Assembly: GCA_000990355.1 (NCBI GenBank)
Contig: LBSX01000005.1
Span: 4,584-68,583, forward strand
Source of the DNA: Candidatus Magasanikbacteria bacterium GW2011_GWC2_37_14
GTDB taxonomy: Bacteria; Patescibacteriota; Patescibacteriia; Magasanikbacterales; UBA922
Reading direction: 5' to 3'
Length of the DNA: 64,000 bases
Below, one piece after another: positions 1 through 64,000 of this stretch (the first letter of the stretch is position 1; every line of letters starts with the position of its first letter). The notes under the pieces are model-generated. The model saw only the letters and a program-made list of their open reading frames with translations. It was not told where the DNA came from and did no database searches. The position numbers and the translations under genes were made by a program.

Positions 1-147
1 CCCGAAGGACAAGCCAGAATTCGTGTGCAGATTTCCGCAGCGCATTCTTTAGAACAGATTAATAAGTGTGTGGAGGCATTTGTGAAAGTGGGGAGAGAAA
101 TGAAAGTTATTTAGAAATAAGTTGTAAGACTTGAGATATAAGAAAAT

Positions 148-1179
148 ATGAATAATAATAGAAAATTTTTATATGGACATGAGTTGGTAGTGCAAGCCTG
201 TTTAGATGCCGAGGCCGAAGTGATGTACGGTTATCCAATTACGCCAACTTGTGAAATTTTGTCGGGTTGGATTGCCACAGGCAAACCAAGTTTACAAACC
301 GAAGATGAAATCGCCGCTGGTTTTGCGGTATGTGGAGCAGTCTTGGCCGGACAAAAAGCGTTTACCGCTTCGGGTGGACCAGGTCATATTTTGCTACAAG
401 ATGGTATGAGTATGGCCGAAGGCATGCGACTTCCGTTTGTAATTATTGTTGGCCAACGTGGTGGTCCTTCTTCGGGCACAGTAATTTATTCGCAACAAGA
501 AGTAATGCTGGCTTGTTTTGGTGGTAATGGCGAAGGCCTGCGCTTGGTATATTCGCCAGCCACTAGTAGAGAATTATACGAATTAACGCGTCAGGCTTTT
601 AATGATGCTTGGCAATATCGTTTTCCAGCAATTGTATTAACTGATGGTTATTTATTAAAAATGCGTAGTGGAATAAATTTGGCAGAAATTAAAATTGAAA
701 ATGTCCCGGCACATCAATTAGTACCAGAAGATAAAATTGTGCATTGGCCAAATATTTACACCATGGAAGAAGAATTAAACGAACAAATTAATTTAGCACA
801 AAAAGATTGGGATGAAATTTCTCCACCAATTGCCAAAGCTGAAATATTAGAAACTGCTGATGCCGAAATATTATTGATTGCTCACGGGATTGTGGGTGCA
901 GCAGTAAAAGAAGCTGTAAAACAATTAAGAAAGAGTGGAATCAAAGCTGGTTATTTTCGGCCAATCACATTACGACCATTTCCCAAAAAAGATTTAGATA
1001 ATTTGTTTATGAAAGATAACCTCAAAAAGATTATTGTTATTGAATCTAGTTCTGGCCAATTAGCACGCATTGTTCGTGAACAATTGGCGCCAGAAATTGC
1101 CGTTGGTTTTGAGTATTTACAAAAACCAGGTTTGGGAATAGAGGTGGAAGAGATAATTGATTTTATTAAGAATAATTAA
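148..1179 (+). CDS. 2-oxoacid:ferredoxin oxidoreductase alpha subunit (PFOR/KOR family)
   Basis: 343-aa ORF; motifs GYPITP and GGPGHILLQDGMSMAEGMRLPFVIIVGQRGGPSSG typical of OFOR alpha subunits; followed by beta and gamma subunit genes. Confidence 0.85.
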   Translation: MNNNRKFLYGHELVVQACLDAEAEVMYGYPITPTCEILSGWIATGKPSLQTEDEIAAGFAVCGAVLAGQKAFTASGGPGHILLQDGMSMAEGMRLPFVIIVGQRGGPSSGTVIYSQQEVMLACFGGNGEGLRLVYSPATSRELYELTRQAFNDAWQYRFPAIVLTDGYLLKMRSGINLAEIKIENVPAHQLVPEDKIVHWPNIYTMEEELNEQINLAQKDWDEISPPIAKAEILETADAEILLIAHGIVGAAVKEAVKQLRKSGIKAGYFRPITLRPFPKKDLDNLFMKDNLKKIIVIESSSGQLARIVREQLAPEIAVGFEYLQKPGLGIEVEEIIDFIKNN

Positions 1180-1183
1180 AAAC

Positions 1184-1246
1184 GTCATCCTCGCGAAGGC
1201 GGGGATCTTACAACCAATTCAGGATTCCCGCTTTCGCGGGAATGAC
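1184..1246. repeat. inverted-repeat pair GTCATCCTCGCGAAGGCGGGGATC / GATTCCCGCTTTCGCGGGAATGAC in korA-korB spacer
   Basis: two near-reverse-complementary 24-mers separated by 15 bp; member of GTCAT-initiated hairpin repeats seen elsewhere in window. Confidence 0.6.
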
Positions 1247-1257
1247 GCAAAAATAAT

Positions 1258-1929
1258 ATGCCAGAGAATTTAGCAAAATTTTGTCCAGGCTGTGGGTACC
1301 CAATTACTTTACTCATGCTTAATAAAACTTTAGAAAAATTGGGAATACAAAAACAAGCCGTTTTGGGACTTGATATTGGTTGTGCCTTGCTTGCTTGGAA
1401 TTTTTTACCAATCAATACTTTTCAAACACATCATGGGCGTGTTGTGCCAACCATGATGGGTTTTAAACGCGCAAGAAAAAATTCTCTTTGCGTAGCTTTG
1501 GTGGGCGACGGTGGTGCTTATGCGATTGGTTTGCAGTCATTAATTCATGCTGCCAAACGTGATGAACCAATTATGGTAATTGTTACCAATAATACTGTAT
1601 ATGGTATGACTGGTGGGCAAACCGCACCAACTACTCTAAATATGCAAATTACCCCCACTAGTCCACAAGGTAATATTGAAGAACCATTTTTTGGTCCAGA
1701 ATTATTAAAAGGAATTGTTAAAGAAGGTGCTTTTTTGGCTCGCACAGCAGTAAATGAACCAAAACAATTAATGGAATATTTGGAAAAAGCTATTCAAACT
1801 CAGGAAGTGGGTCATTTTTCTTTGGTAGAAGTTTTAAGTTTCTGCCCAACGAATTGGAAAACCGTTGGTACACAAACTATTGATAAATTAAATGGTTTAA
1901 AGAATGTTTTTAAATTGGGTGAATTATGA
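1258..1929 (+). CDS. 2-oxoacid:ferredoxin oxidoreductase beta subunit (TPP-binding)
   Basis: N-terminal CPGCGYP and GDGG TPP-binding motif, 223 aa. Confidence 0.85.
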   Translation: MPENLAKFCPGCGYPITLLMLNKTLEKLGIQKQAVLGLDIGCALLAWNFLPINTFQTHHGRVVPTMMGFKRARKNSLCVALVGDGGAYAIGLQSLIHAAKRDEPIMVIVTNNTVYGMTGGQTAPTTLNMQITPTSPQGNIEEPFFGPELLKGIVKEGAFLARTAVNEPKQLMEYLEKAIQTQEVGHFSLVEVLSFCPTNWKTVGTQTIDKLNGLKNVFKLGEL

Positions 1930-2435
1930 TTTTAAAAATTTTATTGGCTGGTGATGGTGGTCAAGGCATACAATCAATTTCAGATTTATTGGCACAAGCT
2001 AGTTTTGCCAATGGTTTTTTCATTTCGCAAATTCCTAATTATGGTTTGGAACAACGTGGGGGAGTTTCCTTATCGTTTTTAATTATTAGTGATGAGGAAA
2101 TTGCTTACCCGCGCTTTAGTGAACCAAATGTTTTGTTAATCATGAGTGAACAGGCTGATGCCCGAACGAAGAAATTTAAAAATGCAGACCTACCTACCGG
2201 CAGGCAGGATTTAAAATTAGACATTAATGATTTTGTGGAAGTCTTTAAAGAAAATAATATTTTAAAACAAAGTTACAATATTTTCTTTTTAGGATTGATA
2301 ACAAAATTTTTAGCAGATAAAAATATTTTAAAAACTGAACAAATTTTTGAATTGCTAGAAAAAAAATTATCAAAAAAAACAAATTGGGAAGAAAATAAAA
2401 AAGCATTTGAATTATCATTAAAAATTAATAAATAA
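1926..2435 (+). CDS. 2-oxoacid:ferredoxin oxidoreductase gamma subunit
   Basis: ILLAGDGGQGIQS N-terminus typical of OFOR gamma; 4-nt overlap with beta subunit gene. Confidence 0.8.
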   Translation: MILKILLAGDGGQGIQSISDLLAQASFANGFFISQIPNYGLEQRGGVSLSFLIISDEEIAYPRFSEPNVLLIMSEQADARTKKFKNADLPTGRQDLKLDINDFVEVFKENNILKQSYNIFFLGLITKFLADKNILKTEQIFELLEKKLSKKTNWEENKKAFELSLKINK

Positions 2436-2439
2436 TTTT

Positions 2440-4263
2440 ATGTGTGGAATTGTTGGTTATCTTGGTAAAAAACCGGCCTTGCCAATTTTAATTCAAGGGC
2501 TTCGCCGTTTGGAATATCGTGGTTATGATAGTGCTGGAGTGGCCGTAATGAACGGAGAGATTGTGCGCATGCGGGCAGTAGGTAAGATTGATAGTTTGGC
2601 TGATAAACTTAAGGATACAAAAATTGAAGGCACAGTTGGTATTGCTCATACTCGCTGGGCTACGCATGGTGGGGTAACCGAAGAAAATGCCCATCCACAC
2701 TTTGCTTGTGATGGTAAATTAGTTATTGCCCATAATGGTATTATAGAAAATTATCGCGAACTTAAAGAAAAATTAACTTCACTTGGTCATACTTTTAAAT
2801 CGGAAACTGATACAGAGGTTTTGGCGCATTTAATTGAAGTTAATTATAAAGGAGATTTGCGTTTGGCAGTAGAAACTGCGTTGGCTCAAGTGCGTGGTAC
2901 TTATGGTTTGGTAGCAATGCATGCCAATGAGCCAAACAAAATTGTGGCAGCACGTTTGGGAAGTCCATTGGTAATTGGTATTGGCGAAGGTGAATATTTC
3001 ATCGCGTCTGACGCCACGCCAATGTTGGCTTATACCAAAAAAGTTACTTTCTTGGAAGATGGTGAAATTGCCGAAATTGGTTTAGAAGGTGTAAGAACTT
3101 TTAATTTGCGTGATGAACTAATTAGTAAAAAAGTAGAAGAAATTGAATGGAACGATGAACAAGCACAAAAACAAGGCTATGATCATTTTATGCTCAAAGA
3201 AATTCATGATCAGCCAACAGTTTTTGAAGATGCAATTCGAGGTCGAGTAGATTTGGAAGAAGGCACAGCACATTTGGGTGGTTTAAATATGACCGATGAT
3301 CAGATGCGTTCTATTGAACGAATTGTTTTGATTGCTTGTGGTACGGCTAGTTATGCGGCCATGGTTGGTAAATATGCTTTTGAAAGATTGGCTGGCATTC
3401 CTACCGAAGTAGATGTGGCAAGTGAATTTCGTTATCGTGACCCAATTATTACCGACAAAACTTTGGTGTTTGCTATTTCGCAATCGGGCGAAACTGCGGA
3501 TACATTGGCCGCCGTGCGCGAAGCCAAACGTAAAGGTGCTTATGTGCGTGGGATTGTAAATGTAGTTGGCTCAACTATTGCTCGCGAAACCGATGGTGGC
3601 ACTTATATTCATGCTGGGCCAGAACTAGCAGTAGCTTCTACCAAAGCTTTTACCAATATGGTGGCAATTATGATTCTCTACGCCATTCAATTTGGTCGTT
3701 TAAAACGAGTTACTTTGGCTACTGGTCAAAGATTAATTAAAGCCTTGCTAGAAATTCCCGAAAAAATGAATCAGGTATTAAAATTAAATGACCAAATAAA
3801 AGTCTTGGCAGAAAAATATTCTGGTTACAAAGATTTTCTATTTTTAGGTCGTGGTATAAATTTTCCAGTTGCCCTAGAAGGTTCACATAAATTAAAAGAA
3901 ATTTCTTATATTCATAGTGAAGCTTATCCAGCTGGTGAAATGAAACATGGGGTAAACGCTTTGCTTTCACCCGAATTTCCAATTTTTGCGATACTCGTTA
4001 AAGATCAATTATATGAAAAAATGCGCAGTAATATTGAAGAAGTAAAAGCGCGCAAGTCGCCAATTATTTTGTTGGCGACTATTGGTGACGAAGCTGTCAA
4101 AGAATTGGCCGAAGATGTTATTTATGTACCTGATACTATGGAATTGTTGGAGCCTTTGGTTAATACCTTGCTTTTGCAATTGTTTGCTTATCACATGGCT
4201 GTTATACTTGGTAAAGATGTAGATCGTCCACGCAATTTGGCTAAAAGTGTTACCGTAGAGTAG
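2440..4263 (+). CDS. glmS: glutamine--fructose-6-phosphate aminotransferase
   Basis: MCGIVGY N-terminal Ntn amidotransferase start, two SIS domains, 607 aa. Confidence 0.95.
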   Translation: MCGIVGYLGKKPALPILIQGLRRLEYRGYDSAGVAVMNGEIVRMRAVGKIDSLADKLKDTKIEGTVGIAHTRWATHGGVTEENAHPHFACDGKLVIAHNGIIENYRELKEKLTSLGHTFKSETDTEVLAHLIEVNYKGDLRLAVETALAQVRGTYGLVAMHANEPNKIVAARLGSPLVIGIGEGEYFIASDATPMLAYTKKVTFLEDGEIAEIGLEGVRTFNLRDELISKKVEEIEWNDEQAQKQGYDHFMLKEIHDQPTVFEDAIRGRVDLEEGTAHLGGLNMTDDQMRSIERIVLIACGTASYAAMVGKYAFERLAGIPTEVDVASEFRYRDPIITDKTLVFAISQSGETADTLAAVREAKRKGAYVRGIVNVVGSTIARETDGGTYIHAGPELAVASTKAFTNMVAIMILYAIQFGRLKRVTLATGQRLIKALLEIPEKMNQVLKLNDQIKVLAEKYSGYKDFLFLGRGINFPVALEGSHKLKEISYIHSEAYPAGEMKHGVNALLSPEFPIFAILVKDQLYEKMRSNIEEVKARKSPIILLATIGDEAVKELAEDVIYVPDTMELLEPLVNTLLLQLFAYHMAVILGKDVDRPRNLAKSVTVE

Positions 4264-4265
4264 GT

Positions 4266-4334
4266 TTGTCATGCTGAACTAGTTTCAGCATCTCTCCTAA
4301 ATTAAAAAGATCCTGAAATAAATTCAGGATGACA
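4266..4334. repeat. double-hairpin repeat GTCATGCTGAA..TTCAGCATCTC ... GATCCTGAAATAAATTCAGGATGAC (copy 1)
   Basis: near-identical copy at 9213-9268; both directly downstream of a stop codon. Confidence 0.65.
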
Positions 4335-4343
4335 GTAAAAATT

Positions 4344-4994
4344 ATGAAATACAAAGCAATAATTTTTGATACGGATGGAGTCTTGGTAGATAATTATCAA
4401 GCTTGGTTAGCTTTTGATCGTCAATTTTTAGCACAATACAATGTCGTACCCGATGATGCCTATATTGCATATTGTAACGGACGAAGTGAAGAAGAAGTAG
4501 TACGTTGGGTAAAAGAAAAATTTAAAATTAGTGATAGTATAGAAAAAATTACCGAGAGCCGTCAGGATTATATCAAAGATATTTATCAAAAATATTCTCA
4601 GCAACAAAAAAATGCTGAAGAATTATTAAAAAAAATTAAAGCCAGTGATTTTAAAATAGCCTTGGCTTCGGGAGCCAAGCTGTGGATGATTGAAACAATA
4701 TTAAAACGTTTTAATTGGGGGCAATATTTTGAACAAGTAGTTTCTAGTGATCATGTAAATTATTGTGGTAAACCTAACCCAGAAATTTATTTACATACTG
4801 CCAGACTACTGGGAGTTAAACCAGAAGAATGTATAGTTTTTGAAGACTCAGAAAATGGAGTAGTATCGGCCAAAAATGCGGGTATGACTTGTATTGGTTA
4901 CAAAAATATTTATATTAATGATAATTTAAGTAGAGCAGATTTTATTGTGGATGATTTAATGGATAAAAAAGTTTTAGAATTTTTAAATATATGA
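4344..4994 (+). CDS. HAD-superfamily hydrolase (beta-phosphoglucomutase-like)
   Basis: IIFDTDGVL motif I; track ORF starts at 4329 but that ATG lies inside the upstream repeat (GGATGAC), so start set at MKYK. Confidence 0.65.
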   Translation: MKYKAIIFDTDGVLVDNYQAWLAFDRQFLAQYNVVPDDAYIAYCNGRSEEEVVRWVKEKFKISDSIEKITESRQDYIKDIYQKYSQQQKNAEELLKKIKASDFKIALASGAKLWMIETILKRFNWGQYFEQVVSSDHVNYCGKPNPEIYLHTARLLGVKPEECIVFEDSENGVVSAKNAGMTCIGYKNIYINDNLSRADFIVDDLMDKKVLEFLNI

Positions 4995-5941
4995 AGAAAA
5001 AAGTCGTAGTAATTGGTGGAGGTAATGGGGGAGCAATTTCGGTAGTAGCTTTAAAACAAAATTTGGCTTTATTTGATATTTCGGCAGTAATTTCTATGGC
5101 CGATTCTACTGGTTCTTCCGGTAAATTGCGCCAAGAATACAACATGTTGCCACCAGGCGATGTAATGCGGGTAGCTTTGGCTATGAGTCGTCATGATTAT
5201 CCTTTTCTAAAAGAATTGTTTTATCGTCAGCGGTTTAAAGACTTGGGCGAATTATCTGGTCATAATCTGGGTAATTTATTTTTATTTGCTGCCTGGCAAA
5301 TGACTGGTGATTTTGTACAGGCTTTGCGAGCTTTTGAACAAGGAGTACAAGCTGTTGGTAAAGTTTATCCAAACATTTTAAAACCTACTCATATTTGTGC
5401 CGAATTAAGCAACGGCCAGATTATCAAAACTGAAGGAGAGATAGATGTACCAAAATATGATCGTAGTTTAAAAATAAAAAAAGTTTATTTAGAACCAGCA
5501 GTATCTGCTTACAAAGAGTCACTAAAAACAATTTCCGAAGCGGATTATCTTATCTTAGGTCCTGGTAGTTTACATACTAGTATCATCGCGGCCTTGCTTC
5601 CCAAAGGAATTAAGGAAGTAATTAAAAGAAATACCAAAGCCAAATTAATTTATGTGGTGGGTAATGCCCGCCATACCAATGGCGAAACTGGGCCAGAAGA
5701 TGTGGCTGGTATGGTACAAACTTTGGAAAAGTATTTGCCTCGTCCATTAGATTTGGTAATTTATAGTGGTAATAAATTAACGGCTAAACAAAAAAAGAAT
5801 TATAAAGTGAGGGGTTGGAGTTTATTGGAAGATAATGGCGATTTACTTGGTAAAAAATTGTTACGTGCACCATACGAAAGAGACAGCGGTGGTGTTTGCG
5901 CAGAAAAATTAGGAAAGATTTTAAAGAAGGTGTTAAAGTAA
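4991..5941 (+). CDS. YvcK/CofD-family (UPF0052, gluconeogenesis factor-like) protein
   Basis: VVVIGGGNGGA and ISMADSTGSSG motifs characteristic of YvcK/CofD fold. Confidence 0.7.
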   Translation: MKKKVVVIGGGNGGAISVVALKQNLALFDISAVISMADSTGSSGKLRQEYNMLPPGDVMRVALAMSRHDYPFLKELFYRQRFKDLGELSGHNLGNLFLFAAWQMTGDFVQALRAFEQGVQAVGKVYPNILKPTHICAELSNGQIIKTEGEIDVPKYDRSLKIKKVYLEPAVSAYKESLKTISEADYLILGPGSLHTSIIAALLPKGIKEVIKRNTKAKLIYVVGNARHTNGETGPEDVAGMVQTLEKYLPRPLDLVIYSGNKLTAKQKKNYKVRGWSLLEDNGDLLGKKLLRAPYERDSGGVCAEKLGKILKKVLK

Positions 5942-5955
5942 TTATTTTATTTAAT

Positions 5956-6315
5956 ATGGAAATTAAAAAAGAAATAAAAAATGACGCTTTTGCTGTTAAA
6001 ATAACTTTAGAAGAAGAAAACAAAGTTTTGGGTTGGACTTTTGTTTATATTATGTTTCAAGATCGCCATCCCGAACCTTATGCTTATTTAGAAAATGTTT
6101 ATATTGAGGAAGAATATCGCAGTCGTGGTTTGGGTACTCAGTTGTTAGAGTTAGCTATTGCCGAAGCCAAAGAACAGGGGTGTTATAAAATTATTGGCAC
6201 ATGTAAAATGAAAAAAGTTCTCGTACATGAATTTTATGAAAAACATGGTTTTAAAAAAATGGGTTTTGAGTTTAGAATGGATTTAAAAGAGACTGAAATT
6301 TTGACTAAAGATTAA
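5956..6315 (+). CDS. GNAT family N-acetyltransferase
   Basis: YIEEEYRSRGLGTQLLELAIAEAKEQG acetyl-CoA binding motif; start moved to MEIKK. Confidence 0.7.
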   Translation: MEIKKEIKNDAFAVKITLEEENKVLGWTFVYIMFQDRHPEPYAYLENVYIEEEYRSRGLGTQLLELAIAEAKEQGCYKIIGTCKMKKVLVHEFYEKHGFKKMGFEFRMDLKETEILTKD

Positions 6316-6316
6316 T

Positions 6317-6946
6317 ATGGGTGGAATAAAAGTTATTGCCGTTGATTTGGGAGGGGTGCTTTTTTCCGAAGGGAAAAAGGTAGCTTTTAGTAATTTGGCC
6401 AAAAAATATAATTATGATGAAAAAATAATCTTGCCATTAATTTCAGCTCGTTTATCCCAAATAGCCAATGATACTAGGAAAGGATTGGTTGATGAAGAAG
6501 TATTTTGGGAGTGGGTTCAAAACAATTTACCAGTTGGGTATGATGCCAAATTGATTAGGCAGGAATGGTGGGACGGCTATGTTTTGGACCCGGAGATTTT
6601 TTCCGTGTTTAAAAAGGTGAAGAGTTTAGGATCAGTAAAATTAATTATTTTTTCTGGCAATTTTTCCAGCCGAGTTGCTTATTTGGAGGAAAAGTATCAT
6701 TTCGAAAGTATTTTTGATGAAAAAATTTATTCTTTTAATGAACATCTAAATAAAACAGGTAATTGTAAGCAGTTTTTGGAGGTTTTAATTAAAAAATCTG
6801 GAGTGAAAGCGGGAGAAATATTATATTTAGATGACGGAGAGGATTTTATTGAAGAAGCTAACAAATTGGGTATGAGAGGTAAGGTCTGTAACGCTGGAGA
6901 GATGAAAAGATTAGCTAACTATTTGGAAGAATTTGGAATAAATTAA
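6317..6946 (+). CDS. HAD-like hydrolase
   Basis: VIAVDLGGVLF motif I, C-terminal YLDDGEDF motif IV. Confidence 0.55.
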   Translation: MGGIKVIAVDLGGVLFSEGKKVAFSNLAKKYNYDEKIILPLISARLSQIANDTRKGLVDEEVFWEWVQNNLPVGYDAKLIRQEWWDGYVLDPEIFSVFKKVKSLGSVKLIIFSGNFSSRVAYLEEKYHFESIFDEKIYSFNEHLNKTGNCKQFLEVLIKKSGVKAGEILYLDDGEDFIEEANKLGMRGKVCNAGEMKRLANYLEEFGIN

Positions 6947-7809
6947 GCAGTAATTTCTCCTACCAATTTGTTGGGAAAGTCCATGGGGCCGTCGCCAGTT
7001 ACTACGGCATCGAAAGATAGAGAGTATTTCTGACGGCTGTCTGGGTCGGTTTCATCATTTAAAAAACCAACACTTAACAAATTATCAAATTTGGAACCCT
7101 CAACCATATCCAAATCATCGATATTGTCACCCAGTACTAACACATTTGGTCTGTCGGCAACGTCTTGGTGACATTCATGGCCGGCCACTAAAATTTTAGC
7201 TTTGTTGGCCAGATTAATTATTGGTTCCTTAATCCGGAGCAGTTTACCTGTTTCATCAAATTCATATTCATTAGCAATAATATGTATGCCCGGTCGGTAA
7301 AGGCCGGCTTTTTTTAAATGCCCTTCAATTAAATATCGAGGACCACTCGACATTAAAACTAGGGGAATATTGCTATTTCCTAATTGTGCTAAAAATTTTT
7401 CTAATCCCTGTCTAAAACAAATCCCGGGGTTGTCGATAATCTGGTCTAGCATCTGTTTGGTAAGTCCTAATTTTATTAATAAATTATTGGTTTGTTCTTG
7501 CCATTCTTGCATTTTGGCAGCGCGTTCTTCCGGGTTCAGGTTATAATTTATTTCTATAGGGTAGTATTTTTTAAACAGTTCACTAGAGGTAGTTGCGTAT
7601 TCCGGTCCCAAAACACCGCTACTTCTAATTTCGCTGGTTACTGAAGGGACAGGTTTGGCAGTGGTTAAGGTGCGATCAAAATCAGCCAGGACGTACATTT
7701 TTTCTGGACCGTCCTTTTTAAAGTCTTGAATTGTCGCTTCTAATCTTTCTCGATCGTTGCAGATGACCTCATATGGTGAATGTGTAGGTATTTCAGGTCT
7801 AAAGTTCAT
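6943..7809 (-). CDS. HAD-family 5'-nucleotidase, pyrimidine 5'-nucleotidase (UMPH-1/NT5C3)-like
   Basis: LADFDRTLT motif I and overall architecture resembling the eukaryotic-type cytosolic 5'-nucleotidase III family. Confidence 0.45.
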   Translation of the reverse strand: MNFRPEIPTHSPYEVICNDRERLEATIQDFKKDGPEKMYVLADFDRTLTTAKPVPSVTSEIRSSGVLGPEYATTSSELFKKYYPIEINYNLNPEERAAKMQEWQEQTNNLLIKLGLTKQMLDQIIDNPGICFRQGLEKFLAQLGNSNIPLVLMSSGPRYLIEGHLKKAGLYRPGIHIIANEYEFDETGKLLRIKEPIINLANKAKILVAGHECHQDVADRPNVLVLGDNIDDLDMVEGSKFDNLLSVGFLNDETDPDSRQKYSLSFDAVVTGDGPMDFPNKLVGEITA

Positions 7810-7820
7810 AATTTTATGGG

Positions 7821-7848
7821 TTGATAAATATACATATTAGAGTATAAT
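7821..7848 (+). promoter_or_regulatory. sigma70-like promoter TTGATA-16-TATAAT
   Basis: consensus hexamers 27 bp upstream of ATG 7875. Confidence 0.4.
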
Positions 7849-7874
7849 TTACCTTGAGTTTATCACAATTGTCT

Positions 7875-9206
7875 ATGATCCAGCAAATTATTGATCTCCA
7901 TATCCACTCCAAATACTCCCGGGCGTGTAGTAAGAGTTTGGAATTGTCAGAAATTGCCAAGGCTTGTGCTATTCGTGGGGTAGATATTGTAGCAACAGGG
8001 GATTTTACCCATCCTAAGTGGTTTGAACATATAAAGACAAGTTTGGTGGAGGAAAATGAAGGGGTTTATAAATTGAAGGCTCCCACTCCCCCTACCCCCT
8101 CTCGGGCAGAGGGGGACAGTGAAACCCGTTTCATTATTGGTACAGAATTATCGTGCATTAAAAAACACAAAGACAAAACTCGAAGAATTCATGTGTGTGT
8201 TTTTGCTCCCAATATTGAAGTGGCAGAAAAATTTAATAACAAATTAGAAACAATGGGTTTTAATTTACGTTCTGATGGTCGGCCAATTTTAGGTTTAACA
8301 GTAAAACAGTTGTTAGAAATTATGTTAGAGACTGATGAACGAATGATTATGATTCCCGCCCATGCTTGGACGCCGTGGTTTGGTATTTTTGGTTCCAAAG
8401 GTGGCTATAATAGTTTAGAAGAAGCTTTTGAAGAATTAACGCCAAAGATTTTTGCAATTGAAACTGGTTTATCTAGTGACCCACCAATGAATTGGAGGCT
8501 TAGTAAATTGGATAAAATTGCACTAGTATCCAATTCTGATGCTCATAGTTTGGAAAAAATTGGGCGTGAAGCCAATGTTTTGGAATTTGTAGATGAAAAA
8601 GCCATTACTTATGAAAATATTTTTAACGTCATTAAGGAGAGTTGCCACGTAAAATCTGCTTCATCAGCAGATCACGTGGCTGGAAAGTTACTCTATACAA
8701 TAGAGTTCTTTCCAGAAGAAGGAAAGTATCATTATGATGGTCATGCGAATTGTAAATTTGTTTGTGCACCAGAAGAAAGTAGAAAATTGAAAAATATTTG
8801 TCCTAAGTGTAAAAAAGAATTAGTAATTGGAGTAATGAATCGCGTGACGGAGTTGGCTGACAGAACAGAAGAAGAAGCAAAAAAAATAAAACACGTTCCA
8901 TTTAAAAGTCTGGTACCCTTGCCAGAAATTATTGCTGATTGTTTTAATTGTGGAGTGAGTACCAAGAGAGTAAAAGAAGTATATAATAAGTTAATTAAAA
9001 AGTTAGGTAATGAATTTAATATTTTATTAAATATTGATACGCAAGAAATTGCGTTTACTTCAGAACCAATCATTGGTGAAGCAGTTGAGCGAGTAAGAAC
9101 TGGTAAAATTTATGTACGGCCTGGTTATGATGGCGAGTTTGGAGTAGTAAAAGTGTTTAGTGATGAGGAAAGAGTTGGCAAAAAACAAATAGGCCTTGAG
9201 TTATAA
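7875..9206 (+). CDS. PHP-domain metal-dependent phosphoesterase family protein with C-terminal Cys4 cluster
   Basis: DLHIHSKYS PHP motif, HAWTPW, CKFVC..CPKC; contains in-frame palindromic insertion at 8081-8118. Confidence 0.6.
   Translation: MIQQIIDLHIHSKYSRACSKSLELSEIAKACAIRGVDIVATGDFTHPKWFEHIKTSLVEENEGVYKLKAPTPPTPSRAEGDSETRFIIGTELSCIKKHKDKTRRIHVCVFAPNIEVAEKFNNKLETMGFNLRSDGRPILGLTVKQLLEIMLETDERMIMIPAHAWTPWFGIFGSKGGYNSLEEAFEELTPKIFAIETGLSSDPPMNWRLSKLDKIALVSNSDAHSLEKIGREANVLEFVDEKAITYENIFNVIKESCHVKSASSADHVAGKLLYTIEFFPEEGKYHYDGHANCKFVCAPEESRKLKNICPKCKKELVIGVMNRVTELADRTEEEAKKIKHVPFKSLVPLPEIIADCFNCGVSTKRVKEVYNKLIKKLGNEFNILLNIDTQEIAFTSEPIIGEAVERVRTGKIYVRPGYDGEFGVVKVFSDEERVGKKQIGLEL
8081..8118 (+). 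repeat. GC-rich palindromic mini-element (core CCCCTCTCGGGCAGAGGGG) inserted in frame in CDS
   Basis: encodes APTPPTPSRAEGD; near-identical elements in three other CDS. Confidence 0.7.
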
Positions 9207-9212
9207 CTGTCT

Positions 9213-9268
9213 GTCATGCTGAATTTATTTCAGCATCTCAGGGGATCCTGAAATAAATTCAGGATGAC
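9213..9268. repeat. double-hairpin repeat (copy 2 of 4266-4334 family)
   Basis: GTCATGCTGAATTTATTTCAGCATCTC ... GATCCTGAAATAAATTCAGGATGAC. Confidence 0.65.
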
Positions 9269-9277
9269 ACAAATAAC

Positions 9278-9310
9278 AAAACCCTGTACCAGAACGGTAC
9301 AGGGTTTTTT
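9278..9310. terminator. bidirectional rho-independent terminator
   Basis: AAACCCTGTACC-AGAA-CGGTACAGGGTTTTTT with A/T runs on both sides; sits between convergent genes. Confidence 0.6.
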
Positions 9311-9316
9311 AGAAAA

Positions 9317-9469
9317 TTATTTTCTCTTTTTTGCTTTTTTAGCAACTTTTCGTTTAGCTACTTTTTTAACAGCTTTCTTTTTTGCTTTCTTAACAGTCTT
9401 TCTTACCACCTTTTTAGCTTTTTTAACTTTTCTAACAACTTTCTTTTTTGCTTTTTTAACTTTTTTCAT
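9317..9469 (-). CDS. histone H1-like lysine/alanine-rich basic DNA-binding protein (50 aa)
   Basis: MKKVKKAKKKVVRKVKKAKK...; strong RBS AAAGGGGGTGG upstream of ATG at 9469; terminator downstream. Confidence 0.55.
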   Translation of the reverse strand: MKKVKKAKKKVVRKVKKAKKVVRKTVKKAKKKAVKKVAKRKVAKKAKKRK

Positions 9470-9736
9470 ATTGCCACCCCCTTTCAAAAGAAGGCACATA
9501 TTTTGTTGTGACCATGGTGCACACCAAAATTTTTTATTGTGCAAATTGTACAGGACAAGCATCGCTGTAAATTTTTTCTACTTATGTGTATAGTATAAAG
9601 AATTTTTTTGTTTTTGGAAATAGTTTTTGGTATTTTAACTGTGCATAACTATTTTAAAAATAATTTTTTATAAAATTAATATATTTTTTTATTTTTTATA
9701 AAATTTTTTTAAAAAATATTTTATAATAAAGGGGTC

Positions 9737-9765
9737 TTGATTTTTTTTGCAAAATCTGATATAGT
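9737..9765 (+). promoter_or_regulatory. sigma70-like promoter TTGATT-17-TATAGT upstream of tRNA pair
   Basis: in very AT-rich region 9600-9780. Confidence 0.45.
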
Positions 9766-9788
9766 CTCATTATCTAAAATTTTGCTAT

Positions 9789-9860
9789 GCGTCCATAGCT
9801 CAGCGGTAGAGCACCACCCTTATAAGGTGGCCGTCGATGGTTCAAATCCATCTGGACGCA
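9789..9860 (+). tRNA. tRNA with anticodon UAU (putative tRNA-Ile, AUA-decoding)
   Basis: 72-nt cloverleaf folded by hand: 7-bp acceptor GCGTCCA/TGGACGC, anticodon stem CCACC/GGTGG, loop CTTATAA, T-loop TTCAAAT; no encoded CCA. Confidence 0.75.
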
Positions 9861-9868
9861 CATCTTTC

Positions 9869-9940
9869 GCTCTCGTCGTTCAATGGATAGGACGCCAGCC
9901 TCCGAAGTTGGTGATGCGCGTTCGATTCGCGCCGAGAGCA
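9869..9940 (+). tRNA. tRNA-Arg (anticodon CCG)
   Basis: 72-nt cloverleaf: acceptor GCTCTCG/CGAGAGC, anticodon loop CTCCGAA, T-arm GCGCG-TTCGATT-CGCGC. Confidence 0.75.
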
Positions 9941-9999
9941 CAACTAAAGTTCTCCGCCTATGGCGGAAATTCCTGTCGGGGGTACTAATAGAAATTATT

Positions 10000-11025
10000 A
10001 TGATAAGTAAAAATAAAAAAATTATTATAAAAGATTTAGATAGCAAAATTCGTTTGGATGTTTTTTTGACTGAAAAACTAAAATTAACTCGTTCTAAAAT
10101 TCAAAAATTGATTGAGCAAAAATTAATTTTGTTAAACAAAGAATTACCTAAAAAAACTGGTACCATGATTTTGAATGGTGATGAGATTGAAATTATTAAA
10201 CCAGTAATTGTTAAAAAAATTATAACCAATAAAATAGAAAAAAATTTGAAAACAGAAATTGCTAATTTGCCAATTGAAATTGTCGCCGAAACTAGTGATT
10301 ATTTGGTGTTAAATAAACCAGCTGGTATATTGGTCCATCCAACCGAAGCCGGAGAAGAAAATACATTGGTAAATTGGTTGCTAACAAAGTATCCCAAAAT
10401 AAAAAAAGTTGGTGACTCCCACTCCCCCCACACCCCCTCTCGGGCAGAGGGGAAAAACATAAGACCTGGTATTGTTCATCGTTTGGATAAAGAAGCTTCG
10501 GGATTATTGGTAATTGCCAAAACTCAGGCTATGTTTGAACATTTAAAAAAACAATTTCAAAATAGAGAGATAAATAAGGAATATTTAGTTTTGGTACATG
10601 GTACAGTACAAAAAAATTATGATCAAATTGATTTTGAAATAGATCGTGGTCATGATGGTAAAATGGTGGCTCGGCCCAAAACTGATAAATTTAAAGTAAA
10701 GAATGTAGAAAAAATTCAAGAAGGCAAAGAGGCTTTGACCGAGTTTGTAATAGAAAAGAATTATGTTCGTTATACTTTGCTTCGTGTAAAAATTTTTACT
10801 GGTCGTACCAATCAAATTCGGGTACATATGATGGCTTACAGTCACCCAGTAGTTGGTGATAAATTATATTTTAATAAAAGATTAAATAGAAAACGAGATA
10901 CAGAATTAAACAGAGTATTTTTGCATGCTGTAAAGCTTGGTTTTACTGATTTAAATGGTTATGAGCAAACTTTTACAAGTAAATTGCCCAAAGAATTGGA
11001 AAGTTTTTTAAAAGACTTAAATTAA
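10000..11025 (+). CDS. RluA/RluD-family 23S rRNA pseudouridine synthase (S4 domain + PUS)
   Basis: LDVFLTEKL...SKIQKLI S4 motif, HRLDKEASGLLVIAKT catalytic motif; track ORF start 9883 lies inside tRNA, so start set at MISKNK; in-frame insertion at 10417-10452. Confidence 0.85.
   Translation: MISKNKKIIIKDLDSKIRLDVFLTEKLKLTRSKIQKLIEQKLILLNKELPKKTGTMILNGDEIEIIKPVIVKKIITNKIEKNLKTEIANLPIEIVAETSDYLVLNKPAGILVHPTEAGEENTLVNWLLTKYPKIKKVGDSHSPHTPSRAEGKNIRPGIVHRLDKEASGLLVIAKTQAMFEHLKKQFQNREINKEYLVLVHGTVQKNYDQIDFEIDRGHDGKMVARPKTDKFKVKNVEKIQEGKEALTEFVIEKNYVRYTLLRVKIFTGRTNQIRVHMMAYSHPVVGDKLYFNKRLNRKRDTELNRVFLHAVKLGFTDLNGYEQTFTSKLPKELESFLKDLN
10417..10452 (+). repeat. GC-rich palindromic mini-element inserted in frame (encodes DSHSPHTPSRAEGK)
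   Basis: TCCCACTCCCCCCACACCCCCTCTCGGGCAGAGGGG; same family as 8081. Confidence 0.7.
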
Positions 11026-11026
11026 T

Positions 11027-11620
11027 ATGTCTAAAAAAATTTTGGTAATTGCTGGCCCCACTGGTTCTGGAGAAAGTACAGTTACTAGAGAATTAATAAA
11101 AAGATATCCTATTTTTACGAGGTTGGTTACTGCTACCACTCGTGAACCACGTCTCAATGAAAAAGATGGACAAGATTATTATTTTTTTTCTGAAGAAGAA
11201 TTTAAAAAAGAAGTGACAATTGGCAATATTATTGAACATACTTTTGTAACTGGTCGGGCTGTATATTATGGCACTTATAAACCGGATTTAGAACAAAAAC
11301 TTAATGCTGGTTTTAATATTATTGTTAATCCAGATGTGGTTGGGGCCAGGTATTACAAAAAAAATTATGAGGCTACTACTATTTTTATTAAAACCGAATC
11401 AATTAGTGTTTTGGAAAAGCGTCTTAAGGGACGGGATCCCAACATTAGTGAAGTGGAGTTAAAAAGGCGTTTAGAGGCGGCTAAATATGAATTGGATAAT
11501 GAAGAGAGTTTTTATGATTATGTATTGGTAAATAAAGATAATAAATTAGAGGAAGTTTTGACTGAAATTGTAGAAATTTTGCAAAAAGAAGGTTATATTT
11601 TAGCCCTCCCCCCTAGGTAG
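11027..11620 (+). CDS. gmk: guanylate kinase
   Basis: GPTGSGEST P-loop, TTREPR motif. Confidence 0.9.
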   Translation: MSKKILVIAGPTGSGESTVTRELIKRYPIFTRLVTATTREPRLNEKDGQDYYFFSEEEFKKEVTIGNIIEHTFVTGRAVYYGTYKPDLEQKLNAGFNIIVNPDVVGARYYKKNYEATTIFIKTESISVLEKRLKGRDPNISEVELKRRLEAAKYELDNEESFYDYVLVNKDNKLEEVLTEIVEILQKEGYILALPPR

Positions 11621-11731
11621 ATAGGAAAAATTTAGGCTCTTGACTTTTTTTGGGTTTTATAGTAACATAACGTCACTTTATGTATAACTGACGTTGGCAT
11701 TCTAGACCAACCTCTCATTAACAATATTAAT

Positions 11732-12166
11732 ATGAATGAAGATAATAGAACAAATTTAGCTCCTGGCATGATTATTAAAGTCCACCAGAAGATTAAAGAA
11801 ACCAATACCAAAGGTGAAGAAAAAGAACGTATTCAGGTTTTTGAAGGTATGGTAATTGCGGTAAAACATGGTAAAGAACCAGGTGCTACTGTAACCGTAA
11901 GAAAGATCTCCAATAGTGTAGGTGTAGAGAAAATTTTCCCTATTCATTCGCCAGTGGTTGAAAAAATCGAAGTAGTGCGCCAAGTAAAGGTGCGCCAGGC
12001 TCGCCCTTACTATTTGCGTGACTATAAAAAGAAATTAAAAGAAATTAAAGGTAATAAAGTAGAAAAGGTAGACAACGAAATATTAAAGAACAAAAAAGAA
12101 ATTGAACCAGTAGACATTTTGCCAGAAGTAATAGAAGAAAAAGTAGTAGAAGAAACTAAAGAATAA
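11732..12166 (+). CDS. rplS: 50S ribosomal protein L19 with C-terminal K/E-rich extension
   Basis: [12 protein letters not shown]...[29 protein letters not shown] matches L19 core. Confidence 0.9.
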
Positions 12167-12170
12167 AATA

Positions 12171-12195
12171 AAAGCCGCGTTCATCGCGGCTTTTA
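12171..12195 (+). terminator. rho-independent terminator after rplS
   Basis: AAAGCCGCG-TTCAT-CGCGGCTTTT. Confidence 0.6.
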
Positions 12196-12214
12196 AAATC
12201 TCTGGATTTGTGAT

Positions 12215-12285
12215 AATCTGGGTGGGTAAGGAGGAGAGAGAGGTGGCTTCCGCCCAAGGCGGACCAGCCTCGGGCTGGGAGTGGT
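12215..12285. repeat. GC-rich mini-hairpin cluster (CCGCCCAAGGCGG, CCAGCCTCGGGCTGG)
   Basis: GC-rich island in AT-rich spacer, same style as hairpin arrays at 12641, 48336, 57627. Confidence 0.4.
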
Positions 12286-12302
12286 TATATTAATAATTTG
12301 GT

Positions 12303-12545
12303 ATGCATTACGTTTACATTTTGAAAAGTGTAAAAAGTGGAAAATTGTATAAGGGTTTTACTAATGATTTAAAAAGAAGAATAAAAGAACATAATTTAGG
12401 TAATAGCGAATTTACATCCAATAATGGTCCTTGGAAGTTGGTGTATTATGAGGCTTTTTTGTCAAAAAAGGACGCGCAACAAGAAGAAATTTTTCTAAAA
12501 ACAGGTAAGGGGAGAGAAAGAATAAAATATTTACTAACAATATAA
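12303..12545 (+). CDS. GIY-YIG nuclease family protein
   Basis: HYVYILKSVKSGKLYKGFTNDLKRRIKEHN GIY-YIG motif. Confidence 0.8.
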   Translation: MHYVYILKSVKSGKLYKGFTNDLKRRIKEHNLGNSEFTSNNGPWKLVYYEAFLSKKDAQQEEIFLKTGKGRERIKYLLTI

Positions 12546-12550
12546 ATAAT

Positions 12551-12637
12551 GGAGGCGTGGCTGAGTGGTCGAAAGCACCGCATTCGAAACGCGGCAGACC
12601 TTTACCGGTCTCAGGGGTTCAAATCCTCTCGCCTCCG
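12551..12637 (+). tRNA. tRNA-Ser (anticodon CGA), class II with long variable arm
   Basis: acceptor GGAGGCG/CGCCTCC, anticodon loop TTCGAAA, long variable arm CAGACCTTTACCGGTCTCAGG, T-loop TTCAAAT. Confidence 0.75.
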
Positions 12638-12640
12638 CAT

Positions 12641-12690
12641 GGGTTCCCCGAGATAAACTCGGGGTCCCGGGTTAATCCCGGGATAAATCC
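12641..12690. repeat. GC-rich hairpin modules CCCCGAGATAAACTCGGGG and CCCGGGTTAATCCCGGG
   Basis: first module nearly identical to CCCCGAGTATACGGGG in the 57627-57790 array. Confidence 0.5.
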
Positions 12691-12709
12691 CGCCCTTTCC
12701 TCATAATAT

Positions 12710-12980
12710 ATGTCCATAAAAATCACCTATTTTGTACATGGTACAACAACCGACAACGAAAAAGGCCTGGCGACTGGCTGGGAGCAGGGAGAGTTGTCGG
12801 CTTTGGGGATTGAACAATCCAAAAAATTATCAAAACAAACATATTGCCATTGTGGCTCATCAAGCTCCGCAACTAGCCTTAGATGTAATTTTGAGTGGTA
12901 AAACCTGGGAACAGGCAATTGACGAAGATTGGCGAAAGCAGAAAGCCTGGCAACCAGGGTGGGGTTATATTATTGAATAA
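12710..12980 (+). pseudogene. histidine phosphatase (phosphoglycerate mutase-like) family remnant, frameshifted and internally deleted
   Basis: N-terminal ITYFVHGTTTDNEKGLATGW...LGIEQ in one frame and HIAIVAHQAPQLALDVIL C-terminal motif in another frame; combined only about 90 aa versus about 200 for intact family. Confidence 0.45.
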
Positions 12981-13732
12981 TGCTAAATTTTATGAACATC
13001 ATAAAAACTAAAAGTTTTGAACTTGCTGTAAATATAAAAGGTGATCCAAGTTCCACAAAACTGGCAATTTTAATTCCGGGTAGATTGGATACCAAAGATT
13101 ATTGTAACTTTGTTAGTCATGCTAATTATTTAGTCAGTAAAAGTTTTTTTGTTGTGGCGTTTGATCCACCAGGTACATGGGATAGCCCAGGGGGAATTGA
13201 TATTTATTCCACGACAAATTATATTATAGCGGTTAATGAATTAATTGAATATTTTGGTAATAAATCAACATTATTATTGGGACACAGTCGGGGGGCAGCG
13301 ACCGCTATTCTTGCTGGTGCACCCAATCCAAATGTCATTGGTATAGTTTCTATAATAGCAAACTACGGCAAACCAACTCCTCTGGATCAAGAGTCTTTAC
13401 AAAAGGGTTTTAAGATTTCTTATCGAGATCTTCCCCCAGGAAATTCCCCAACGAAAAAACAAAAAGAATTTTTATTACCTATTAGTTATTGGGAGGATGG
13501 GAAAAATTACGATGCTGGTGATTCTTTAAAAAAATGTTCAAAACCAAAACTACTAGTTTATGGGTCGAAAGATGAGTTTACTACTGTTGAGGAGGTAGAA
13601 AAATTGTATACACTAATTCCTGAACCAAAAATGTTAAAATTAGTTGATTCCACACATGATTATCGTTATTTTCCAGAAGCCATTGAAGAAATTAATTTAG
13701 TGATTGGCAAATTTCTTGATTCAGCAATCTAA
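12980..13732 (+). CDS. alpha/beta hydrolase fold protein
   Basis: GHSRG nucleophile elbow, 250 aa. Confidence 0.65.
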   Translation: MLNFMNIIKTKSFELAVNIKGDPSSTKLAILIPGRLDTKDYCNFVSHANYLVSKSFFVVAFDPPGTWDSPGGIDIYSTTNYIIAVNELIEYFGNKSTLLLGHSRGAATAILAGAPNPNVIGIVSIIANYGKPTPLDQESLQKGFKISYRDLPPGNSPTKKQKEFLLPISYWEDGKNYDAGDSLKKCSKPKLLVYGSKDEFTTVEEVEKLYTLIPEPKMLKLVDSTHDYRYFPEAIEEINLVIGKFLDSAI

Positions 13733-13761
13733 ATATTTTTAAAACAGTTTAAAATAATTTT

Positions 13762-14364
13762 ATGCCAGAAGAAAAAAGCCCAGCCTCCGCTAAAGCTACG
13801 GCGGGTAAAGAAAATTTATATACAGCCAGTGAAATGAAGAAAGTTTTGCAAAATGCCGAAATGGCTTTGTGGTTAGATAGTTATAATAATATCTTTTCTG
13901 ATTTTGACCCCCGACCTTTTGCCGAACGAGCTTTGTCCGATGATTTTATATTGGAAATGAAAAAAGTCGCTCGCGATCGCGGTAAAGATAGTTATGAATT
14001 AAAATTTTTATTAGCCCCAGAAACAAGAAATCACCATCAGGAAGAAGTTATTAAAGAACGTTTACATCATTTTTTTATTGAACAACACCATCAATATATT
14101 AAGGAACGAAAAGGGATAATTGCTCGTGGTTTTTTGTTTGTTATTTTGGGTGTAGTTTTTATGTCAGTTGCTTCATTTTTGTTGACCTTTTTTGCTAATG
14201 AAAAATTTTTATTTAATTTTCTCGTTATACTTTTAGAGCCAGCTGGCTGGTTTTTGTTTTGGGAAGGTTTGTCACACGCTATGTATAAATCAGAGCAAGT
14301 AAATCCAGAAATAAAATTTTATCATAAAATGGCACATAGTAAGATTGAATTTATTTCGTATTAA
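13762..14364 (+). CDS. hypothetical membrane protein (two C-terminal TM helices)
   Basis: ORF with hydrophobic segments GFLFVILGVVFMSVASFLL and FLVILLEPAGWFLFW; no recognised family. Confidence 0.4.
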   Translation: MPEEKSPASAKATAGKENLYTASEMKKVLQNAEMALWLDSYNNIFSDFDPRPFAERALSDDFILEMKKVARDRGKDSYELKFLLAPETRNHHQEEVIKERLHHFFIEQHHQYIKERKGIIARGFLFVILGVVFMSVASFLLTFFANEKFLFNFLVILLEPAGWFLFWEGLSHAMYKSEQVNPEIKFYHKMAHSKIEFISY

Positions 14365-14368
14365 TTAT

Positions 14369-15118
14369 ATGAAAATTAGATTTTTAGGTACCAACGGTTG
14401 GTACGATGACAAAAGTCATAATACTATTAGCACTTTGATTGATGTTAAAGATTGCTATCTTATTTTAGATGCTGGCTATGGAATTACCAAATCAATTAAG
14501 TATCTTAAAAAAGATAAACCAATTTATTTATTTCTTAGTCATTTACATTTAGATCATATTGTAGGTCTGCATGCACTCCCTCTTTTTCATGATAAAAATG
14601 TTACAATTTATTTACCAGTGGGCATGAAAAGATATTATGATATTTTAGTTAGAGCTCCTTTTACTGGCTTAGGTGATAAGTTTAAGATAAAAGAATTGAA
14701 GCCAGGCGTATATAAATCACCGGTAAATTTTGAATGTTTATTTCTACAGCACACTGTTCCTACACTTGGTTTTAGATTTAATCTGGAAGGAAAAGTAATT
14801 ACTTATTGTTGTGACACGACGGTTTGCAAAAATGATCTATTGTTGGCAAAAAATGCAGATGTTTTAATTCATGAATGTTCAAACAAAGTTGGAACTTCTG
14901 GTGGTTGGGGGCATTCTAACCCGGTTGATGTAGGAAAATTAGCTGTGAGAGCCAAAGTAAAACGGCTATTTTTAACACATTTTGCTCCTAATGTGTACAA
15001 GAAATTTTCTGATAGAAAATGGGCGGAGAAACAAACAAAAAAATATTTTTTAAATACTAAAATTGCTTCTGAAAATGAAGTTATAAGTTTGCCATCAACC
15101 AAAAATAATTATTTATAA
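14369..15118 (+). CDS. MBL-fold metallo-hydrolase (RNase Z/beta-lactamase superfamily)
   Basis: LSHLHLDHIVGL HxHxDH motif; start set at MKIRFLGTNG. Confidence 0.75.
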   Translation: MKIRFLGTNGWYDDKSHNTISTLIDVKDCYLILDAGYGITKSIKYLKKDKPIYLFLSHLHLDHIVGLHALPLFHDKNVTIYLPVGMKRYYDILVRAPFTGLGDKFKIKELKPGVYKSPVNFECLFLQHTVPTLGFRFNLEGKVITYCCDTTVCKNDLLLAKNADVLIHECSNKVGTSGGWGHSNPVDVGKLAVRAKVKRLFLTHFAPNVYKKFSDRKWAEKQTKKYFLNTKIASENEVISLPSTKNNYL

Positions 15119-15360
15119 ACTATTTTTTGAATAAAAAGTGTTAGCCAAAGACTGGCAGTAAAAAAACCTAGTAAAGCGGAAAATTTTAAAGAAAGTGTTA
15201 AATAAACAATTGACATTACATACATGCCAATAGAATTTGGTAGTGAGGTAGAAATGACAATAGATCCTTTTTTATTTTTAAATCCGTAGTAAACTTGTGG
15301 TATCAAAGCAAAAACAAACATTATACTGATAATTGTGATAATTATATCTTGCCAAAGCAT
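15109..15360 (-). CDS. SemiSWEET-like PQ-loop sugar transporter (83 aa, 3 TM)
   Basis: ALIPQVYYGFKNKKGS PQ-loop in TM1 followed by basic patch, size and topology of bacterial SemiSWEETs. Confidence 0.45.
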   Translation of the reverse strand: MLWQDIIITIISIMFVFALIPQVYYGFKNKKGSIVISTSLPNSIGMYVMSIVYLTLSLKFSALLGFFTASLWLTLFIQKIVYK

Positions 15361-15392
15361 AAAAAATAGCTTAATAATATATTAATTATAGC

Positions 15393-16643
15393 ATGTTAAG
15401 AGTAAAAATAGAAAAGCTGGTATTTGGTGGGCAAGCTTTGGGTCGAGTAGATGACAAAGCTGTTTTTGTATGGAATGCTTTGCCTGGTGAAGAAGTAGAA
15501 GTGGAATTAAAAAAAAATAAACATAATTTTGCCGAAGGTGTAGTCAAAGAAATTATTACTCGCTCTCCCGACCGTTTGGAACCACGCGAAAATCATTTTT
15601 TGTCTTGTAGTCCTTGGCAAATAATGAGTTTTGCTACAGAAAATAAATGGAAAGTGGAGATGTCAATTGAGACATATCAAAAGTTTGCTGGTTTAACAGT
15701 TACTGATTTAGAAATTGTTAGTGATGGGGTAGAGTATGGATATAGAAATAAAATGGAGTATAGTTTTACAGAAGAAAATAGTGTAATTAGTCTGGCTTTT
15801 TTTGAACGTAATGGCAAAAAACATTTAGCCATTCCCAAATGTGAATTGGCCAGTGAAGCAATAAATAAAGTGGCTTTGGAACTTTTAGCTTGGGTAAATG
15901 AAAATAAAATTTCGCTTCGTAGTTTAAAAACAATGATTATCCGTTCGAATCAAAAAGGTGAAGTTTTGGCTGGGTTGTTTATAAAAGATCGTTTAGAATT
16001 TAATGATTATCCAAAGTTAACAAATAATTTAGTTGGCTTAACTATCTATTACTCTACTCATAAAAGTCCGGCTTCGGTGCCAACCGCGGTTTTATACAAA
16101 ATTGGTCAGGACTATTTAGAAGAAGATTTGTTTGGTGTAAAACTTCGTTATGGTTTGTTTAGTTTTTTTCAAATTAATGTGCCAATTTTTAAACAAGCTT
16201 TAGCCGAGATTAAAAATCACCTAAGCAACAATGATAAAGTAGTGGATTATTATTCTGGGGTAGGGGCAATTGGTTTGCCTGTTGGGGCAAAAGAGCTAGT
16301 AGAAAGCAATCCGGAAGCAGTGGAATTTGCCAAAATAAATATTGAGTTAAATAAAATCAAAGCCGAAGCAATTTGTGCTCCATCGGAAAAAATGGTGGAG
16401 TTAATTACTGCAGAAAAAACTATTATTTTTGATCCACCTAGGGCTGGGTTGGATAAAAGGGTAGTTGATCAAGTTTTAAATAAATTACCCAAGAAAATTA
16501 TTTATTTATCTTGTGACATTGCTACTCAAGCACGAGATTTAGGATTATTAAAAGAAGCTTACGAAATTAAATTTTTAAAATTATATAATTTCTTTCCACG
16601 CACAGCTCATATTGAAGGGCTTTGTGTTTTAGAAAAAAAATAA
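15393..16643 (+). CDS. RNA (uracil-C5)-methyltransferase, TrmA/RlmD family (TRAM + class I SAM MTase)
   Basis: N-terminal TRAM-like barrel (VEKLVFGGQALGR), C-terminal DPPRAGL motif IV. Confidence 0.7.
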   Translation: MLRVKIEKLVFGGQALGRVDDKAVFVWNALPGEEVEVELKKNKHNFAEGVVKEIITRSPDRLEPRENHFLSCSPWQIMSFATENKWKVEMSIETYQKFAGLTVTDLEIVSDGVEYGYRNKMEYSFTEENSVISLAFFERNGKKHLAIPKCELASEAINKVALELLAWVNENKISLRSLKTMIIRSNQKGEVLAGLFIKDRLEFNDYPKLTNNLVGLTIYYSTHKSPASVPTAVLYKIGQDYLEEDLFGVKLRYGLFSFFQINVPIFKQALAEIKNHLSNNDKVVDYYSGVGAIGLPVGAKELVESNPEAVEFAKINIELNKIKAEAICAPSEKMVELITAEKTIIFDPPRAGLDKRVVDQVLNKLPKKIIYLSCDIATQARDLGLLKEAYEIKFLKLYNFFPRTAHIEGLCVLEKK

Positions 16644-16644
16644 T

Positions 16645-17847
16645 ATGAATAAAACAGGCATTGTTTTAAAACCAGGTCGTGATAAAGCCATAAAAAATAA
16701 ACATCATTGGATTTTTTCCGGAGCAGTTTCATATATTTCCGAATTTAGTAATGGTGAAATTTTGCCAGTTTATAATTCTACTGGAGAATTACTAGGCCAT
16801 GCTTATTGCAACAAGAATACTTCTATTTTGGGAAGAATGATTAGTTTTGGCAATACTGATCCAGTCAAAGAATTAGAAAAAAATTTGGAAAGCGCGATTG
16901 CGATGCGTAAAAGTTTGTTTAATGAAAAAATAACTAATTGTTATCGTCTGGTTAATTCCGAGGGTGACAATATTCCGGGTTTAATTATAGATAAATATGC
17001 TGGTGTTTTGGTAATTCAAAGTGCGACAGCGGGTATTGATTTATTAAAACCACAAATTGTAGAATTTTTAGTAAAAAAATTAAAACCCGTGGCAATTTAT
17101 GAAAAATCCGATTTATCATCTCGCCGTGAAGAAGGTTTGACTATGAGCGAAGGTTTGGTATATGGTAAAGAAGTAAAGAATGTAGAAGTAATTGAAAATG
17201 GTTTAAAGTTTGTAGTGGATTTGGTGAATAGCCAAAAAACTGGTTTTTTTCTTGATCAGCGGGAAATGCGGGTTTGGGCAGGCGAATTAGCCAAAAACAA
17301 ATCTGTGCTTAATTGTTTTGCCTATACTGGAGGTTTTTCTTTGTATGCCGTTCAAGGCGGGGCTAAACAGGTAGACACAGTAGATATTTCTAGTGAAGCA
17401 ATACAGAGAGCCGAGGAAAATTTTAAATTAAATGGTTTTCTCCCGCCTCCCCCTACCCCCTCCTCGGGCATGAGGGGGCAATTTGGATTTATTACGGCTG
17501 ACATTTTTGAATTTTTACGAGCTGAAAAATTAAATTATGATTTAATTATTTTGGATCCGCCAGCTTTTGCTAAAAAGAAAACCGATGTTATCAAAGCTTG
17601 TCGAGGCTACAAAGATATTAATCGCTTGGCACTACAAAAAATGCCAGCTGGTAGTATTTTAATCACTTCTTCTTGTTCTTATCATGTAGACGAAAAACTC
17701 TTCCAAACTGTAGTTTTTCAAGCTGCGGTAGAAGCAAACAGAAAGGTCCGGATAATTGGTCGTCATCATTTAGCACCCGACCACCCAATAAATATCTTTC
17801 ATCCCGAGGGGGAATATTTAAAAAGTTTGGTTTTGTACATAGAGTAA
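16645..17847 (+). CDS. rlmI: 23S rRNA (cytosine-C5)-methyltransferase RlmI-like (PUA + SAM MTase)
   Basis: LNCFAYTGGFS motif I, ILDPPAFAKKK motif IV; in-frame insertion at 17441-17478. Confidence 0.8.
   Translation: MNKTGIVLKPGRDKAIKNKHHWIFSGAVSYISEFSNGEILPVYNSTGELLGHAYCNKNTSILGRMISFGNTDPVKELEKNLESAIAMRKSLFNEKITNCYRLVNSEGDNIPGLIIDKYAGVLVIQSATAGIDLLKPQIVEFLVKKLKPVAIYEKSDLSSRREEGLTMSEGLVYGKEVKNVEVIENGLKFVVDLVNSQKTGFFLDQREMRVWAGELAKNKSVLNCFAYTGGFSLYAVQGGAKQVDTVDISSEAIQRAEENFKLNGFLPPPPTPSSGMRGQFGFITADIFEFLRAEKLNYDLIILDPPAFAKKKTDVIKACRGYKDINRLALQKMPAGSILITSSCSYHVDEKLFQTVVFQAAVEANRKVRIIGRHHLAPDHPINIFHPEGEYLKSLVLYIE
17441..17478 (+). repeat. GC-rich palindromic mini-element inserted in frame (encodes LPPPPTPSSGMRGQ)
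   Basis: TCCCGCCTCCCCCTACCCCCTCCTCGGGCATGAGGGGG. Confidence 0.7.
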
Positions 17848-17880
17848 TTTTGTAAGAAAAAGGCTATAATATCGTCATAT

Positions 17881-18402
17881 ATGTTGAAAGTGCAAAACAG
17901 CTTTATGGAAAAGGAATTTTTGGCAGTTTATGATAAACACGCCGACGCGGTTTTTCGCTTTTGCTACCTGCGTTTGTTTGAGCGTGAATTGGCCAAGGAT
18001 TTTATGCAACAAGCGTTCCTTAAAACTTGGGAGTATCTTGGTAAAAATAGTAATAAAGAAATAGATAATTTAAAAGCTTTTGTTTTTAAAGTGGCTCGGA
18101 ATTTAATTATTGATTATAGCCGGGCAAAAAAAGAAAATCTTTCGGTAGAGACAATGCTTGAAAATGGTAATGATTTAATGGCCAAAGCTGAAGATTTAAA
18201 TTTAAAAATTGATTTACAAGAAGTTAAAAAAGTTTTAAATAATTTAGAAGAAATGTATAGTGAAGTTTTAAATTTGAGATATATAGAAGGATTTCGTCCA
18301 AAAGAAATAGCGTTAATTTTAAATGAATCAGAAGATGTGGTATCGGTAAGAATACATCGGGGATTAAAAAAGATGAAAGAAATAATTAAAGAAATTGATT
18401 AA
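17881..18402 (+). CDS. ECF (sigma-70 family group 4) RNA polymerase sigma factor
   Basis: region 2 (FKVARNLIIDYSR) and region 4 (LRYIEGFRPKEIALILNESEDVV). Confidence 0.85.
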   Translation: MLKVQNSFMEKEFLAVYDKHADAVFRFCYLRLFERELAKDFMQQAFLKTWEYLGKNSNKEIDNLKAFVFKVARNLIIDYSRAKKENLSVETMLENGNDLMAKAEDLNLKIDLQEVKKVLNNLEEMYSEVLNLRYIEGFRPKEIALILNESEDVVSVRIHRGLKKMKEIIKEID

Positions 18403-18477
18403 ATTAATTTTCTTGCTGCGGGTTCGCTCCGCTAGGTCCTCGCTACAAAAATAAATTTAATCAATTTCTGCAACAAT

Positions 18478-19776
18478 ATGAAATTTTTTAGAAAATTAAA
18501 ATCTATCAAATTATCTAAAAAAGAAAAACAAAATTTTCGGATAGTTTTGTCTAATTTAATTATGAATAGTGCCGGCTTGTCGGGCGTAGCGGAGCGAAGA
18601 CCGGTAAGAAATTACTATAATTTACGTCATAATAATCAGAAGGTTCCATTCCTTCATTTAATACTTAAACATAATTATATGATAGCAGGTTTGCTTATTG
18701 CCGCTATTTTGGCCATGGGTGGCGGTACTGCCGTGGCAGCCGAAAATTCAGTCCCAGGGGATCTTTTGTATAGAATAAAGACCCAAGTAAATGAAGAAGT
18801 ACGTTCGGCTTTGGCCATTAGTCCAGAAGCGCAAGCCGCTTGGGATGCTAAACGTGCCGAAAGACGTTTGGAAGAAACCGAAAAATTAGCTGGCGAAAAC
18901 AAATTAACTACCTCTACTTCGGAAATGTTGGCTAGCAAGTTTGCAGAATTTTCGCAAAAAGCGACTGATCGTTTACAAAAATTAGAAGACGCAGGAAAAC
19001 TTACTCCGGAACAGGTTCAAAATTTAAAAGCCAATTTTGAAGTGGCAGTAAAAGCTCATGATGAAATTTTATCTAGGATCGAAGAAAAAAAGCAGAATCG
19101 TGGGGAAATGAAAGCAGTAATGGATTCTTTACGTGGACAAGCTTCTACTACTATCAAAGACAGGCTTGAACATGATTTAAAGTTAATTGAAGAAGGAACT
19201 TCTAGTACTCTAAGTAAGGTATCTGAAAACAGAAAAAATGCAGCTCAAAATAAAATTAGCGAAGTGCAAAAATTTATTGATAATAATGATGATAAAGTAA
19301 GTAGTGAGAATAAAGCAGAAGCTGTTAAAAAATTAGCTGAAGCAACTACCTTAGTTACCGAAGGTGACAAATTAGTTATTGAACAAAAATTTGGTGAAGC
19401 AATTATGAAATATAGCGAAGCCCACCGTAAAGCCCAAGAAGCGCAAATGTATTTGACCACCAGATTCCGTTTGGAAAGAAGAATGGAAAGCACCTCTTCT
19501 ACTCCAGCAGTTTTTGCTAGTGGTACTTTGCAGTTTAATAATGAAAAAAGACAAGAAATTTGGGACACTCACGAAGGTTTTAAAAATATGGAAGAGAAGT
19601 TAAAAGAAGAGGTAAAGCAAGCCAGAGAAACCTTTAAAGAAGTTAAACAACAAGAAATGGAAAAAATTAAAGAAGCAATAAAAGCTAATCGTCCTCCAAA
19701 ACCAGAAGATAAGGTTGAAAATGAAGTAGAAAATGAAGATGATAACGGTTCAAGTACAACTTCTACAAATCAATAA
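18478..19776 (+). CDS. DUF5667-like membrane-anchored coiled-coil protein, putative anti-sigma partner of ECF sigma
   Basis: single TM (IAGLLIAAILAMGG), VPGDLLYRIK motif, long coiled coil; position directly downstream of ECF sigma gene. Confidence 0.45.
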   Translation: MKFFRKLKSIKLSKKEKQNFRIVLSNLIMNSAGLSGVAERRPVRNYYNLRHNNQKVPFLHLILKHNYMIAGLLIAAILAMGGGTAVAAENSVPGDLLYRIKTQVNEEVRSALAISPEAQAAWDAKRAERRLEETEKLAGENKLTTSTSEMLASKFAEFSQKATDRLQKLEDAGKLTPEQVQNLKANFEVAVKAHDEILSRIEEKKQNRGEMKAVMDSLRGQASTTIKDRLEHDLKLIEEGTSSTLSKVSENRKNAAQNKISEVQKFIDNNDDKVSSENKAEAVKKLAEATTLVTEGDKLVIEQKFGEAIMKYSEAHRKAQEAQMYLTTRFRLERRMESTSSTPAVFASGTLQFNNEKRQEIWDTHEGFKNMEEKLKEEVKQARETFKEVKQQEMEKIKEAIKANRPPKPEDKVENEVENEDDNGSSTTSTNQ

Positions 19777-19787
19777 AGACAGTAAAT

Positions 19788-19815
19788 AACCCCGGGATGA
19801 ACCCGGGGTTTCTTG
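19788..19815 (+). terminator. rho-independent terminator
   Basis: AACCCCGGG-ATGA-ACCCGGGGTTTCTT. Confidence 0.55.
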
Positions 19816-19865
19816 TCAAAAATAACAAAAACTGCTATATTATTCGGGTATTTAACTTTAATTTT

Positions 19866-20807
19866 ATGGCTATTTTAGTTTCGGGTTCTTTGGCTTATGA
19901 TTATATAATGGATTTTCCCGATAGTTTTAAAAATCATATTTTGCCAAATCAGTTGCATATTTTGAATGTTTGTTTTGTGGTAGATAATTTACAGCGTAAT
20001 TTTGGTGGTACCGCGGGTAATATTGCTTATACCATGAATTTACTTAGTGCTGAGCCTTTAATTTTTGCGCCACTTGGTGAAGATGGTAAAGATTATTTAA
20101 ATTATTTTAAAAAACTTAATTTAAAAACTGATTATATTTTTTTGAGTCAAGAAAAACTTACAGCTTCGGCACATATTACTACGGACAAAGATAATAACCA
20201 AATAACGGCTTTTTATAATGGGGCGTTGATTGAAGGAGAAAAAATAGCAGTGAAAGATTTAAAAGATGACGTGGCTTTTGCTTTAATTTCCCCTACACAA
20301 AAAGAAGTAATGATTAAACATGCCAAAGAATGTTATGAATTGCAAATACCATTTTGTTTTGATCCTGGTCAACAAGTAACTGCTTTTTCGGCTCAAGAAT
20401 TAATGATGGTTATTGGTCAAGCAAAGTTTTTGATTGGCAATGATTATGAATTAAAATTGATTGAAGAAAAAACTGGTTGGGGAGTGTTTGAACTTTTAAA
20501 ACATGTAGAAGTAGTAATTATTACTTTGGGTGAAAAAGGTTCTTTGATAGTTAACAAAGATGGGGCAATAGAAGTGGGTGTTTGTCCTGCAATTTCGGTA
20601 GATGACCCAACCGGAGCTGGGGATGCTTATCGGGCAGGGTTTTTTTCTGCTTTTGTTAAAGGAAAAGATTTAAAAACTTGTGGGCAAGTGGGCGCCGTGG
20701 CTGCAACTTATGCAGTAGAAAATTATGGTACACAAAATCATTGCTTTACTTTGGCAGAGTTTAAAAATCGCTATGAAAAAGCTTTTGTTGAAAATTTAAC
20801 TTGGTAA
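19866..20807 (+). CDS. PfkB-family carbohydrate/nucleoside kinase
   Basis: GGTAGNIAY and DPTGAGDAYRAGF ribokinase-family motifs; start set at MAILVSG. Confidence 0.7.
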   Translation: MAILVSGSLAYDYIMDFPDSFKNHILPNQLHILNVCFVVDNLQRNFGGTAGNIAYTMNLLSAEPLIFAPLGEDGKDYLNYFKKLNLKTDYIFLSQEKLTASAHITTDKDNNQITAFYNGALIEGEKIAVKDLKDDVAFALISPTQKEVMIKHAKECYELQIPFCFDPGQQVTAFSAQELMMVIGQAKFLIGNDYELKLIEEKTGWGVFELLKHVEVVIITLGEKGSLIVNKDGAIEVGVCPAISVDDPTGAGDAYRAGFFSAFVKGKDLKTCGQVGAVAATYAVENYGTQNHCFTLAEFKNRYEKAFVENLTW

Positions 20808-20852
20808 CTGTCATTGCGAGCCCCGTCCGAGCGGGGCGAAGCAATCCCAAGG
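20808..20852. repeat. hairpin repeat GTCATTGCGAG-[CCCCGTCCGAGCGGGG]-CGAAGCAATCCCAAGG
   Basis: second copy with different inner hairpin at 60834-60882; both abut a stop codon. Confidence 0.65.
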
Positions 20853-20903
20853 TATATGAGAGAATACTTTGTTTATATAATGACTAAAATAATTTAATGA
20901 CAT

Positions 20904-22310
20904 ATGATACAAGATTTTAAAGTAAGAGATATTTCGTTGGCAGAATGGGGAAGACGTGAAATACAAATTGCCGAAAAAGAAATGGTCGGTTTAATGGCAA
21001 TTCGTGAAAAGTATAGTAAAACAAAACCCCTGTCCGGAGTAAAGATTATGGGTTCACTCCACATGACTATTCAAACTGCGGTATTGATGGAAACATTAGT
21101 AGCACTTGGCGCCCAAGTTCGTTGGGTATCGTGTAATATTTTTTCTACTCAAGATCATGCTGCTGCCGCGATGGCAGAAGTGGATATTCCGGTTTTTGCT
21201 TGGAAGGGTGAAACATTGGAAGAGTATTGGTGGTGTACCGAAAAAGCCTTAGACTTCGGCAACGGGCAAGGACCAGATATGATTGTTGATGATGGTGGAG
21301 ATGCCACAATGATGATTCACAAAGGGGTAGAAATAGAAGCAGACCCAAGTTTATTGGATGTTGATTATTCTGCCAAAGAAGAAGATCTTAGAGAATTAAT
21401 GAAAAATTTAAAAATAGAATATAAAAAAAATCCAACTCGTTGGACAGAAGTGGCAAAAAAAGTAAAAGGTGTGTCCGAAGAAACTACCACGGGTGTGCAT
21501 CGTTTGTATCAAATGTTTGAAGCAGGAAAATTATTATTTCCCGCTATTAATGTGAATGATTCCGTAACCAAATCTAAGTTTGATAATATTTATGGTTGTC
21601 GCCATTCAGTGGTGGATGGTTTGAATCGAGCCATGGATGTAATGCTTGGTGGGAAAGTGGCCGTAATTTGTGGTTATGGTGATGTAGGTAAAGGTTGTGC
21701 TCAAGCGCTCAAGGGACAAGGTTGCCGGGTAATTGTTACGGAAATTGATCCAATTTGCGCTTTACAAGCAGCAATGGAAGGTTATCAGGTTAAAACAGTA
21801 GAAGATACTTTGGGTGAAGCTGATATCTATGTAACCACTACTGGTAATCGGGATATTATCCGGGTTGAACATATGGAAAAAATGAAAGATCAAGCAGTAG
21901 TGTGTAATATTGGTCATTTTGATAATGAAATTCAAGTAGAAAAATTAAATAAATTAGCTGGTGTGCAAAAAATAAATATCAAACCACAAGTTGATAAATA
22001 TTTATTTCCAAATGGCAATGCTATATATATGTTGGCCGAAGGACGCCTAATGAATTTGGGTTGTGCTACTGGCCATCCAAGCTTTGTAATGAGTAATAGT
22101 TTTGCCAATCAAGTTTTGGCCCAGATTGATTTGTGGGAAAAGAATTACGAAGTTGGTGTGTATCGTTTGGCAAAAGAATTGGATGAAGAAGTTGCGAGGT
22201 TACATCTTGCCAAAATAGGGGTTAAACTTACCAAACTTACAGCTGAGCAGGCTGAATATTTGGGGGTAAAGGTAAATGGGCCGTATAAGGCGGATCATTA
22301 TCGGTATTAA
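20904..22310 (+). CDS. ahcY: adenosylhomocysteinase
   Basis: 468 aa, NAD-binding GYGDVGKG, highly conserved SAHH sequence throughout. Confidence 0.95.
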
Positions 22311-22316
22311 AAAGAC

Positions 22317-23075
22317 ATGCCCATAATGCGCTTGCAAAAATTTATTGCGGACCAAGGAATTTGTTCTCGGCGAAAGGCCGAAGAACTTATTTTGGCTAAA
22401 AAAGTAAAAGTAAATGGAGTAGTAGCCGAAATTGGTTTAAAAATTGACAGTGAGAAAGATAAGGTGGAAGTGGTAAATTTCAATTCTCCCACCACCCCGG
22501 CTTTCAGCCACCCCTCCTCCGGCAGGAGGGGACACGTGTACATTGCCTTGAACAAACCAGTGGGTTTTATTTGTTCGGCAAGTAATGAACAGGGTAAAAC
22601 TGTTTTGGAACTTCTAACAAAAGAAAATTATTTTGGTAAAGAAAAATTAGAAATTAAAGATCGGGTTTATCCCGTTGGCAGGCTAGACAAAGATTCAGAA
22701 GGTTTAGTATTGCTTACGAATGATGGTGAACTTACCAATAAATTAATTCATCCACGTTATCAACATGAAAAAGAATACGAAGTAGGGTTAAACAAACCAT
22801 TGGGAAAACCTGAGGTAAAGATTTTAGAAAATAGTATGGAAATTGGCCCTGGAGAACGTGTTTGGGGAATAAAAATAAAAGATCTTGTTTGCAAAAATGA
22901 TCAAACTATAGCTACAGTGATTTTGCACGAGGGCAAGAATCGTCAAATTAGACGGATGTTTGGTAAATTGGGCTATAAAGTGATGTTTTTACGTCGGGTG
23001 CGTATTGGTAAATTAAAATTAGGCACTTTGCCTTTGGGTAAATGGAAAATGATTGGCAAAATTCAAATAATTTAA
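22317..23075 (+). CDS. RsuA/RluB-family rRNA pseudouridine synthase (S4 domain)
   Basis: RLQKFIADQGICSRRKAEELI S4 motif, GRLDKDSEGLVLLTNDG catalytic motif; in-frame insertion 22487-22531. Confidence 0.85.
   Translation: MPIMRLQKFIADQGICSRRKAEELILAKKVKVNGVVAEIGLKIDSEKDKVEVVNFNSPTTPAFSHPSSGRRGHVYIALNKPVGFICSASNEQGKTVLELLTKENYFGKEKLEIKDRVYPVGRLDKDSEGLVLLTNDGELTNKLIHPRYQHEKEYEVGLNKPLGKPEVKILENSMEIGPGERVWGIKIKDLVCKNDQTIATVILHEGKNRQIRRMFGKLGYKVMFLRRVRIGKLKLGTLPLGKWKMIGKIQII
22487..22531 (+). repeat. GC-rich palindromic mini-element inserted in frame (encodes SPTTPAFSHPSSGRRGH)
   Basis: CCCCTCCTCCGGCAGGAGGGG palindrome core. Confidence 0.7.
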
Positions 23076-23092
23076 CCATTGTTTTGGGGGTG

Positions 23093-23119
23093 TTGACTTT
23101 TGTTAAAATATGGTATACT
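23093..23119 (+). promoter_or_regulatory. promoter-like TTGACT-15-TATACT
   Basis: consensus hexamers with short 15-nt spacer, upstream of dsbA-like gene. Confidence 0.35.
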
Positions 23120-23144
23120 ATTGCTATTCAATAAATTCTTCAAT

Positions 23145-23903
23145 ATGTCTGCAGATTTTTCTTCCATTTCAACAAAACCTTGGTACAAAACTGGCAAAGG
23201 TATTGGTTTTTTATTTTTAGGTTTGATTGTGGTTGTGGTCTTATTAGTTTTTTTGGGCTTTTTTGCTTATTATGCGGTAACTATCAAATATGGTGATGCC
23301 ACAGGTTTAAGTGAACAGTTTTCCACACAAAAATTTAGTGTAAATAAAAATGCCGATGTTACAGCAGGTTTAGAAAAAATTGACGATATTAATAAATATA
23401 TTCATGATTTTAATCCAGTTTTGGGAAATATTAATTCGCCAGTTACGGTTGTGGCTTTTGTGGATTTTGAATGTCCTTATAGTCAAGAAGCTTTTTTGGG
23501 TTTTAATAATTTAATTAAAAAATACGAACCAGTAATTAAAGTTGTTTTTAAACATTTGCCACTTACTGATTTACACCCCAATGCTTTGAATGCCAGTTTG
23601 GCAGGCGCTTGTGCCAACACCCAAAATAAATTTTGGCCTTATTATAATAATTTATTTACAAACAAAGATTTAACTACAGAAGGGTTATTAAAACAAGCTG
23701 TGTCTTTGGGTTTAAATGATATAGACTTTACCAATTGTTTTAATAATAAAATAACACTAGATGACGTTAATATTGATTTAACAGATGCTGTAGCTCTTGG
23801 GGTGCGTGGTACTCCTACTTATTTTGTAAATGGGGTTAAATTGGAAGGGGTAATCGACGAAGCAACTTGGGATAAAATTATTTTACAAGTTTTAAATAAA
23901 TAA
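23145..23903 (+). CDS. DsbA-family thiol:disulfide oxidoreductase, membrane-anchored
   Basis: N-terminal TM, thioredoxin CPYS active site, FVNG cis-Pro region. Confidence 0.75.
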   Translation: MSADFSSISTKPWYKTGKGIGFLFLGLIVVVVLLVFLGFFAYYAVTIKYGDATGLSEQFSTQKFSVNKNADVTAGLEKIDDINKYIHDFNPVLGNINSPVTVVAFVDFECPYSQEAFLGFNNLIKKYEPVIKVVFKHLPLTDLHPNALNASLAGACANTQNKFWPYYNNLFTNKDLTTEGLLKQAVSLGLNDIDFTNCFNNKITLDDVNIDLTDAVALGVRGTPTYFVNGVKLEGVIDEATWDKIILQVLNK

Positions 23904-23904
23904 T

Positions 23905-25749
23905 ATGAAAAAATATTTTTTCTTTTTATTAATATTCTCAATTTTATTTTCTCAATTTTTTTCTTTTGCCAACGCTGAGGGTAGTTGTGTTAGTGATAGT
24001 GATTGTGACCTTAATGAAGAATGTGTAGGAGATATCTGCGCTGCTAAGTTTTGTACATCCGATGATGATTGTTTGGTAGGTGGGGCCAAATGTATTGGTG
24101 GTGTTTGCGACGTGGAAAGTGCCGTTGCTGCAGCCGAAGGAGGTGGATCAGCCACCGGGCCAAAAAGTGTGGCTAGTGGTGTGGCAGAAAGTGGTGGTTA
24201 TGCACCAACAGTCTCATTTAAAGGTTTGGATCAACGTTGTTGGGTAAAAGAAAAGTGCATAGAAGCAGAAGGAGCAGCTTATGGCGCAAATACGGAAACA
24301 ATTACTGCTTGTGGTGGAGAAAAAAATGCTGTTGGTGAAGAATTAGTTTTTTGTAAACCTCCTTATGTAGCCCAAACAGAAGTTACTTTTGGCAATACCA
24401 ATACTTTTGCCAATATGGGGGAATTTATTAAATATATGTTTCGTTATGCCATTATTGTGGCTGGTGTGGTAGCAGTAATCATGGTAATTTTTGCTGGCAT
24501 ACAATGGACCATCTCTGGTGGTAATGCCGAAAAAATTTCTAGTGCCAGGAAAAAAATTGGTGGAGCCATGATGGGTTTATTTCTAATAATCATGAGTTAT
24601 AGTATTTTAAGTTTTATAAATCCTTATTTGGTAAATTTGCGTTTACCCCAAGCTTGGATGATTAATACTCAAGGATTGGCGCCAGTGTATTGTGACTTTT
24701 TGTCTTCTTCGACTACTGTAGCTACTGCCTACCCTTATGGTACCAAAAAAACTATTTTAGAAAAACAGCAAATGTCTACTTCTGTTACTTATAATGTAAA
24801 TAGCCAAGTAGCCACTTGTGGCACAGAATATTTTGTAAAAGATACTGGTGGACAAACTTGTTCTGGGAATGCTTGCCCTAGTGGACAATTATGTTCAAAT
24901 TTTTCAAATGGTGAAGATCTAACACCGAAATGCGTTACCAGTAAATTGGCAGGTAGAATTACGGGAACCTTTAGTGTTTTTAGAGCCCCAGCCGTAGATA
25001 AAAGTGATAATGAAATTGAATTGTTGGCTTTATGTAAAGCTGATGCTAATAAAATTGTAAAAGTTGCCACTATTAAGTACGAAGGCTCCACCTCAGATGG
25101 TGACCCTTATTTTTTTGATTATCTTGATAAATTAGATAGTGCTTGTAGTGATTATGGCGGGCCAGTTGGCTTTTATTTGGGTGTGGAAGTTAATGACGAA
25201 ACTGAGTATAGTGGTAGTGGCTGGGTAGAAGGAGCTCCTTGGACTTATGGTACAGATGACTGGTTTGCTATTGGACAGTCTTCTCCTAATTCGCACAATT
25301 GTAGTGTAAATTTGGCAAAAGTTTTTCAGCAAATTTATGCCAAACAAATTTATTGTGGTCCTGGTAATTTAATGTGTACTTGCGCTTATTTATCACAAAA
25401 TAAAAATCCAGCTAGTGCGGCTCTTAGCCCAGATTTTATAAAACATCTAATTAGTTTGGAAGAATTAAAAAAAGGTTATGTTTGCCATATAGATATTAGC
25501 AGACGTAATTTCCCGTCAGCAGAAAATGGTATGCAATGGCCAACTTTAGGTAGTGTTGTTAATGGTACAATGGCAGGAGCTGCCACTGGTGCTGTTTTAG
25601 GTACTTTTTTTCCTGCTCCTGGTGTAGCCACACTAGCAGGAGGAGTAGCAGGTGGTGTTAAAGGGGCTGTTATTGTTCCTGCTGTACAGATTTTGAGTGG
25701 TTTATGGAATTATGTGGATGACCCCACAAGTTGCCAAGATAAAAATTAA
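23905..25749 (+). CDS. secreted Cys-rich protein with central two-TM hairpin (VirB2/TrbC-pilin-like topology) and large Cys-rich C-terminal domain
   Basis: signal peptide, CxxxC-rich N-region, TM-basic loop-TM (AIIVAGVVAVIMVIFAGIQW..ARKKIGGAMMGLFLIIMSYSIL); family assignment tentative. Confidence 0.4.
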   Translation: MKKYFFFLLIFSILFSQFFSFANAEGSCVSDSDCDLNEECVGDICAAKFCTSDDDCLVGGAKCIGGVCDVESAVAAAEGGGSATGPKSVASGVAESGGYAPTVSFKGLDQRCWVKEKCIEAEGAAYGANTETITACGGEKNAVGEELVFCKPPYVAQTEVTFGNTNTFANMGEFIKYMFRYAIIVAGVVAVIMVIFAGIQWTISGGNAEKISSARKKIGGAMMGLFLIIMSYSILSFINPYLVNLRLPQAWMINTQGLAPVYCDFLSSSTTVATAYPYGTKKTILEKQQMSTSVTYNVNSQVATCGTEYFVKDTGGQTCSGNACPSGQLCSNFSNGEDLTPKCVTSKLAGRITGTFSVFRAPAVDKSDNEIELLALCKADANKIVKVATIKYEGSTSDGDPYFFDYLDKLDSACSDYGGPVGFYLGVEVNDETEYSGSGWVEGAPWTYGTDDWFAIGQSSPNSHNCSVNLAKVFQQIYAKQIYCGPGNLMCTCAYLSQNKNPASAALSPDFIKHLISLEELKKGYVCHIDISRRNFPSAENGMQWPTLGSVVNGTMAGAATGAVLGTFFPAPGVATLAGGVAGGVKGAVIVPAVQILSGLWNYVDDPTSCQDKN

Positions 25750-25845
25750 TAAAATTTAAGTTATTAAAAGTGTGGACAAAATAAAAATTATAAATTCTCG
25801 CGTACACCCCAGCACCATAAAGGTGCGGGGCAAGCAATTTAAAAT

Positions 25846-28677
25846 ATGAATAAAGATGTAATAAGTATTAAGAACGCCAAAGTACACAACTTGAAAGGCG
25901 TTTCGCTAGAAATTCCCAAAAATAAATTAACTGTAATTACAGGACTTTCCGGATCCGGAAAGTCCTCTTTGGCTTTTGATACAATTTATGCCGAGGGCCA
26001 ACGAAGGTATGCCGAAAGTTTGTCGTCTTATGCTCGGCAATTTATGGAAGTGCAAGACAAGCCAGATGTAGACGAAATTCAGGGTTTGTCGCCTACCATT
26101 GCCATTGATCAAAAAACTACGGCACAAAATCCTCGTTCTACTGTGGGTACAGTAACCGAAGTTTATGATTATTTGCGTTTGCTTTTTTCTCGGGTGGGTA
26201 CACAATATTGTCCGGATTGTAAATTAGCCGTAAGAGCTTATAGTGAAGGAGAAATTATTGAAGAAGTAAGAAAAATTGTTCGTCAGGGAACAGGACTGTC
26301 TATATTTGCCCCCACGATTATTGAACAAACAGTTAAACCAAAAGAATTACTAAATCATTTGGAACAAACTGGTTATGAGTTGCTCCGTTTGAATGGGGTG
26401 TTAATGAAGTTAGCCGAAGTTGGTAAGTATAAATTTTTGCCAGATAAAAAATATACTATTGAAATTTTGATTGGTAAAATTGAAGATATTAAAAAACATG
26501 ATCCAGCAAATTTAGTAATTAAAACGCTTGATTTAAGTAATGGTTATTTATTGGCAGTTACCGAAGCTGGTGAAGAATATAATTATTCTTTGGTAGCCAA
26601 GTGTGCTCGTTGTGGACGGAAATTTGAAAAAATAGAACCACGGACTTTTAGTTTTAATAGTCCCTATGGTGCTTGTGCTCGTTGTACGGGTTTGGGTCGG
26701 ACTTTGGAAGTAGACACCGAGTTGGTAATACCCAATTCACGGCTTACTTTGGCCGAAGGGGCAATCCAGCCTTGGACCAGAATTGTGGGTAATCAAAATT
26801 ATTATCAAAAATTATTGGCGGCCGTGGCCAAAACTCATAATTTTTCTGTGGATACTCCGGTAAAAGATTTATCCAAAAAAGTAATGGATTTGCTTTTTTA
26901 TGGCACCGATGGTGAGTTGTATGAAGTGGAAGGCAAAAAAGTAAATTTTGAGGGCATTGTGAGTAATTTAGCTAGTCGTCATGCCGAAACTGATTCTGAT
27001 TATATACGCAAAGAAATAGAAAATTACATGCGAGAAAAGGTTTGTTCTGTTTGCAATGGTCGACGTTTAAAGGCAGAATCTTTGTTTGTTAAGTTTTTGG
27101 ATTTAAGCATTGCTGAAGTAGTAGAAATGAGTGTGTCCGAAGGCAGAGAGTTTTTTGCGGGTATTGTTAGTGGTAAAAATAAAAATAATTTAACTTTGAA
27201 CAAACAACAGTTGGCGGTAACCATGGCAATTTTAAAAGAAATTGATAAACGTTTGAGTAATTTATTAGAAGTTGGTTTGCATTATTTAACTTTGGATCGT
27301 TCGGTAAACACTTTGGCTGGTGGTGAAGCGCAACGGGTGCGGTTGTCCACTCAATTATCTACAGGTTTAACCGGAGTAATTTATATTTTGGATGAACCAT
27401 CAATCGGACTTCATTCTCGAGATAATGATAAATTAATTTCTACTTTAAAAAACTTACGTGATTTGGGTAATACGGTAATTGTAGTAGAACACGATGGAGC
27501 CATGATAAAAGCTGCAGATTATATTGTGGATGTTGGCCCGGGAGCAGGTGAGTATGGTGGGCATATTGTGGCCGAAGGTAATTTGCAACAAATTAAAAAG
27601 AATAAAAATTCTTTAACCGGAGCTTTTTTAACTGGGCGTGAAGAAATTGAGCTACCTAAAAAATTACACAAAGGCAATAATAAATTTTTAAGTATTATTG
27701 GCGCCAAAGCCTTTAACCTTAAAAATATTGATGTAGATATTCCTTTGGGGAAATTAGTTTGTTTAACTGGTGTTTCGGGGTCTGGTAAATCTACTTTAAT
27801 TTCGGAAATTTTAGGCAAAGCTCTTAGCCAATATTTTTATCGCGCCAAAGCCGAACCTGCCGAACATAAAGCTTTAAAAGGTTTAAGCAATATTGATAAA
27901 GTAATTGAAATTGATCAAGCGCCCATTGGCCGTACTCCTCGTTCCAATCCGGCCACTTATACGGGAATATTTAGTTATATTCGTGATTTGTTTACGGCTG
28001 TGCCCGAAGCCAGAATGCGCGGTTATGATGCTGGTAAATTTAGTTTTAATGTAAAAGGTGGTGGGCGTTGCGAAGCTTGCGCGGGCGAGGGCTATGTGCG
28101 AATTCCTATGCAATTTTTGTCGGATGTATTTGTAGAATGTCCGGAATGTAGCGGTAAAAGATATAATAAAGAAGCCTTGGAAATTCATTATCATGGAAAA
28201 GATATTGCCGATGTTTTGAATTTAACAGTGGAAGAAGCTTATAAATTTTTTCACGATGTGCCACCAATTGCCGACAAAATGCAGATTTTACGTGATGTGG
28301 GTTTAAGTTACATTCATTTGGGGCAATCGGCCACTACCTTGTCTGGTGGTGAAGCTCAACGGGTAAAATTGGCTACCGAATTATCGCGTCGTGCTACTGG
28401 CAAGACTTTGTATATTTTGGATGAACCAACTACTGGTTTACATTTTGCCGATATTAAACGTTTGTTACAAGTGTTAAATCAACTAGTAGACAAAGGTAAC
28501 ACGGTTTTGATTATTGAACACAATCTAGATGTAATTAAATGTGCGGATTGGATTATTGATTTGGGGCCCGAAGGTGGTAAAGGTGGTGGAGAAATTGTTG
28601 CTCAAGGCACACCCAAAGATGTAGCAAAAGTTAAAAAGAGTTACACGGGGCAGTATTTGAAAGAGATGTTGAAGTAA
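25846..28677 (+). CDS. uvrA: excinuclease ABC subunit A
   Basis: two ABC ATPase modules (GLSGSGKSS, GVSGSGKST), zinc fingers, 943 aa. Confidence 0.97.
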   Translation: MNKDVISIKNAKVHNLKGVSLEIPKNKLTVITGLSGSGKSSLAFDTIYAEGQRRYAESLSSYARQFMEVQDKPDVDEIQGLSPTIAIDQKTTAQNPRSTVGTVTEVYDYLRLLFSRVGTQYCPDCKLAVRAYSEGEIIEEVRKIVRQGTGLSIFAPTIIEQTVKPKELLNHLEQTGYELLRLNGVLMKLAEVGKYKFLPDKKYTIEILIGKIEDIKKHDPANLVIKTLDLSNGYLLAVTEAGEEYNYSLVAKCARCGRKFEKIEPRTFSFNSPYGACARCTGLGRTLEVDTELVIPNSRLTLAEGAIQPWTRIVGNQNYYQKLLAAVAKTHNFSVDTPVKDLSKKVMDLLFYGTDGELYEVEGKKVNFEGIVSNLASRHAETDSDYIRKEIENYMREKVCSVCNGRRLKAESLFVKFLDLSIAEVVEMSVSEGREFFAGIVSGKNKNNLTLNKQQLAVTMAILKEIDKRLSNLLEVGLHYLTLDRSVNTLAGGEAQRVRLSTQLSTGLTGVIYILDEPSIGLHSRDNDKLISTLKNLRDLGNTVIVVEHDGAMIKAADYIVDVGPGAGEYGGHIVAEGNLQQIKKNKNSLTGAFLTGREEIELPKKLHKGNNKFLSIIGAKAFNLKNIDVDIPLGKLVCLTGVSGSGKSTLISEILGKALSQYFYRAKAEPAEHKALKGLSNIDKVIEIDQAPIGRTPRSNPATYTGIFSYIRDLFTAVPEARMRGYDAGKFSFNVKGGGRCEACAGEGYVRIPMQFLSDVFVECPECSGKRYNKEALEIHYHGKDIADVLNLTVEEAYKFFHDVPPIADKMQILRDVGLSYIHLGQSATTLSGGEAQRVKLATELSRRATGKTLYILDEPTTGLHFADIKRLLQVLNQLVDKGNTVLIIEHNLDVIKCADWIIDLGPEGGKGGGEIVAQGTPKDVAKVKKSYTGQYLKEMLK

Positions 28678-28697
28678 AAATAAATTAAAAAGAATTG

Positions 28698-28736
28698 AGG
28701 CGTCCCGAATGTGTTCGGGACGCCTTTGATTTTTAA
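28698..28736. terminator. bidirectional rho-independent terminator after uvrA
   Basis: AGGCGTCCCGAA-TGTG-TTCGGGACGCCTTTGATTTTT. Confidence 0.65.
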
Positions 28737-28763
28737 AGAACAAGTTTAGTGATGCTCTGTAAT

Positions 28764-28985
28764 TTACAGAGTCACCGTGCCTGTACCTCTACAGGTGTGG
28801 CAAGAGTAGATTGGTATATCCCGTTGTCTACCTGTACCACTGCAATCCGAACAAGTGACAAAAGAAATTTCCAAGACTTGATAACCCAGGCTATTGCATC
28901 TTGGACAGTCGTATATCCTTCCGAGATAGTATAAATGACCACTACCATGGCAGGCAGTACACCGTTCTTTCACTCTTTGCAACAT
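28764..28985 (-). CDS. DnaJ-type (CxxCxGxG x4) zinc-finger miniprotein, 73 aa
   Basis: CTACHGSG, CPRCNSLG, CSDCSGTG, CHTCRGTG; AGGAGG RBS 6 nt upstream of ATG, overlapping stop of upstream gene (translational coupling). Confidence 0.55.
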   Translation of the reverse strand: MLQRVKERCTACHGSGHLYYLGRIYDCPRCNSLGYQVLEISFVTCSDCSGTGRQRDIPIYSCHTCRGTGTVTL

Positions 28986-28996
28986 GTTTTCCTCCT

Positions 28997-30110
28997 TTAG
29001 TCGCATTCACCAAATGGGAATGCATTAAGAAATCCCCCTTCATTAAGTTGAGGCACCTCAACTTTTGGGTAGATTTCGTTCACACGACGCAACACTTTGA
29101 TAGTTTTTTCCAAGGTGGTTCCACTCAAACCAAATGGATTGATAATTTCTCGTAACCAAGATTCCAGCATTGGTTGCCGATTAAATTTCTCACTGACCAT
29201 CAATGATGAATCAGTAAAAGAAATTCTATCAGCAATTGAAACCACTTTTTCTACCTGGCGATCGTAACAGACAAAAGCAAATTGGCTCCCTCTTTTTTTC
29301 ATAACCTGACGAATAAGATCATCGAAATTGCTTTCAGTAGTTGGTCCGATTTTTATATTAACACCGAAGACATCATAGAGATAAATTACTTCGGCTAATA
29401 CTAGAATTGAGTACCAGCGTTGGTATTCGGTGTCGTAACGATTATAGTTGGCATAATTTTTGATAGAGATTATTTCCCCATCATTTGCTTCGCTACAGTA
29501 TTGAATAGCTTCTTGCAAAGAGAGTTGATATCTTTCACTAAGCCACAAATCATTAGCATCGATGACAATTGGTTTATTCTTTTGTGGAAAAAGTGACAAA
29601 CTTATGGCTTCCAGATATCGTCCTCTAGTTTTTGAACAAGCCAAGACGGTGTCACTCGTTTGGAACCAGCTAGTCAATCGTAGACAAACTTCCTTTGCTG
29701 TTTGTTTGGTAAATTTAGTGGCAGGAACTTCACGATTTTGATTAACTACCGCATAGGGTGAGGCATTCAAGACAAGACCGCGCCAGCCAGTCCTTTTTAT
29801 GTAGCCAAAGAAGTCCAAGAGAGCAAGGTTTTCCCCTAACTGAGCCACATAAGGGTTGTAACTAACGCCTTTGTAGGGTAATAGTTGAACCTTACTGTCC
29901 AGTAGGTCAAGAAAATCACTCACATAGGGAATCACAATTTGTTGGATTTCCAAATCTCTTTGCAAAACTAAACCTAAAAGTTCAAGTGCATTATCTATTT
30001 TGCGACAGGTTTGTTGCCAACGTCCAAATGAGATTTTTCCTTGAATAGCATTAGCCACTCTGAGTCCTGGTCGGAGAATCACCGACATTTTTTGGTAGGT
30101 TGTGTCCATG
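28997..30110 (-). CDS. hypothetical protein, 371 aa, no recognised family; elevated GC
   Basis: long ORF with RBS AGGAGA 7 nt upstream of ATG; GC about 45-50% versus about 35% backbone. Confidence 0.5.
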
Positions 30111-30147
30111 TGTTTGTCTCCTCTTAAGTTGTAAAAGAACATCGCAA

Positions 30148-30178
30148 ACAAAAAATCACCGACTTGGTGATTTTTTGT
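30148..30178 (-). promoter_or_regulatory. terminator-like hairpin in 5' leader (possible attenuator) of the 371-aa gene
   Basis: AAAAAATCACC-GACTT-GGTGATTTTTT flanked by A/T runs, 38 nt upstream of start codon; candidate promoter TTGACA-17-TAATGT about 200 nt upstream. Confidence 0.35.
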
Positions 30179-30349
30179 CCAAAATAGCAAAACAACAAAG
30201 TTAGTTGGCTACTTTGGACATATTTTGTGGTGGTTTAATTTTTGAGTGGTTTTTTGTTTCATATTCTTGTATCACTGTATTACTACATTAACACAAGAAA
30301 AAATTGTTGTCAAATAGGGGTGTGGATAAAAAGGTTGTTTTTTCACGTG

Positions 30350-30377
30350 GTAGAGACGCAAAATTTTGCGTCTCTAC
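30350..30377. repeat. REP: 28-bp perfect palindrome GTAGAGACGCAAAATTTTGCGTCTCTAC (copy 1, just downstream of RAYT stop)
   Basis: perfect palindrome with 5' GTAG; 3 copies in window. Confidence 0.8.
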
Positions 30378-30389
30378 AGTGAAACGTTA

Positions 30390-30956
30390 TTATACCAACA
30401 ATCCCTCAGGATTATTTCTATCACGGTCCCACATTGAGGGATTATTGAAAATATATTGTTGAATATTGTGTAGCGAAATTTCGTCACGAATGATGTGGTC
30501 GTAAAATCGTGCTTGCCAGATGAATGAGACGTTGTTTGTTGTAGCCCATTTTGATACACCAATTTTAAATCCGCGAATAATTGATGATAAATTTTTGGAT
30601 TGTGGGCCAAATTTATTGTGGTAAAGTTTGTCGTTGTCGTGTAGAGACGCAAAATTTTGCGTCTCTACAATTGGCGGATTGTTGTTAATTATAATAATTC
30701 CATGTACATGATTTGGCATTATCACAAATTCGTCTAATGTTACAAACGGAAAATGTTTTGGTATTTCCAACCAATATTTTGTGGCCATTTTTCCAATATC
30801 ATTCAAAACAATTTCATCACCAACTATTTCACCAAAATAACAGAATTTATTTTTGGTGCAAATAGTTATAAAATAATAACCCGTTTGGCTATAGTCATAT
30901 CCAGCCAAACGGGTTGAAGGTATTAAAAATTTATTTCTAAATAAATTGTCGGTCAT
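30390..30956 (-). CDS. REP-associated tyrosine transposase (RAYT; IS200/IS605 Y1 HuH family)
   Basis: RLAGYDYSQTGYYFITICTK N-motif, HVHGII HuH motif, WQARFYDHIIRDE...YIFNNP C-terminal Tyr motif; contains REP copy in frame. Confidence 0.8.
   Translation of the reverse strand: MTDNLFRNKFLIPSTRLAGYDYSQTGYYFITICTKNKFCYFGEIVGDEIVLNDIGKMATKYWLEIPKHFPFVTLDEFVIMPNHVHGIIIINNNPPIVETQNFASLHDNDKLYHNKFGPQSKNLSSIIRGFKIGVSKWATTNNVSFIWQARFYDHIIRDEISLHNIQQYIFNNPSMWDRDRNNPEGLLV
30641..30668. repeat. REP copy 2, in frame inside RAYT CDS (encodes VETQNFASL)
   Basis: identical 28-bp palindrome. Confidence 0.8.
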
Positions 30957-31234
30957 TTTCTCAAATTTTCCAAAGCTTTTTTGTAGCCATCTTCGCCATG
31001 TTCTAGCCAGTGAGCGATGCGGGTAATGGTTGTGGTAGAGAGTTTAGTAATCTTGGCAACTTCGCGATAAGTCTTGCCTTGGTTTAAAAGTAATACGGCT
31101 TGCCAACGATTAGACATTTCTTCCAATTCATCCAAGGTACAAAGATCGCGCAAAAAATTGGCAATGTCGTGTGGCGTTTTTAACACCGAAAAAGCTTTGG
31201 CTAGGTTTTTAAGTTTTTCATTTTTCCAATTCAT
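30953..31234 (-). CDS. TrpR-like (YerC/YecD family) HTH protein
   Basis: FLRDLCTLDELEEMSNRWQAVLLLNQGKTYREVAKITKLSTTTITR matches Trp-repressor-like fold; 4-nt overlap with RAYT gene. Confidence 0.7.
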   Translation of the reverse strand: MNWKNEKLKNLAKAFSVLKTPHDIANFLRDLCTLDELEEMSNRWQAVLLLNQGKTYREVAKITKLSTTTITRIAHWLEHGEDGYKKALENLRK

Positions 31235-32522
31235 AATTTTTGGTAATTAAAAGTAAAGCTGGTAAAAGCCAAAAAAGTATTGCCAGGTCGTTTTTGATAT
31301 ATGGAGAGTCGACCAAGCCCATCACGAGAATAATTATCATTGAAGAGATAAGGTAAATTGTTACATTGTTACATTGTTGCACTGTTTCACTGTTATCTGT
31401 TATCTGATATTTGATATTTGACATTACTGTTTTGAAAAACCAAAATATAATTAAAAGAAAACTTACTAATCCCAATAATCCCAAATTTACATACATTGTG
31501 AGGAATATATTATGTGGATGATGAAAAATTTCAATATTTTCACCATTTACTTGGCTGTGGTAAGGAACAATTTTTTGTGAATAACTAGTCAAGCCTGCAC
31601 CAGCCAAAGGATGATCTTTTAAAAAGTTTAGGGTGTCTTGCCACATTACTAAGCGGATTTGTCCGGAGCGATCGCCAAAAAATATTTCTTGTTTAATCTT
31701 TGAGAGGCTTGCAAGGCTGACAAGGCTTACGATGCCAACAATGCCAATGATAATAATTGGCCAACGAGTTTTTTTGTAGACTAGTAATAAAAAACCACTT
31801 CCAGCTAGAACCCCAAGCAAGGGGCCAGTGCCTTTGGAAAAAATTATTGCCGACAGATAGCAGATAGCAGATAACAGATAGCTAGTGATTAGTAACCAAT
31901 TTTTTTGTTTTAATTTTTGCCATTCTTGAATAATAAAATATATAATAAAAGGAACAATCGGCGCCAAAAATAGCCCTACTCCATTGGGAAAGCCATACCA
32001 AGCTGTAACACGAAAAGTATTGTGGTTTTGCCAAAAAGCATAGGGCACTTGCCAACCAGTAAAGTGTTGGTAAATAGAGAGAAGGGCTGTAACTAATCCA
32101 GAAACAATTAAGGCGTAAATTATTTTGTGGGGAATTTTTTTAAAAGTAGTAATTAAAATAATAAAAATTAAAATTGGCTCGACATAAAATGCTTTCCATT
32201 CTCCCAAGGCAGCTCGAAGATTGCTAGAAGTAAAAATTGAAATTGTGGCAGAAATTAGAAATAAAGTAATTCCTGCAAATAAAATCTTATTTTGGTTTAT
32301 GTTATCTGCTATTTGATATTTGCTTTTTGATTTAATTAACCAAACTATAAGAATAATCCAAAACATTATTTCTAATAATGTGGTTGGTAATGATCCTAAA
32401 TTTAAGCGAATTAAGTAAGTAGGTAATAATAAAAAAAATAAAAATAAGCCATTGGTAAAATTTTTCCAAGTAAGGAAAGTAAATAATATTGAATAAACAA
32501 TTAATACTGAGTAAAATAACAT
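31218..32522 (-). CDS. O-antigen ligase/polymerase-like (Wzy_C) polytopic membrane protein
   Basis: 10+ TM helices, periplasmic loop pattern; adjacent to Wzx-like flippase. Confidence 0.6.
   Translation of the reverse strand: MLFYSVLIVYSILFTFLTWKNFTNGLFLFFLLLPTYLIRLNLGSLPTTLLEIMFWIILIVWLIKSKSKYQIADNINQNKILFAGITLFLISATISIFTSSNLRAALGEWKAFYVEPILIFIILITTFKKIPHKIIYALIVSGLVTALLSIYQHFTGWQVPYAFWQNHNTFRVTAWYGFPNGVGLFLAPIVPFIIYFIIQEWQKLKQKNWLLITSYLLSAICYLSAIIFSKGTGPLLGVLAGSGFLLLVYKKTRWPIIIIGIVGIVSLVSLASLSKIKQEIFFGDRSGQIRLVMWQDTLNFLKDHPLAGAGLTSYSQKIVPYHSQVNGENIEIFHHPHNIFLTMYVNLGLLGLVSFLLIIFWFFKTVMSNIKYQITDNSETVQQCNNVTIYLISSMIIILVMGLVDSPYIKNDLAILFWLLPALLLITKNYELEK
31358..31421. repeat. cascade of tandem 8-mer/7-mer repeats (TTACATTG x2, TTGCACTG, TTTCACTG, TTATCTG x2, ATATTTG x2) inside CDS
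   Basis: counted directly; 60 bp total so in frame. Confidence 0.75.
31854..31882. repeat. heptanucleotide tandem repeat CAGATAG x4 (one imperfect) inside CDS
   Basis: CAGATAGCAGATAGCAGATAACAGATAG; reverse complement is the CTATCTG/TTATCTG unit of the other two repeat sites. Confidence 0.75.
32299..32327. repeat. heptamer series GTTATCTG-CTATTTG-ATATTTG-CTTTTTG inside CDS
   Basis: same xTATxTG heptamer family as 31358-31421. Confidence 0.65.
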
Positions 32523-32524
32523 AA

Positions 32525-33976
32525 TTATTTTTGTTTGATTGCAAGAATTTCCTTTAGTGTTTCTTGAGAAATTGCTTTGGTGACTAGTAATACTAGGCCG
32601 TAAACCAAAACACCAATTATAACCAACAAAATTACATTAAGTTTTATTAAATAATTTAAAGCAAAACCCATTAACACTCCAGCTAATAAAATTTTTCCAA
32701 AAGTTAAAGTTTGAATTTTTTCTTTGGTGTAATGTTTTATAACTATTAACAATAATATTCCAGCATAAAATTCGGAAAAAACGGTCATCCAAGCGGCACC
32801 GTACATGCCAAATTTGGGAATAAAATACAAATATCCTGCCAAAGTAAGCACCGCATCGCTAACATAAATCCAGATAGTTTGTTTTTGTTTGTTAATAGCT
32901 ACAGCAGTATGCCCAAAGATGGATCCTAAAAATACCCCAAATACCGCTAGAGCTAGTATTTTTAAAGGAGCACCGGCATTGTATTCTGGTGCTACCAGAT
33001 TCATTATTTTGTCTGCCAAAATTATTGTGCCAATAGTTAAGGGCACAGCAAAAAGCATCATGCCATCAAAGGCTTGCTGATAAAATTTGCGGAATTCTGT
33101 TTTTAAACTTCTTGACCAGTAATAAGATAAAAGTGGTAACATTACTCCCATAAGCATCATGGCCGTTTGTGCCAAAATATCAATTACGCGGTAAGCTGCC
33201 CCGTAAATACCCACCTCTTGTTGGCTTTTAAATAAGGAAAGTAACACTGTGTCTCCACGTAAATAGACAACATTAAAGATAATGGAAATAGCCACTGGCC
33301 ACATTTTTTTGATGATTGATTTCCAAATGTTCCAATCAAAAGCCGGGCTAATAGCCGTAAATTTTCTAGCCGAAAACCACATGCAAATGGTGTAGATTAA
33401 ACTATTTAAAACTACCACCCACATTACAGTTAAAAAGCTGGCTTGATTTTTAATACAAAGCCACAGGCCAATAGTAAAAATAATTCGGCCAATATTTTCA
33501 CCAATCGCTGATAAATGCATTTGTAATTTATTTTGGTAAAGGCCAATAAATACTTGGTTCATGGCCACACTTAAAAAAGTGAGTGTGGAGATGACAATAG
33601 CAATTTTTACTTGTGGTGGGTAAGGAAAAAACAAAGCTAAAAGTGGTGCTAATCCTAAAAAAATAATCGCACTAGTTAATCTAAAACCAATTAGATTTCT
33701 AAATAATTTGTTTTTATCATGTTCGGGCTCGCTAAGCATTTGAGCAGTAACGGGAATTAAACCAAAATCTATTAAAATTCCTATAAATTGCAAAAAAGAC
33801 ATGGTGGTAATGTACCAGCCAAATTTTTCTGGGCCTAAATAGCGTGTCATTAATCCTAGACCCAAAAGACCCAAGGCAGTGGAAGTTATTTTGCCAATGA
33901 TTTGTACAGAAGTATTTTTTACAATTGCACGAGTAGTAGACATATTATATTGTTGATTATGTGGATATCTTATCAT
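32525..33976 (-). CDS. polysaccharide flippase (Wzx/MOP superfamily)
   Basis: 483 aa, 12-14 TM, typical Wzx-like N-terminus. Confidence 0.75.
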   Translation of the reverse strand: MIRYPHNQQYNMSTTRAIVKNTSVQIIGKITSTALGLLGLGLMTRYLGPEKFGWYITTMSFLQFIGILIDFGLIPVTAQMLSEPEHDKNKLFRNLIGFRLTSAIIFLGLAPLLALFFPYPPQVKIAIVISTLTFLSVAMNQVFIGLYQNKLQMHLSAIGENIGRIIFTIGLWLCIKNQASFLTVMWVVVLNSLIYTICMWFSARKFTAISPAFDWNIWKSIIKKMWPVAISIIFNVVYLRGDTVLLSLFKSQQEVGIYGAAYRVIDILAQTAMMLMGVMLPLLSYYWSRSLKTEFRKFYQQAFDGMMLFAVPLTIGTIILADKIMNLVAPEYNAGAPLKILALAVFGVFLGSIFGHTAVAINKQKQTIWIYVSDAVLTLAGYLYFIPKFGMYGAAWMTVFSEFYAGILLLIVIKHYTKEKIQTLTFGKILLAGVLMGFALNYLIKLNVILLVIIGVLVYGLVLLVTKAISQETLKEILAIKQK

Positions 33977-34039
33977 TTTTTGGCTTAGGTATCAACTATT
34001 TTTTGGATAGTATTTTTTGTGCTATAATACTCTATACCT

Positions 34040-35854
34040 ATGAAAAAAATATTCTTTTTAAGCTTAATTTTATCTTTATTTACAATTGGCTCAGTTTTGG
34101 CAGCCGAGCCCACAGTAAAAGTCAAGGATAACGCTTATAGCGCTAAATTTGTTTCACAAAACGAGGCTGACCCGATTGTTATTGAAGCTGGGGCAACTAA
34201 GAATATTGTAATTAAATTTAAAAATGTTGGTTCAATAAATTGGGATGGTTCTAAAAGTCATTTTATCTCGGCTTATACAATGGAACCACGAGAAAGAAAA
34301 TCAGTATTTTTTACTTCGAATTGGCTAAGTAGTAATCAAACTGGGAAAATTGGTGGAGTGGTTAAGCCCGGGCAGACCGGTGAATTAAGTATTAATTTAA
34401 AAGCTCCAGAGAAAATTGGTGAATATATAGAAAAATTTTATTTGGCGGCCGAGAATTATTCTTGGGTACAGAATGGTTATTTTTTTCTAAAAATTAAAGT
34501 TGTGCCAGCTAAAATTTTGGTTAAAAAGGATTCCGAAGCAGTTGTAACAACCACTCCTAGTAATTCGGCTACTGGTTATGCAATTAATAAACAAATTTGG
34601 ACTAAAAAAACTGCTAGTGGAGTAGGTGGGGAGGTAATAAAAGTGGTAATGGCTTGGCAAAATAAAGGTAAAAATACTTGGGCAAAATATCAGCTTACTG
34701 GTTCGTCAAATATTTATGATAGTTCGTGGGCAAATAAAGATACAATATTAAGTGAGAATCAAGAAGTGCTTGCAGAAAATTTTTTGAGAAAAGAATTTTA
34801 TTTTAAATTACCTAACAAACAAGGTGAGTACGTGGCAGAGTTTGTTTTAAATATTGATGAAGGAAAAATTAAAGAAACAATGTTGGTGCCACTTACTGTT
34901 ACTGCTGATGGGACAGAAGTACAGACTGGTGAAATAGAAAATTCGGTAATTAATAATTCAGGAAATCAAGTAATAAATAGTTTGCGTTTGGGGGAAGAAC
35001 CTAGAATGAGAGTTGGTTTGGTTGCTCCTGAAAGTAATTTTATTCAATTTCGTTCTTATGAAGATGATTACAAAGTTTTGAGTGGGGGAGAAGAAAAGGG
35101 AATTTTGCCAACAAGAAAATTTGCGGTGATTAAATATGAGGATGGTAAATATAATTTTAAAGGTGGCGATTTGGAATTTATTTCTACCAATTATATTCGT
35201 TTGGAACCGGTGAATAACCCTAGAGCAGTTTTTTCGGTGCCAAATTTAATAAGAACGGCAAAATGGGTCGGTCCAGGGGTTGATTTTGACACTTATCGTG
35301 GGGCAATGGAGTATCGCCGAGGTGAAGTTGATAAAAAATTATATGTGGTAAATGATTTGCTCTTGGAAGATTATGTACGAGGTATGGCCGAAAACAGTCT
35401 GTCGGCTTCACAAGAATTTTTGAAGGCTAATTTAATTGCTGCCCGCACGTATGCTTATGTTAGCCGTGGTAAGTATCCTTTTTTTGATGTAGTAGGCAAT
35501 ACTTATGATCAGTTATATCTAGGTGTTAATGCCGAAAAGATTTTAACCAATGTGCAAGAGGCAACCACAGCCAGCCAAGGAATGATGGTAACTTATGATG
35601 GCGAAGTAGTAGTAACACCGTATTTTGGCAATAGTAGTGGTACAACCAAGAGTTGGAAAAGTGCTTGGGGCGGGAGTAATAAACCTTGGCTAGTGCCAGT
35701 AATCTGCGAATATGACAAGGGTAAACGAATGAATGGTCATGGTGTGGGTATGAGTCAACTAGATGCTTATAATCGTGCTAAAACCGAAGGTATAAATTTT
35801 GTGGAATTATTAAAACATTATTATACTGGTGTAGAAATAGAAAAACTTTATTAA
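34040..35854 (+). CDS. secreted protein with C-terminal SpoIID/LytB domain
   Basis: signal peptide; C-terminal ANLIAARTYA...YDQLY...VTPYFGNSSGTTKSW...WLVPVICEYD matches SpoIID/LytB amidase-enhancer domain. Confidence 0.7.
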   Translation: MKKIFFLSLILSLFTIGSVLAAEPTVKVKDNAYSAKFVSQNEADPIVIEAGATKNIVIKFKNVGSINWDGSKSHFISAYTMEPRERKSVFFTSNWLSSNQTGKIGGVVKPGQTGELSINLKAPEKIGEYIEKFYLAAENYSWVQNGYFFLKIKVVPAKILVKKDSEAVVTTTPSNSATGYAINKQIWTKKTASGVGGEVIKVVMAWQNKGKNTWAKYQLTGSSNIYDSSWANKDTILSENQEVLAENFLRKEFYFKLPNKQGEYVAEFVLNIDEGKIKETMLVPLTVTADGTEVQTGEIENSVINNSGNQVINSLRLGEEPRMRVGLVAPESNFIQFRSYEDDYKVLSGGEEKGILPTRKFAVIKYEDGKYNFKGGDLEFISTNYIRLEPVNNPRAVFSVPNLIRTAKWVGPGVDFDTYRGAMEYRRGEVDKKLYVVNDLLLEDYVRGMAENSLSASQEFLKANLIAARTYAYVSRGKYPFFDVVGNTYDQLYLGVNAEKILTNVQEATTASQGMMVTYDGEVVVTPYFGNSSGTTKSWKSAWGGSNKPWLVPVICEYDKGKRMNGHGVGMSQLDAYNRAKTEGINFVELLKHYYTGVEIEKLY

Positions 35855-35856
35855 AT

Positions 35857-35887
35857 AAAAAATCCTGATTAAAATCAGGATTTTTTA
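35857..35887. terminator. bidirectional terminator between convergent genes
   Basis: AAAAATCCTGATT-AAA-ATCAGGATTTTTT. Confidence 0.6.
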
Positions 35888-37101
35888 AATCTATAAATTT
35901 CTCGACCCAGATGTTGATTTGGTCGATGGTAGAGTAGAGACGCAAAATTTTGCGTCTCTACTCTAAATGGCATAATTTCAAAACCAATTTTTTTCAAATC
36001 TTTTTCCCAATTTATCGCTAACCAATCATTACCAATTTTAAATTTAGGGATAGCAATTACTATTACACCTTGTGGTTCCAGAATTTTGTAAAATTCTTGG
36101 CAAGCTTTTAAATAAAGACTTTTTAATTCAGTTAATTGTTTTTCTAATTGGTTTTTGTTTTCACGACCAGTTAAGGGTTTGCCCAGATAAGTCTCAGTAA
36201 CAATTAAAGTAACAGAATTGTTTTTTATTTTTTTAGTTAATTGAGTGGCGTCACTAATAATAAATTGGCAACCAATATTTTTAAGATTATATTTTTCTTT
36301 TAACCAAAGGAAATTTTTTTCACTGTCAACAACGGCTTTTTCCGAAATGTCAGCAGCAATTAAATTATTAAAATTCATGAGAGTGGCTTCATTTAATATT
36401 GTACCCGAGCCACAAAATGGGTCCAAGAGAATTTTGTTTTTAATCACCCCGGCGCCCTCGGCAACTCCCCCCGCCTGCCTTGACGGCATGTCGGGCAGGC
36501 CTGCCCCCTCTTGGTAAAAGGGGGATAAAGCGAGATTAATCATTATCTTGGCAAGCTTGGGCGGTAGCATGCCAGACAAGTCATCACTGTCTGGTCTTTG
36601 GTAGTCACGTTCAGCCATTTCTTCAAATGGCTGTAGAGCGGTCGTAACAAAAATTTGCTTATTGATTACTGTTAAATCCGATTTTTTCTCTACTAATTTG
36701 TTGTAAAGAATAGTAGCGGTATTTTTTGGCTCAATGTAGCGTACAGAATAACCGTTGGTTTTTAAAGCTTTTTTAAGTTCCAAAGCTAGTCTTTGATCAT
36801 TTAAAGAATATTCAATTTTACCAGTAGGGCAATTAGTTATTAAGTATTCTTGTAGGTGAGTTAACAACCCCCCTTCGCCCCCCTTTATTAAGGGGGGAAT
36901 TTCGGTAGCAATTTTTATAGTGCCACCCAGCTGTTTGATTAATTTTGCTGAATCTAGTTTTTTGTTGGTTTCAATTAATAAATATTGGTTGGAATTTTGT
37001 TTTAGGGTTTTAATATTTTTAAGTTTTAATGACGAAAAAACCGCCTGGATTTCGGCGGTGGAAATAAGAGGTTGGTGCCCTAATTGAAAAAGGAAATTCA
37101 T
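35875..37101 (-). CDS. UPF0020/THUMP-type RNA (guanine-N2) methyltransferase-like protein
   Basis: LDPFCGSGTILNEA SAM motif I; carries three in-frame repeat insertions (36447-36527, 36868-36897, REP at 35934-35961). Confidence 0.6.
   Translation of the reverse strand: MNFLFQLGHQPLISTAEIQAVFSSLKLKNIKTLKQNSNQYLLIETNKKLDSAKLIKQLGGTIKIATEIPPLIKGGEGGLLTHLQEYLITNCPTGKIEYSLNDQRLALELKKALKTNGYSVRYIEPKNTATILYNKLVEKKSDLTVINKQIFVTTALQPFEEMAERDYQRPDSDDLSGMLPPKLAKIMINLALSPFYQEGAGLPDMPSRQAGGVAEGAGVIKNKILLDPFCGSGTILNEATLMNFNNLIAADISEKAVVDSEKNFLWLKEKYNLKNIGCQFIISDATQLTKKIKNNSVTLIVTETYLGKPLTGRENKNQLEKQLTELKSLYLKACQEFYKILEPQGVIVIAIPKFKIGNDWLAINWEKDLKKIGFEIMPFRVETQNFASLLYHRPNQHLGREIYRFKKS
35934..35961. repeat. 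REP copy 3, forms in-frame 3' end of methyltransferase CDS (VETQNFASL...)
   Basis: identical 28-bp palindrome, extended palindrome TAGAGTAGAGACGC..GCGTCTCTACTCTA. Confidence 0.8.
36447..36527. repeat. GC-rich composite hairpin element, in frame in CDS (encodes ...QEGAGLPDMPSRQAGGVAEGAG...)
   Basis: about 47 bp (GGCCTGCCCGACATGCCGTCAAGGCAGGCGGGGGGAGTTGCCGAGG) shared in reverse orientation with 48451-48500. Confidence 0.7.
36868..36897. repeat. GC-rich hairpin CCCCCCTTTATTAAGGGGGG in frame in CDS (encodes IKGGEGGLL)
   Basis: perfect stem of 6-7 G:C pairs inside AT-rich coding sequence. Confidence 0.55.
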
Positions 37102-37463
37102 AATGATTTTTCGGTAGAGGAGGAAATATTATTGAAAGGATCATTAAAATTAGTTGAGGTTGTTGTTTGAATTTTTTCTTGCCAAATTTTTTCTACCTTT
37201 TCAAATTTTGTAAAATCAATTACTTCTAATGAAGAGAGCCCGCTTTTGGCAATAATTATTTCTTCGGCTTGGCCAATAGTAAGAAAAATATTTTGATAAA
37301 TAAATAAACACCCTAAAATTGTGGCTAAGCCCAAAAGAGTGAAAACCGAAATATTTATTAAGCGTAATTTTAAAAATTGTTGGTATTCTGGTGAATGATA
37401 AGTTTTTTCTTGTTGGTGTTTGGATTGTAATTTATTTAGTAGCCACATAAATAATAGCATCAA
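37098..37463 (-). CDS. small membrane protein of pilus operon (hypothetical)
   Basis: single TM, overlaps pilO end. Confidence 0.3.
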   Translation of the reverse strand: MMLLFMWLLNKLQSKHQQEKTYHSPEYQQFLKLRLINISVFTLLGLATILGCLFIYQNIFLTIGQAEEIIIAKSGLSSLEVIDFTKFEKVEKIWQEKIQTTTSTNFNDPFNNISSSTEKSL

Positions 37464-38013
37464 AACGCAAATTAATTGGATTTACTTCGTTTTCTATTTG
37501 GTTTTTCCTTTTTTCAAAATTTATATTTTCAATAATTACATAATAAGGAAGTTCTTCTAAATCTTTTAAATAAGCCAAATGATCTAAAAATGTTCCTTCG
37601 TTTAAAAATGAAAGACGGTAATAAACAGGGAAGATGCGGGCATCTTTGTTTTTGCTTTCTGTATTTATTTTGGTTTCATCCACCAAGTTTAAGTTCATTG
37701 TTTGATTAATATTGTGAGAATTGGCAATTTTTTCTAAAGTGGTAATTAAATCGATTTCTTCTCCTGGTTTAACAAAAACTTGTTCCATTTGGGTGGTAAC
37801 TTGTTTAATTTGGTTTAGTTCTTTTAAAGATTTTTTAAGTTTTTGGGTTTTTTGATAACGTTCTTCAAGTTGTCCCTGAATGGTATTAATTTCATTTTTT
37901 AATTTTAAAATATCTTTAATGCTAGGGTAAACAATGAAAATAATAATAACAATCAAAACTAAACCAATTGAGGCATTGGCAATTAAGATTTTTTGTTTGA
38001 GGTTTAAGGTCAT
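37432..38013 (-). CDS. pilO: type IV pilus assembly protein PilO-like
   Basis: N-terminal TM + coiled coil, position after pilN. Confidence 0.5.
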   Translation of the reverse strand: MTLNLKQKILIANASIGLVLIVIIIFIVYPSIKDILKLKNEINTIQGQLEERYQKTQKLKKSLKELNQIKQVTTQMEQVFVKPGEEIDLITTLEKIANSHNINQTMNLNLVDETKINTESKNKDARIFPVYYRLSFLNEGTFLDHLAYLKDLEELPYYVIIENINFEKRKNQIENEVNPINLRFDAIIYVATK

Positions 38014-38016
38014 AGC

Positions 38017-38547
38017 TTATTTTAGGAGGACAACCAAAGAAAACAATAAATTAGTTTTTTCGGTTAATTGACTGGGGGGGATATCGGCTGTTTGTAAAAA
38101 GGGAATAGTAATTAATTGATTTTTAAGATTTATTAGGTCTTCTCTGGTAAGAGCTGTGCCTTGTAAAGTAAGTTTTTTATTTTTTTGGTCCAAACTTAAA
38201 TTTTGTAAGGTAATATTTTGAGGAATTTTTTCACTAATAATAACTATTTTGTTACTCCAGGAATAATATTCATTTTGGATTTTTTCTACTTTGTTTATTG
38301 TTTGGTTTATTTTTTTAATGTCTAGATTAGTTTCGGAATAGTGACTGCTAATAGAAATAATTTGTTCAGCAATTTTGTTGAAATAATCTTCTAAAATCCA
38401 TTGTCCACCTAAGAGAGTAATTCCACAGAGACTGATAATAATTAAAATTATTTCTAATAAATTTTTTATAAATTGAAAATTAACCATTCTTTTTAAATGT
38501 TGAGCTTTTTCTGGTGAAAGTAAATTTAAGCGGTGGGGGAACATCAT
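38017..38547 (-). CDS. pilN: type IV pilus assembly protein PilN-like
   Basis: RLNLLSPE N-terminus, single TM, follows pilM. Confidence 0.55.
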   Translation of the reverse strand: MMFPHRLNLLSPEKAQHLKRMVNFQFIKNLLEIILIIISLCGITLLGGQWILEDYFNKIAEQIISISSHYSETNLDIKKINQTINKVEKIQNEYYSWSNKIVIISEKIPQNITLQNLSLDQKNKKLTLQGTALTREDLINLKNQLITIPFLQTADIPPSQLTEKTNLLFSLVVLLK

Positions 38548-38553
38548 ATTCTA

Positions 38554-39660
38554 TTATAAAACATCTTTGGTATAAAAAGGATTGTCGGCAGCGCGTAGTG
38601 CCAAACCAATGGCTGTGGCGCAACCCAAAGATTCCTGATAATTTATTTTTGGTTCTTTTTTTGAAAAAAGATTTTTCCAAGGATGTCCAGGGCTGGCAAT
38701 AACTTTAAGGCGTTTGGAAATGGTTTTATCAAGCATGGCCATATTGGAACCACCACCACACATGGTAATGCGGGTGATTTTGTTGGCTTCGGGAAAGTGA
38801 GAATAATAAAATTGGAAAGAATCTTCTAAATAATCTATTAATTTGTCTGTCATTTCGAGCATTATATTCCAAGCTTTACCAGTGTGATTTTGAAAACTTA
38901 AGCCTTTTTCAATTTTTATTTTTTCGGCTTCTTCTTGAGTAATGTGTAGTTGTTGGGCAATGGCTGTAGTAATTATTTCTCCGGAAAATGGTAAAGAAGT
39001 AGAAAATTGAATAATGTCGTGGTCATAAACAATAAAACTTGAGCGGGTAGCACCTAAATCTAATAGGCCCCGGGCCTCTTGCTCGTATTCTTTGTTGGCA
39101 GTGATCATGGAGCGGGCTATTGATAAAGCTTCAACTTCTAAGGCCACCACGCCTAAGCCTAAACTTTCTAATAAATAAGTGTAATTATCGGCAATTCTTT
39201 TAGGCACAGCACCAATTAAAATTCTAGTTTTTTCTTCGGAATTTTCTTGGTCGGGCATTATTTGCCATTGGATATAATAACTACCATCGTCGTCATAAGG
39301 AATATGTTTTTTGGCTAAATTTTTGATATCATCTTCAAATAATTCTTTGGCAGGAGTGTTGGTTTTTATTAATTTTATAAAGCTCTGTGTTTCGGGCAAA
39401 GCAACTACTACCCAAGGACTGGTGATGGGTTTTTCATCGCCCCGGCCTTTTAAAAGACGCATGATTCGTCGGCGTACTTCTTCTGGTTTTTCTAATTCAC
39501 CATTTACAATTAGTCCCGGTGGTAGTTCAATACTACGGTAGTTTTTTAAATTATAAGTAGGCTTGCTGTTGAAGAAAGATTGGTTTTCTATTTGGATGAG
39601 TTTTATACTTAAATCACCAATATCTAGTCCAAAGGCGCCAGGAAAAGGATTGTTGAACAT
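38554..39660 (-). CDS. pilM: type IV pilus assembly ATPase-fold protein PilM
   Basis: GLDIGDLSIKLIQ actin-like fold N-terminus, 368 aa. Confidence 0.8.
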   Translation of the reverse strand: MFNNPFPGAFGLDIGDLSIKLIQIENQSFFNSKPTYNLKNYRSIELPPGLIVNGELEKPEEVRRRIMRLLKGRGDEKPITSPWVVVALPETQSFIKLIKTNTPAKELFEDDIKNLAKKHIPYDDDGSYYIQWQIMPDQENSEEKTRILIGAVPKRIADNYTYLLESLGLGVVALEVEALSIARSMITANKEYEQEARGLLDLGATRSSFIVYDHDIIQFSTSLPFSGEIITTAIAQQLHITQEEAEKIKIEKGLSFQNHTGKAWNIMLEMTDKLIDYLEDSFQFYYSHFPEANKITRITMCGGGSNMAMLDKTISKRLKVIASPGHPWKNLFSKKEPKINYQESLGCATAIGLALRAADNPFYTKDVL

Positions 39661-39717
39661 AAAAGAAGCTTAACTAAAGCTTCTTTATTATAGCAGAAAA
39701 ATAATGTTTTGGCGACA

Positions 39718-40839
39718 CTAAAAACTTTGTACCAAAGTATACATGGGCATAATTACTGCTACTGCCATGCCAGCCACAGCTACACCTAAAACCAAAATAA
39801 TTACTGGTTCAATTATTTGGGTAAAGTTTTTCATGGTTTTGTCTACCTCTTTACTATAAAAGTTTGCTAGTTCGTTTAATAATTGGTCAATTTCTCCAGT
39901 ACGTTCACCAACCATAATCATCTCAGTGACCATTGGTGGAAAAAGATTGCTGTGGGTGCCAAGAATTTCGGAAAGTGGGGTGCCAGTTTTTATTTTTTCA
40001 GCGGCTTCGTGTAAAGCTTTTTTGTATAAAACATTACCACAAGTTTCGGCAGTAATGTCGGTGGCGTCAACAATTGGAATAGTACTTTTTAAAAGAGAGG
40101 AAAGAGTAAGTGAAAATCTAGCTAAATTTATTTTTTTGATTATTGTTCCAGCGATTGGTAATTTTAAACTTATTTTGTGAACCATTTCTTTGAATTGTGG
40201 AGATTTTTTTAAACCGGTGGCAAAACTAAAAATAAATAAAAATATAAACAAGATTAAACCTATTAAATTTTTTGGCTGACTCATAAAATCAGTAATGGCC
40301 ATTAAAATTTTGGTAGCAGTGGGTAATTCTGCATCAAATTCTTTAAACATCTCAAGCATTTTTGGTAAGACTACTGTTACCATCATTACCCCAATACCAC
40401 TCATAGCAAACAAAATAACTGCTGGATAAATCATCGCTCCGCGAATGCTGGACATTAATTCTTGAGTTTTTTGCATCTGAATAACTATTTGGTTTAGAGA
40501 TTCTTCCAATTTACCAGAAATTTCTCCCGAGGCAATCATTTTTACATAAATTGGTGGAAAGACTTTGGGATATTCGGCTAGTACTTCACTAAATTGGCGT
40601 CCTTCTTCTACCCCAGCTTTTATTTGGCCAATAACTTTTTTTAGTTTTTTATTTTCTAGTTCTTTGTTTAGTACTTCCAAAGATTCGGTTAAAGACAAAC
40701 CGGCATGAATCATGGTACGGATATGATCAATAAAAAATATTTTTTGGACAAAAGGAACACTTGTTAGGTGATCGGTAACCCAAGCGTTAATTTTTATTTC
40801 TAGGGGTGAGAGTTTTCTTTTTTCACTCATATTATTCAC
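39718..40839 (-). CDS. pilC: type IV pilus platform protein PilC (GspF family)
   Basis: two GspF repeats, 373 aa. Confidence 0.85.
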   Translation of the reverse strand: MNNMSEKRKLSPLEIKINAWVTDHLTSVPFVQKIFFIDHIRTMIHAGLSLTESLEVLNKELENKKLKKVIGQIKAGVEEGRQFSEVLAEYPKVFPPIYVKMIASGEISGKLEESLNQIVIQMQKTQELMSSIRGAMIYPAVILFAMSGIGVMMVTVVLPKMLEMFKEFDAELPTATKILMAITDFMSQPKNLIGLILFIFLFIFSFATGLKKSPQFKEMVHKISLKLPIAGTIIKKINLARFSLTLSSLLKSTIPIVDATDITAETCGNVLYKKALHEAAEKIKTGTPLSEILGTHSNLFPPMVTEMIMVGERTGEIDQLLNELANFYSKEVDKTMKNFTQIIEPVIILVLGVAVAGMAVAVIMPMYTLVQSF

Positions 40840-42559
40840 GAGTAACTCTTAAGACTTCTTCGATTGTCGTTATTCCTTGTTTGGCTTTTACCAAACCATC
40901 TTCGAGCATGGTAATCATACCTTGTTCACGGGCGTATTTTTTTATTACATCAGCATTGGCACGTTCGTTGATTTTTTGAGCAATGTCTTTGTTTATTTCC
41001 AAAATTTCATAAATACCAATTCGGCCTTTGTGTCCGCTATTGCCACAGCGACGGCAGCCTTCGCCATGATAAAAAGTAATGCTTTCCAATTTGTCTTCTT
41101 TGCTATTTAATTTTATATTTTGTCCTTCGAACAAAGTTTTTATTTGTTTAATATCAAAAAGTTTTTCTAATTCGGCAATAGCATTTTTTTGTAATTGGTA
41201 TTCTTTTTTACAATTTTCGCAAATTTTACGTACCAATCTTTGAGCCACAATAATATTAGCGGTAAAAGCTAATAAAAATGGTGCAATTCCCATGTCTAGT
41301 AAACGTGGCAAAGTGGTTGGCGCATCATTGGTATGTAAAGTAGAGAGTACCAAGTGACCAGTCATGGCCGCATGAATAGCAATTTCGGCGGTTTCCTGAT
41401 CGCGAATTTCTCCTACCATAATAATATCTGGATCTTGGCGAAGAAATGCTCGAAGTCCAACAGCAAAAGTAAAACCAACTTGGGTATTTATCTGGCTTTG
41501 GTTAATTCCTTTTACATGGTATTCAATTGGGTCTTCAATAGTGGAAATATTTACATCGGGTTGATTTAAGATTCCGAGTAATGAATAAAGAGTAGTAGTT
41601 TTACCACTACCAGTAGGCCCAGTTACCAAAATCATACCATGTGGTTTTTCAATAGCTTGTTCTACCAATTTTCGTGGTCCTGGCAAAAATCCTAACTGGT
41701 CTAGACTTAATGGTTTTTGGCCTTCGTGGAGCAAACGCATAACAACCTTTTCACCGTCATACACTGGAATAATAGAAACACGAAAAGATAATTTTTCTTC
41801 TTGAATTTGAATTTTAAAACGGCCATCTTGGGGTTTCATGTGTTCGTCCAATTTTAAATTGGACAAAACTTTGATACGAGCAACAATTCCCCCGGCCACT
41901 GTTTTGGGCAAAGTCATGACATTTTTTAAAATACCATCCACGCGATAGCGCACAGTAACTTCTTTTTCTGTGGGTTCAATATGAATATCAGAGGCGCCTT
42001 CGTACACGGCATGCTCCAAAGTGCTGTTTACAATATTTATAATTGGCATTTCTTCGGCTGCTTTTTTTAAGTCGTTTTCGCCAATTTCTTCACTGTCTTT
42101 GAGTTGGGTAATAGAAACATCACTTTCTAAATCTGCATGATAGCGATGCAGAGCTTCTTTAATATCTGAGGGCGTGGTTAAAAAAATTTTTGGAGTAAGC
42201 GCGGTTTTACGATGTAAAAATTCAATAGTTTGGATATCTTGGGGATCGAGCATGGCCAAGTGTATTTCGGTATTGGTTTTATTAAAAGCTACCACTTGGT
42301 GAGTTTGAGCCAATGGGGCTGGTACCAAATTAAGGACTTCTTTTTTGATTTCTACCCCTTTTAAAGCAACAATTGGTACTTCAAAGATTTCTGCCGCTGC
42401 CGTATATAGTTCCATTTCGTCGACTGTACCATCGTCAAGCAAAAGTTGTTCAATATCTTTGTTTAGTTTTTTGGCTTTTTCCGCGTTAGCTTTAAAATCA
42501 GTTTCAGAAATTTTGAATTTTTTGGTTAATAATTGTTTAAGAATTTTCTCAGGTAACAT
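40832..42559 (-). CDS. pilB: type IV pilus assembly ATPase PilB (GspE family)
   Basis: VTGPTGSGKTTTLYS Walker A, Asp/His boxes, C-terminal CxxC tetracysteine. Confidence 0.9.
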   Translation of the reverse strand: MLPEKILKQLLTKKFKISETDFKANAEKAKKLNKDIEQLLLDDGTVDEMELYTAAAEIFEVPIVALKGVEIKKEVLNLVPAPLAQTHQVVAFNKTNTEIHLAMLDPQDIQTIEFLHRKTALTPKIFLTTPSDIKEALHRYHADLESDVSITQLKDSEEIGENDLKKAAEEMPIINIVNSTLEHAVYEGASDIHIEPTEKEVTVRYRVDGILKNVMTLPKTVAGGIVARIKVLSNLKLDEHMKPQDGRFKIQIQEEKLSFRVSIIPVYDGEKVVMRLLHEGQKPLSLDQLGFLPGPRKLVEQAIEKPHGMILVTGPTGSGKTTTLYSLLGILNQPDVNISTIEDPIEYHVKGINQSQINTQVGFTFAVGLRAFLRQDPDIIMVGEIRDQETAEIAIHAAMTGHLVLSTLHTNDAPTTLPRLLDMGIAPFLLAFTANIIVAQRLVRKICENCKKEYQLQKNAIAELEKLFDIKQIKTLFEGQNIKLNSKEDKLESITFYHGEGCRRCGNSGHKGRIGIYEILEINKDIAQKINERANADVIKKYAREQGMITMLEDGLVKAKQGITTIEEVLRVTRE

Positions 42560-42689
42560 AAAAAGAAAGACTAGAGATTATTTATATAAATATTATAACA
42601 TATTTATAACAAAAAGGTTAGGAAGCAAGGTTGACAAAAAAGAATTTTTGGAGTAAAAATAACTTGAACCATCACCAAGTTAGGCAATC

Positions 42690-43013
42690 ATGGACGATCT
42701 CAAGAAATTCACCCTGGATGCTTCCACGTCGGAAGCGCTCGCGCAGTCGCTCGAGGCTCTCAACAATTTCTTGCTCGGACAGAGAGTCACCCGGCGACAC
42801 TCGGTCGCCCAGGCAGGCTGGCTCTTCAAGATCCTCTTGGAGTACAGGGACAGCCCCAGCGCCAACGGGCACCCCCAACTGGCTATTGCCCGGACACTGG
42901 AAGAAGCCCAGAAACACCGGGGGCTGGGGAAGTCGGTGGATCTCTATCTCCACCAGGCCACCCCCGCCAGCGAGGTCATGGAGTTCTACTTCGTCTGGCA
43001 CATCGTCCGCTAG
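42690..43013 (+). CDS. hypothetical 107-aa protein on a high-GC (about 60%) islet
   Basis: GC3-rich codon usage consistent with real coding in a high-GC donor; candidate TTGACA-17-TAAAAA promoter in adjacent AT-rich DNA. Confidence 0.4.
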   Translation: MDDLKKFTLDASTSEALAQSLEALNNFLLGQRVTRRHSVAQAGWLFKILLEYRDSPSANGHPQLAIARTLEEAQKHRGLGKSVDLYLHQATPASEVMEFYFVWHIVR

Positions 43014-43201
43014 GAGGACCACCATGGTTGCTCGTTCGCCGCCGTTCTTTCACCAAGGGGGAAGCCCCCGACTGCACGATACCGGAGGAACAGTCGGGAA
43101 CAGTCGAAAGATCATCTAGAAATAGGTGGTTTTTTGTTTTTATCTTACATTGACAATTAGGTAAAATTGTGATAAAATAATATTTCAGTTATTTATAAAA
43201 T

Positions 43202-44653
43202 ATGGCCGAAGAAGTAATTTTAAGATTTGATAATTTAACTTTTGGTTATGCCGAAAAAAAGCCAATCTTGGATGAGGTAGGTTTTGGTATACACAAAAAT
43301 GCTAAAATTACTTTAATGGGCCAAAATGGTGCGGGAAAAAGTACAATTTTTAAATTAATTAAAGGTGAATTAAAACCAACAAAAGGCAATGTTTTTATTA
43401 CCAATAATGCCACCATTGCCACTGCTTCTCAGGTAATTGGTCGTGAAGATCTTAATTTAACTTTGGCACAATATTTTTCCAAAGCTTTCACACCAGTGCC
43501 AGGAAATATTAAAAGCCAAATAAACAAAGTAATGATTGCGGTAAATTTGACTGTGCCCTTGGACAGAAAAGTAGGGGAATTATCGGGTGGGCAACAAGCA
43601 CGAATTTTATTAGCTTTTGCTTTAATCCAAAATCCCGATATTTTGTTATTGGATGAACCAACAAATAATTTGGATAAAGATGGCATTGATCATTTAATAC
43701 AATTTTTGGTAATGTACGAAAAAACCGTGTTGGTAATTTCTCATGATGCTGATTTTTTGAATTGTTTTACCGAAGGAGTAATTTATTTGGATGTTTTTAC
43801 CAAAAAAGTGGAAACTTATGTTGGTGATTATTATTCGGTAGTAGAAGAAATACAAAATCGTATTGAACGCGAAATAAAAAAGAATGCGCAATTGGAAAAA
43901 GAAATTTTGGACAACAAAGAAAAGGTAAACTTTTTTGCTCACAAAGGTGGCAAGATGCGCAAACTAGCTAGTAAATTAAAGGAAGAAGTACAAGAAATGG
44001 AAGAAAATAAAGTAGAAGTACGGCGTGAAGACAAAACTATTCGGGAATTTAGTATTCCAGCGCAGGGAATTGTGGGGGATATTGTAACTATCAAATCGGT
44101 AAAAATAATTAAAAATCATGAACCAGTGGTAAAAGAAGTAGAGATTGTTTTACGACAAAAAGACAGGCTTTTGATTTCTGGACCAAACGGCATTGGCAAG
44201 AGTACACTACTCCGAAATTTGGTAAATAAAGAAAGTGAGGGCGCAACTATTTTGGAAAATACGCGCGTGGGTTATTATAGTCAAGATTTTGCTACCTTGG
44301 ATTATGAGCAAACTGTATTTGATTCTTTGCAAAGTGTTTTGGCCGATGGACTAGACATCCAGCAAATGCGCGCAATTGCTGCGGGTTTTTTGATTACCGG
44401 TGAACTAATGGGTTTAAAAATTTCGCATTTATCCGAAGGACAAAAAGGTTTGTTGTCTTTTGCTCGTTTGGTATCCATGAAACCTGGCCTTTTGATTTTG
44501 GATGAGCCAACTAACCATATTAATTTTCGTCATATACAAATAATTGCCCAGGCGATAAATAATTTTGAGGGAGCAATTATTTTGATTAGTCATATGCCAG
44601 ATTTTGTAAAAGAGATTAAATTTAACCAAGAATTGGATTTGGGCAGGTTTTAA
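43202..44653 (+). CDS. ABC-F family ATPase (tandem ABC domains)
   Basis: two Walker A (GQNGAGKST, GPNGIGKST) and two LSGGQ signatures, no TM domain. Confidence 0.85.
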   Translation: MAEEVILRFDNLTFGYAEKKPILDEVGFGIHKNAKITLMGQNGAGKSTIFKLIKGELKPTKGNVFITNNATIATASQVIGREDLNLTLAQYFSKAFTPVPGNIKSQINKVMIAVNLTVPLDRKVGELSGGQQARILLAFALIQNPDILLLDEPTNNLDKDGIDHLIQFLVMYEKTVLVISHDADFLNCFTEGVIYLDVFTKKVETYVGDYYSVVEEIQNRIEREIKKNAQLEKEILDNKEKVNFFAHKGGKMRKLASKLKEEVQEMEENKVEVRREDKTIREFSIPAQGIVGDIVTIKSVKIIKNHEPVVKEVEIVLRQKDRLLISGPNGIGKSTLLRNLVNKESEGATILENTRVGYYSQDFATLDYEQTVFDSLQSVLADGLDIQQMRAIAAGFLITGELMGLKISHLSEGQKGLLSFARLVSMKPGLLILDEPTNHINFRHIQIIAQAINNFEGAIILISHMPDFVKEIKFNQELDLGRF

Positions 44654-44683
44654 TTGTTTTGTAAAAATTAGTTATAAGTTATT

Positions 44684-45097
44684 ATGTCTCTAGTTTTTAA
44701 AAAACAAATTCCCGAATCAGAAATTAAATTTACTTTTGCCCGGTCATCTGGCGCGGGTGGGCAAAATGTAAATAAAACTTCTACCAAAGTTGTTTTGCGT
44801 TGGCAAGTGGGCAACTCAGCAGTTTTTAATTATGCCGAAAAAAATAGAATCAGAAACAAATTAGTTGGCCGATTAAATAGTCTTGATGAAATAGTTATCA
44901 CAGCAGAAGAAGAAAGATCACAAATTCAAAATCGTCTTCAAGCTATTGCTCGTTTGCAAACATTGGTAAATATTGCCTTACTCGTACCCAAAAAACGTCG
45001 GCCAACCAAACCAACTTATTCTTCCAAACTCAAAAGATTGGCAGGCAAAAAACAACATTCCAAACTTAAAGAAGGAAGACGGGTGGTGGGGGAATAG
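44684..45097 (+). CDS. arfB: peptidyl-tRNA hydrolase ArfB (GGQ-domain ribosome rescue factor)
   Basis: SSGAGGQNVNK GGQ motif, basic C-terminal tail. Confidence 0.8.
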   Translation: MSLVFKKQIPESEIKFTFARSSGAGGQNVNKTSTKVVLRWQVGNSAVFNYAEKNRIRNKLVGRLNSLDEIVITAEEERSQIQNRLQAIARLQTLVNIALLVPKKRRPTKPTYSSKLKRLAGKKQHSKLKEGRRVVGE

Positions 45098-45142
45098 CAG
45101 AGTGGAGCGGAATGTGATAGAATGTAAGAAAAAGAATGTTTT

Positions 45143-46852
45143 ATGCTTCAAGAAACAGCATTAGAAATTTTAAAAACCGGTGCCAATGTTTTTTTAACGG
45201 GTGAGCCAGGCTCGGGCAAAACACATACCATTAATCGGTATGTTTCTTATTTGCGTGCACGAGGAATTGAGCCAGCCGTTACCGCTTCTACGGGCATTGC
45301 GGCCACGCATTTGGGTGGCATGACCATTCATTCTTGGAGCGGGCTGGGAATTAAAACCAGATTAAGCAAATACGAATTAGACAAGTTGGCTTTTACTGAA
45401 TATTTAAATAAACGCATTAGCCGAGCTAAAGTTTTGATTATTGACGAAATTTCTATGCTTGGGCCAGAAATGGTGGCTACAGTAGAGGCAGTTTGCCGAG
45501 AAATAAAAGATAACACCTTGCCTTTTGGGGGACTGCAAGTTATTTTTGTGGGTGATTTTTTTCAATTGCCACCAGTGGTGAGAAATAAAGAAAATAATGA
45601 CGAACAAGAAAAATTGTTTAATGAACCAAAGTCACGTTTTGCTTTTCATTCTTCGGTTTGGAACCAAGCTAATTTATTTATTTGTTATTTAACCGAACAA
45701 TTTCGTCAAGATGATGATAAATTTTTGGAAGTTTTGTCGGCTATTCGGCATAATGTTTTTAATGATCAACATTTACAGCATTTAATTAAACGTCAGACCG
45801 AAGCACACCTGGCGCCAAAAGGCGTACCGAAATTATTTTCACACAATGTGAATGTAGATAAAGTAAATGAAGAAGAATTGGCAAAAATTTCTGGAGAAGA
45901 AAAAGAATTTATTGCTCATTCATATGGAGCTAGGCCCTTGGTAGAAACTTTGCAAAAAGGTTGTTTGTCGCCCGAACGACTTTGTTTAAAAATTGGGGCA
46001 GTAGTAATGTTTACCAAAAATAATTTGCGTGAAGGTTTTGTAAATGGTACTTTGGGTCGTGTGGAAAGTTTTGGTAAGGGCAGTAACCAGCCAATTGTGC
46101 GCACTAAAGATGGCAAAAGAATTGAAGTAACACCAATGGATTGGACGATTGAAGAAAATGGACGTCTTAAAGCGTCAATTACTCAATTTCCTTTACGTTT
46201 GGCTTGGGCCATTACTGTACACAAAAGCCAAGGCATGAGTTTGGATGAAGCAGTAATGGATTTGAGTGCTGTTTTTGAATATGGCCAGGGTTATGTGGCC
46301 TTGTCGCGTGTGCGTCGTTTAACAGGTCTACATCTTTTGGGTTGGAATGAGCAAACTTTTCAAGTGCACCCCGAAGTTTTACTTAAAGATAAGGCAATGC
46401 GTTTGGATTCCGAGGTAATAGAAAATGCTTTTATTAGTATGTTACCCGAAGAATTAAAAACTATGCAAAGAAATTTTATTTTGGCTTCGGGAGGCAGAGA
46501 AAATGCAGAAGAGATAACAGAAAAAGTTAAAAAAAATAATAAAAAAGGAGAGACGCACAATGAAACATTAAAATTATGGCAGAGTGGCAAAAAAATTGCC
46601 GAAATTGCCAAAGAACGTGGGCTTACGGAACAAACAATTTTAAGTCACATTGAAAAATTAGTTACAAAAGGAAAGATTAATCGAGCAGATTTAAAATCAT
46701 TAATTTCCGCACCATTATTGCACGCTTTGCCACGTATTCAAGAAGTTTTTGCGAAATTGGGTACAGAAAAATTAGCCCCAGTTTTTGCCAGGTTTGGTGG
46801 AGAGTATTCTTACAATGATTTGCGTTTGGCTAGGATGATGTCTGAAAGGTAG
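45143..46852 (+). CDS. PIF1/RecD-like SF1B DNA helicase with C-terminal HTH
   Basis: GEPGSGKTH Walker A, VLIIDEISM Walker B, VHKSQGMS motif. Confidence 0.75.
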   Translation: MLQETALEILKTGANVFLTGEPGSGKTHTINRYVSYLRARGIEPAVTASTGIAATHLGGMTIHSWSGLGIKTRLSKYELDKLAFTEYLNKRISRAKVLIIDEISMLGPEMVATVEAVCREIKDNTLPFGGLQVIFVGDFFQLPPVVRNKENNDEQEKLFNEPKSRFAFHSSVWNQANLFICYLTEQFRQDDDKFLEVLSAIRHNVFNDQHLQHLIKRQTEAHLAPKGVPKLFSHNVNVDKVNEEELAKISGEEKEFIAHSYGARPLVETLQKGCLSPERLCLKIGAVVMFTKNNLREGFVNGTLGRVESFGKGSNQPIVRTKDGKRIEVTPMDWTIEENGRLKASITQFPLRLAWAITVHKSQGMSLDEAVMDLSAVFEYGQGYVALSRVRRLTGLHLLGWNEQTFQVHPEVLLKDKAMRLDSEVIENAFISMLPEELKTMQRNFILASGGRENAEEITEKVKKNNKKGETHNETLKLWQSGKKIAEIAKERGLTEQTILSHIEKLVTKGKINRADLKSLISAPLLHALPRIQEVFAKLGTEKLAPVFARFGGEYSYNDLRLARMMSER

Positions 46853-46873
46853 ACAAAAGCGATGTTTAGGGGG

Positions 46874-46904
46874 TTGACAGATTCATTTTATTTTGTTATT
46901 ATAA
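46874..46904 (+). promoter_or_regulatory. sigma70-like promoter TTGACA-17-TATTAT(AAT) upstream of rpsF
   Basis: consensus -35 and -10. Confidence 0.5.
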
Positions 46905-46970
46905 TGAAGCTCCAGAAGCAAATTTTATAAGTCCTGGTCGATCGGGACAAAGAAATTTTTTAAGTAAATT

Positions 46971-47552
46971 ATGAAAAAATACGAATTATTAGTTGTTTTT
47001 CCAGGTACTTTGGCAGAAAATGAAGTAAATGCCGAGGCGGAAAAAGTAAAAGCTGTGGTAACCGAAAATGGCGGTGTTGAATTTGAGATGGGCGAAATAG
47101 AAAAAAGACGTTTAGCTTATCCTATTAAACACATTCGTTATGGTTATTTTCAATTAGCCTTTTTTTCGGCTGATACTGTACAAGTAAAAATCATTGAAAA
47201 TAAATTTCGTTTGATGTCCGAATTATTACGAGCAGTAATAAGACAGCAAAATGTTAAAGCAAACAAAAAAATTAATTTTGGTGCTTTGATAATTGGCGAA
47301 GACAACAAGCGATCAGAAACTGAAAATGAACCAATACATTACAATCAGCCAGTTGCTTCTGTAGTAACAGAAGAAAAGGTGGTGCAAGAAGAAAAGAAAG
47401 TAGAAGTAATTGTTTCCGAAGAACAACAAAAATTAGCAGCAGCTCCAGTAAAAAAAGCTAGTGCCAAAAAAGAAGAAAAGAAAAAAATTAATTTGGATGA
47501 TATTGATAAAAAATTGGATGAGATTTTGGACATTGGTTTGGATAATGTATAA
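46971..47552 (+). CDS. rpsF: 30S ribosomal protein S6 with long acidic/basic C-terminal extension
   Basis: MKKYELLVVFPG S6 N-terminus; rpsF-ssb-rpsR order. Confidence 0.85.
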   Translation: MKKYELLVVFPGTLAENEVNAEAEKVKAVVTENGGVEFEMGEIEKRRLAYPIKHIRYGYFQLAFFSADTVQVKIIENKFRLMSELLRAVIRQQNVKANKKINFGALIIGEDNKRSETENEPIHYNQPVASVVTEEKVVQEEKKVEVIVSEEQQKLAAAPVKKASAKKEEKKKINLDDIDKKLDEILDIGLDNV

Positions 47553-47581
47553 TAATTACCGTAATTATTAATTTAAAATAT

Positions 47582-48034
47582 ATGGATTTGAATAGAGCAA
47601 CTATTCTCGGGCGTTTGACCCGCGATCCAGAATTAAAAACTACTCCCAACGGAAAGAGTGTGGCCACTATTGGCCTAGCTACCAATAGAGTTTGGACAAA
47701 TGCTGGCACTGGCGCCAAAGAAGAAAAAACTGAATTCCATAATTGTGTGCTTTGGGGTAAATTAGCCGAGATTGCTGGTCAATATTTAAGCAAAGGACGT
47801 CGTTTGTATGTGGAAGGAAGATTGGAAACCAGAGATTGGACAGGTCAGGACGGTGTAAAACGTTATCGTACCGAAATTGTGGTAGATAATATGATTATGC
47901 TTGACGGTCCACGCGGGACCGAAACCGGTAATCGCCCAGTTGCCAAAGTAGATTATTCAGAACCAGCTTTGCCAACTATTTCTGCCGATGAAGTAGTAGA
48001 AGAAGAAATTAAAGTTGAAGATATTCCATTTTAA
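47582..48034 (+). CDS. ssb: single-stranded DNA-binding protein
   Basis: OB fold motifs, acidic C-terminal DIPF tail. Confidence 0.9.
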   Translation: MDLNRATILGRLTRDPELKTTPNGKSVATIGLATNRVWTNAGTGAKEEKTEFHNCVLWGKLAEIAGQYLSKGRRLYVEGRLETRDWTGQDGVKRYRTEIVVDNMIMLDGPRGTETGNRPVAKVDYSEPALPTISADEVVEEEIKVEDIPF

Positions 48035-48039
48035 AAATT

Positions 48040-48279
48040 ATGATGTACAACAATAACAAAGAAAATGCAAAACCCATAGTAAGATATTGTCATTATTGTG
48101 TAAATAAACAAACAGCAGTAGATTACAAAGATGTACAATTATTACGTCGTTTTGTTTCCTCTTATTTAAAGATTGCTCCTCAACGTCGCAGTGGTTTGTG
48201 TGCACTCCACCAACGTAAAGTTGCTAATGCTATTAAACAAGCTAGAGTTGCTGGTTTAATGGGATTTGTGTCGAAGTAA
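48040..48279 (+). CDS. rpsR: 30S ribosomal protein S18
   Basis: CHYCVNK...DYKDVQLLRRFVS S18 signature. Confidence 0.9.
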   Translation: MMYNNNKENAKPIVRYCHYCVNKQTAVDYKDVQLLRRFVSSYLKIAPQRRSGLCALHQRKVANAIKQARVAGLMGFVSK

Positions 48280-48300
48280 AGTTTATAAAGTCTATAAAGT

Positions 48301-48336
48301 AAAACCGTCCCGCAACCTGCGGGACGGTTTTTTTCT
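48301..48336 (+). terminator. rho-independent terminator after rpsR
   Basis: AAAACCGTCCCGC-AACC-TGCGGGACGGTTTTTTT. Confidence 0.7.
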
Positions 48337-48565
48337 CCCCCTACAAGGGGAGGATTACGAAATGTGTTTGTGTGCGCGTGAACGAGTGATTGAACGTCGT
48401 CGCTGTCCCCCTCTTTCCCAACCTGCCTGCCGGTAGGCAGGGAGGGGGTAGGCCTGCCCGACATGCCGTCAAGGCAGGCGGGGGGAGTTTGCCGAGGCTT
48501 GCACAAACTCCGGCAACTCCACCGTCCGCCCTGGGCGGGCACCTCCTCTTGGTAAGAGGAGGATT
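48336..48565. repeat. array of GC-rich hairpin modules (includes CTCCCCCTACAAGGGGAGGATTACGAA and the GGCCTGCCCGACATGCCGTCAAGGCAGGCGGGG module)
   Basis: modules shared with 36447-36527 (reverse orientation) and 57763-57790. Confidence 0.7.
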
Positions 48566-48600
48566 AAAAAACACTCCGCTAATTAGCAGAGTGTTTTATA
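48566..48600 (-). terminator. hairpin plus T-run, candidate terminator for minus-strand lipoprotein gene
   Basis: AAAACACTCCGC-TAATTA-GCAGAGTGTTTTAT. Confidence 0.35.
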
Positions 48601-48720
48601 TTAACCCTCGGTTCTCCACAACACACTTATCTAAATATAAATGTATTCTGGAGATCGGAACCGAGGGTTCAGTGCCGATCATCCTTGGGGGGTGGTCGGC
48701 CGGGAGTGGCCTGGTGGGGT

Positions 48721-49101
48721 TCAACGCCCGCAGTTGAAGAGCTTGTGACTGCAGTTGGGGGTGGGGTCGCAGACATCACCACTACCGTCCTTGTCGACGT
48801 CGGTCTGGTCCGAGTTTGGTTTCTCGGGGCAGTTGTCGCAGACGTCGCCCACACCGTCCTTGTCGAAGTCGCGTTGGTCGTGGTTGAAGGTCCGCACCAA
48901 TGGGCAGTTGTCGATGCGGTCGGGGATGTTGTCCCCATCCACGTCGGAGTTGCGTTCGGCTTCGGCGGCCGACTGCTTCTGTCCGGCCTGGTAGTCTTCC
49001 CAGGCCTTCTCTCTGTCGGACGCTGGCCCACGCATCATGAGGACACAGCCTGAGAGATTTAGCACCATCGCCCACAGGGCGATAAGGATCATGCGGTTCA
49101 T
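48721..49101 (-). CDS. lipoprotein with thrombospondin type-3 (calcium-binding) repeats, on high-GC islet
   Basis: lipobox LNLSGC, three DxDxDGxxDxxDNC TSP3 repeats; GC about 60%, GC3-rich codons. Confidence 0.6.
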
Positions 49102-49263
49102 GATTGCCTTTCAGCCCCAATGGGGCAGTGGTTAACCGCTTATTTTAGCAAAAAATTTGGCTAAATTAAGCGATTTACAACTATAAAAATATTTTATATA
49201 CTAACGGCGTATTATAGCACAAATTTGCCTTTTTGTCAAGAAGGTGTTATCCACTCCTTTAAT

Positions 49264-49292
49264 TTGACAGTTCTTTTTTTATGAGGTATACT
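49264..49292 (+). promoter_or_regulatory. sigma70 consensus promoter TTGACA-17-TATACT with about 220-nt leader before rpoB
   Basis: perfect -35, near-perfect -10. Confidence 0.6.
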
Positions 49293-49512
49293 GTTGTCAC
49301 TTTTCTCTCAGGGACACATTTGATTAGCAATTTGTCTGAACTTGAAAACCTGGGGTGTCGTACTCAAAAATACCTAATTTAAAGGGTTTTCGGGTAAGTA
49401 CCTACAGCATGTTGGAAAAAATACTTCGACAATAAATAATATTTTTGAGCTTCCTTAATAAAGGAAATTTTTTGTTATCTAAAAAATAATTTTTTAAAAT
49501 AATTTTATTTAT

Positions 49513-52500
49513 ATGCCAATTTTCAAACGTCAGCCTTTAAAAATAAAAGAACGTCAGTTCTTTACCGATAAACGCGAAGCCATACCTTTGCCAGATTTAA
49601 TTCAAATCCAAAAGGATTCTTATAACTGGTTTGTAAAAAATGGCGTGCGAGAATTGTTTGAAGAAATTTCTCCAATTACTGATTTTACTGGCCGTGATTT
49701 GGAATTGTATTTTGAAGATTATTATATTGATGAACCAAAATTTGATGAAGTAACTTGTCGTGAAAAAAATATTACCTATGAAGCGCCACTCCGGGTAAAT
49801 GCCAAATTAATTAATAAGCGCACTAGTAAGAGTGACACCCAAGAAATTTATTTGGGTGATATTCCAGTAATGACTCCTCGCGGAACTTTTGTGGTAAACG
49901 GTATTGAACGTTGTGTGGTGGCCCAGCTTATTCGTAGTGCCGGCGCTTTCTTTACTGCCGAGAATGTACGTGGTCGCCGTTATTATGGAGCAAAAATTAT
50001 TCCTAATCGTGGAGCCTGGATTGAAATTGAAACTGATTTAAATAATGTCGTTTGGATTAAAGTAGACCGCAAAAGAAAAGTAGCAGCCACATCTTTGCTT
50101 CGCGCTTTTGGTATGGGTAATGACGAAGATATTATTAAAGCTTTTAAAGATGTAAATAGTCATCCCAATGTTGATTATGTAGAAGCGACTCTAAAAAAAG
50201 ATGCCGCTAGAAATGAAGATGATGGTTTGATTGAAGTTTATCGTCGTATTCGCCCAGGTGATTTGGCTACTTCCGACAATGCCAAGAGTTTAATTCATGC
50301 CATGTTTTTTAATTTTGACCGTTATGATTTGGGACGTGTAGGTGTTTACAAATTTAATACTAAATTTGAATTGAATTTAAAAGAAGATGATTATGAAAAG
50401 AAAGAAGAAAGAGTGTTATCTTTAGAAAAAATATTATTAGTTTTAAAAGAAGTAGTGCGTTTGAATGTTACTCAAGAAGAACCAGATGATATTGATCATT
50501 TGGGAAATCGACGTTTGCGCGCGGTTGGTGAATTGGTACAAAATCGTTTTCGCGTGGGTATGGCCAGAATGGAACGTATTGTAAAAGACAGAATGAGTAC
50601 TTATGAATTGGAAAGTTTAAGTCCAAATCGTCTTATCAATGCTCGTCCGGTAATTGGTGCTGTTCATGAATTTTTTATGAGTTCCCAATTATCCCAGTTT
50701 ATGGATCAAATAAATCCTTTGTCTGAATTGGAACATAAACGTCGTGTTTCGGCCTTGGGACCCGGAGGTTTGTCCCGTGATCGTGCTGGCTTTGAAGTTC
50801 GGGACGTTCACACCACTCACTATGGTAGAATTTGCCCAATTGCTACCCCCGAAGGTCCAAATATTGGCTTGGTTGGTCATTTGGCTAGTTTTGCCAAAGT
50901 AAATAGTTTTGGCTTTTTGGAAACACCTTACCGAAAAGTGGCTCAAGAAAAAGGTAAAAAACCAAAAGTTACCAATGAAGTTGTTTATTTAAATTCTTTT
51001 CAAGAAGAAAGAATAATTACTGTAAGTGCTAATACTGTTGTTGACAAAGATGGTTATATTTTGGGCGTAAGAGTTCCAGCTCGTATTAAAGGTGAGCCAG
51101 GAGTAACTGAAGTAGAAAATATTGATTACATGGATGTGGCTTCCAATCAAATTTTAAGTATTGCTACTTCTTGTATTCCATTTTTGGAACACGATGATGC
51201 TACTCGCGCTTTGATGGGTTCAAACATGCAACGCCAAGCAGTGCCTTGTATTTGTCCCGAAGCTCCTTTGGTTGGTACTGGCATCGAAGGCAAAGCCGCC
51301 GAAAATAGTGGTCATGTGTTGCTTAGTGATTGTGATGGCGAAGCAACTTATGTAGATGGCATGCGAATAGAAATTACCAATAAAAAAGGTGAAATTAAAA
51401 AATATCGTTTAAACAAATTTGTTCGTTCCAACGCTTCTAGTTGTATAGACCAACGTCCATTGGTAAATTTGGGTGATAAAGTTAAAAAAGGTCAACCAAT
51501 TTGTGATGGCCCATCTACAGATCAAGGTGAATTGGCCTTGGGGCAGAATGTTTTGGTTGCTTATATGGTGTGGGATGGTTTTAACTACGAAGATGCGGTA
51601 ATTGTTTCCGAACGTTTGGTACAAAAAGACAAATATACTTCGGTTCATATCGAAGATTATAAAATTGATGTACGTGAAACAAAATTAGGACCAGAAGTAG
51701 TAACTGCCGACATTCCAAATGTTTCTGAAGAAAAATTAAAAAATTTGGATGCCGAAGGAATTGTGCGTATTGGTGCCGAAGTTCAATCTGGAGATATTTT
51801 GGTAGGTAAAATTACGCCAAAGGGTGAAACTGAATTATCTCCTGAAGAACGATTACTTCGCGCCATCTTTGGAGAAAAAGCCCGAGATGTACGTGATTCC
51901 TCACTTTATTTGGAACATGGTGAACATGGTAAAGTAATTGATATTAAAATTTTCTCGGCCGAAAATGGTGACAAATTACAGCCAGGCGTAATTAAACAAG
52001 TACAAATTACCGTGGCTGATTTGCGCAAAATTCAAGTGGGTGACAAAATGGCTGGCCGTCATGGAAACAAAGGTGTTATTTCCAAAGTAGTGCCAGTAGC
52101 CGATATGCCATTTTTGGAAGATGGTACCCCAGTAGATATTATTTTATCTCCTTTGGGTGTTATTTCTCGTATGAATTTGGGGCAATTGCTAGAAACCCAT
52201 TTGGGTTTGGCAGCCAATGCTTTGGGATACAAAGCCGCTACCCCTACTTTAAATGGAGTTACCGAAGAACAAATTAAAGCCGAATTAGTTAAAGCTGGTT
52301 TTCCAGCTAGTGGTCAATTACAACTTTGTGACGGCCGTACTGGTGAACCATTTGATCACAAAACTACTGTGGGTTATCCTTACATGCTCAAATTAAACCA
52401 CATGGTAGAAGACAAAATTCACCAACGTTCAATTGGTCCATACAGTTTAATTACTCAACAACCTTTGGGTGGCAAAGCCCAATTTGGTGGACAGCGTTTT

Positions 52501-52818
52501 GGAGAAATGGAAGTGTGGGCCTTAGAAGCATATGGCGCCGCCCATACTTTACAAGAAATTTTAACTATCAAATCCGATGATGTACCCGGACGTTCCAAAG
52601 CTTATGAAGCGATTATTAAGGGTGAAAAAATTACCCGGGTTAATTTACCAGAATCATTCAATGTGTTGGTTAGAGAATTGAAAGGTTTGGCACTGGATGT
52701 AGAACTTTTGTCTAGAAATCAAGATGGCACTTTTCGGGCAGTAAGCGAAGAAGAATCAATCAAGAAGCCCGAAGAAGAGAATCGTGAAAGAGTAAAGACA
52801 GAAACAGTTGAAGAATAA
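49513..52818 (+). CDS. rpoB: DNA-directed RNA polymerase subunit beta
   Basis: 1101 aa, conserved throughout. Confidence 0.98.
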   Translation: MPIFKRQPLKIKERQFFTDKREAIPLPDLIQIQKDSYNWFVKNGVRELFEEISPITDFTGRDLELYFEDYYIDEPKFDEVTCREKNITYEAPLRVNAKLINKRTSKSDTQEIYLGDIPVMTPRGTFVVNGIERCVVAQLIRSAGAFFTAENVRGRRYYGAKIIPNRGAWIEIETDLNNVVWIKVDRKRKVAATSLLRAFGMGNDEDIIKAFKDVNSHPNVDYVEATLKKDAARNEDDGLIEVYRRIRPGDLATSDNAKSLIHAMFFNFDRYDLGRVGVYKFNTKFELNLKEDDYEKKEERVLSLEKILLVLKEVVRLNVTQEEPDDIDHLGNRRLRAVGELVQNRFRVGMARMERIVKDRMSTYELESLSPNRLINARPVIGAVHEFFMSSQLSQFMDQINPLSELEHKRRVSALGPGGLSRDRAGFEVRDVHTTHYGRICPIATPEGPNIGLVGHLASFAKVNSFGFLETPYRKVAQEKGKKPKVTNEVVYLNSFQEERIITVSANTVVDKDGYILGVRVPARIKGEPGVTEVENIDYMDVASNQILSIATSCIPFLEHDDATRALMGSNMQRQAVPCICPEAPLVGTGIEGKAAENSGHVLLSDCDGEATYVDGMRIEITNKKGEIKKYRLNKFVRSNASSCIDQRPLVNLGDKVKKGQPICDGPSTDQGELALGQNVLVAYMVWDGFNYEDAVIVSERLVQKDKYTSVHIEDYKIDVRETKLGPEVVTADIPNVSEEKLKNLDAEGIVRIGAEVQSGDILVGKITPKGETELSPEERLLRAIFGEKARDVRDSSLYLEHGEHGKVIDIKIFSAENGDKLQPGVIKQVQITVADLRKIQVGDKMAGRHGNKGVISKVVPVADMPFLEDGTPVDIILSPLGVISRMNLGQLLETHLGLAANALGYKAATPTLNGVTEEQIKAELVKAGFPASGQLQLCDGRTGEPFDHKTTVGYPYMLKLNHMVEDKIHQRSIGPYSLITQQPLGGKAQFGGQRFGEMEVWALEAYGAAHTLQEILTIKSDDVPGRSKAYEAIIKGEKITRVNLPESFNVLVRELKGLALDVELLSRNQDGTFRAVSEEESIKKPEEENRERVKTETVEE

Positions 52819-52856
52819 TTTAATACTTTAATTATCAATTATTATTCTATAAATTT

Positions 52857-55800
52857 ATGACACGTGATTCTCTACATTCAATGGAATTTGATGCCTTGCG
52901 TTTAAGAGTAGCTTCTCCCGAAGTTATTCGCGCTTGGTCTTATGGCGAAGTAAATAAGCCGGAAACTATTAACTATCGTACGCAAAAACCAGAAAAAGGT
53001 GGTTTGTTTGCCGAAGAAATTTTTGGACCGACCAAAGATTGGGAATGTTACTGTGGAAAGTACAAAAAAATTCGTTATAAAGGAATTATCTGCGATAAGT
53101 GTGGAGTAGAAGTTACTCATTCGTTGGTTCGTCGTCAAAGAATGGGACACATTGAACTTTGCACTGCTGTTTCGCATATTTGGTTTTTACGTTCCATTCC
53201 TTCTAAAGTCGGTTTAATTTTAGATCTATCTATTCAGTCTTTGGAAAAAGTAATTTATTTTGCTTCTTTTATTATCACCAAAGTACACGAAGATGCCAAA
53301 AAAGAAACACACGAATTATTAAAGCAAGAATATAAGTCCAAGAAAAAACAAATTTTAAAAGAAACAGAAACAGAAATTGCCCAAGCCAATGAACAGAAAA
53401 AAGGCCATGCTGTTTTGGAAGAAATTGCCAAAGAACGAGATCGTAAATTACAATCTTTGGAAGATGATTTTTCTCAAGCAGAAACTGATTTACATGATTT
53501 GCAAATTTTAAAAATTATTTCGGAAAATCGTTATCAAGAATTAGCTTTACGTTTTGGTCATTTGTTTGATGCGGAAATTGGGGCCGAGGCTGTACGTCGT
53601 TTACTCGAAAGATTAAATTTGGCTGAAACAATCAAAAATTTAGAAGCAGAAACTTTAAAAACCAAAGGAGCCAAACGTGACCGCTTGGTGCGTCGGGTAA
53701 AACTTTTAAAGAGTTTGCATAAAAATGATATTCGTCCTGAATGGATGATCCTGACTACTATTCCAGTGGTGCCGCCAGATTTGCGTCCAATGGTAGCATT
53801 AGATGGTGGACGTTTTGCGACTTCTGATTTAAATGATTTGTATCGTCGGGTAATCAACCGTAATAATCGTTTACGTCGTTTGTTAGAACTTAATGCTCCA
53901 GAAGTAATTTGTCGTAATGAAAAAAGAATGTTGCAAGAAGCAGTTGACGCCCTAATCGACAACAATGCTCGGGCTAGTAAAACTGTAACTGCTTCTACCG
54001 GGCAAAAAAGACAATTACGTTCTTTGGCCGACATCTTAAAAGGTAAACAAGGTCGTTTCCGTCAAAACTTGCTTGGTAAACGCGTGGACTATTCTGGTCG
54101 TTCGGTAATTGTGGTTGGACCAAAATTACATATTGATCAATGTGGTATTCCTAAGCGTATGGCTTTGGAATTATTCAAACCATTTGTGATGGCCGAAATT
54201 ATTAAACGTGAATTAGCCCACAACGTGCGCAGTGCTAGTCGTTTTATCGAAACCAATGCTCCAGAAGTTTGGGATATTTTGGAAGAATTAATTGGCAAAA
54301 CTAGAGTACTGTTAAATCGTGCTCCAACTTTGCATCGTTTGGGTATTCAAGCATTCCGTCCTCATTTGGTAGAAGGAAAAGCAATTAATTTGCATCCGCT
54401 TGTTTGTCCAGCTTTTAATGCTGACTTCGACGGCGATCAAATGGCCGTACATTTGCCATTAACCGAAGAAGCCAAATGGGAAGCAGAACATTTAATGGCT
54501 GCAGAAAAAAATCTTTTAAAACCAGCTACGGGCGCTCCAGTAATTACTCCACAACAAGATATTGCTTTGGGTTGTTATTATTTAACCAAATATCGTGAAG
54601 ATGACAAAGGTGAAGTGAAAAAATATTTCTCTGGATTAAAAGAAGCTCGTTATGCTTACCAAACACGTAAAATTTCTTTGAAAGACAGAATCAAAGTTCG
54701 TTTTGATGATTTAAGTAAATTTCCCGAAGGTCAAGAATCAATTATTGAAACTTCTTTGGGTAGAATTTTCTTCAACGAAATTTTGCCAGAGCGTTTACCA
54801 TTTTATAATGAAGCGATTACCAAAAAACATTTGGCCAATATCATTCAATTATTGTTGGAATTTTATGGCCAACAAGAAACCGCCTTTGTCTTGGACAAGA
54901 TGAAAGATTTAGGTTTTAAATATGTAACCAAATCTGGTTATTCATTGGGCATGGACGATTTTGGTAGAATCCCCGAAAAAGCCGCAATTTTAGTAGAAGG
55001 TGACGCCTTGGTATTGCAAGTGCAAGATCAATACAAAGACGGTTTGCTTACAGACAGTGAACGTCATTCCAAAGTTTTGGAAATTTGGACTACGGTAAAA
55101 GATCGAGTAGTTGGACACAACAAAGAAGCTTTGGATAAAGACGGCCCAGCTTTTGCCATGATTGATTCTGGGGCTCGTGGTTCTTGGGGTCAGCTTGGCC
55201 AAACCATTGGTATGAAAGGCTTGGTAGCTTCTCCTTCTGGAGAAATTATTGAATTGCCAGTAAAAGGCAACTTTAAAGAAGGTTTTGATGTACTTGAATT
55301 CTTTATTTCTTCTCATGGTACTAGAAAAGGTTTGTCCGATACTGCTCTTCGTACTGCCAACGCTGGTTACTTAACCCGCCGTTTGGTAGATGTAGCCCAA
55401 GATGTAGTAGTTTTGGCCGAAGATTGTGGCGAAGATGAAGGTCAAATATTTACCAAAAAACAATCAGAAGAAATGGGAGAAAAATTATCCGAAAGAGTAC
55501 AAGGTAGATTTGTGTTGGCCGATGTAAAAGTTGGTAACAAAATAATTATTAAAAAAGATGAAATTGTTACCGAAGAAATTGCCAGAAAAATTAATGAAAA
55601 TAATATTGAGGAAGTGCATGTTCGCTCAGTTTCCAAATGCCGATTGCCAAAAGGTGTTTGCCAAAAATGTTATGGCTTTGACTTAGGTTATAATCGTTTG
55701 GTAGAAAAAGGTATTGCCGTAGGTACAATCGCTGCCCAATCCATTGGTGAACCGGGCACTCAGCTTACCATGCGTACCTTCCATTTGGGTGGTGTAGCCG

Positions 55801-56732
55801 GTGGTGGTGATATTACCCAAGGTTTGCCTCGTGTAGAAGAACTTTTTGAAGCTCGTCCCCCAAAACGTCAATCTGTTTTAACTGAAGTTTCGGGCACAGT
55901 AGAAATTGAAGATGCTGATGGTAAAGTAATTACCGGTCCAACTGGACGTAAAATTTTTGAAGGTCGTCGTGGACAAAAAATTATTAAAGTTCATTTTGAA
56001 GGAACCGAAGAAGCCAAATTTAAAGTTAATGCTCAAGATGATTTGCAAGTAAAAGATGGTGATAAAGTAAAAAAAGACGATGTGCTCTTGGTGCGAGGTT
56101 CTTCTGGAGAAGAAATAAAAGCTAGTTATCCTGGGACAGTAGCAATAAATGGTAAAGAATTATTACTTACTTTTGAAGGTAAACAAACCAAAGAATATAT
56201 TGTTCCATTGGGATATAAGATTTGGGTGAAAAATGGCGATCAAATTCAAAAAGGCGATCAAATTACCGAAGGCGCGGTGAATTTGCAAGAATTATATGAA
56301 TTAAGAGGTAAACCAGCGGTAGAAAGATATGTGCTTAGTGAAATCAAAGCAATTTATGCTTCGCAAGGTCAGCGTTTAAATGATAAACACGTAGAAATTA
56401 TTATTAAACAAATGTTTTCTCGTGTGTATGTAGAAGATCCAGGCGATACCGAATTATTGCCAGGAGAAACTGTAGAAAAAGCTCAAGTAATGGTGGCCAA
56501 CGAACAAATGCGCAAAGAAGGTAAAAAAGAAGCCAGTGGTCGTGAATTATTCTTGGGTGTTTCCAAAGTTTCACTTTCTACCCAAAGCTTTTTATCTTCG
56601 GCTTCGTTCCAAGAAACTGCTCGCGTACTTATTAATGCCGCAATTACTGGTAAAGTAGATTATTTAAATGGTCTAAAAGAAAATGTAATTATCGGCCGAC
56701 TTATTCCTGCTGGTACTGGGTATAAGGAGTAA
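52857..56732 (+). CDS. rpoC: DNA-directed RNA polymerase subunit beta'
   Basis: 1291 aa, NADFDGD active site, zinc-binding CxxC. Confidence 0.98.
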   Translation: MTRDSLHSMEFDALRLRVASPEVIRAWSYGEVNKPETINYRTQKPEKGGLFAEEIFGPTKDWECYCGKYKKIRYKGIICDKCGVEVTHSLVRRQRMGHIELCTAVSHIWFLRSIPSKVGLILDLSIQSLEKVIYFASFIITKVHEDAKKETHELLKQEYKSKKKQILKETETEIAQANEQKKGHAVLEEIAKERDRKLQSLEDDFSQAETDLHDLQILKIISENRYQELALRFGHLFDAEIGAEAVRRLLERLNLAETIKNLEAETLKTKGAKRDRLVRRVKLLKSLHKNDIRPEWMILTTIPVVPPDLRPMVALDGGRFATSDLNDLYRRVINRNNRLRRLLELNAPEVICRNEKRMLQEAVDALIDNNARASKTVTASTGQKRQLRSLADILKGKQGRFRQNLLGKRVDYSGRSVIVVGPKLHIDQCGIPKRMALELFKPFVMAEIIKRELAHNVRSASRFIETNAPEVWDILEELIGKTRVLLNRAPTLHRLGIQAFRPHLVEGKAINLHPLVCPAFNADFDGDQMAVHLPLTEEAKWEAEHLMAAEKNLLKPATGAPVITPQQDIALGCYYLTKYREDDKGEVKKYFSGLKEARYAYQTRKISLKDRIKVRFDDLSKFPEGQESIIETSLGRIFFNEILPERLPFYNEAITKKHLANIIQLLLEFYGQQETAFVLDKMKDLGFKYVTKSGYSLGMDDFGRIPEKAAILVEGDALVLQVQDQYKDGLLTDSERHSKVLEIWTTVKDRVVGHNKEALDKDGPAFAMIDSGARGSWGQLGQTIGMKGLVASPSGEIIELPVKGNFKEGFDVLEFFISSHGTRKGLSDTALRTANAGYLTRRLVDVAQDVVVLAEDCGEDEGQIFTKKQSEEMGEKLSERVQGRFVLADVKVGNKIIIKKDEIVTEEIARKINENNIEEVHVRSVSKCRLPKGVCQKCYGFDLGYNRLVEKGIAVGTIAAQSIGEPGTQLTMRTFHLGGVAGGGDITQGLPRVEELFEARPPKRQSVLTEVSGTVEIEDADGKVITGPTGRKIFEGRRGQKIIKVHFEGTEEAKFKVNAQDDLQVKDGDKVKKDDVLLVRGSSGEEIKASYPGTVAINGKELLLTFEGKQTKEYIVPLGYKIWVKNGDQIQKGDQITEGAVNLQELYELRGKPAVERYVLSEIKAIYASQGQRLNDKHVEIIIKQMFSRVYVEDPGDTELLPGETVEKAQVMVANEQMRKEGKKEASGRELFLGVSKVSLSTQSFLSSASFQETARVLINAAITGKVDYLNGLKENVIIGRLIPAGTGYKE

Positions 56733-56744
56733 AACTGTTAAAAT

Positions 56745-56781
56745 AAAATCGTCCCAAATTAGTTGGGACGATTTTTTTATT
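56745..56781 (+). terminator. rho-independent terminator after rpoC
   Basis: AAAATCGTCCCAA-ATTA-GTTGGGACGATTTTTTTATT. Confidence 0.7.
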
Positions 56782-56883
56782 ATACTCACGTACTAGCGTA
56801 CTAGTACAGTAGTGCGTTTGTTAAGACAAAATACTTTTGGGAAGGGGGGACACAGAACTGCGTCCCCAGAGGAGGGAAGTGAA

Positions 56884-57525
56884 CTACCGGAAGAGTACGC
56901 ACCGCGGGGGCACGATCAGGCTGGCGGGGTTGACACCGTCCCAGCTGATCAGTCCCTGGAGCACCATGTTTGTCATGTGCGACTGCCACGCCCGTTCGAC
57001 TTCGTTGACGCGCTTGGCCAAGGAGTCGGGGGTGTCGTCATCGCGGATCAAGACCGGGTAGTGGAAGAAGACCGGTCCTCGGTCGAATTCTTCGGTGACG
57101 AAGTGCATGCAGACCGCGCTGGCGGTCAGCTCGCCTTGGTGGAAGGTGGCCATCACGGCTTCGTGCACGTGGTGGCCGTACATGCCCGGACCGCCGTACT
57201 TGTACAACGGACCGGGGTGGATGTTGATGGTCTTCTTGGGGTCGAGACCCCTGACCAACTTCAGCCAGCCGGACAGCGCGACGAGGTCGGGCTGGAAGGC
57301 GTCGACGAGAAGCTGATATTGGTCTACCGACCAGGGTGCGGGCATGTGAACGAATTTGACGCCCAATTTTTCGGCGCGTCGTTCTACACCACCACCTCGC
57401 ACGTTGGAAACTACGGCCACGATGTCCGCCTGGAGAACTCCGGTGCGGGAATTCTCCACGAGTTCTTGGAAGCCAGAGCCTCCACCCTCCCTGGAACCCG
57501 AAGCGAATACGAGAATCCTTTTCAT
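56884..57525 (-). CDS. PurN-like formyltransferase (stand-alone formyl_trans_N domain, 213 aa) on high-GC islet
   Basis: MKRILVFASGS N-terminus, NIHPGPLYKYGG and HFVTEEFDRGPV motifs of GAR formyltransferase family; GC about 60%; start set at MKRIL (track ORF starts upstream). Confidence 0.7.
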   Translation of the reverse strand: MKRILVFASGSREGGGSGFQELVENSRTGVLQADIVAVVSNVRGGGVERRAEKLGVKFVHMPAPWSVDQYQLLVDAFQPDLVALSGWLKLVRGLDPKKTINIHPGPLYKYGGPGMYGHHVHEAVMATFHQGELTASAVCMHFVTEEFDRGPVFFHYPVLIRDDDTPDSLAKRVNEVERAWQSHMTNMVLQGLISWDGVNPASLIVPPRCVLFR

Positions 57526-57626
57526 GTCTGAGCCTTTCTGGTTGTTGTTCACCACTCCCAAAAATATTTTGTAAATAACTAAACTATTGGTTAGCTTAGC
57601 GCTAAATATGGGAATTGTCAATGGTA

Positions 57627-57790
57627 TTCCCCCTTAGAAAAGGGGGAATAAGGGGGTTGTTGGTAAACCCTCCCCTTGTAGGGGAGGTACCCCGAGTATA
57701 CGGGGTGGTGGGGTTCGTAGTTCTAACATGAACCCCCACCCTCCGACTGCGACGTCGGAGGACTCCCCCTACGAGGGGGAGGATTACGAA
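57627..57790. repeat. array of six consecutive GC-rich hairpins (TTCCCCCTTAGAAAAGGGGGAA, CCCTCCCCTTGTAGGGGAGG, CCCCGAGTATACGGGG, GGTGGGGGTTCG..GAACCCCCACC, CTCCGACTGCGACGTCGGAG, CTCCCCCTACGAGGGGGAGGATTACGAA)
   Basis: last module nearly identical to 48336-48362; CCCCGAG..CGGGG module matches 12646-12664. Confidence 0.7.
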
Positions 57791-57796
57791 CTTTTT

Positions 57797-58255
57797 TTAA
57801 ATAATAAACCTATATCGACATTTTTTTCTGTCGCCATTTAAGTACTGGTCATTGTGTTTTGGTAGATCAACAATTTCTATTAGTTTACCACCGGCCAATT
57901 CGCAAGTTTTTCTGGAAGCAAGATTGTTTGTATCGCAGGTTATATAAATTTCGTTTAAATTGTGTTTTTTGGCAAAAGGTAATAATAATTTAATACTTCT
58001 GGCTGCATAATGATGACCTCTAAATTTTTCTTTTACCCCATAACCAATATGTCCACCATAAAAAATATTTTCATTATTGCCAATTCTTAAGTGTATAAGA
58101 CCCATGCATTCACTGGTACTGGAGTTTTTCATTTCAAAATTATAGGCTGGAACATATTTTTTTTCTTCGTTTGCAGGAATTTTTTTTACCAATATTAACT
58201 CCAACTCATTATCAATTAGTTTACCAGGACTTAGGAATTTAAAAATATTTTTCAT
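57797..58255 (-). CDS. GNAT family N-acetyltransferase
   Basis: HIGYGVKEKFRGHHYAARSIKLLLPFA acetyltransferase core. Confidence 0.55.
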   Translation of the reverse strand: MKNIFKFLSPGKLIDNELELILVKKIPANEEKKYVPAYNFEMKNSSTSECMGLIHLRIGNNENIFYGGHIGYGVKEKFRGHHYAARSIKLLLPFAKKHNLNEIYITCDTNNLASRKTCELAGGKLIEIVDLPKHNDQYLNGDRKKCRYRFII

Positions 58256-58357
58256 ATTTTTACTTTATCATTTTTAGTTTTTCCTGGCAAGCCATAAGCC
58301 TTGATTTATATCTTTAAATAGCCTAAAATACTCATATAATTACTAAGTACAATTTTT

Positions 58358-59089
58358 ATGTCCGGACATTCCAAATGGCACAATATTCAAGGTAAAAAGG
58401 GTAAAGCCGACAAGGCTCGAAGCAATGTTTTTACCAAATTAGCCCGTATGATCACGATTACTGCCCGTGAAGGCGGTGGCGACCCAGTAATGAATTTTTC
58501 ATTGCGTTTATCAATCGACAAAGCCAAGGCCGCCAACATGCCCAAAGAAAATATTGAACGCGCCATCAAAAAAGGCATTGGTGAAGATGACGGAGCCAAA
58601 CTTGAAGAAGTAATGTACGAAGGTTATGGACCAAGCGGGGTGGCTTTTCTCGTAGAAACTTTAACCGATAATATTAATCGCACAGTTTCGGAAGTAAAAA
58701 ATGTTATTTCCAAAAGAGGCGGATCACTCGGAGCAGCTGGTAGTGTAAAATGGATGTTTAATCGTCTCGGCGTGGTGCGCCTCGACGAAAGTCAAAAGTC
58801 AAAAGTCCAAAGTCAAAAGTCCGAATTTGAACTTGAATTAATGGACGCGGGAATTAATGAAATGAATGATTCTGAATTTGGTTTGGAAATCACTTGCCCA
58901 GTTGAAAGTTTTCAAAAGGTTTTGGAAGTGGTAAAAAAATATGAGTTAGAACCAGAAAGTTCGGGGTTGGAATGGGTGGCCAAAGAATTAGTTACTCTAG
59001 ACGAAGAAACTTCTAACAAAGTAAGCGAACTTTATGATGAACTTGATGATTTGGATGATGTGCGTGAAGTGTATACGAATGAAGCATAG
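58358..59089 (+). CDS. yebC: YebC/PmpR family transcriptional regulator
   Basis: MSGHSKWHNIQ N-terminus diagnostic; contains in-frame AAGTCAA tandem repeat. Confidence 0.9.
   Translation: MSGHSKWHNIQGKKGKADKARSNVFTKLARMITITAREGGGDPVMNFSLRLSIDKAKAANMPKENIERAIKKGIGEDDGAKLEEVMYEGYGPSGVAFLVETLTDNINRTVSEVKNVISKRGGSLGAAGSVKWMFNRLGVVRLDESQKSKVQSQKSEFELELMDAGINEMNDSEFGLEITCPVESFQKVLEVVKKYELEPESSGLEWVAKELVTLDEETSNKVSELYDELDDLDDVREVYTNEA
58789..58824. repeat. tandem heptamer AAGTCAA (about 5 units, degenerate) inside yebC, in frame (encodes QKSKVQSQKSE)
   Basis: AAGTCAAAAGTCAAAAGTCCAAAGTCAAAAGTCCGAA. Confidence 0.7.
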
Positions 59090-59094
59090 CTTAT

Positions 59095-59205
59095 TTGTAA
59101 TTTTCAATTTACAATAATCAATTTACAATAAATTTTCAATGAGATAATTTTCATTGATAATTTGTAAATTGAAAATTTGTTGAAAATTGTAAATTGATAA
59201 TTGAT
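59095..59205. repeat. about 110-bp imperfect palindrome built from CAATTTACAAT units in yebC-ruvC spacer
   Basis: left arm TTTCAATTTACAATAATCAATTTACAATAAATTTTCAATGA mirrors right arm TCATTGATAATTTGTAAATTGAAAATTTGTTGAAAATTGTAAATTG. Confidence 0.6.
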
Positions 59206-59707
59206 TATTATGTCAAACAACAAAGGTAAAGAGCGTGTTTTAGGAATTGATCCAGGGTTCGGTAGAACTGGTTTTGGGGTAATTGAAAAAATAAATGGCG
59301 TTTGGAAAGTTTTGGGTTATGGTTGTATCGAAACTCCCAAGACTGATGATTATTCTTTAAGATTATTAGAACTTAGTAAATGTTTAAAACAAATTATAAA
59401 AAAGTATCAGCCGGCAAAAGCGGGGGTAGAGGATTTGTTTTTTTATAACAATGCCAAAACCGCAATAAAAGTCGGTCAGGCTAGGGGTGTAGTCCTCTTA
59501 ACTTTGGCCGAAGCAAATATTCCGGTTTGGGAATTTACCCCGCTACAAGTAAAACAAACTATTACGGGTTATGGTAAAGCCGAAAAATCAGCCATGCAAA
59601 AAATGGTGCAAAAATTGTTTGGTTTAACCAAGAAAATTACCCCCGATGATGCGGCCGATGCCTTGGCAGTTGCCCTAACAACTGCAGGGTGCTTAAAACT
59701 TAAATAA
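59201..59707 (+). CDS. ruvC: crossover junction endodeoxyribonuclease RuvC
   Basis: VLGIDPGFGRTGFGVIE N-terminus, conserved acidic residues. Confidence 0.9.
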   Translation: MIIMSNNKGKERVLGIDPGFGRTGFGVIEKINGVWKVLGYGCIETPKTDDYSLRLLELSKCLKQIIKKYQPAKAGVEDLFFYNNAKTAIKVGQARGVVLLTLAEANIPVWEFTPLQVKQTITGYGKAEKSAMQKMVQKLFGLTKKITPDDAADALAVALTTAGCLKLK

Positions 59708-59734
59708 CTGGATTGCTAAAATCCAGTTTTTTTT
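59708..59734 (+). terminator. rho-independent terminator after ruvC
   Basis: CTGGATT-GCTAAA-ATCCAG-TTTTTTTT. Confidence 0.6.
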
Positions 59735-59744
59735 GTATAATAAC

Positions 59745-59825
59745 CAAAGTTCATAAAGTCAGAAAGTTCGTAAAGTTCATCAAGAATTGGACTTTATAAA
59801 CTTTATAACTTTATAAACTTTTAAA
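59745..59825. repeat. imperfect palindrome: AAGTTCATAAAG/GTTCGTAAAGTTCAT versus tandem CTTTATAAA x3 upstream of gap
   Basis: GACTTTATAAACTTTATAACTTTATAAAC is near reverse complement of the left units. Confidence 0.5.
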
Positions 59826-59834
59826 ACTAACAAT

Positions 59835-60833
59835 ATGATTAACATCGCAATCAACGGGTTTGGCAGAATTGGCCGTCAGGCTTTTAAAGCTGCTTTTAAA
59901 AATAAGAATATCAAAATTGTTGCCATCAATGATTTAACCGACACCAAAACTTTGGCTCATCTTTTGCAATACGACACTGCCTATGGCAAATATGAATTGG
60001 CTGTTTCACATGATGAAAAAAATATCATTGTTAAGGGCAAGAAAACTCCGGTCTTTGCCGAAAAAGATCCTTCGCTTTTGCCTTGGAAAAAATTAAAAGT
60101 GGATGTGGTATTAGAGTGTACTGGTCGTTTTACCGACAAAGCTGGTGCTGAATTGCATGTTAAAGCTGGTGCCAAAAAAGTTATTATCTCTGCCCCGGCC
60201 AAGGGTGGTGATGTACCCACTTATGTGCGGGCAGTTAATTGTGGCAAAGTAGGTAAAGAAAAATCAAAAGTAATAAACAATGCTTCTTGTACCACCAATT
60301 GTATTGCTCCAGTAATGGCAATTTTGGATGAAAAATTTGGTATAGAAAAAGCTATGATGAGTACAGTGCATGGTTATACAGCTGATCAAAATTTACAAGA
60401 TAGTCCACACAAAGATTTGCGTCGCGCTCGGGCAGCTGCCGAAAATATTGTGCCAACTACTACTGGCGCGGCCAAAGCAGTTGGTGAAGTAAAAACTAAT
60501 TTACAAGGAATTTTTGATGGTGTGGCTTTTCGGGTGCCAGTGCCAACTTGTTCGCTATCCGACATTACTGCAGTCTTAAAAAAGAATGTTACCAAAGAAG
60601 AAATTAATAAAGTCTTGATTGAAGCTTCCAAAACTGCTCGTTTTGCTGGAGTTTTGGCAGTAACAACTGAACCTTTGGTTTCTTCCGACTATGTTGGCAA
60701 TGCTTATTCTTCCATAGTAGATTTACCTTTAACCAATGTGGTGGGTGGGAATTTAGTAAAAGTAGTAGCTTGGTATGATAATGAATATGGCTATGCTCAT
60801 CGTTTAATAGAAATGGCATTGTTGTTTGCCTAG
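59835..60833 (+). CDS. gap: glyceraldehyde-3-phosphate dehydrogenase
   Basis: INGFGRIGR Rossmann start, SCTTNC catalytic Cys. Confidence 0.95.
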   Translation: MINIAINGFGRIGRQAFKAAFKNKNIKIVAINDLTDTKTLAHLLQYDTAYGKYELAVSHDEKNIIVKGKKTPVFAEKDPSLLPWKKLKVDVVLECTGRFTDKAGAELHVKAGAKKVIISAPAKGGDVPTYVRAVNCGKVGKEKSKVINNASCTTNCIAPVMAILDEKFGIEKAMMSTVHGYTADQNLQDSPHKDLRRARAAAENIVPTTTGAAKAVGEVKTNLQGIFDGVAFRVPVPTCSLSDITAVLKKNVTKEEINKVLIEASKTARFAGVLAVTTEPLVSSDYVGNAYSSIVDLPLTNVVGGNLVKVVAWYDNEYGYAHRLIEMALLFA

Positions 60834-60882
60834 TGTCATTGCGAGGAAGTGCCGATGAGGCACTGACGAAGCAATCCCAAGG
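60834..60882. repeat. hairpin repeat GTCATTGCGAG-[GAAGTGCCGATGAGGCACTGAC]-GAAGCAATCCCAAGG (copy 2)
   Basis: shares both flanks with 20808-20852; starts 1 nt after gap stop codon. Confidence 0.65.
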
Positions 60883-60897
60883 CTTTAGAAATAAATT

Positions 60898-62130
60898 ATG
60901 AAATTGAGAACGCTTAAACAAATCAAGAACTTAAAAAACAAGCGCGTGTTGGTACGAGTGGATTTTAATGTGCCGGTAAATAATGGAAAAATTCTTGATG
61001 ATGAACGGATTAAACTTTCTGTTCCGACAATTGAATATTTATTAAAGAAAAAAGCCAAAGTAATTTTATTGACTCATTTAGGTCGTCCGGCTGGTTACAA
61101 TGGTAAAGGCAAAAGTGGTTATGACAAGAAGTTTGCTTTAACCTCAGTTGTAAAAAAGGCTAGTGAATTATTAAATAAAGAAATAAAATTTGTTGAGGAT
61201 ATTAAAATTGGGCGAGCAAAAGATCAAGAACTATATTTTGCTAATGCGGAAAAAGAAATAGCCAAAATGAAAGATGGAGAAATTGTAATGTTGGAAAATA
61301 TGCGATTTTTCCCTGAAGAAGCTAAAGAAATAACAAAACTAAGCAAAAAAATTGCTAAGTTAGGTGATATTTTTGTTTTAGATGGATTTGCGGTTGCTCA
61401 TCGTGAGGCCGCTTCGGTTTCGGGAGTGGCAAAATATTTACCTTCTTTTGCAGGGTTCTTGTTAGAAAAAGAAATTATTAATTTAAATAAAGTTACGGAA
61501 AAACCAAAAAGTCCTTTTGTAGTGGTGTTGGGTGGTGCCAAAGTAGAAACCAAAGCACCGGTTTTAAAAAATTTATTACCCAAAGCTGATTATGTTTTAA
61601 TTGGTGGGGGAGTATTTAATACTTATTTAAAAGCTGTAGGGTATAAACTCGGTGGATCTTTGGTAGATAATGATTATTTAAAAGATTCATTAAAATATTG
61701 CAAGACAATGAAAGTAATTAAACCAATTGATGTAGTAGTGGGAACTGAGGACGGTAAACATTATGAGGTATTAAAAGTTAATTCAAAATTAGAAATTAAA
61801 AATTCAAAATTAGCCATTCTGGATATTGGGCCAGCTACAATTCGCCTTTATGCCGAGTATATCAAGAAGGCTAAAACCTTGGTGTGGAATGGAGCTATGG
61901 GGTATTTTGAAAAAAGGGTGTACAGCACTGGAACATTGTCTGTCGCGCGTTTAGTGGCTTCTAGAGCGCGTGGACGTGCGTTTGGGGTAATTGGTGGGGG
62001 TGAGACATTAGAAGCTATGGAGAGGGTAAAAATGACCGAATTTGTGGATTTAGTTTCTACTGGTGGAGGAGCAATGTTGGAATATTTAGCAGGCAAGAAA
62101 TTGCCAGGAATTAGAGCGTTGATTTCATGA
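60898..62130 (+). CDS. pgk: phosphoglycerate kinase
   Basis: RVDFNVP N-terminus, conserved PGK domains, 410 aa. Confidence 0.95.
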   Translation: MKLRTLKQIKNLKNKRVLVRVDFNVPVNNGKILDDERIKLSVPTIEYLLKKKAKVILLTHLGRPAGYNGKGKSGYDKKFALTSVVKKASELLNKEIKFVEDIKIGRAKDQELYFANAEKEIAKMKDGEIVMLENMRFFPEEAKEITKLSKKIAKLGDIFVLDGFAVAHREAASVSGVAKYLPSFAGFLLEKEIINLNKVTEKPKSPFVVVLGGAKVETKAPVLKNLLPKADYVLIGGGVFNTYLKAVGYKLGGSLVDNDYLKDSLKYCKTMKVIKPIDVVVGTEDGKHYEVLKVNSKLEIKNSKLAILDIGPATIRLYAEYIKKAKTLVWNGAMGYFEKRVYSTGTLSVARLVASRARGRAFGVIGGGETLEAMERVKMTEFVDLVSTGGGAMLEYLAGKKLPGIRALIS

Positions 62131-62274
62131 ACACATGGACTCAAATAGCATGAACTCACTAATTGTTGAGTAAATGTTATTTGTGTCCATGAGTTAATGT
62201 TTTGTTGTTGGTTGAATTTTGTGATATAATATAAATATCAAATTATAAATTTTATTAATAATTAATACAATTGT

Positions 62275-63126
62275 ATGCCTGTCAAAAAAATCGACGAGAC
62301 TCTCGTCAAAGGCTCCTGTTGTGGAGAAGGTAAGAGCTGTTGCTCATTACCAATGGGTAAATGTTGCCGTGGCAATTTTGCTCATAAAATTATGCTTACC
62401 CTCGCGGGTATTTTGTTGGTTTACGGAATTGTCTTGGTTGGCACCATGATCCGCAACAACATGCAACAATATTATTTTATTGGCAAAGCGCCAAAATCAG
62501 AAAGATTAATTACTGTAGAAGCTAGTGGTAAAGTTACAGTAAAACCAGATCTAGCAGTTACTACCATGGGTATGATGGCCGAAGCCAAAACTGTGGCCGA
62601 AGCCCAAAAGAAAAATACCGAAGTGATGAATAATTTATTGGCCAAATTAAAAGCTGTGGGCGTGGATGAAAAAGATATTCAAACTGCTAATTACAATGTA
62701 TATCCACAATACGATTATACAGATGGTACTAGTGTGCTAAAAGGCTATCAAGTAAGCCAAAACTTAACAGTTAAAATTCGTGACTTAAATAAAGCTGATC
62801 AAATTTTGGGCTTGGCCGGAGAAGTTGGCGCCAATAGTGTAAGTGGCATTGAATTTACATTCGATGATACTGATGTTTATGTAGCAGAAGCTAGAGACTT
62901 GGCAATGAAAAAAATAGAAGATAAAGTAAAAATGTTGTCGCAACAGTTGGGTGTGCGTTTTATGAATGTCACTTCTTATTATGAATATAATGATCAAGGT
63001 ACAGCCTATCCAAAGATGTATGCCGAATCGGCTATGGGTATGGGTAATGCAGTTTCTGTACCAGATATTCAGCCAGGTACCAATGATATTTCTTTGAAAG
63101 TTAATGTGACGTTTGAAATAAGATAA
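62275..63126 (+). CDS. SIMPL-domain (DUF541) protein with Cys-rich N-terminus and TM anchor
   Basis: SIMPL-type repeats across C-terminal 220 aa; N-terminal CCGEGKSCC..CC. Confidence 0.7.
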   Translation: MPVKKIDETLVKGSCCGEGKSCCSLPMGKCCRGNFAHKIMLTLAGILLVYGIVLVGTMIRNNMQQYYFIGKAPKSERLITVEASGKVTVKPDLAVTTMGMMAEAKTVAEAQKKNTEVMNNLLAKLKAVGVDEKDIQTANYNVYPQYDYTDGTSVLKGYQVSQNLTVKIRDLNKADQILGLAGEVGANSVSGIEFTFDDTDVYVAEARDLAMKKIEDKVKMLSQQLGVRFMNVTSYYEYNDQGTAYPKMYAESAMGMGNAVSVPDIQPGTNDISLKVNVTFEIR

Positions 63127-63142
63127 ATTGAATAATAAAAAT

Positions 63143-63170
63143 TCCTCGACTAAATGTCGGGGTTTTTTAT
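63143..63170 (+). terminator. rho-independent terminator
   Basis: CCTCGAC-TAAAT-GTCGGGGTTTTTTA. Confidence 0.55.
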
Positions 63171-63471
63171 TTTAGGTTTATTGATTTAATCCAATGAGGA
63201 AATATGGAATTGGGGCTGGAAGCGGGAAAATATTTTCCCGCATCTTAACCTAATTCCTTATTCCTTTTCTTTTTAAAATATATAATAACATCTCCCGACG
63301 TTAAGTCATGGGATGTTTTAGTTTATCCCTACTCCCCCCGTATAGTTTTTTAAAAAGCAGATTTTATGATATAATAGTTTTGTTAAAATTTAATCAAACA
63401 AATTTATATCCTTCACTATCAAAGGCAAAATTTATAGTATTGTCAAAGAATATTTATTCATTAGTATTATT

Positions 63472-64000
63472 GTGTTGTTTTTGGGTGTGGCAGGGGTGCT
63501 TTTGCCATATTTGTATGGAGGTATTGATAATGTCAAGGCTGTTAGTTTTAGTAGTGTAGCAACGATAGCAGAGAATACTTATGGTTATGAAAATACATTA
63601 AAGTTACAAAAAATTAATGGAATATACTATTCATCACATTTGGCCAACGACGGTGATGGGGATGGTGCTCTTACAATAGCGACATCTTCAGATGGGTCTA
63701 CTTGGGGTTCGCCATACACAGCTATGACGGATATTTCTCCAAAAGATTGTGAATTTGGCTATTATGAAAACGGGGGCTACTTCTATGCTATTTTTTCAAA
63801 TTATAATAATAATGATCACACACCAACAGAAATAGTTATTACCACTTCTTCAGATACTATTACTTGGTCAGCGACGTCAACAGTAGTAAATAATATTGAT
63901 CCAGTAGTTGATAATGATATAAAAGTTTTTTCTTCAGTCGTGTCTTCCAGTAATTATTTGTCTTTTGCATATTTTAATGTAGATTCTGGGGTTGTAATAT
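63472..64000 (+). CDS. partial (5' part only) secreted protein with BNR/Asp-box motif, runs off window end
   Basis: open frame with no stop from 63394 to window end, N-terminal hydrophobic segment, SSDGSTWGS Asp-box; no in-frame ATG, candidate GTG start at 63472. Confidence 0.35.
   Translation, partial: MLFLGVAGVLLPYLYGGIDNVKAVSFSSVATIAENTYGYENTLKLQKINGIYYSSHLANDGDGDGALTIATSSDGSTWGSPYTAMTDISPKDCEFGYYENGGYFYAIFSNYNNNDHTPTEIVITTSSDTITWSATSTVVNNIDPVVDNDIKVFSSVVSSSNYLSFAYFNVDSGVVI

Follow-up and report, generated by a model that had tools for sequence, protein, structure and literature searches.

In Neisseria, differing whole-gene cassettes that lie between conserved flanking genes and are exchanged by transformation are known as minimal mobile elements. 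Horizontal transfer of single genes, nucleotide-metabolism genes included, has been documented among Patescibacteria, and CPR bacteria are generally reported to be without nucleotide biosynthesis (PMC12455944). The literature gave no account in CPR of palindromic repeats of the type described below, and nothing relevant on purine synthesis in Magasanikbacteria. We analysed a stretch of 64,000 nucleotides (hereafter the window) of the AT-rich genome of Candidatus Magasanikbacteria bacterium GW2011_GWC2_37_14, in which an intact gene for a formyltransferase lies downstream of rpoC in a short GC-rich islet (Table 1). Our preferred reading, to which we assign a probability of roughly 60%, is that the islet is a horizontally acquired and still un-ameliorated PurN gene of CPR/DPANN type, i.e. 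one for a 10-formyl-THF-dependent glycinamide-ribonucleotide (GAR) formyltransferase.

The islet is real and holds an intact gene with foreign, GC-rich codon usage. The GC fraction of the CDS is 0.61, with 0.64, 0.40 and 0.78 at the first, second and third codon positions, whereas GC3 of the 54 native ORFs is 0.26 ± 0.044 and nowhere above 0.40, which places the formyltransferase at z = 11.7. Also, 76% of its two-fold codons end in G or C as against 13-23% in native genes. An initial annotation made from the letters alone had described a high-GC islet of about 60% in a 35% backbone; for 56835-57800 we obtained 56.9%, and the higher figure holds for the CDS together with its terminator hairpin (56835-57525, 60.5%). 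It had missed the AT-rich gap that splits the CDS from the hairpin array. The ORF lies on the minus strand. The 213-aa product with the motifs NIHPGPLYKYGG and HFVTEEFDRGPV, the GC3-rich codons, the rpoC terminator and short repeat as limits on the left and the six GC-rich hairpins on the right are all present as it had reported. Two further single-gene GC-rich islets of similar kind lie in the window.

Table 1. Positions in the window of the formyltransferase, its flanking elements and the related islets and hairpin arrays.
Feature	Position	Strand	Evidence or remark
Second high-GC islet, 'hypA', 107-aa orphan, GC3 0.81	42690-43013	+	pilB slot
GC-rich hairpin array of the rpsR-rpoB slot	48326-48570		Sequence shared with 57765-57795 and 36463-36510
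3' hairpin module of the rpsR-rpoB slot	48593-48712		Matches L169/L174 at 88-95% identity as far as the stop codons
Third high-GC islet, 126-aa lipoprotein with thrombospondin type-3 repeats, GC3 0.81	48721-49101	-	
Intrinsic terminator of rpoC with a 13-bp stem and a T-run behind it	56745-56775	+	Spacer 39% identical in the sister species, not conserved
CGTACTAG direct repeat (CGTACTAG-CGTACTAG) overlapping a 10-bp palindrome GTACTAGTAC	56787-56810		
Left inverted-repeat arm, 27 nt, 3'UTR of the minus-strand mRNA	56826-56852		81% complementary to 57546-57572
GC-rich hairpin just past the stop codon, GGGGACGCA-GUUC-UGUGUCCCC	56845-56868	-	Fold; conserved in L089
Formyltransferase CDS, divergent PurN / GAR-transformylase type, 213 aa	56884-57525	-	Pfam, composition, fold, alignments
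AT-rich (35% GC) 5'UTR and promoter-like region	57526-57628	-	Read from sequence
Array of six GC-rich hairpins, 58.6% GC	57629-57790		Fold z = -6.7 (minus strand), -5.2 (plus strand)
GNAT acetyltransferase, native composition (GC3 0.23)	57797-58255	-	84% identity to the L089 copy; missing in L090 and further relatives

Genes of this protein family usually match their neighbours (median GC3 difference of 0.00 over 39 loci), and the copy in the window is therefore alien to its surroundings. On regression over 45 family loci, its GC3 lies at z = +5.9 above the expectation for a host of 36% GC, implying a background of about 64% GC, while its FYMINK value (z = -2.6) implies about 58% and GC at codon positions 1+2 (z = +2.4) about 50%. 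Judged from codon and amino-acid composition, the source genome would have had about 58-64% GC and carried the same protein family, and it most likely belonged to another CPR-like organism rather than to an actinobacterial host. Of the transfer from a high-GC donor put forward in the initial annotation, the foreign composition stands, while the actinobacterial host falls: it finds no support among 2883 homologs or 596 genomic loci. The close homologs are 60-69% identical and all of Patescibacteria/DPANN type, the best matches (66-69%) being from CPR. In the neighbour-joining tree the window copy pairs with the syntenic gene from a CPR sister species (L089), with low-GC CPR genes (L081 and L083) next, so that the nearest neighbours are not the high-GC taxa for which a phylogeny had been proposed as a check. 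No donor-like sequence of more than 69% identity was found among 5.8 billion proteins, which, like the low GC of L081 and L083, counts against our preferred reading. No high-GC close relative was found, and a query with the miscalled antisense ORF of the locus brought up no hidden closer relatives. A phage origin was rejected, with no relative in 2.9 million viral contigs (IMG/VR). The islet showed neither a mobility gene nor a target-site duplication, which likewise speaks against our preferred reading.

The age of the insertion can be read from the sister species (L089/L169), where the gene order is the same as in the window, i.e. rpoC, formyltransferase, hairpins, GNAT and yebC. RpoC is 94%, GNAT 84% and YebC 91% identical between the two species, and the formyltransferase protein 64%. 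In L090 and at least 10 other relatives rpoC lies directly before yebC at a distance of 80-430 bp, i.e. the slot is empty, and the formyltransferase locus is thus patchy; in the window lineage the GNAT gene and the formyltransferase together occupy this gap. Because the sister slot holds a formyltransferase of 64% protein identity with flank identity at the native level, it would already have been filled when the species diverged, which speaks against a recent event. The gene would then be an old, retained horizontal acquisition. The CDS itself is 65% identical to L089 at the nucleotide level as against 83-87% for the non-coding flanks, with a sharp drop in identity at the stop codon, and this counts against our preferred reading. 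Likewise dS and dN of the formyltransferase (1.65 and 0.29) exceed those of native genes in the same comparison (0.4-0.9 and 0.03-0.09). The dN/dS ratio against the sister-species copy is 0.175, and since the CDS stays under purifying selection the enzyme appears to be used. The two copies have 11 rare residues in common. GC3 of the L089 copy is 0.54, and the G/C losses inferred at third positions number 20 in the window lineage vs. 71 in L089; because this loss is very asymmetric, a single ancient transfer with passive amelioration fits poorly.

As a course of events we propose that one lineage of Ca. Magasanikbacteria gained an intergenic slot between rpoC and yebC and that the CPR-like source genome may have supplied the gene to it. 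The gene would form a self-contained minus-strand unit of a native-looking AT-rich promoter and 5'UTR, a GC-rich CDS and a GC-rich terminator hairpin, and the common ancestor with L089/L169 would already have carried it in the slot. The CDS would since have evolved, or been exchanged, far faster than the backbone while under purifying selection.

In the AT-rich region ahead of the CDS the promoter-like hexamers TTGACA (57621-57616) and TAAGCT (57598-57593) are separated by 17 nt, and the formyltransferase would probably be expressed from this site. A consensus scan did not report it because the -10 hexamer matches at only 3/6 positions. Within the same region lie a Shine-Dalgarno-like GAAAGG and, at 57546-57572, the right arm of the inverted repeat, and the region is 86.7% identical to L089, both hexamers included; the 3' flank of the CDS is 83.5% identical. 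The hairpin just past the stop codon is likely a terminator or stabiliser of the formyltransferase mRNA. The inverted repeat brackets the CDS, and both arms are kept in L089 (17 nt, 94%). Its core occurs with 0 mismatches at just the two arm sites in the window, and in both the MFE and the centroid fold of the mRNA (fold z = -6.1) the arms form an 18-bp closing stem between 5'UTR and 3'UTR. As a general cassette end the inverted repeat was rejected, as it is found only in the window genome and L089 and not in 45 other family loci. The short repeat near the rpoC terminator is partly kept in L089 (GTACTACTGTACTAGTACACTAGTAC) and absent from the empty site of L090. A search of the flanks and hairpins for known RNA families gave nothing near gathering scores.

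The six-hairpin array had been taken as the edge of the transferred DNA, and this finds no support. Positions 57663-57790 are one copy of a dispersed multi-hairpin repeat of about 128 nt with the inverted termini GTAAACCCTCCCC...GGGGAGGATTAC, which is found in other slots and in relatives. This copy is 87.5-89% identical to the one in the rpsR-rpoB slot of a sister genome, with two compensatory stem changes. Related elements were found with model R1 in L089, L169, L112/115, L128-130 and L140, and copies in other slots and genomes show 87-92% identity and fold z values of -4 to -8.5. In the window, the array of the rpsR-rpoB slot has the CTCCCCCTACRAGGGG(G)AGGATTACGAA hairpin in common with 57765-57795 and a 48-nt segment in common with 36463-36510. 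No target-site duplication or cognate transposase (e.g. RAYT) was noticed for the array in the window. We suggest that the array would be a separate copy of a MITE-like repeat, outside the transferred gene.

The other two islets raise the question of exchange. At the pilB slot, hypA has a conserved, GC-rich and structured 3' flank that reaches to about 43120, and the slot holds an allele of 77% identity in L173 and one of 45% in L174, both GC3-rich. A donor search for hypA found only these two sister-genome alleles, and one for the lipoprotein found same-population variants only, apart from an irrelevant eukaryotic thrombospondin match. In place of the lipoprotein, the rpsR-rpoB slot of a sister genome holds an unrelated 152-aa GC-rich ORF, and the 3' module is retained beside these unrelated cassettes. 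Both islets combine conserved flanks with an invariably GC3-rich CDS that, from one sister genome to another, is either hyper-divergent or exchanged for a different one. Features like those of minimal mobile elements were found in the slots, with a whole-gene difference in the rpsR-rpoB slot (slot B) and the rpoC slot filled in L089 and empty in L090. The three GC-rich CDSs might come from a putative pool of short accessory genes that related Magasanikbacteria swap at fixed slots by natural transformation and recombination in the flanks, the present formyltransferase being a later replacement of an ancestral one. The 88-95% identical 3' module beside unrelated genes, the divergent pilB-slot alleles, the fall in identity at the formyltransferase stop codon, the type IV pilus genes PilB/C/M/N within the window and the lack of an integrase or transposase nearby all speak for such exchange. 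Yet the two formyltransferases are sisters in the neighbour-joining tree, if with weak support, and their shared rare residues fit vertical descent; the conserved flanks extend over no more than about 100 nt, and exchange alone does not explain why the cassettes are uniformly GC3-rich. On balance we hold replacement by exchange to be unlikely, while giving it serious weight. Three CDS-restricted GC-rich islets within 15 kb present a compact and tractable case of the uptake and retention of foreign genes in very small genomes.

Acquisition of a PurN gene, as we prefer to read the islet, depends also on the identity of the protein. PF00551 spans residues 2-180 (E = 1.8e-16) with no second domain and no Formyl_trans_C, in keeping with the earlier description of a protein with Formyl_trans_N only. 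All 17 of the 17 PDB sequence matches are PurN. For the AF2 model (pLDDT 91), Foldseek ranks 1-28 in the PDB are all GAR transformylases (TMq 0.68-0.79), and ArnA and Fmt appear at rank 41 or lower. The catalytic Asn-His-Asp triad is kept (N101-I-H103-P and H-F-V-T-E-E-F-D148, corresponding to E. coli N106, H108 and D144); this region aligns with NIHPS and HxVTxxxD of PDB 4ds3 and is invariant in 27 family members, and the formyltransferase retains 45 invariant family columns, the triad among them. The PurN-type assignment of the initial annotation is thus upheld by Pfam, PDB matches, fold and triad, and the sugar N-formyltransferase that it had offered instead is not. A sugar-nucleotide enzyme of ArnA-N or WlaRD type is further disfavoured by the absence of an extra domain and by the neighbours, which are rpoC, GNAT and yebC. 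We conclude that the protein is a divergent PurN, with GAR as its probable substrate.

The enzyme might nevertheless have as its substrate a sugar nucleotide or some other small amine, or it might be a relic without a pathway. Its score against the NCBIfam PurN equivalog TIGR00639 is 74 bits and lies below the 150.1-bit cut-off, PurN still being the best-scoring family (PurU 35.8, Fmt 20.9 bits). The P-loop of the family (GGGSGF) is also atypical and a GGxGMYGHH segment is inserted, pur genes are missing beside the nearest homologs (L081, L083 and L085), and no purL or purM relative or other pur gene lies within the 64-kb window; the general report on nucleotide biosynthesis in CPR cited above points the same way. 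Against this stand the sequence and fold matches to GAR transformylases, the lack of any added domain, the purifying selection and the gene neighbourhoods of the family, in which purL and/or purM adjoin the homologs in about 12 of 47 loci (the order in L084 is purM-formyltransferase-purL). A substrate other than GAR therefore appears rather improbable. A constrained and retained PurN in a supposedly salvage-dependent lineage bears on the purine-synthesis capacity of episymbiont-like bacteria.

Whether the high GC3 is a relic of the donor, as our preferred reading has it, is a separate matter. That divergent alleles should keep GC-rich synonymous codons is a real, if minor, puzzle. In a broader view the lineage would keep fixed slots (pilB, rpsR/rpoB and rpoC) with conserved promoter and hairpin flanks and short genes of fast turnover, in which G/C-ending codons (about 3-6 times the native level) are actively maintained. 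We regard this as quite doubtful; if true, the 'HGT islets' called in CPR from composition would partly be a distinct, previously undescribed gene class that gene callers systematically miss. The GC3 component on its own, i.e. that selection on codons or mRNA structure or a local GC-biased process holds GC3 high in place, we consider very improbable. It is favoured by the hypA allele of the sister genome, in which GC12 is native-like (0.38) yet GC3 is 0.75 and 68% of two-fold codons end in G or C (13-23% in native genes), by GC3 values of 0.54-0.81 for alleles in all three slots despite 23-55% protein divergence, and by several single-gene islets in low-GC relatives with GC12 low for their GC3. 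The strongly folded formyltransferase mRNA, whose 18-bp closing stem is kept in L089, also agrees with it. But alleles differ at third positions mainly by S<->W changes, the pattern expected if GC3 had decayed from about 0.9 in an ancestor, the L089 copy has already come down to 0.54, the amino-acid composition of the window copy is also of high-GC type, and the argument draws on few short genes. We know of no mechanism for in-place maintenance of GC3 of this kind. Pure GC-biased gene conversion is an unlikely cause, given that the 5'UTR separating CDS and hairpins is still at 35% GC. GC islands of the relatives were checked as rRNA or tRNA and are neither.

The last alternative, an assembly chimera or contamination of the bin with high-GC DNA, is suggested by the abrupt shift in composition and by the miscalling of all three islets by gene callers, but it is effectively refuted because three independent assemblies agree (contigs from MEGAHIT (ENA), JGI and Logan match 38040-58279 or 43890-48471 of the window at 100% identity, over 20 kb and with all junctions included) and sister genomes share the slot architecture with related, non-identical sequence; also, the islets lie inside the contig, flanked by syntenic housekeeping genes. 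At the level of assembled sequence the junctions thus favour an authentic islet. The public annotation can be corrected accordingly: GenBank KKQ27834.1 (US42_C0005G0059, 'hypothetical protein') is an antisense ORF of the intact purN-type gene, which lies on the opposite strand of that locus. The ORFs of the other two islets are likewise mis-called in the assemblies examined, and therefore metabolic reconstructions of such CPR genomes may under-count foreign genes.

Compared with described PurN enzymes (E. coli 1CDE/1GAR, the human GART domain 4ZYV and TIGR00639), the formyltransferase has the same single Formyl_trans_N domain of about 210 aa, the same triad in NIHP...HxVT..xD.GP, its best structural matches at TM 0.77-0.82 and, for some members of its family, a purM-purN-purL neighbourhood. 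It differs in being just 22-28% identical to the solved PurNs and below the equivalog cut-off, in the phosphate loop and insertion of its family, and in being isolated, foreign in composition and unannotated in GW2011_GWC2_37_14. The purN auxiliary metabolic genes of cyanophages (phrog_9240, E = 1e-17, the sole PHROG match) also lie outside a pur operon, but here there are no phage genes near the formyltransferase and no IMG/VR relative. Like MITE, REP and Rickettsia palindromic elements, the hairpin repeats are short, non-coding, multi-copy and self-complementary with inverted termini, and they are intergenic with one member apparently in frame inside an ORF, the methyltransferase at 35875-37101; unlike these, they are GC-rich in an AT-rich genome and contain several nested hairpins. 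Integron cassettes with attC hairpins resemble the islets in their small size, in holding one gene each and, for slot B, in the conserved structured element 3' of unrelated ORFs. The window units differ from them in having no integrase, attI or tandem array, in carrying their own predicted promoters and in 3' modules that are mutually unrelated among the three slots; an integron origin was rejected, with no recombinase in the ORF list of the window and the units single and dispersed. With the minimal mobile elements of Neisseria the slots share conserved flanks, differing or divergent genes, the absence of mobility genes and the presence of type IV pilus genes. Unlike those elements, the cassettes of the window share GC3-rich codons, their flanks include short regulatory modules beyond genes alone, and any exchange is here putative. 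The single genes and small islands of groundwater Patescibacteria (PMC12455944) are similar in single-gene gain, in donors that are mostly Patescibacteria and in compositional deviation as the signal, whereas in the window the deviation is extreme (GC3 +0.52) and restricted to the CDS, the islets sit in three fixed slots within 15 kb, and the one with the formyltransferase predates a species split.

The formyltransferase islet between rpoC and yebC is confirmed as GC-rich, and its interpretation in the initial annotation proved right in part. The span 56835-57800 has 56.9% GC, against 36.1% for the window overall, and is not uniform along its length, with an AT-rich stretch between the coding sequence and the hairpin array (see table). 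The rpoC terminator, the short repeat and the six GC-rich hairpins described as its boundaries were all found. The ORF of 213 aa has both motifs quoted there, and Formyl_trans_N is the sole Pfam domain found. GC1/2/3 are 0.64/0.40/0.78, with C alone making up 50% of third codon positions. For the window's 54 native ORFs GC3 is 0.26 +/- 0.044 (maximum 0.40), so the formyltransferase lies about 12 sd away. Exact matching of the neighbouring S18 protein brought up contigs from ENA (MEGAHIT), JGI and Logan. Each is a 100% match to window 38040-58279 (20,240 nt) or 43890-48471, and all islet junctions are covered, which effectively rules out an assembly artefact. In these records an opposite-strand 239-aa ORF is called in place of the formyltransferase (GenBank KKQ27834.1, US42_C0005G0059, 'hypothetical protein', Candidatus Magasanikbacteria bacterium GW2011_GWC2_37_14). 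Because the gene callers chose this antisense ORF, the true protein is missing from protein collections, and the finding yields a useful annotation correction. Public calls are in the wrong strand or frame in all three GC-rich islets of the window; their real genes are therefore absent from protein databases.

To judge from its sequence and predicted fold, the protein is a divergent PurN, most probably with GAR transformylase as its predicted activity. PurN ranked top in NCBIfam at 74 bits (under the 150.1-bit equivalog cut-off), and 17 of 17 PDB sequence matches were PurN. An AlphaFold model built with 27 homologs (pLDDT 91) had GAR transformylases as its best 28 Foldseek matches in the PDB (TM 0.7-0.8), with PurU, Fmt and ArnA ranking below them, so that the suggested sugar N-formyltransferase is not supported. 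The N-H-D triad and 45 invariant family columns are kept. The family (2883 protein-search matches, 596 genomic loci) is typically carried by Patescibacteria and DPANN, and also by some Thermodesulfobacteriota-labelled MAGs. In one genomic locus, L084, a purM-like gene and purL flank the formyltransferase; tblastn with these two proteins placed purL and/or purM beside it at about 12 of the 47 loci of the family and found neither in the window.

Across 39 family loci, formyltransferase GC3 as a rule matches that of the adjacent genes (median difference 0.00); an excess of +0.13 to +0.20 occurs in a few hosts of low GC, and the window shows +0.52. When gene properties are regressed on host GC over 45 family loci, the window gene deviates in GC3 (z = +5.9, implying about 64% GC), FYMINK content (z = -2.6, about 58%) and GC12 (z = +2.4, about 50%). 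The amino-acid composition thus bears a higher-GC imprint too, which supports transfer from a GC-rich background, as had been proposed. An actinobacterial donor is not borne out: the best matches (66-69% identical) come from CPR-type contexts and none points to Actinobacteria. Nor are the nearest neighbours high-GC, the closest homologs (L081, L083) having native low GC and a GC3 of 0.36-0.43. No relative was found on viral contigs, and the miscalled antisense ORF as query gave no further ones.

Scanning metagenomes with the C-terminus of RpoC identified a sister species, represented by L089 (which shares its contig with L170) and by a second contig, of which L169 and L174 are two stretches. 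Its gene order matches the window: rpoC, formyltransferase (minus strand), hairpins, GNAT, yebC. Protein identity is 94% for RpoC, 91% for YebC and 84% for GNAT; in the formyltransferase unit the 3' flank (83.5%, nt) and promoter/5'UTR (86.7%, nt) bracket a CDS of 65% (64% as protein), identity falling sharply at the stop codon. In L090, whose RpoC C-terminus is 89% identical, and at least 10 more relatives, yebC follows rpoC within 80-430 bp. The formyltransferase-hairpin-GNAT block is therefore an insertion older than the split of the two sister species, and not a recent acquisition. The L089 formyltransferase (P0025; GC3 0.54 vs native 0.25) has 11 rare residues in common with that of the window, and the two are sisters in a neighbour-joining tree (long branches, no bootstrap). 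Between them dS is 1.65, dN 0.29 and dN/dS 0.175; backbone genes have dS 0.4-0.9 and dN 0.03-0.09. Faster mutation of G/C third positions under AT pressure can be part of the cause of this excess divergence, but does not explain the asymmetry of inferred third-position G/C losses, 20 in the window lineage against 71 in L089.

On the minus strand the unit begins with a promoter-like TTGACA-17-TAAGCT (both hexamers kept in L089), followed by an AT-rich 5'UTR. GAAAGG and the ATG come next; the CDS closes with TAG, and a GC-rich hairpin follows. An inverted repeat brackets the CDS in the window and L089, and was not found at other family loci. In the predicted fold of the mRNA (overall z-score -6.1) its arms pair as an 18-bp closing stem; the repeat could serve mRNA closure or be left over from the ends of an old element.

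The hairpin array (fold z-scores -6.7 and -5.2) does not mark the boundary of transferred DNA as had been suggested, since copies occur elsewhere. Its segment 57663-57790, with inverted termini, matches a copy in the sister genome's rpsR-rpoB slot at 87-89% identity, with two compensatory stem changes, and the L089 array has 200 nt at 92% identity in common with that slot. A covariance model found related 120-150-nt nested-palindrome elements in L089, L169, L112/115, L128-130 and L140, frequently right downstream of rpoC (e.g. in the distant relatives L129, L130 and L140). They behave like MITE/REP-type repeats. A methyltransferase gene contains, in frame, another GC-rich hairpin element, which contributes about 27 aa (SPFYQEGAGLPDMPSRQAGGVAEGAGV) directly before motif I (DPFCGSG); in the window sequence it resembles Rickettsia palindromic elements. 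The perfect palindrome GTAGAGACGCAAAATTTTGCGTCTCTAC is another dispersed family, REP/terminator-like. Further palindromic repeats, such as GTCATTCCTGCGCAGGCAGGAATCCAGAAATC, are abundant in the sister genomes, which also have the module TTGTGTGCGCGTGAACGAGTGAT in common with the window.

Coordinates of the features discussed (window unless a locus is named)
Feature	Position	Strand	Remark
tRNA-Ile (anticodon TAT)	9789-9861		beside tRNA-Arg(CCG); decodes ATA directly
tRNA-Ser(CGA)	12551-12638
28-nt palindrome	30350-30377; 30641-30668; 35934-35961		three copies
SAM-dependent methyltransferase	35875-37101	-	408 aa
In-frame hairpin element	36440-36530
Its 48-nt core	36463-36510		98% reverse-complementary to 48442-48489
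Islet A (hypA)	42690-43013, flank to ~43120	+	107-aa orphan; GC3 0.81; between pilB and ABC-F gene
Public call, islet A	42631-43119	+
ABC-F ATPase	43202-44653
RF-1/ArfB-like gene	44684-45097
Module TTGTGTGCGCGTGAACGAGTGAT	48366-48390
Islet B	48721-49101 (with 48326-48712)	-	126-aa TSP3-repeat lipoprotein; GC3 0.81; between rpsR and rpoB
Public call, islet B	48782-49120	-
rpoC terminator	56745-56775
CGTACTAG/GTACTAGTAC repeat	56787-56810
Public call, formyltransferase islet	56812-57531	+
CDS-bracketing inverted repeat	56826-56852 / 57546-57572		27 nt
Terminator hairpin + CDS	56835-57525		60.5% GC
Formyltransferase ORF	56884-57525	-
AT-rich stretch	57526-57628		35% GC
Hairpin array	57629-57790		58.6% GC
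Array segment	57663-57790
Inverted repeat in yebC-ruvC spacer	59098-59210		56 nt, AT-rich, imperfect (73% complementary), with adjacent arms
GC3-rich single genes	L093 6886-7515; L102 17295-18089; L108 345-827; L124 12578-13069; L121 2243-2683; L012 3030-3449
Repeat-rich sites	L089 7900-8380; L169 8900-9120, 9830-10250; L090 944-975, 1075-1125

The window holds two further islets of this kind, A and B. The islet A slot has an allele 77% identical in L173 (GC3 0.76) and 45% identical in L174 (GC3 0.75, native-like GC12 of 0.38), PilB being 91% identical in both. Both sister contigs lack the ABC-F ATPase, and L173 lacks the RF-1/ArfB-like gene (the two genes span 43202-45097), so the pilB-PIF1 interval is variable for native-composition genes too. 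The islet B lipoprotein has a lipobox (LSGC) and thrombospondin type-3 Ca-binding repeats; a repeat-unit indel and a frameshift distinguish its population variants P0121 and P0122. In the sister genome the slot is occupied by an unrelated GC-rich ORF of 152 aa, and the 3' hairpin module next to it is 88-95% identical to that of islet B. Isolated GC3-rich (0.66-0.87) single genes also occur in other low-GC CPR relatives, most of them orphans or genes for small secreted proteins that match nothing in Pfam or PHROG; the one in L093 occupies the same rpoC-yebC gap. Thus the formyltransferase islet is one case of a recurrent feature of these genomes, in which conserved flanks enclose CDSs that turn over fast or are swapped, always with GC3-rich codon usage. 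At third positions alleles differ mainly by S<->W changes, which is consistent with decay from a GC3 of about 0.9 in the ancestor. The L174 hypA allele departs from this, its GC3 having stayed at 0.75 with an amino-acid composition like that of native genes. From the tRNA-Arg(CCG) and tRNA-Ser(CGA) genes in the window, the genome encodes tRNAs for some G-ending codons. In their pattern of conserved flanks and fast-turning or swapped CDSs the islets resemble the minimal mobile elements of Neisseria. Single-gene HGT in Patescibacteria is already known (PMC12455944), and the formyltransferase islet belongs to it, adding the modest puzzle of GC-rich codons that persist in the CDS only.
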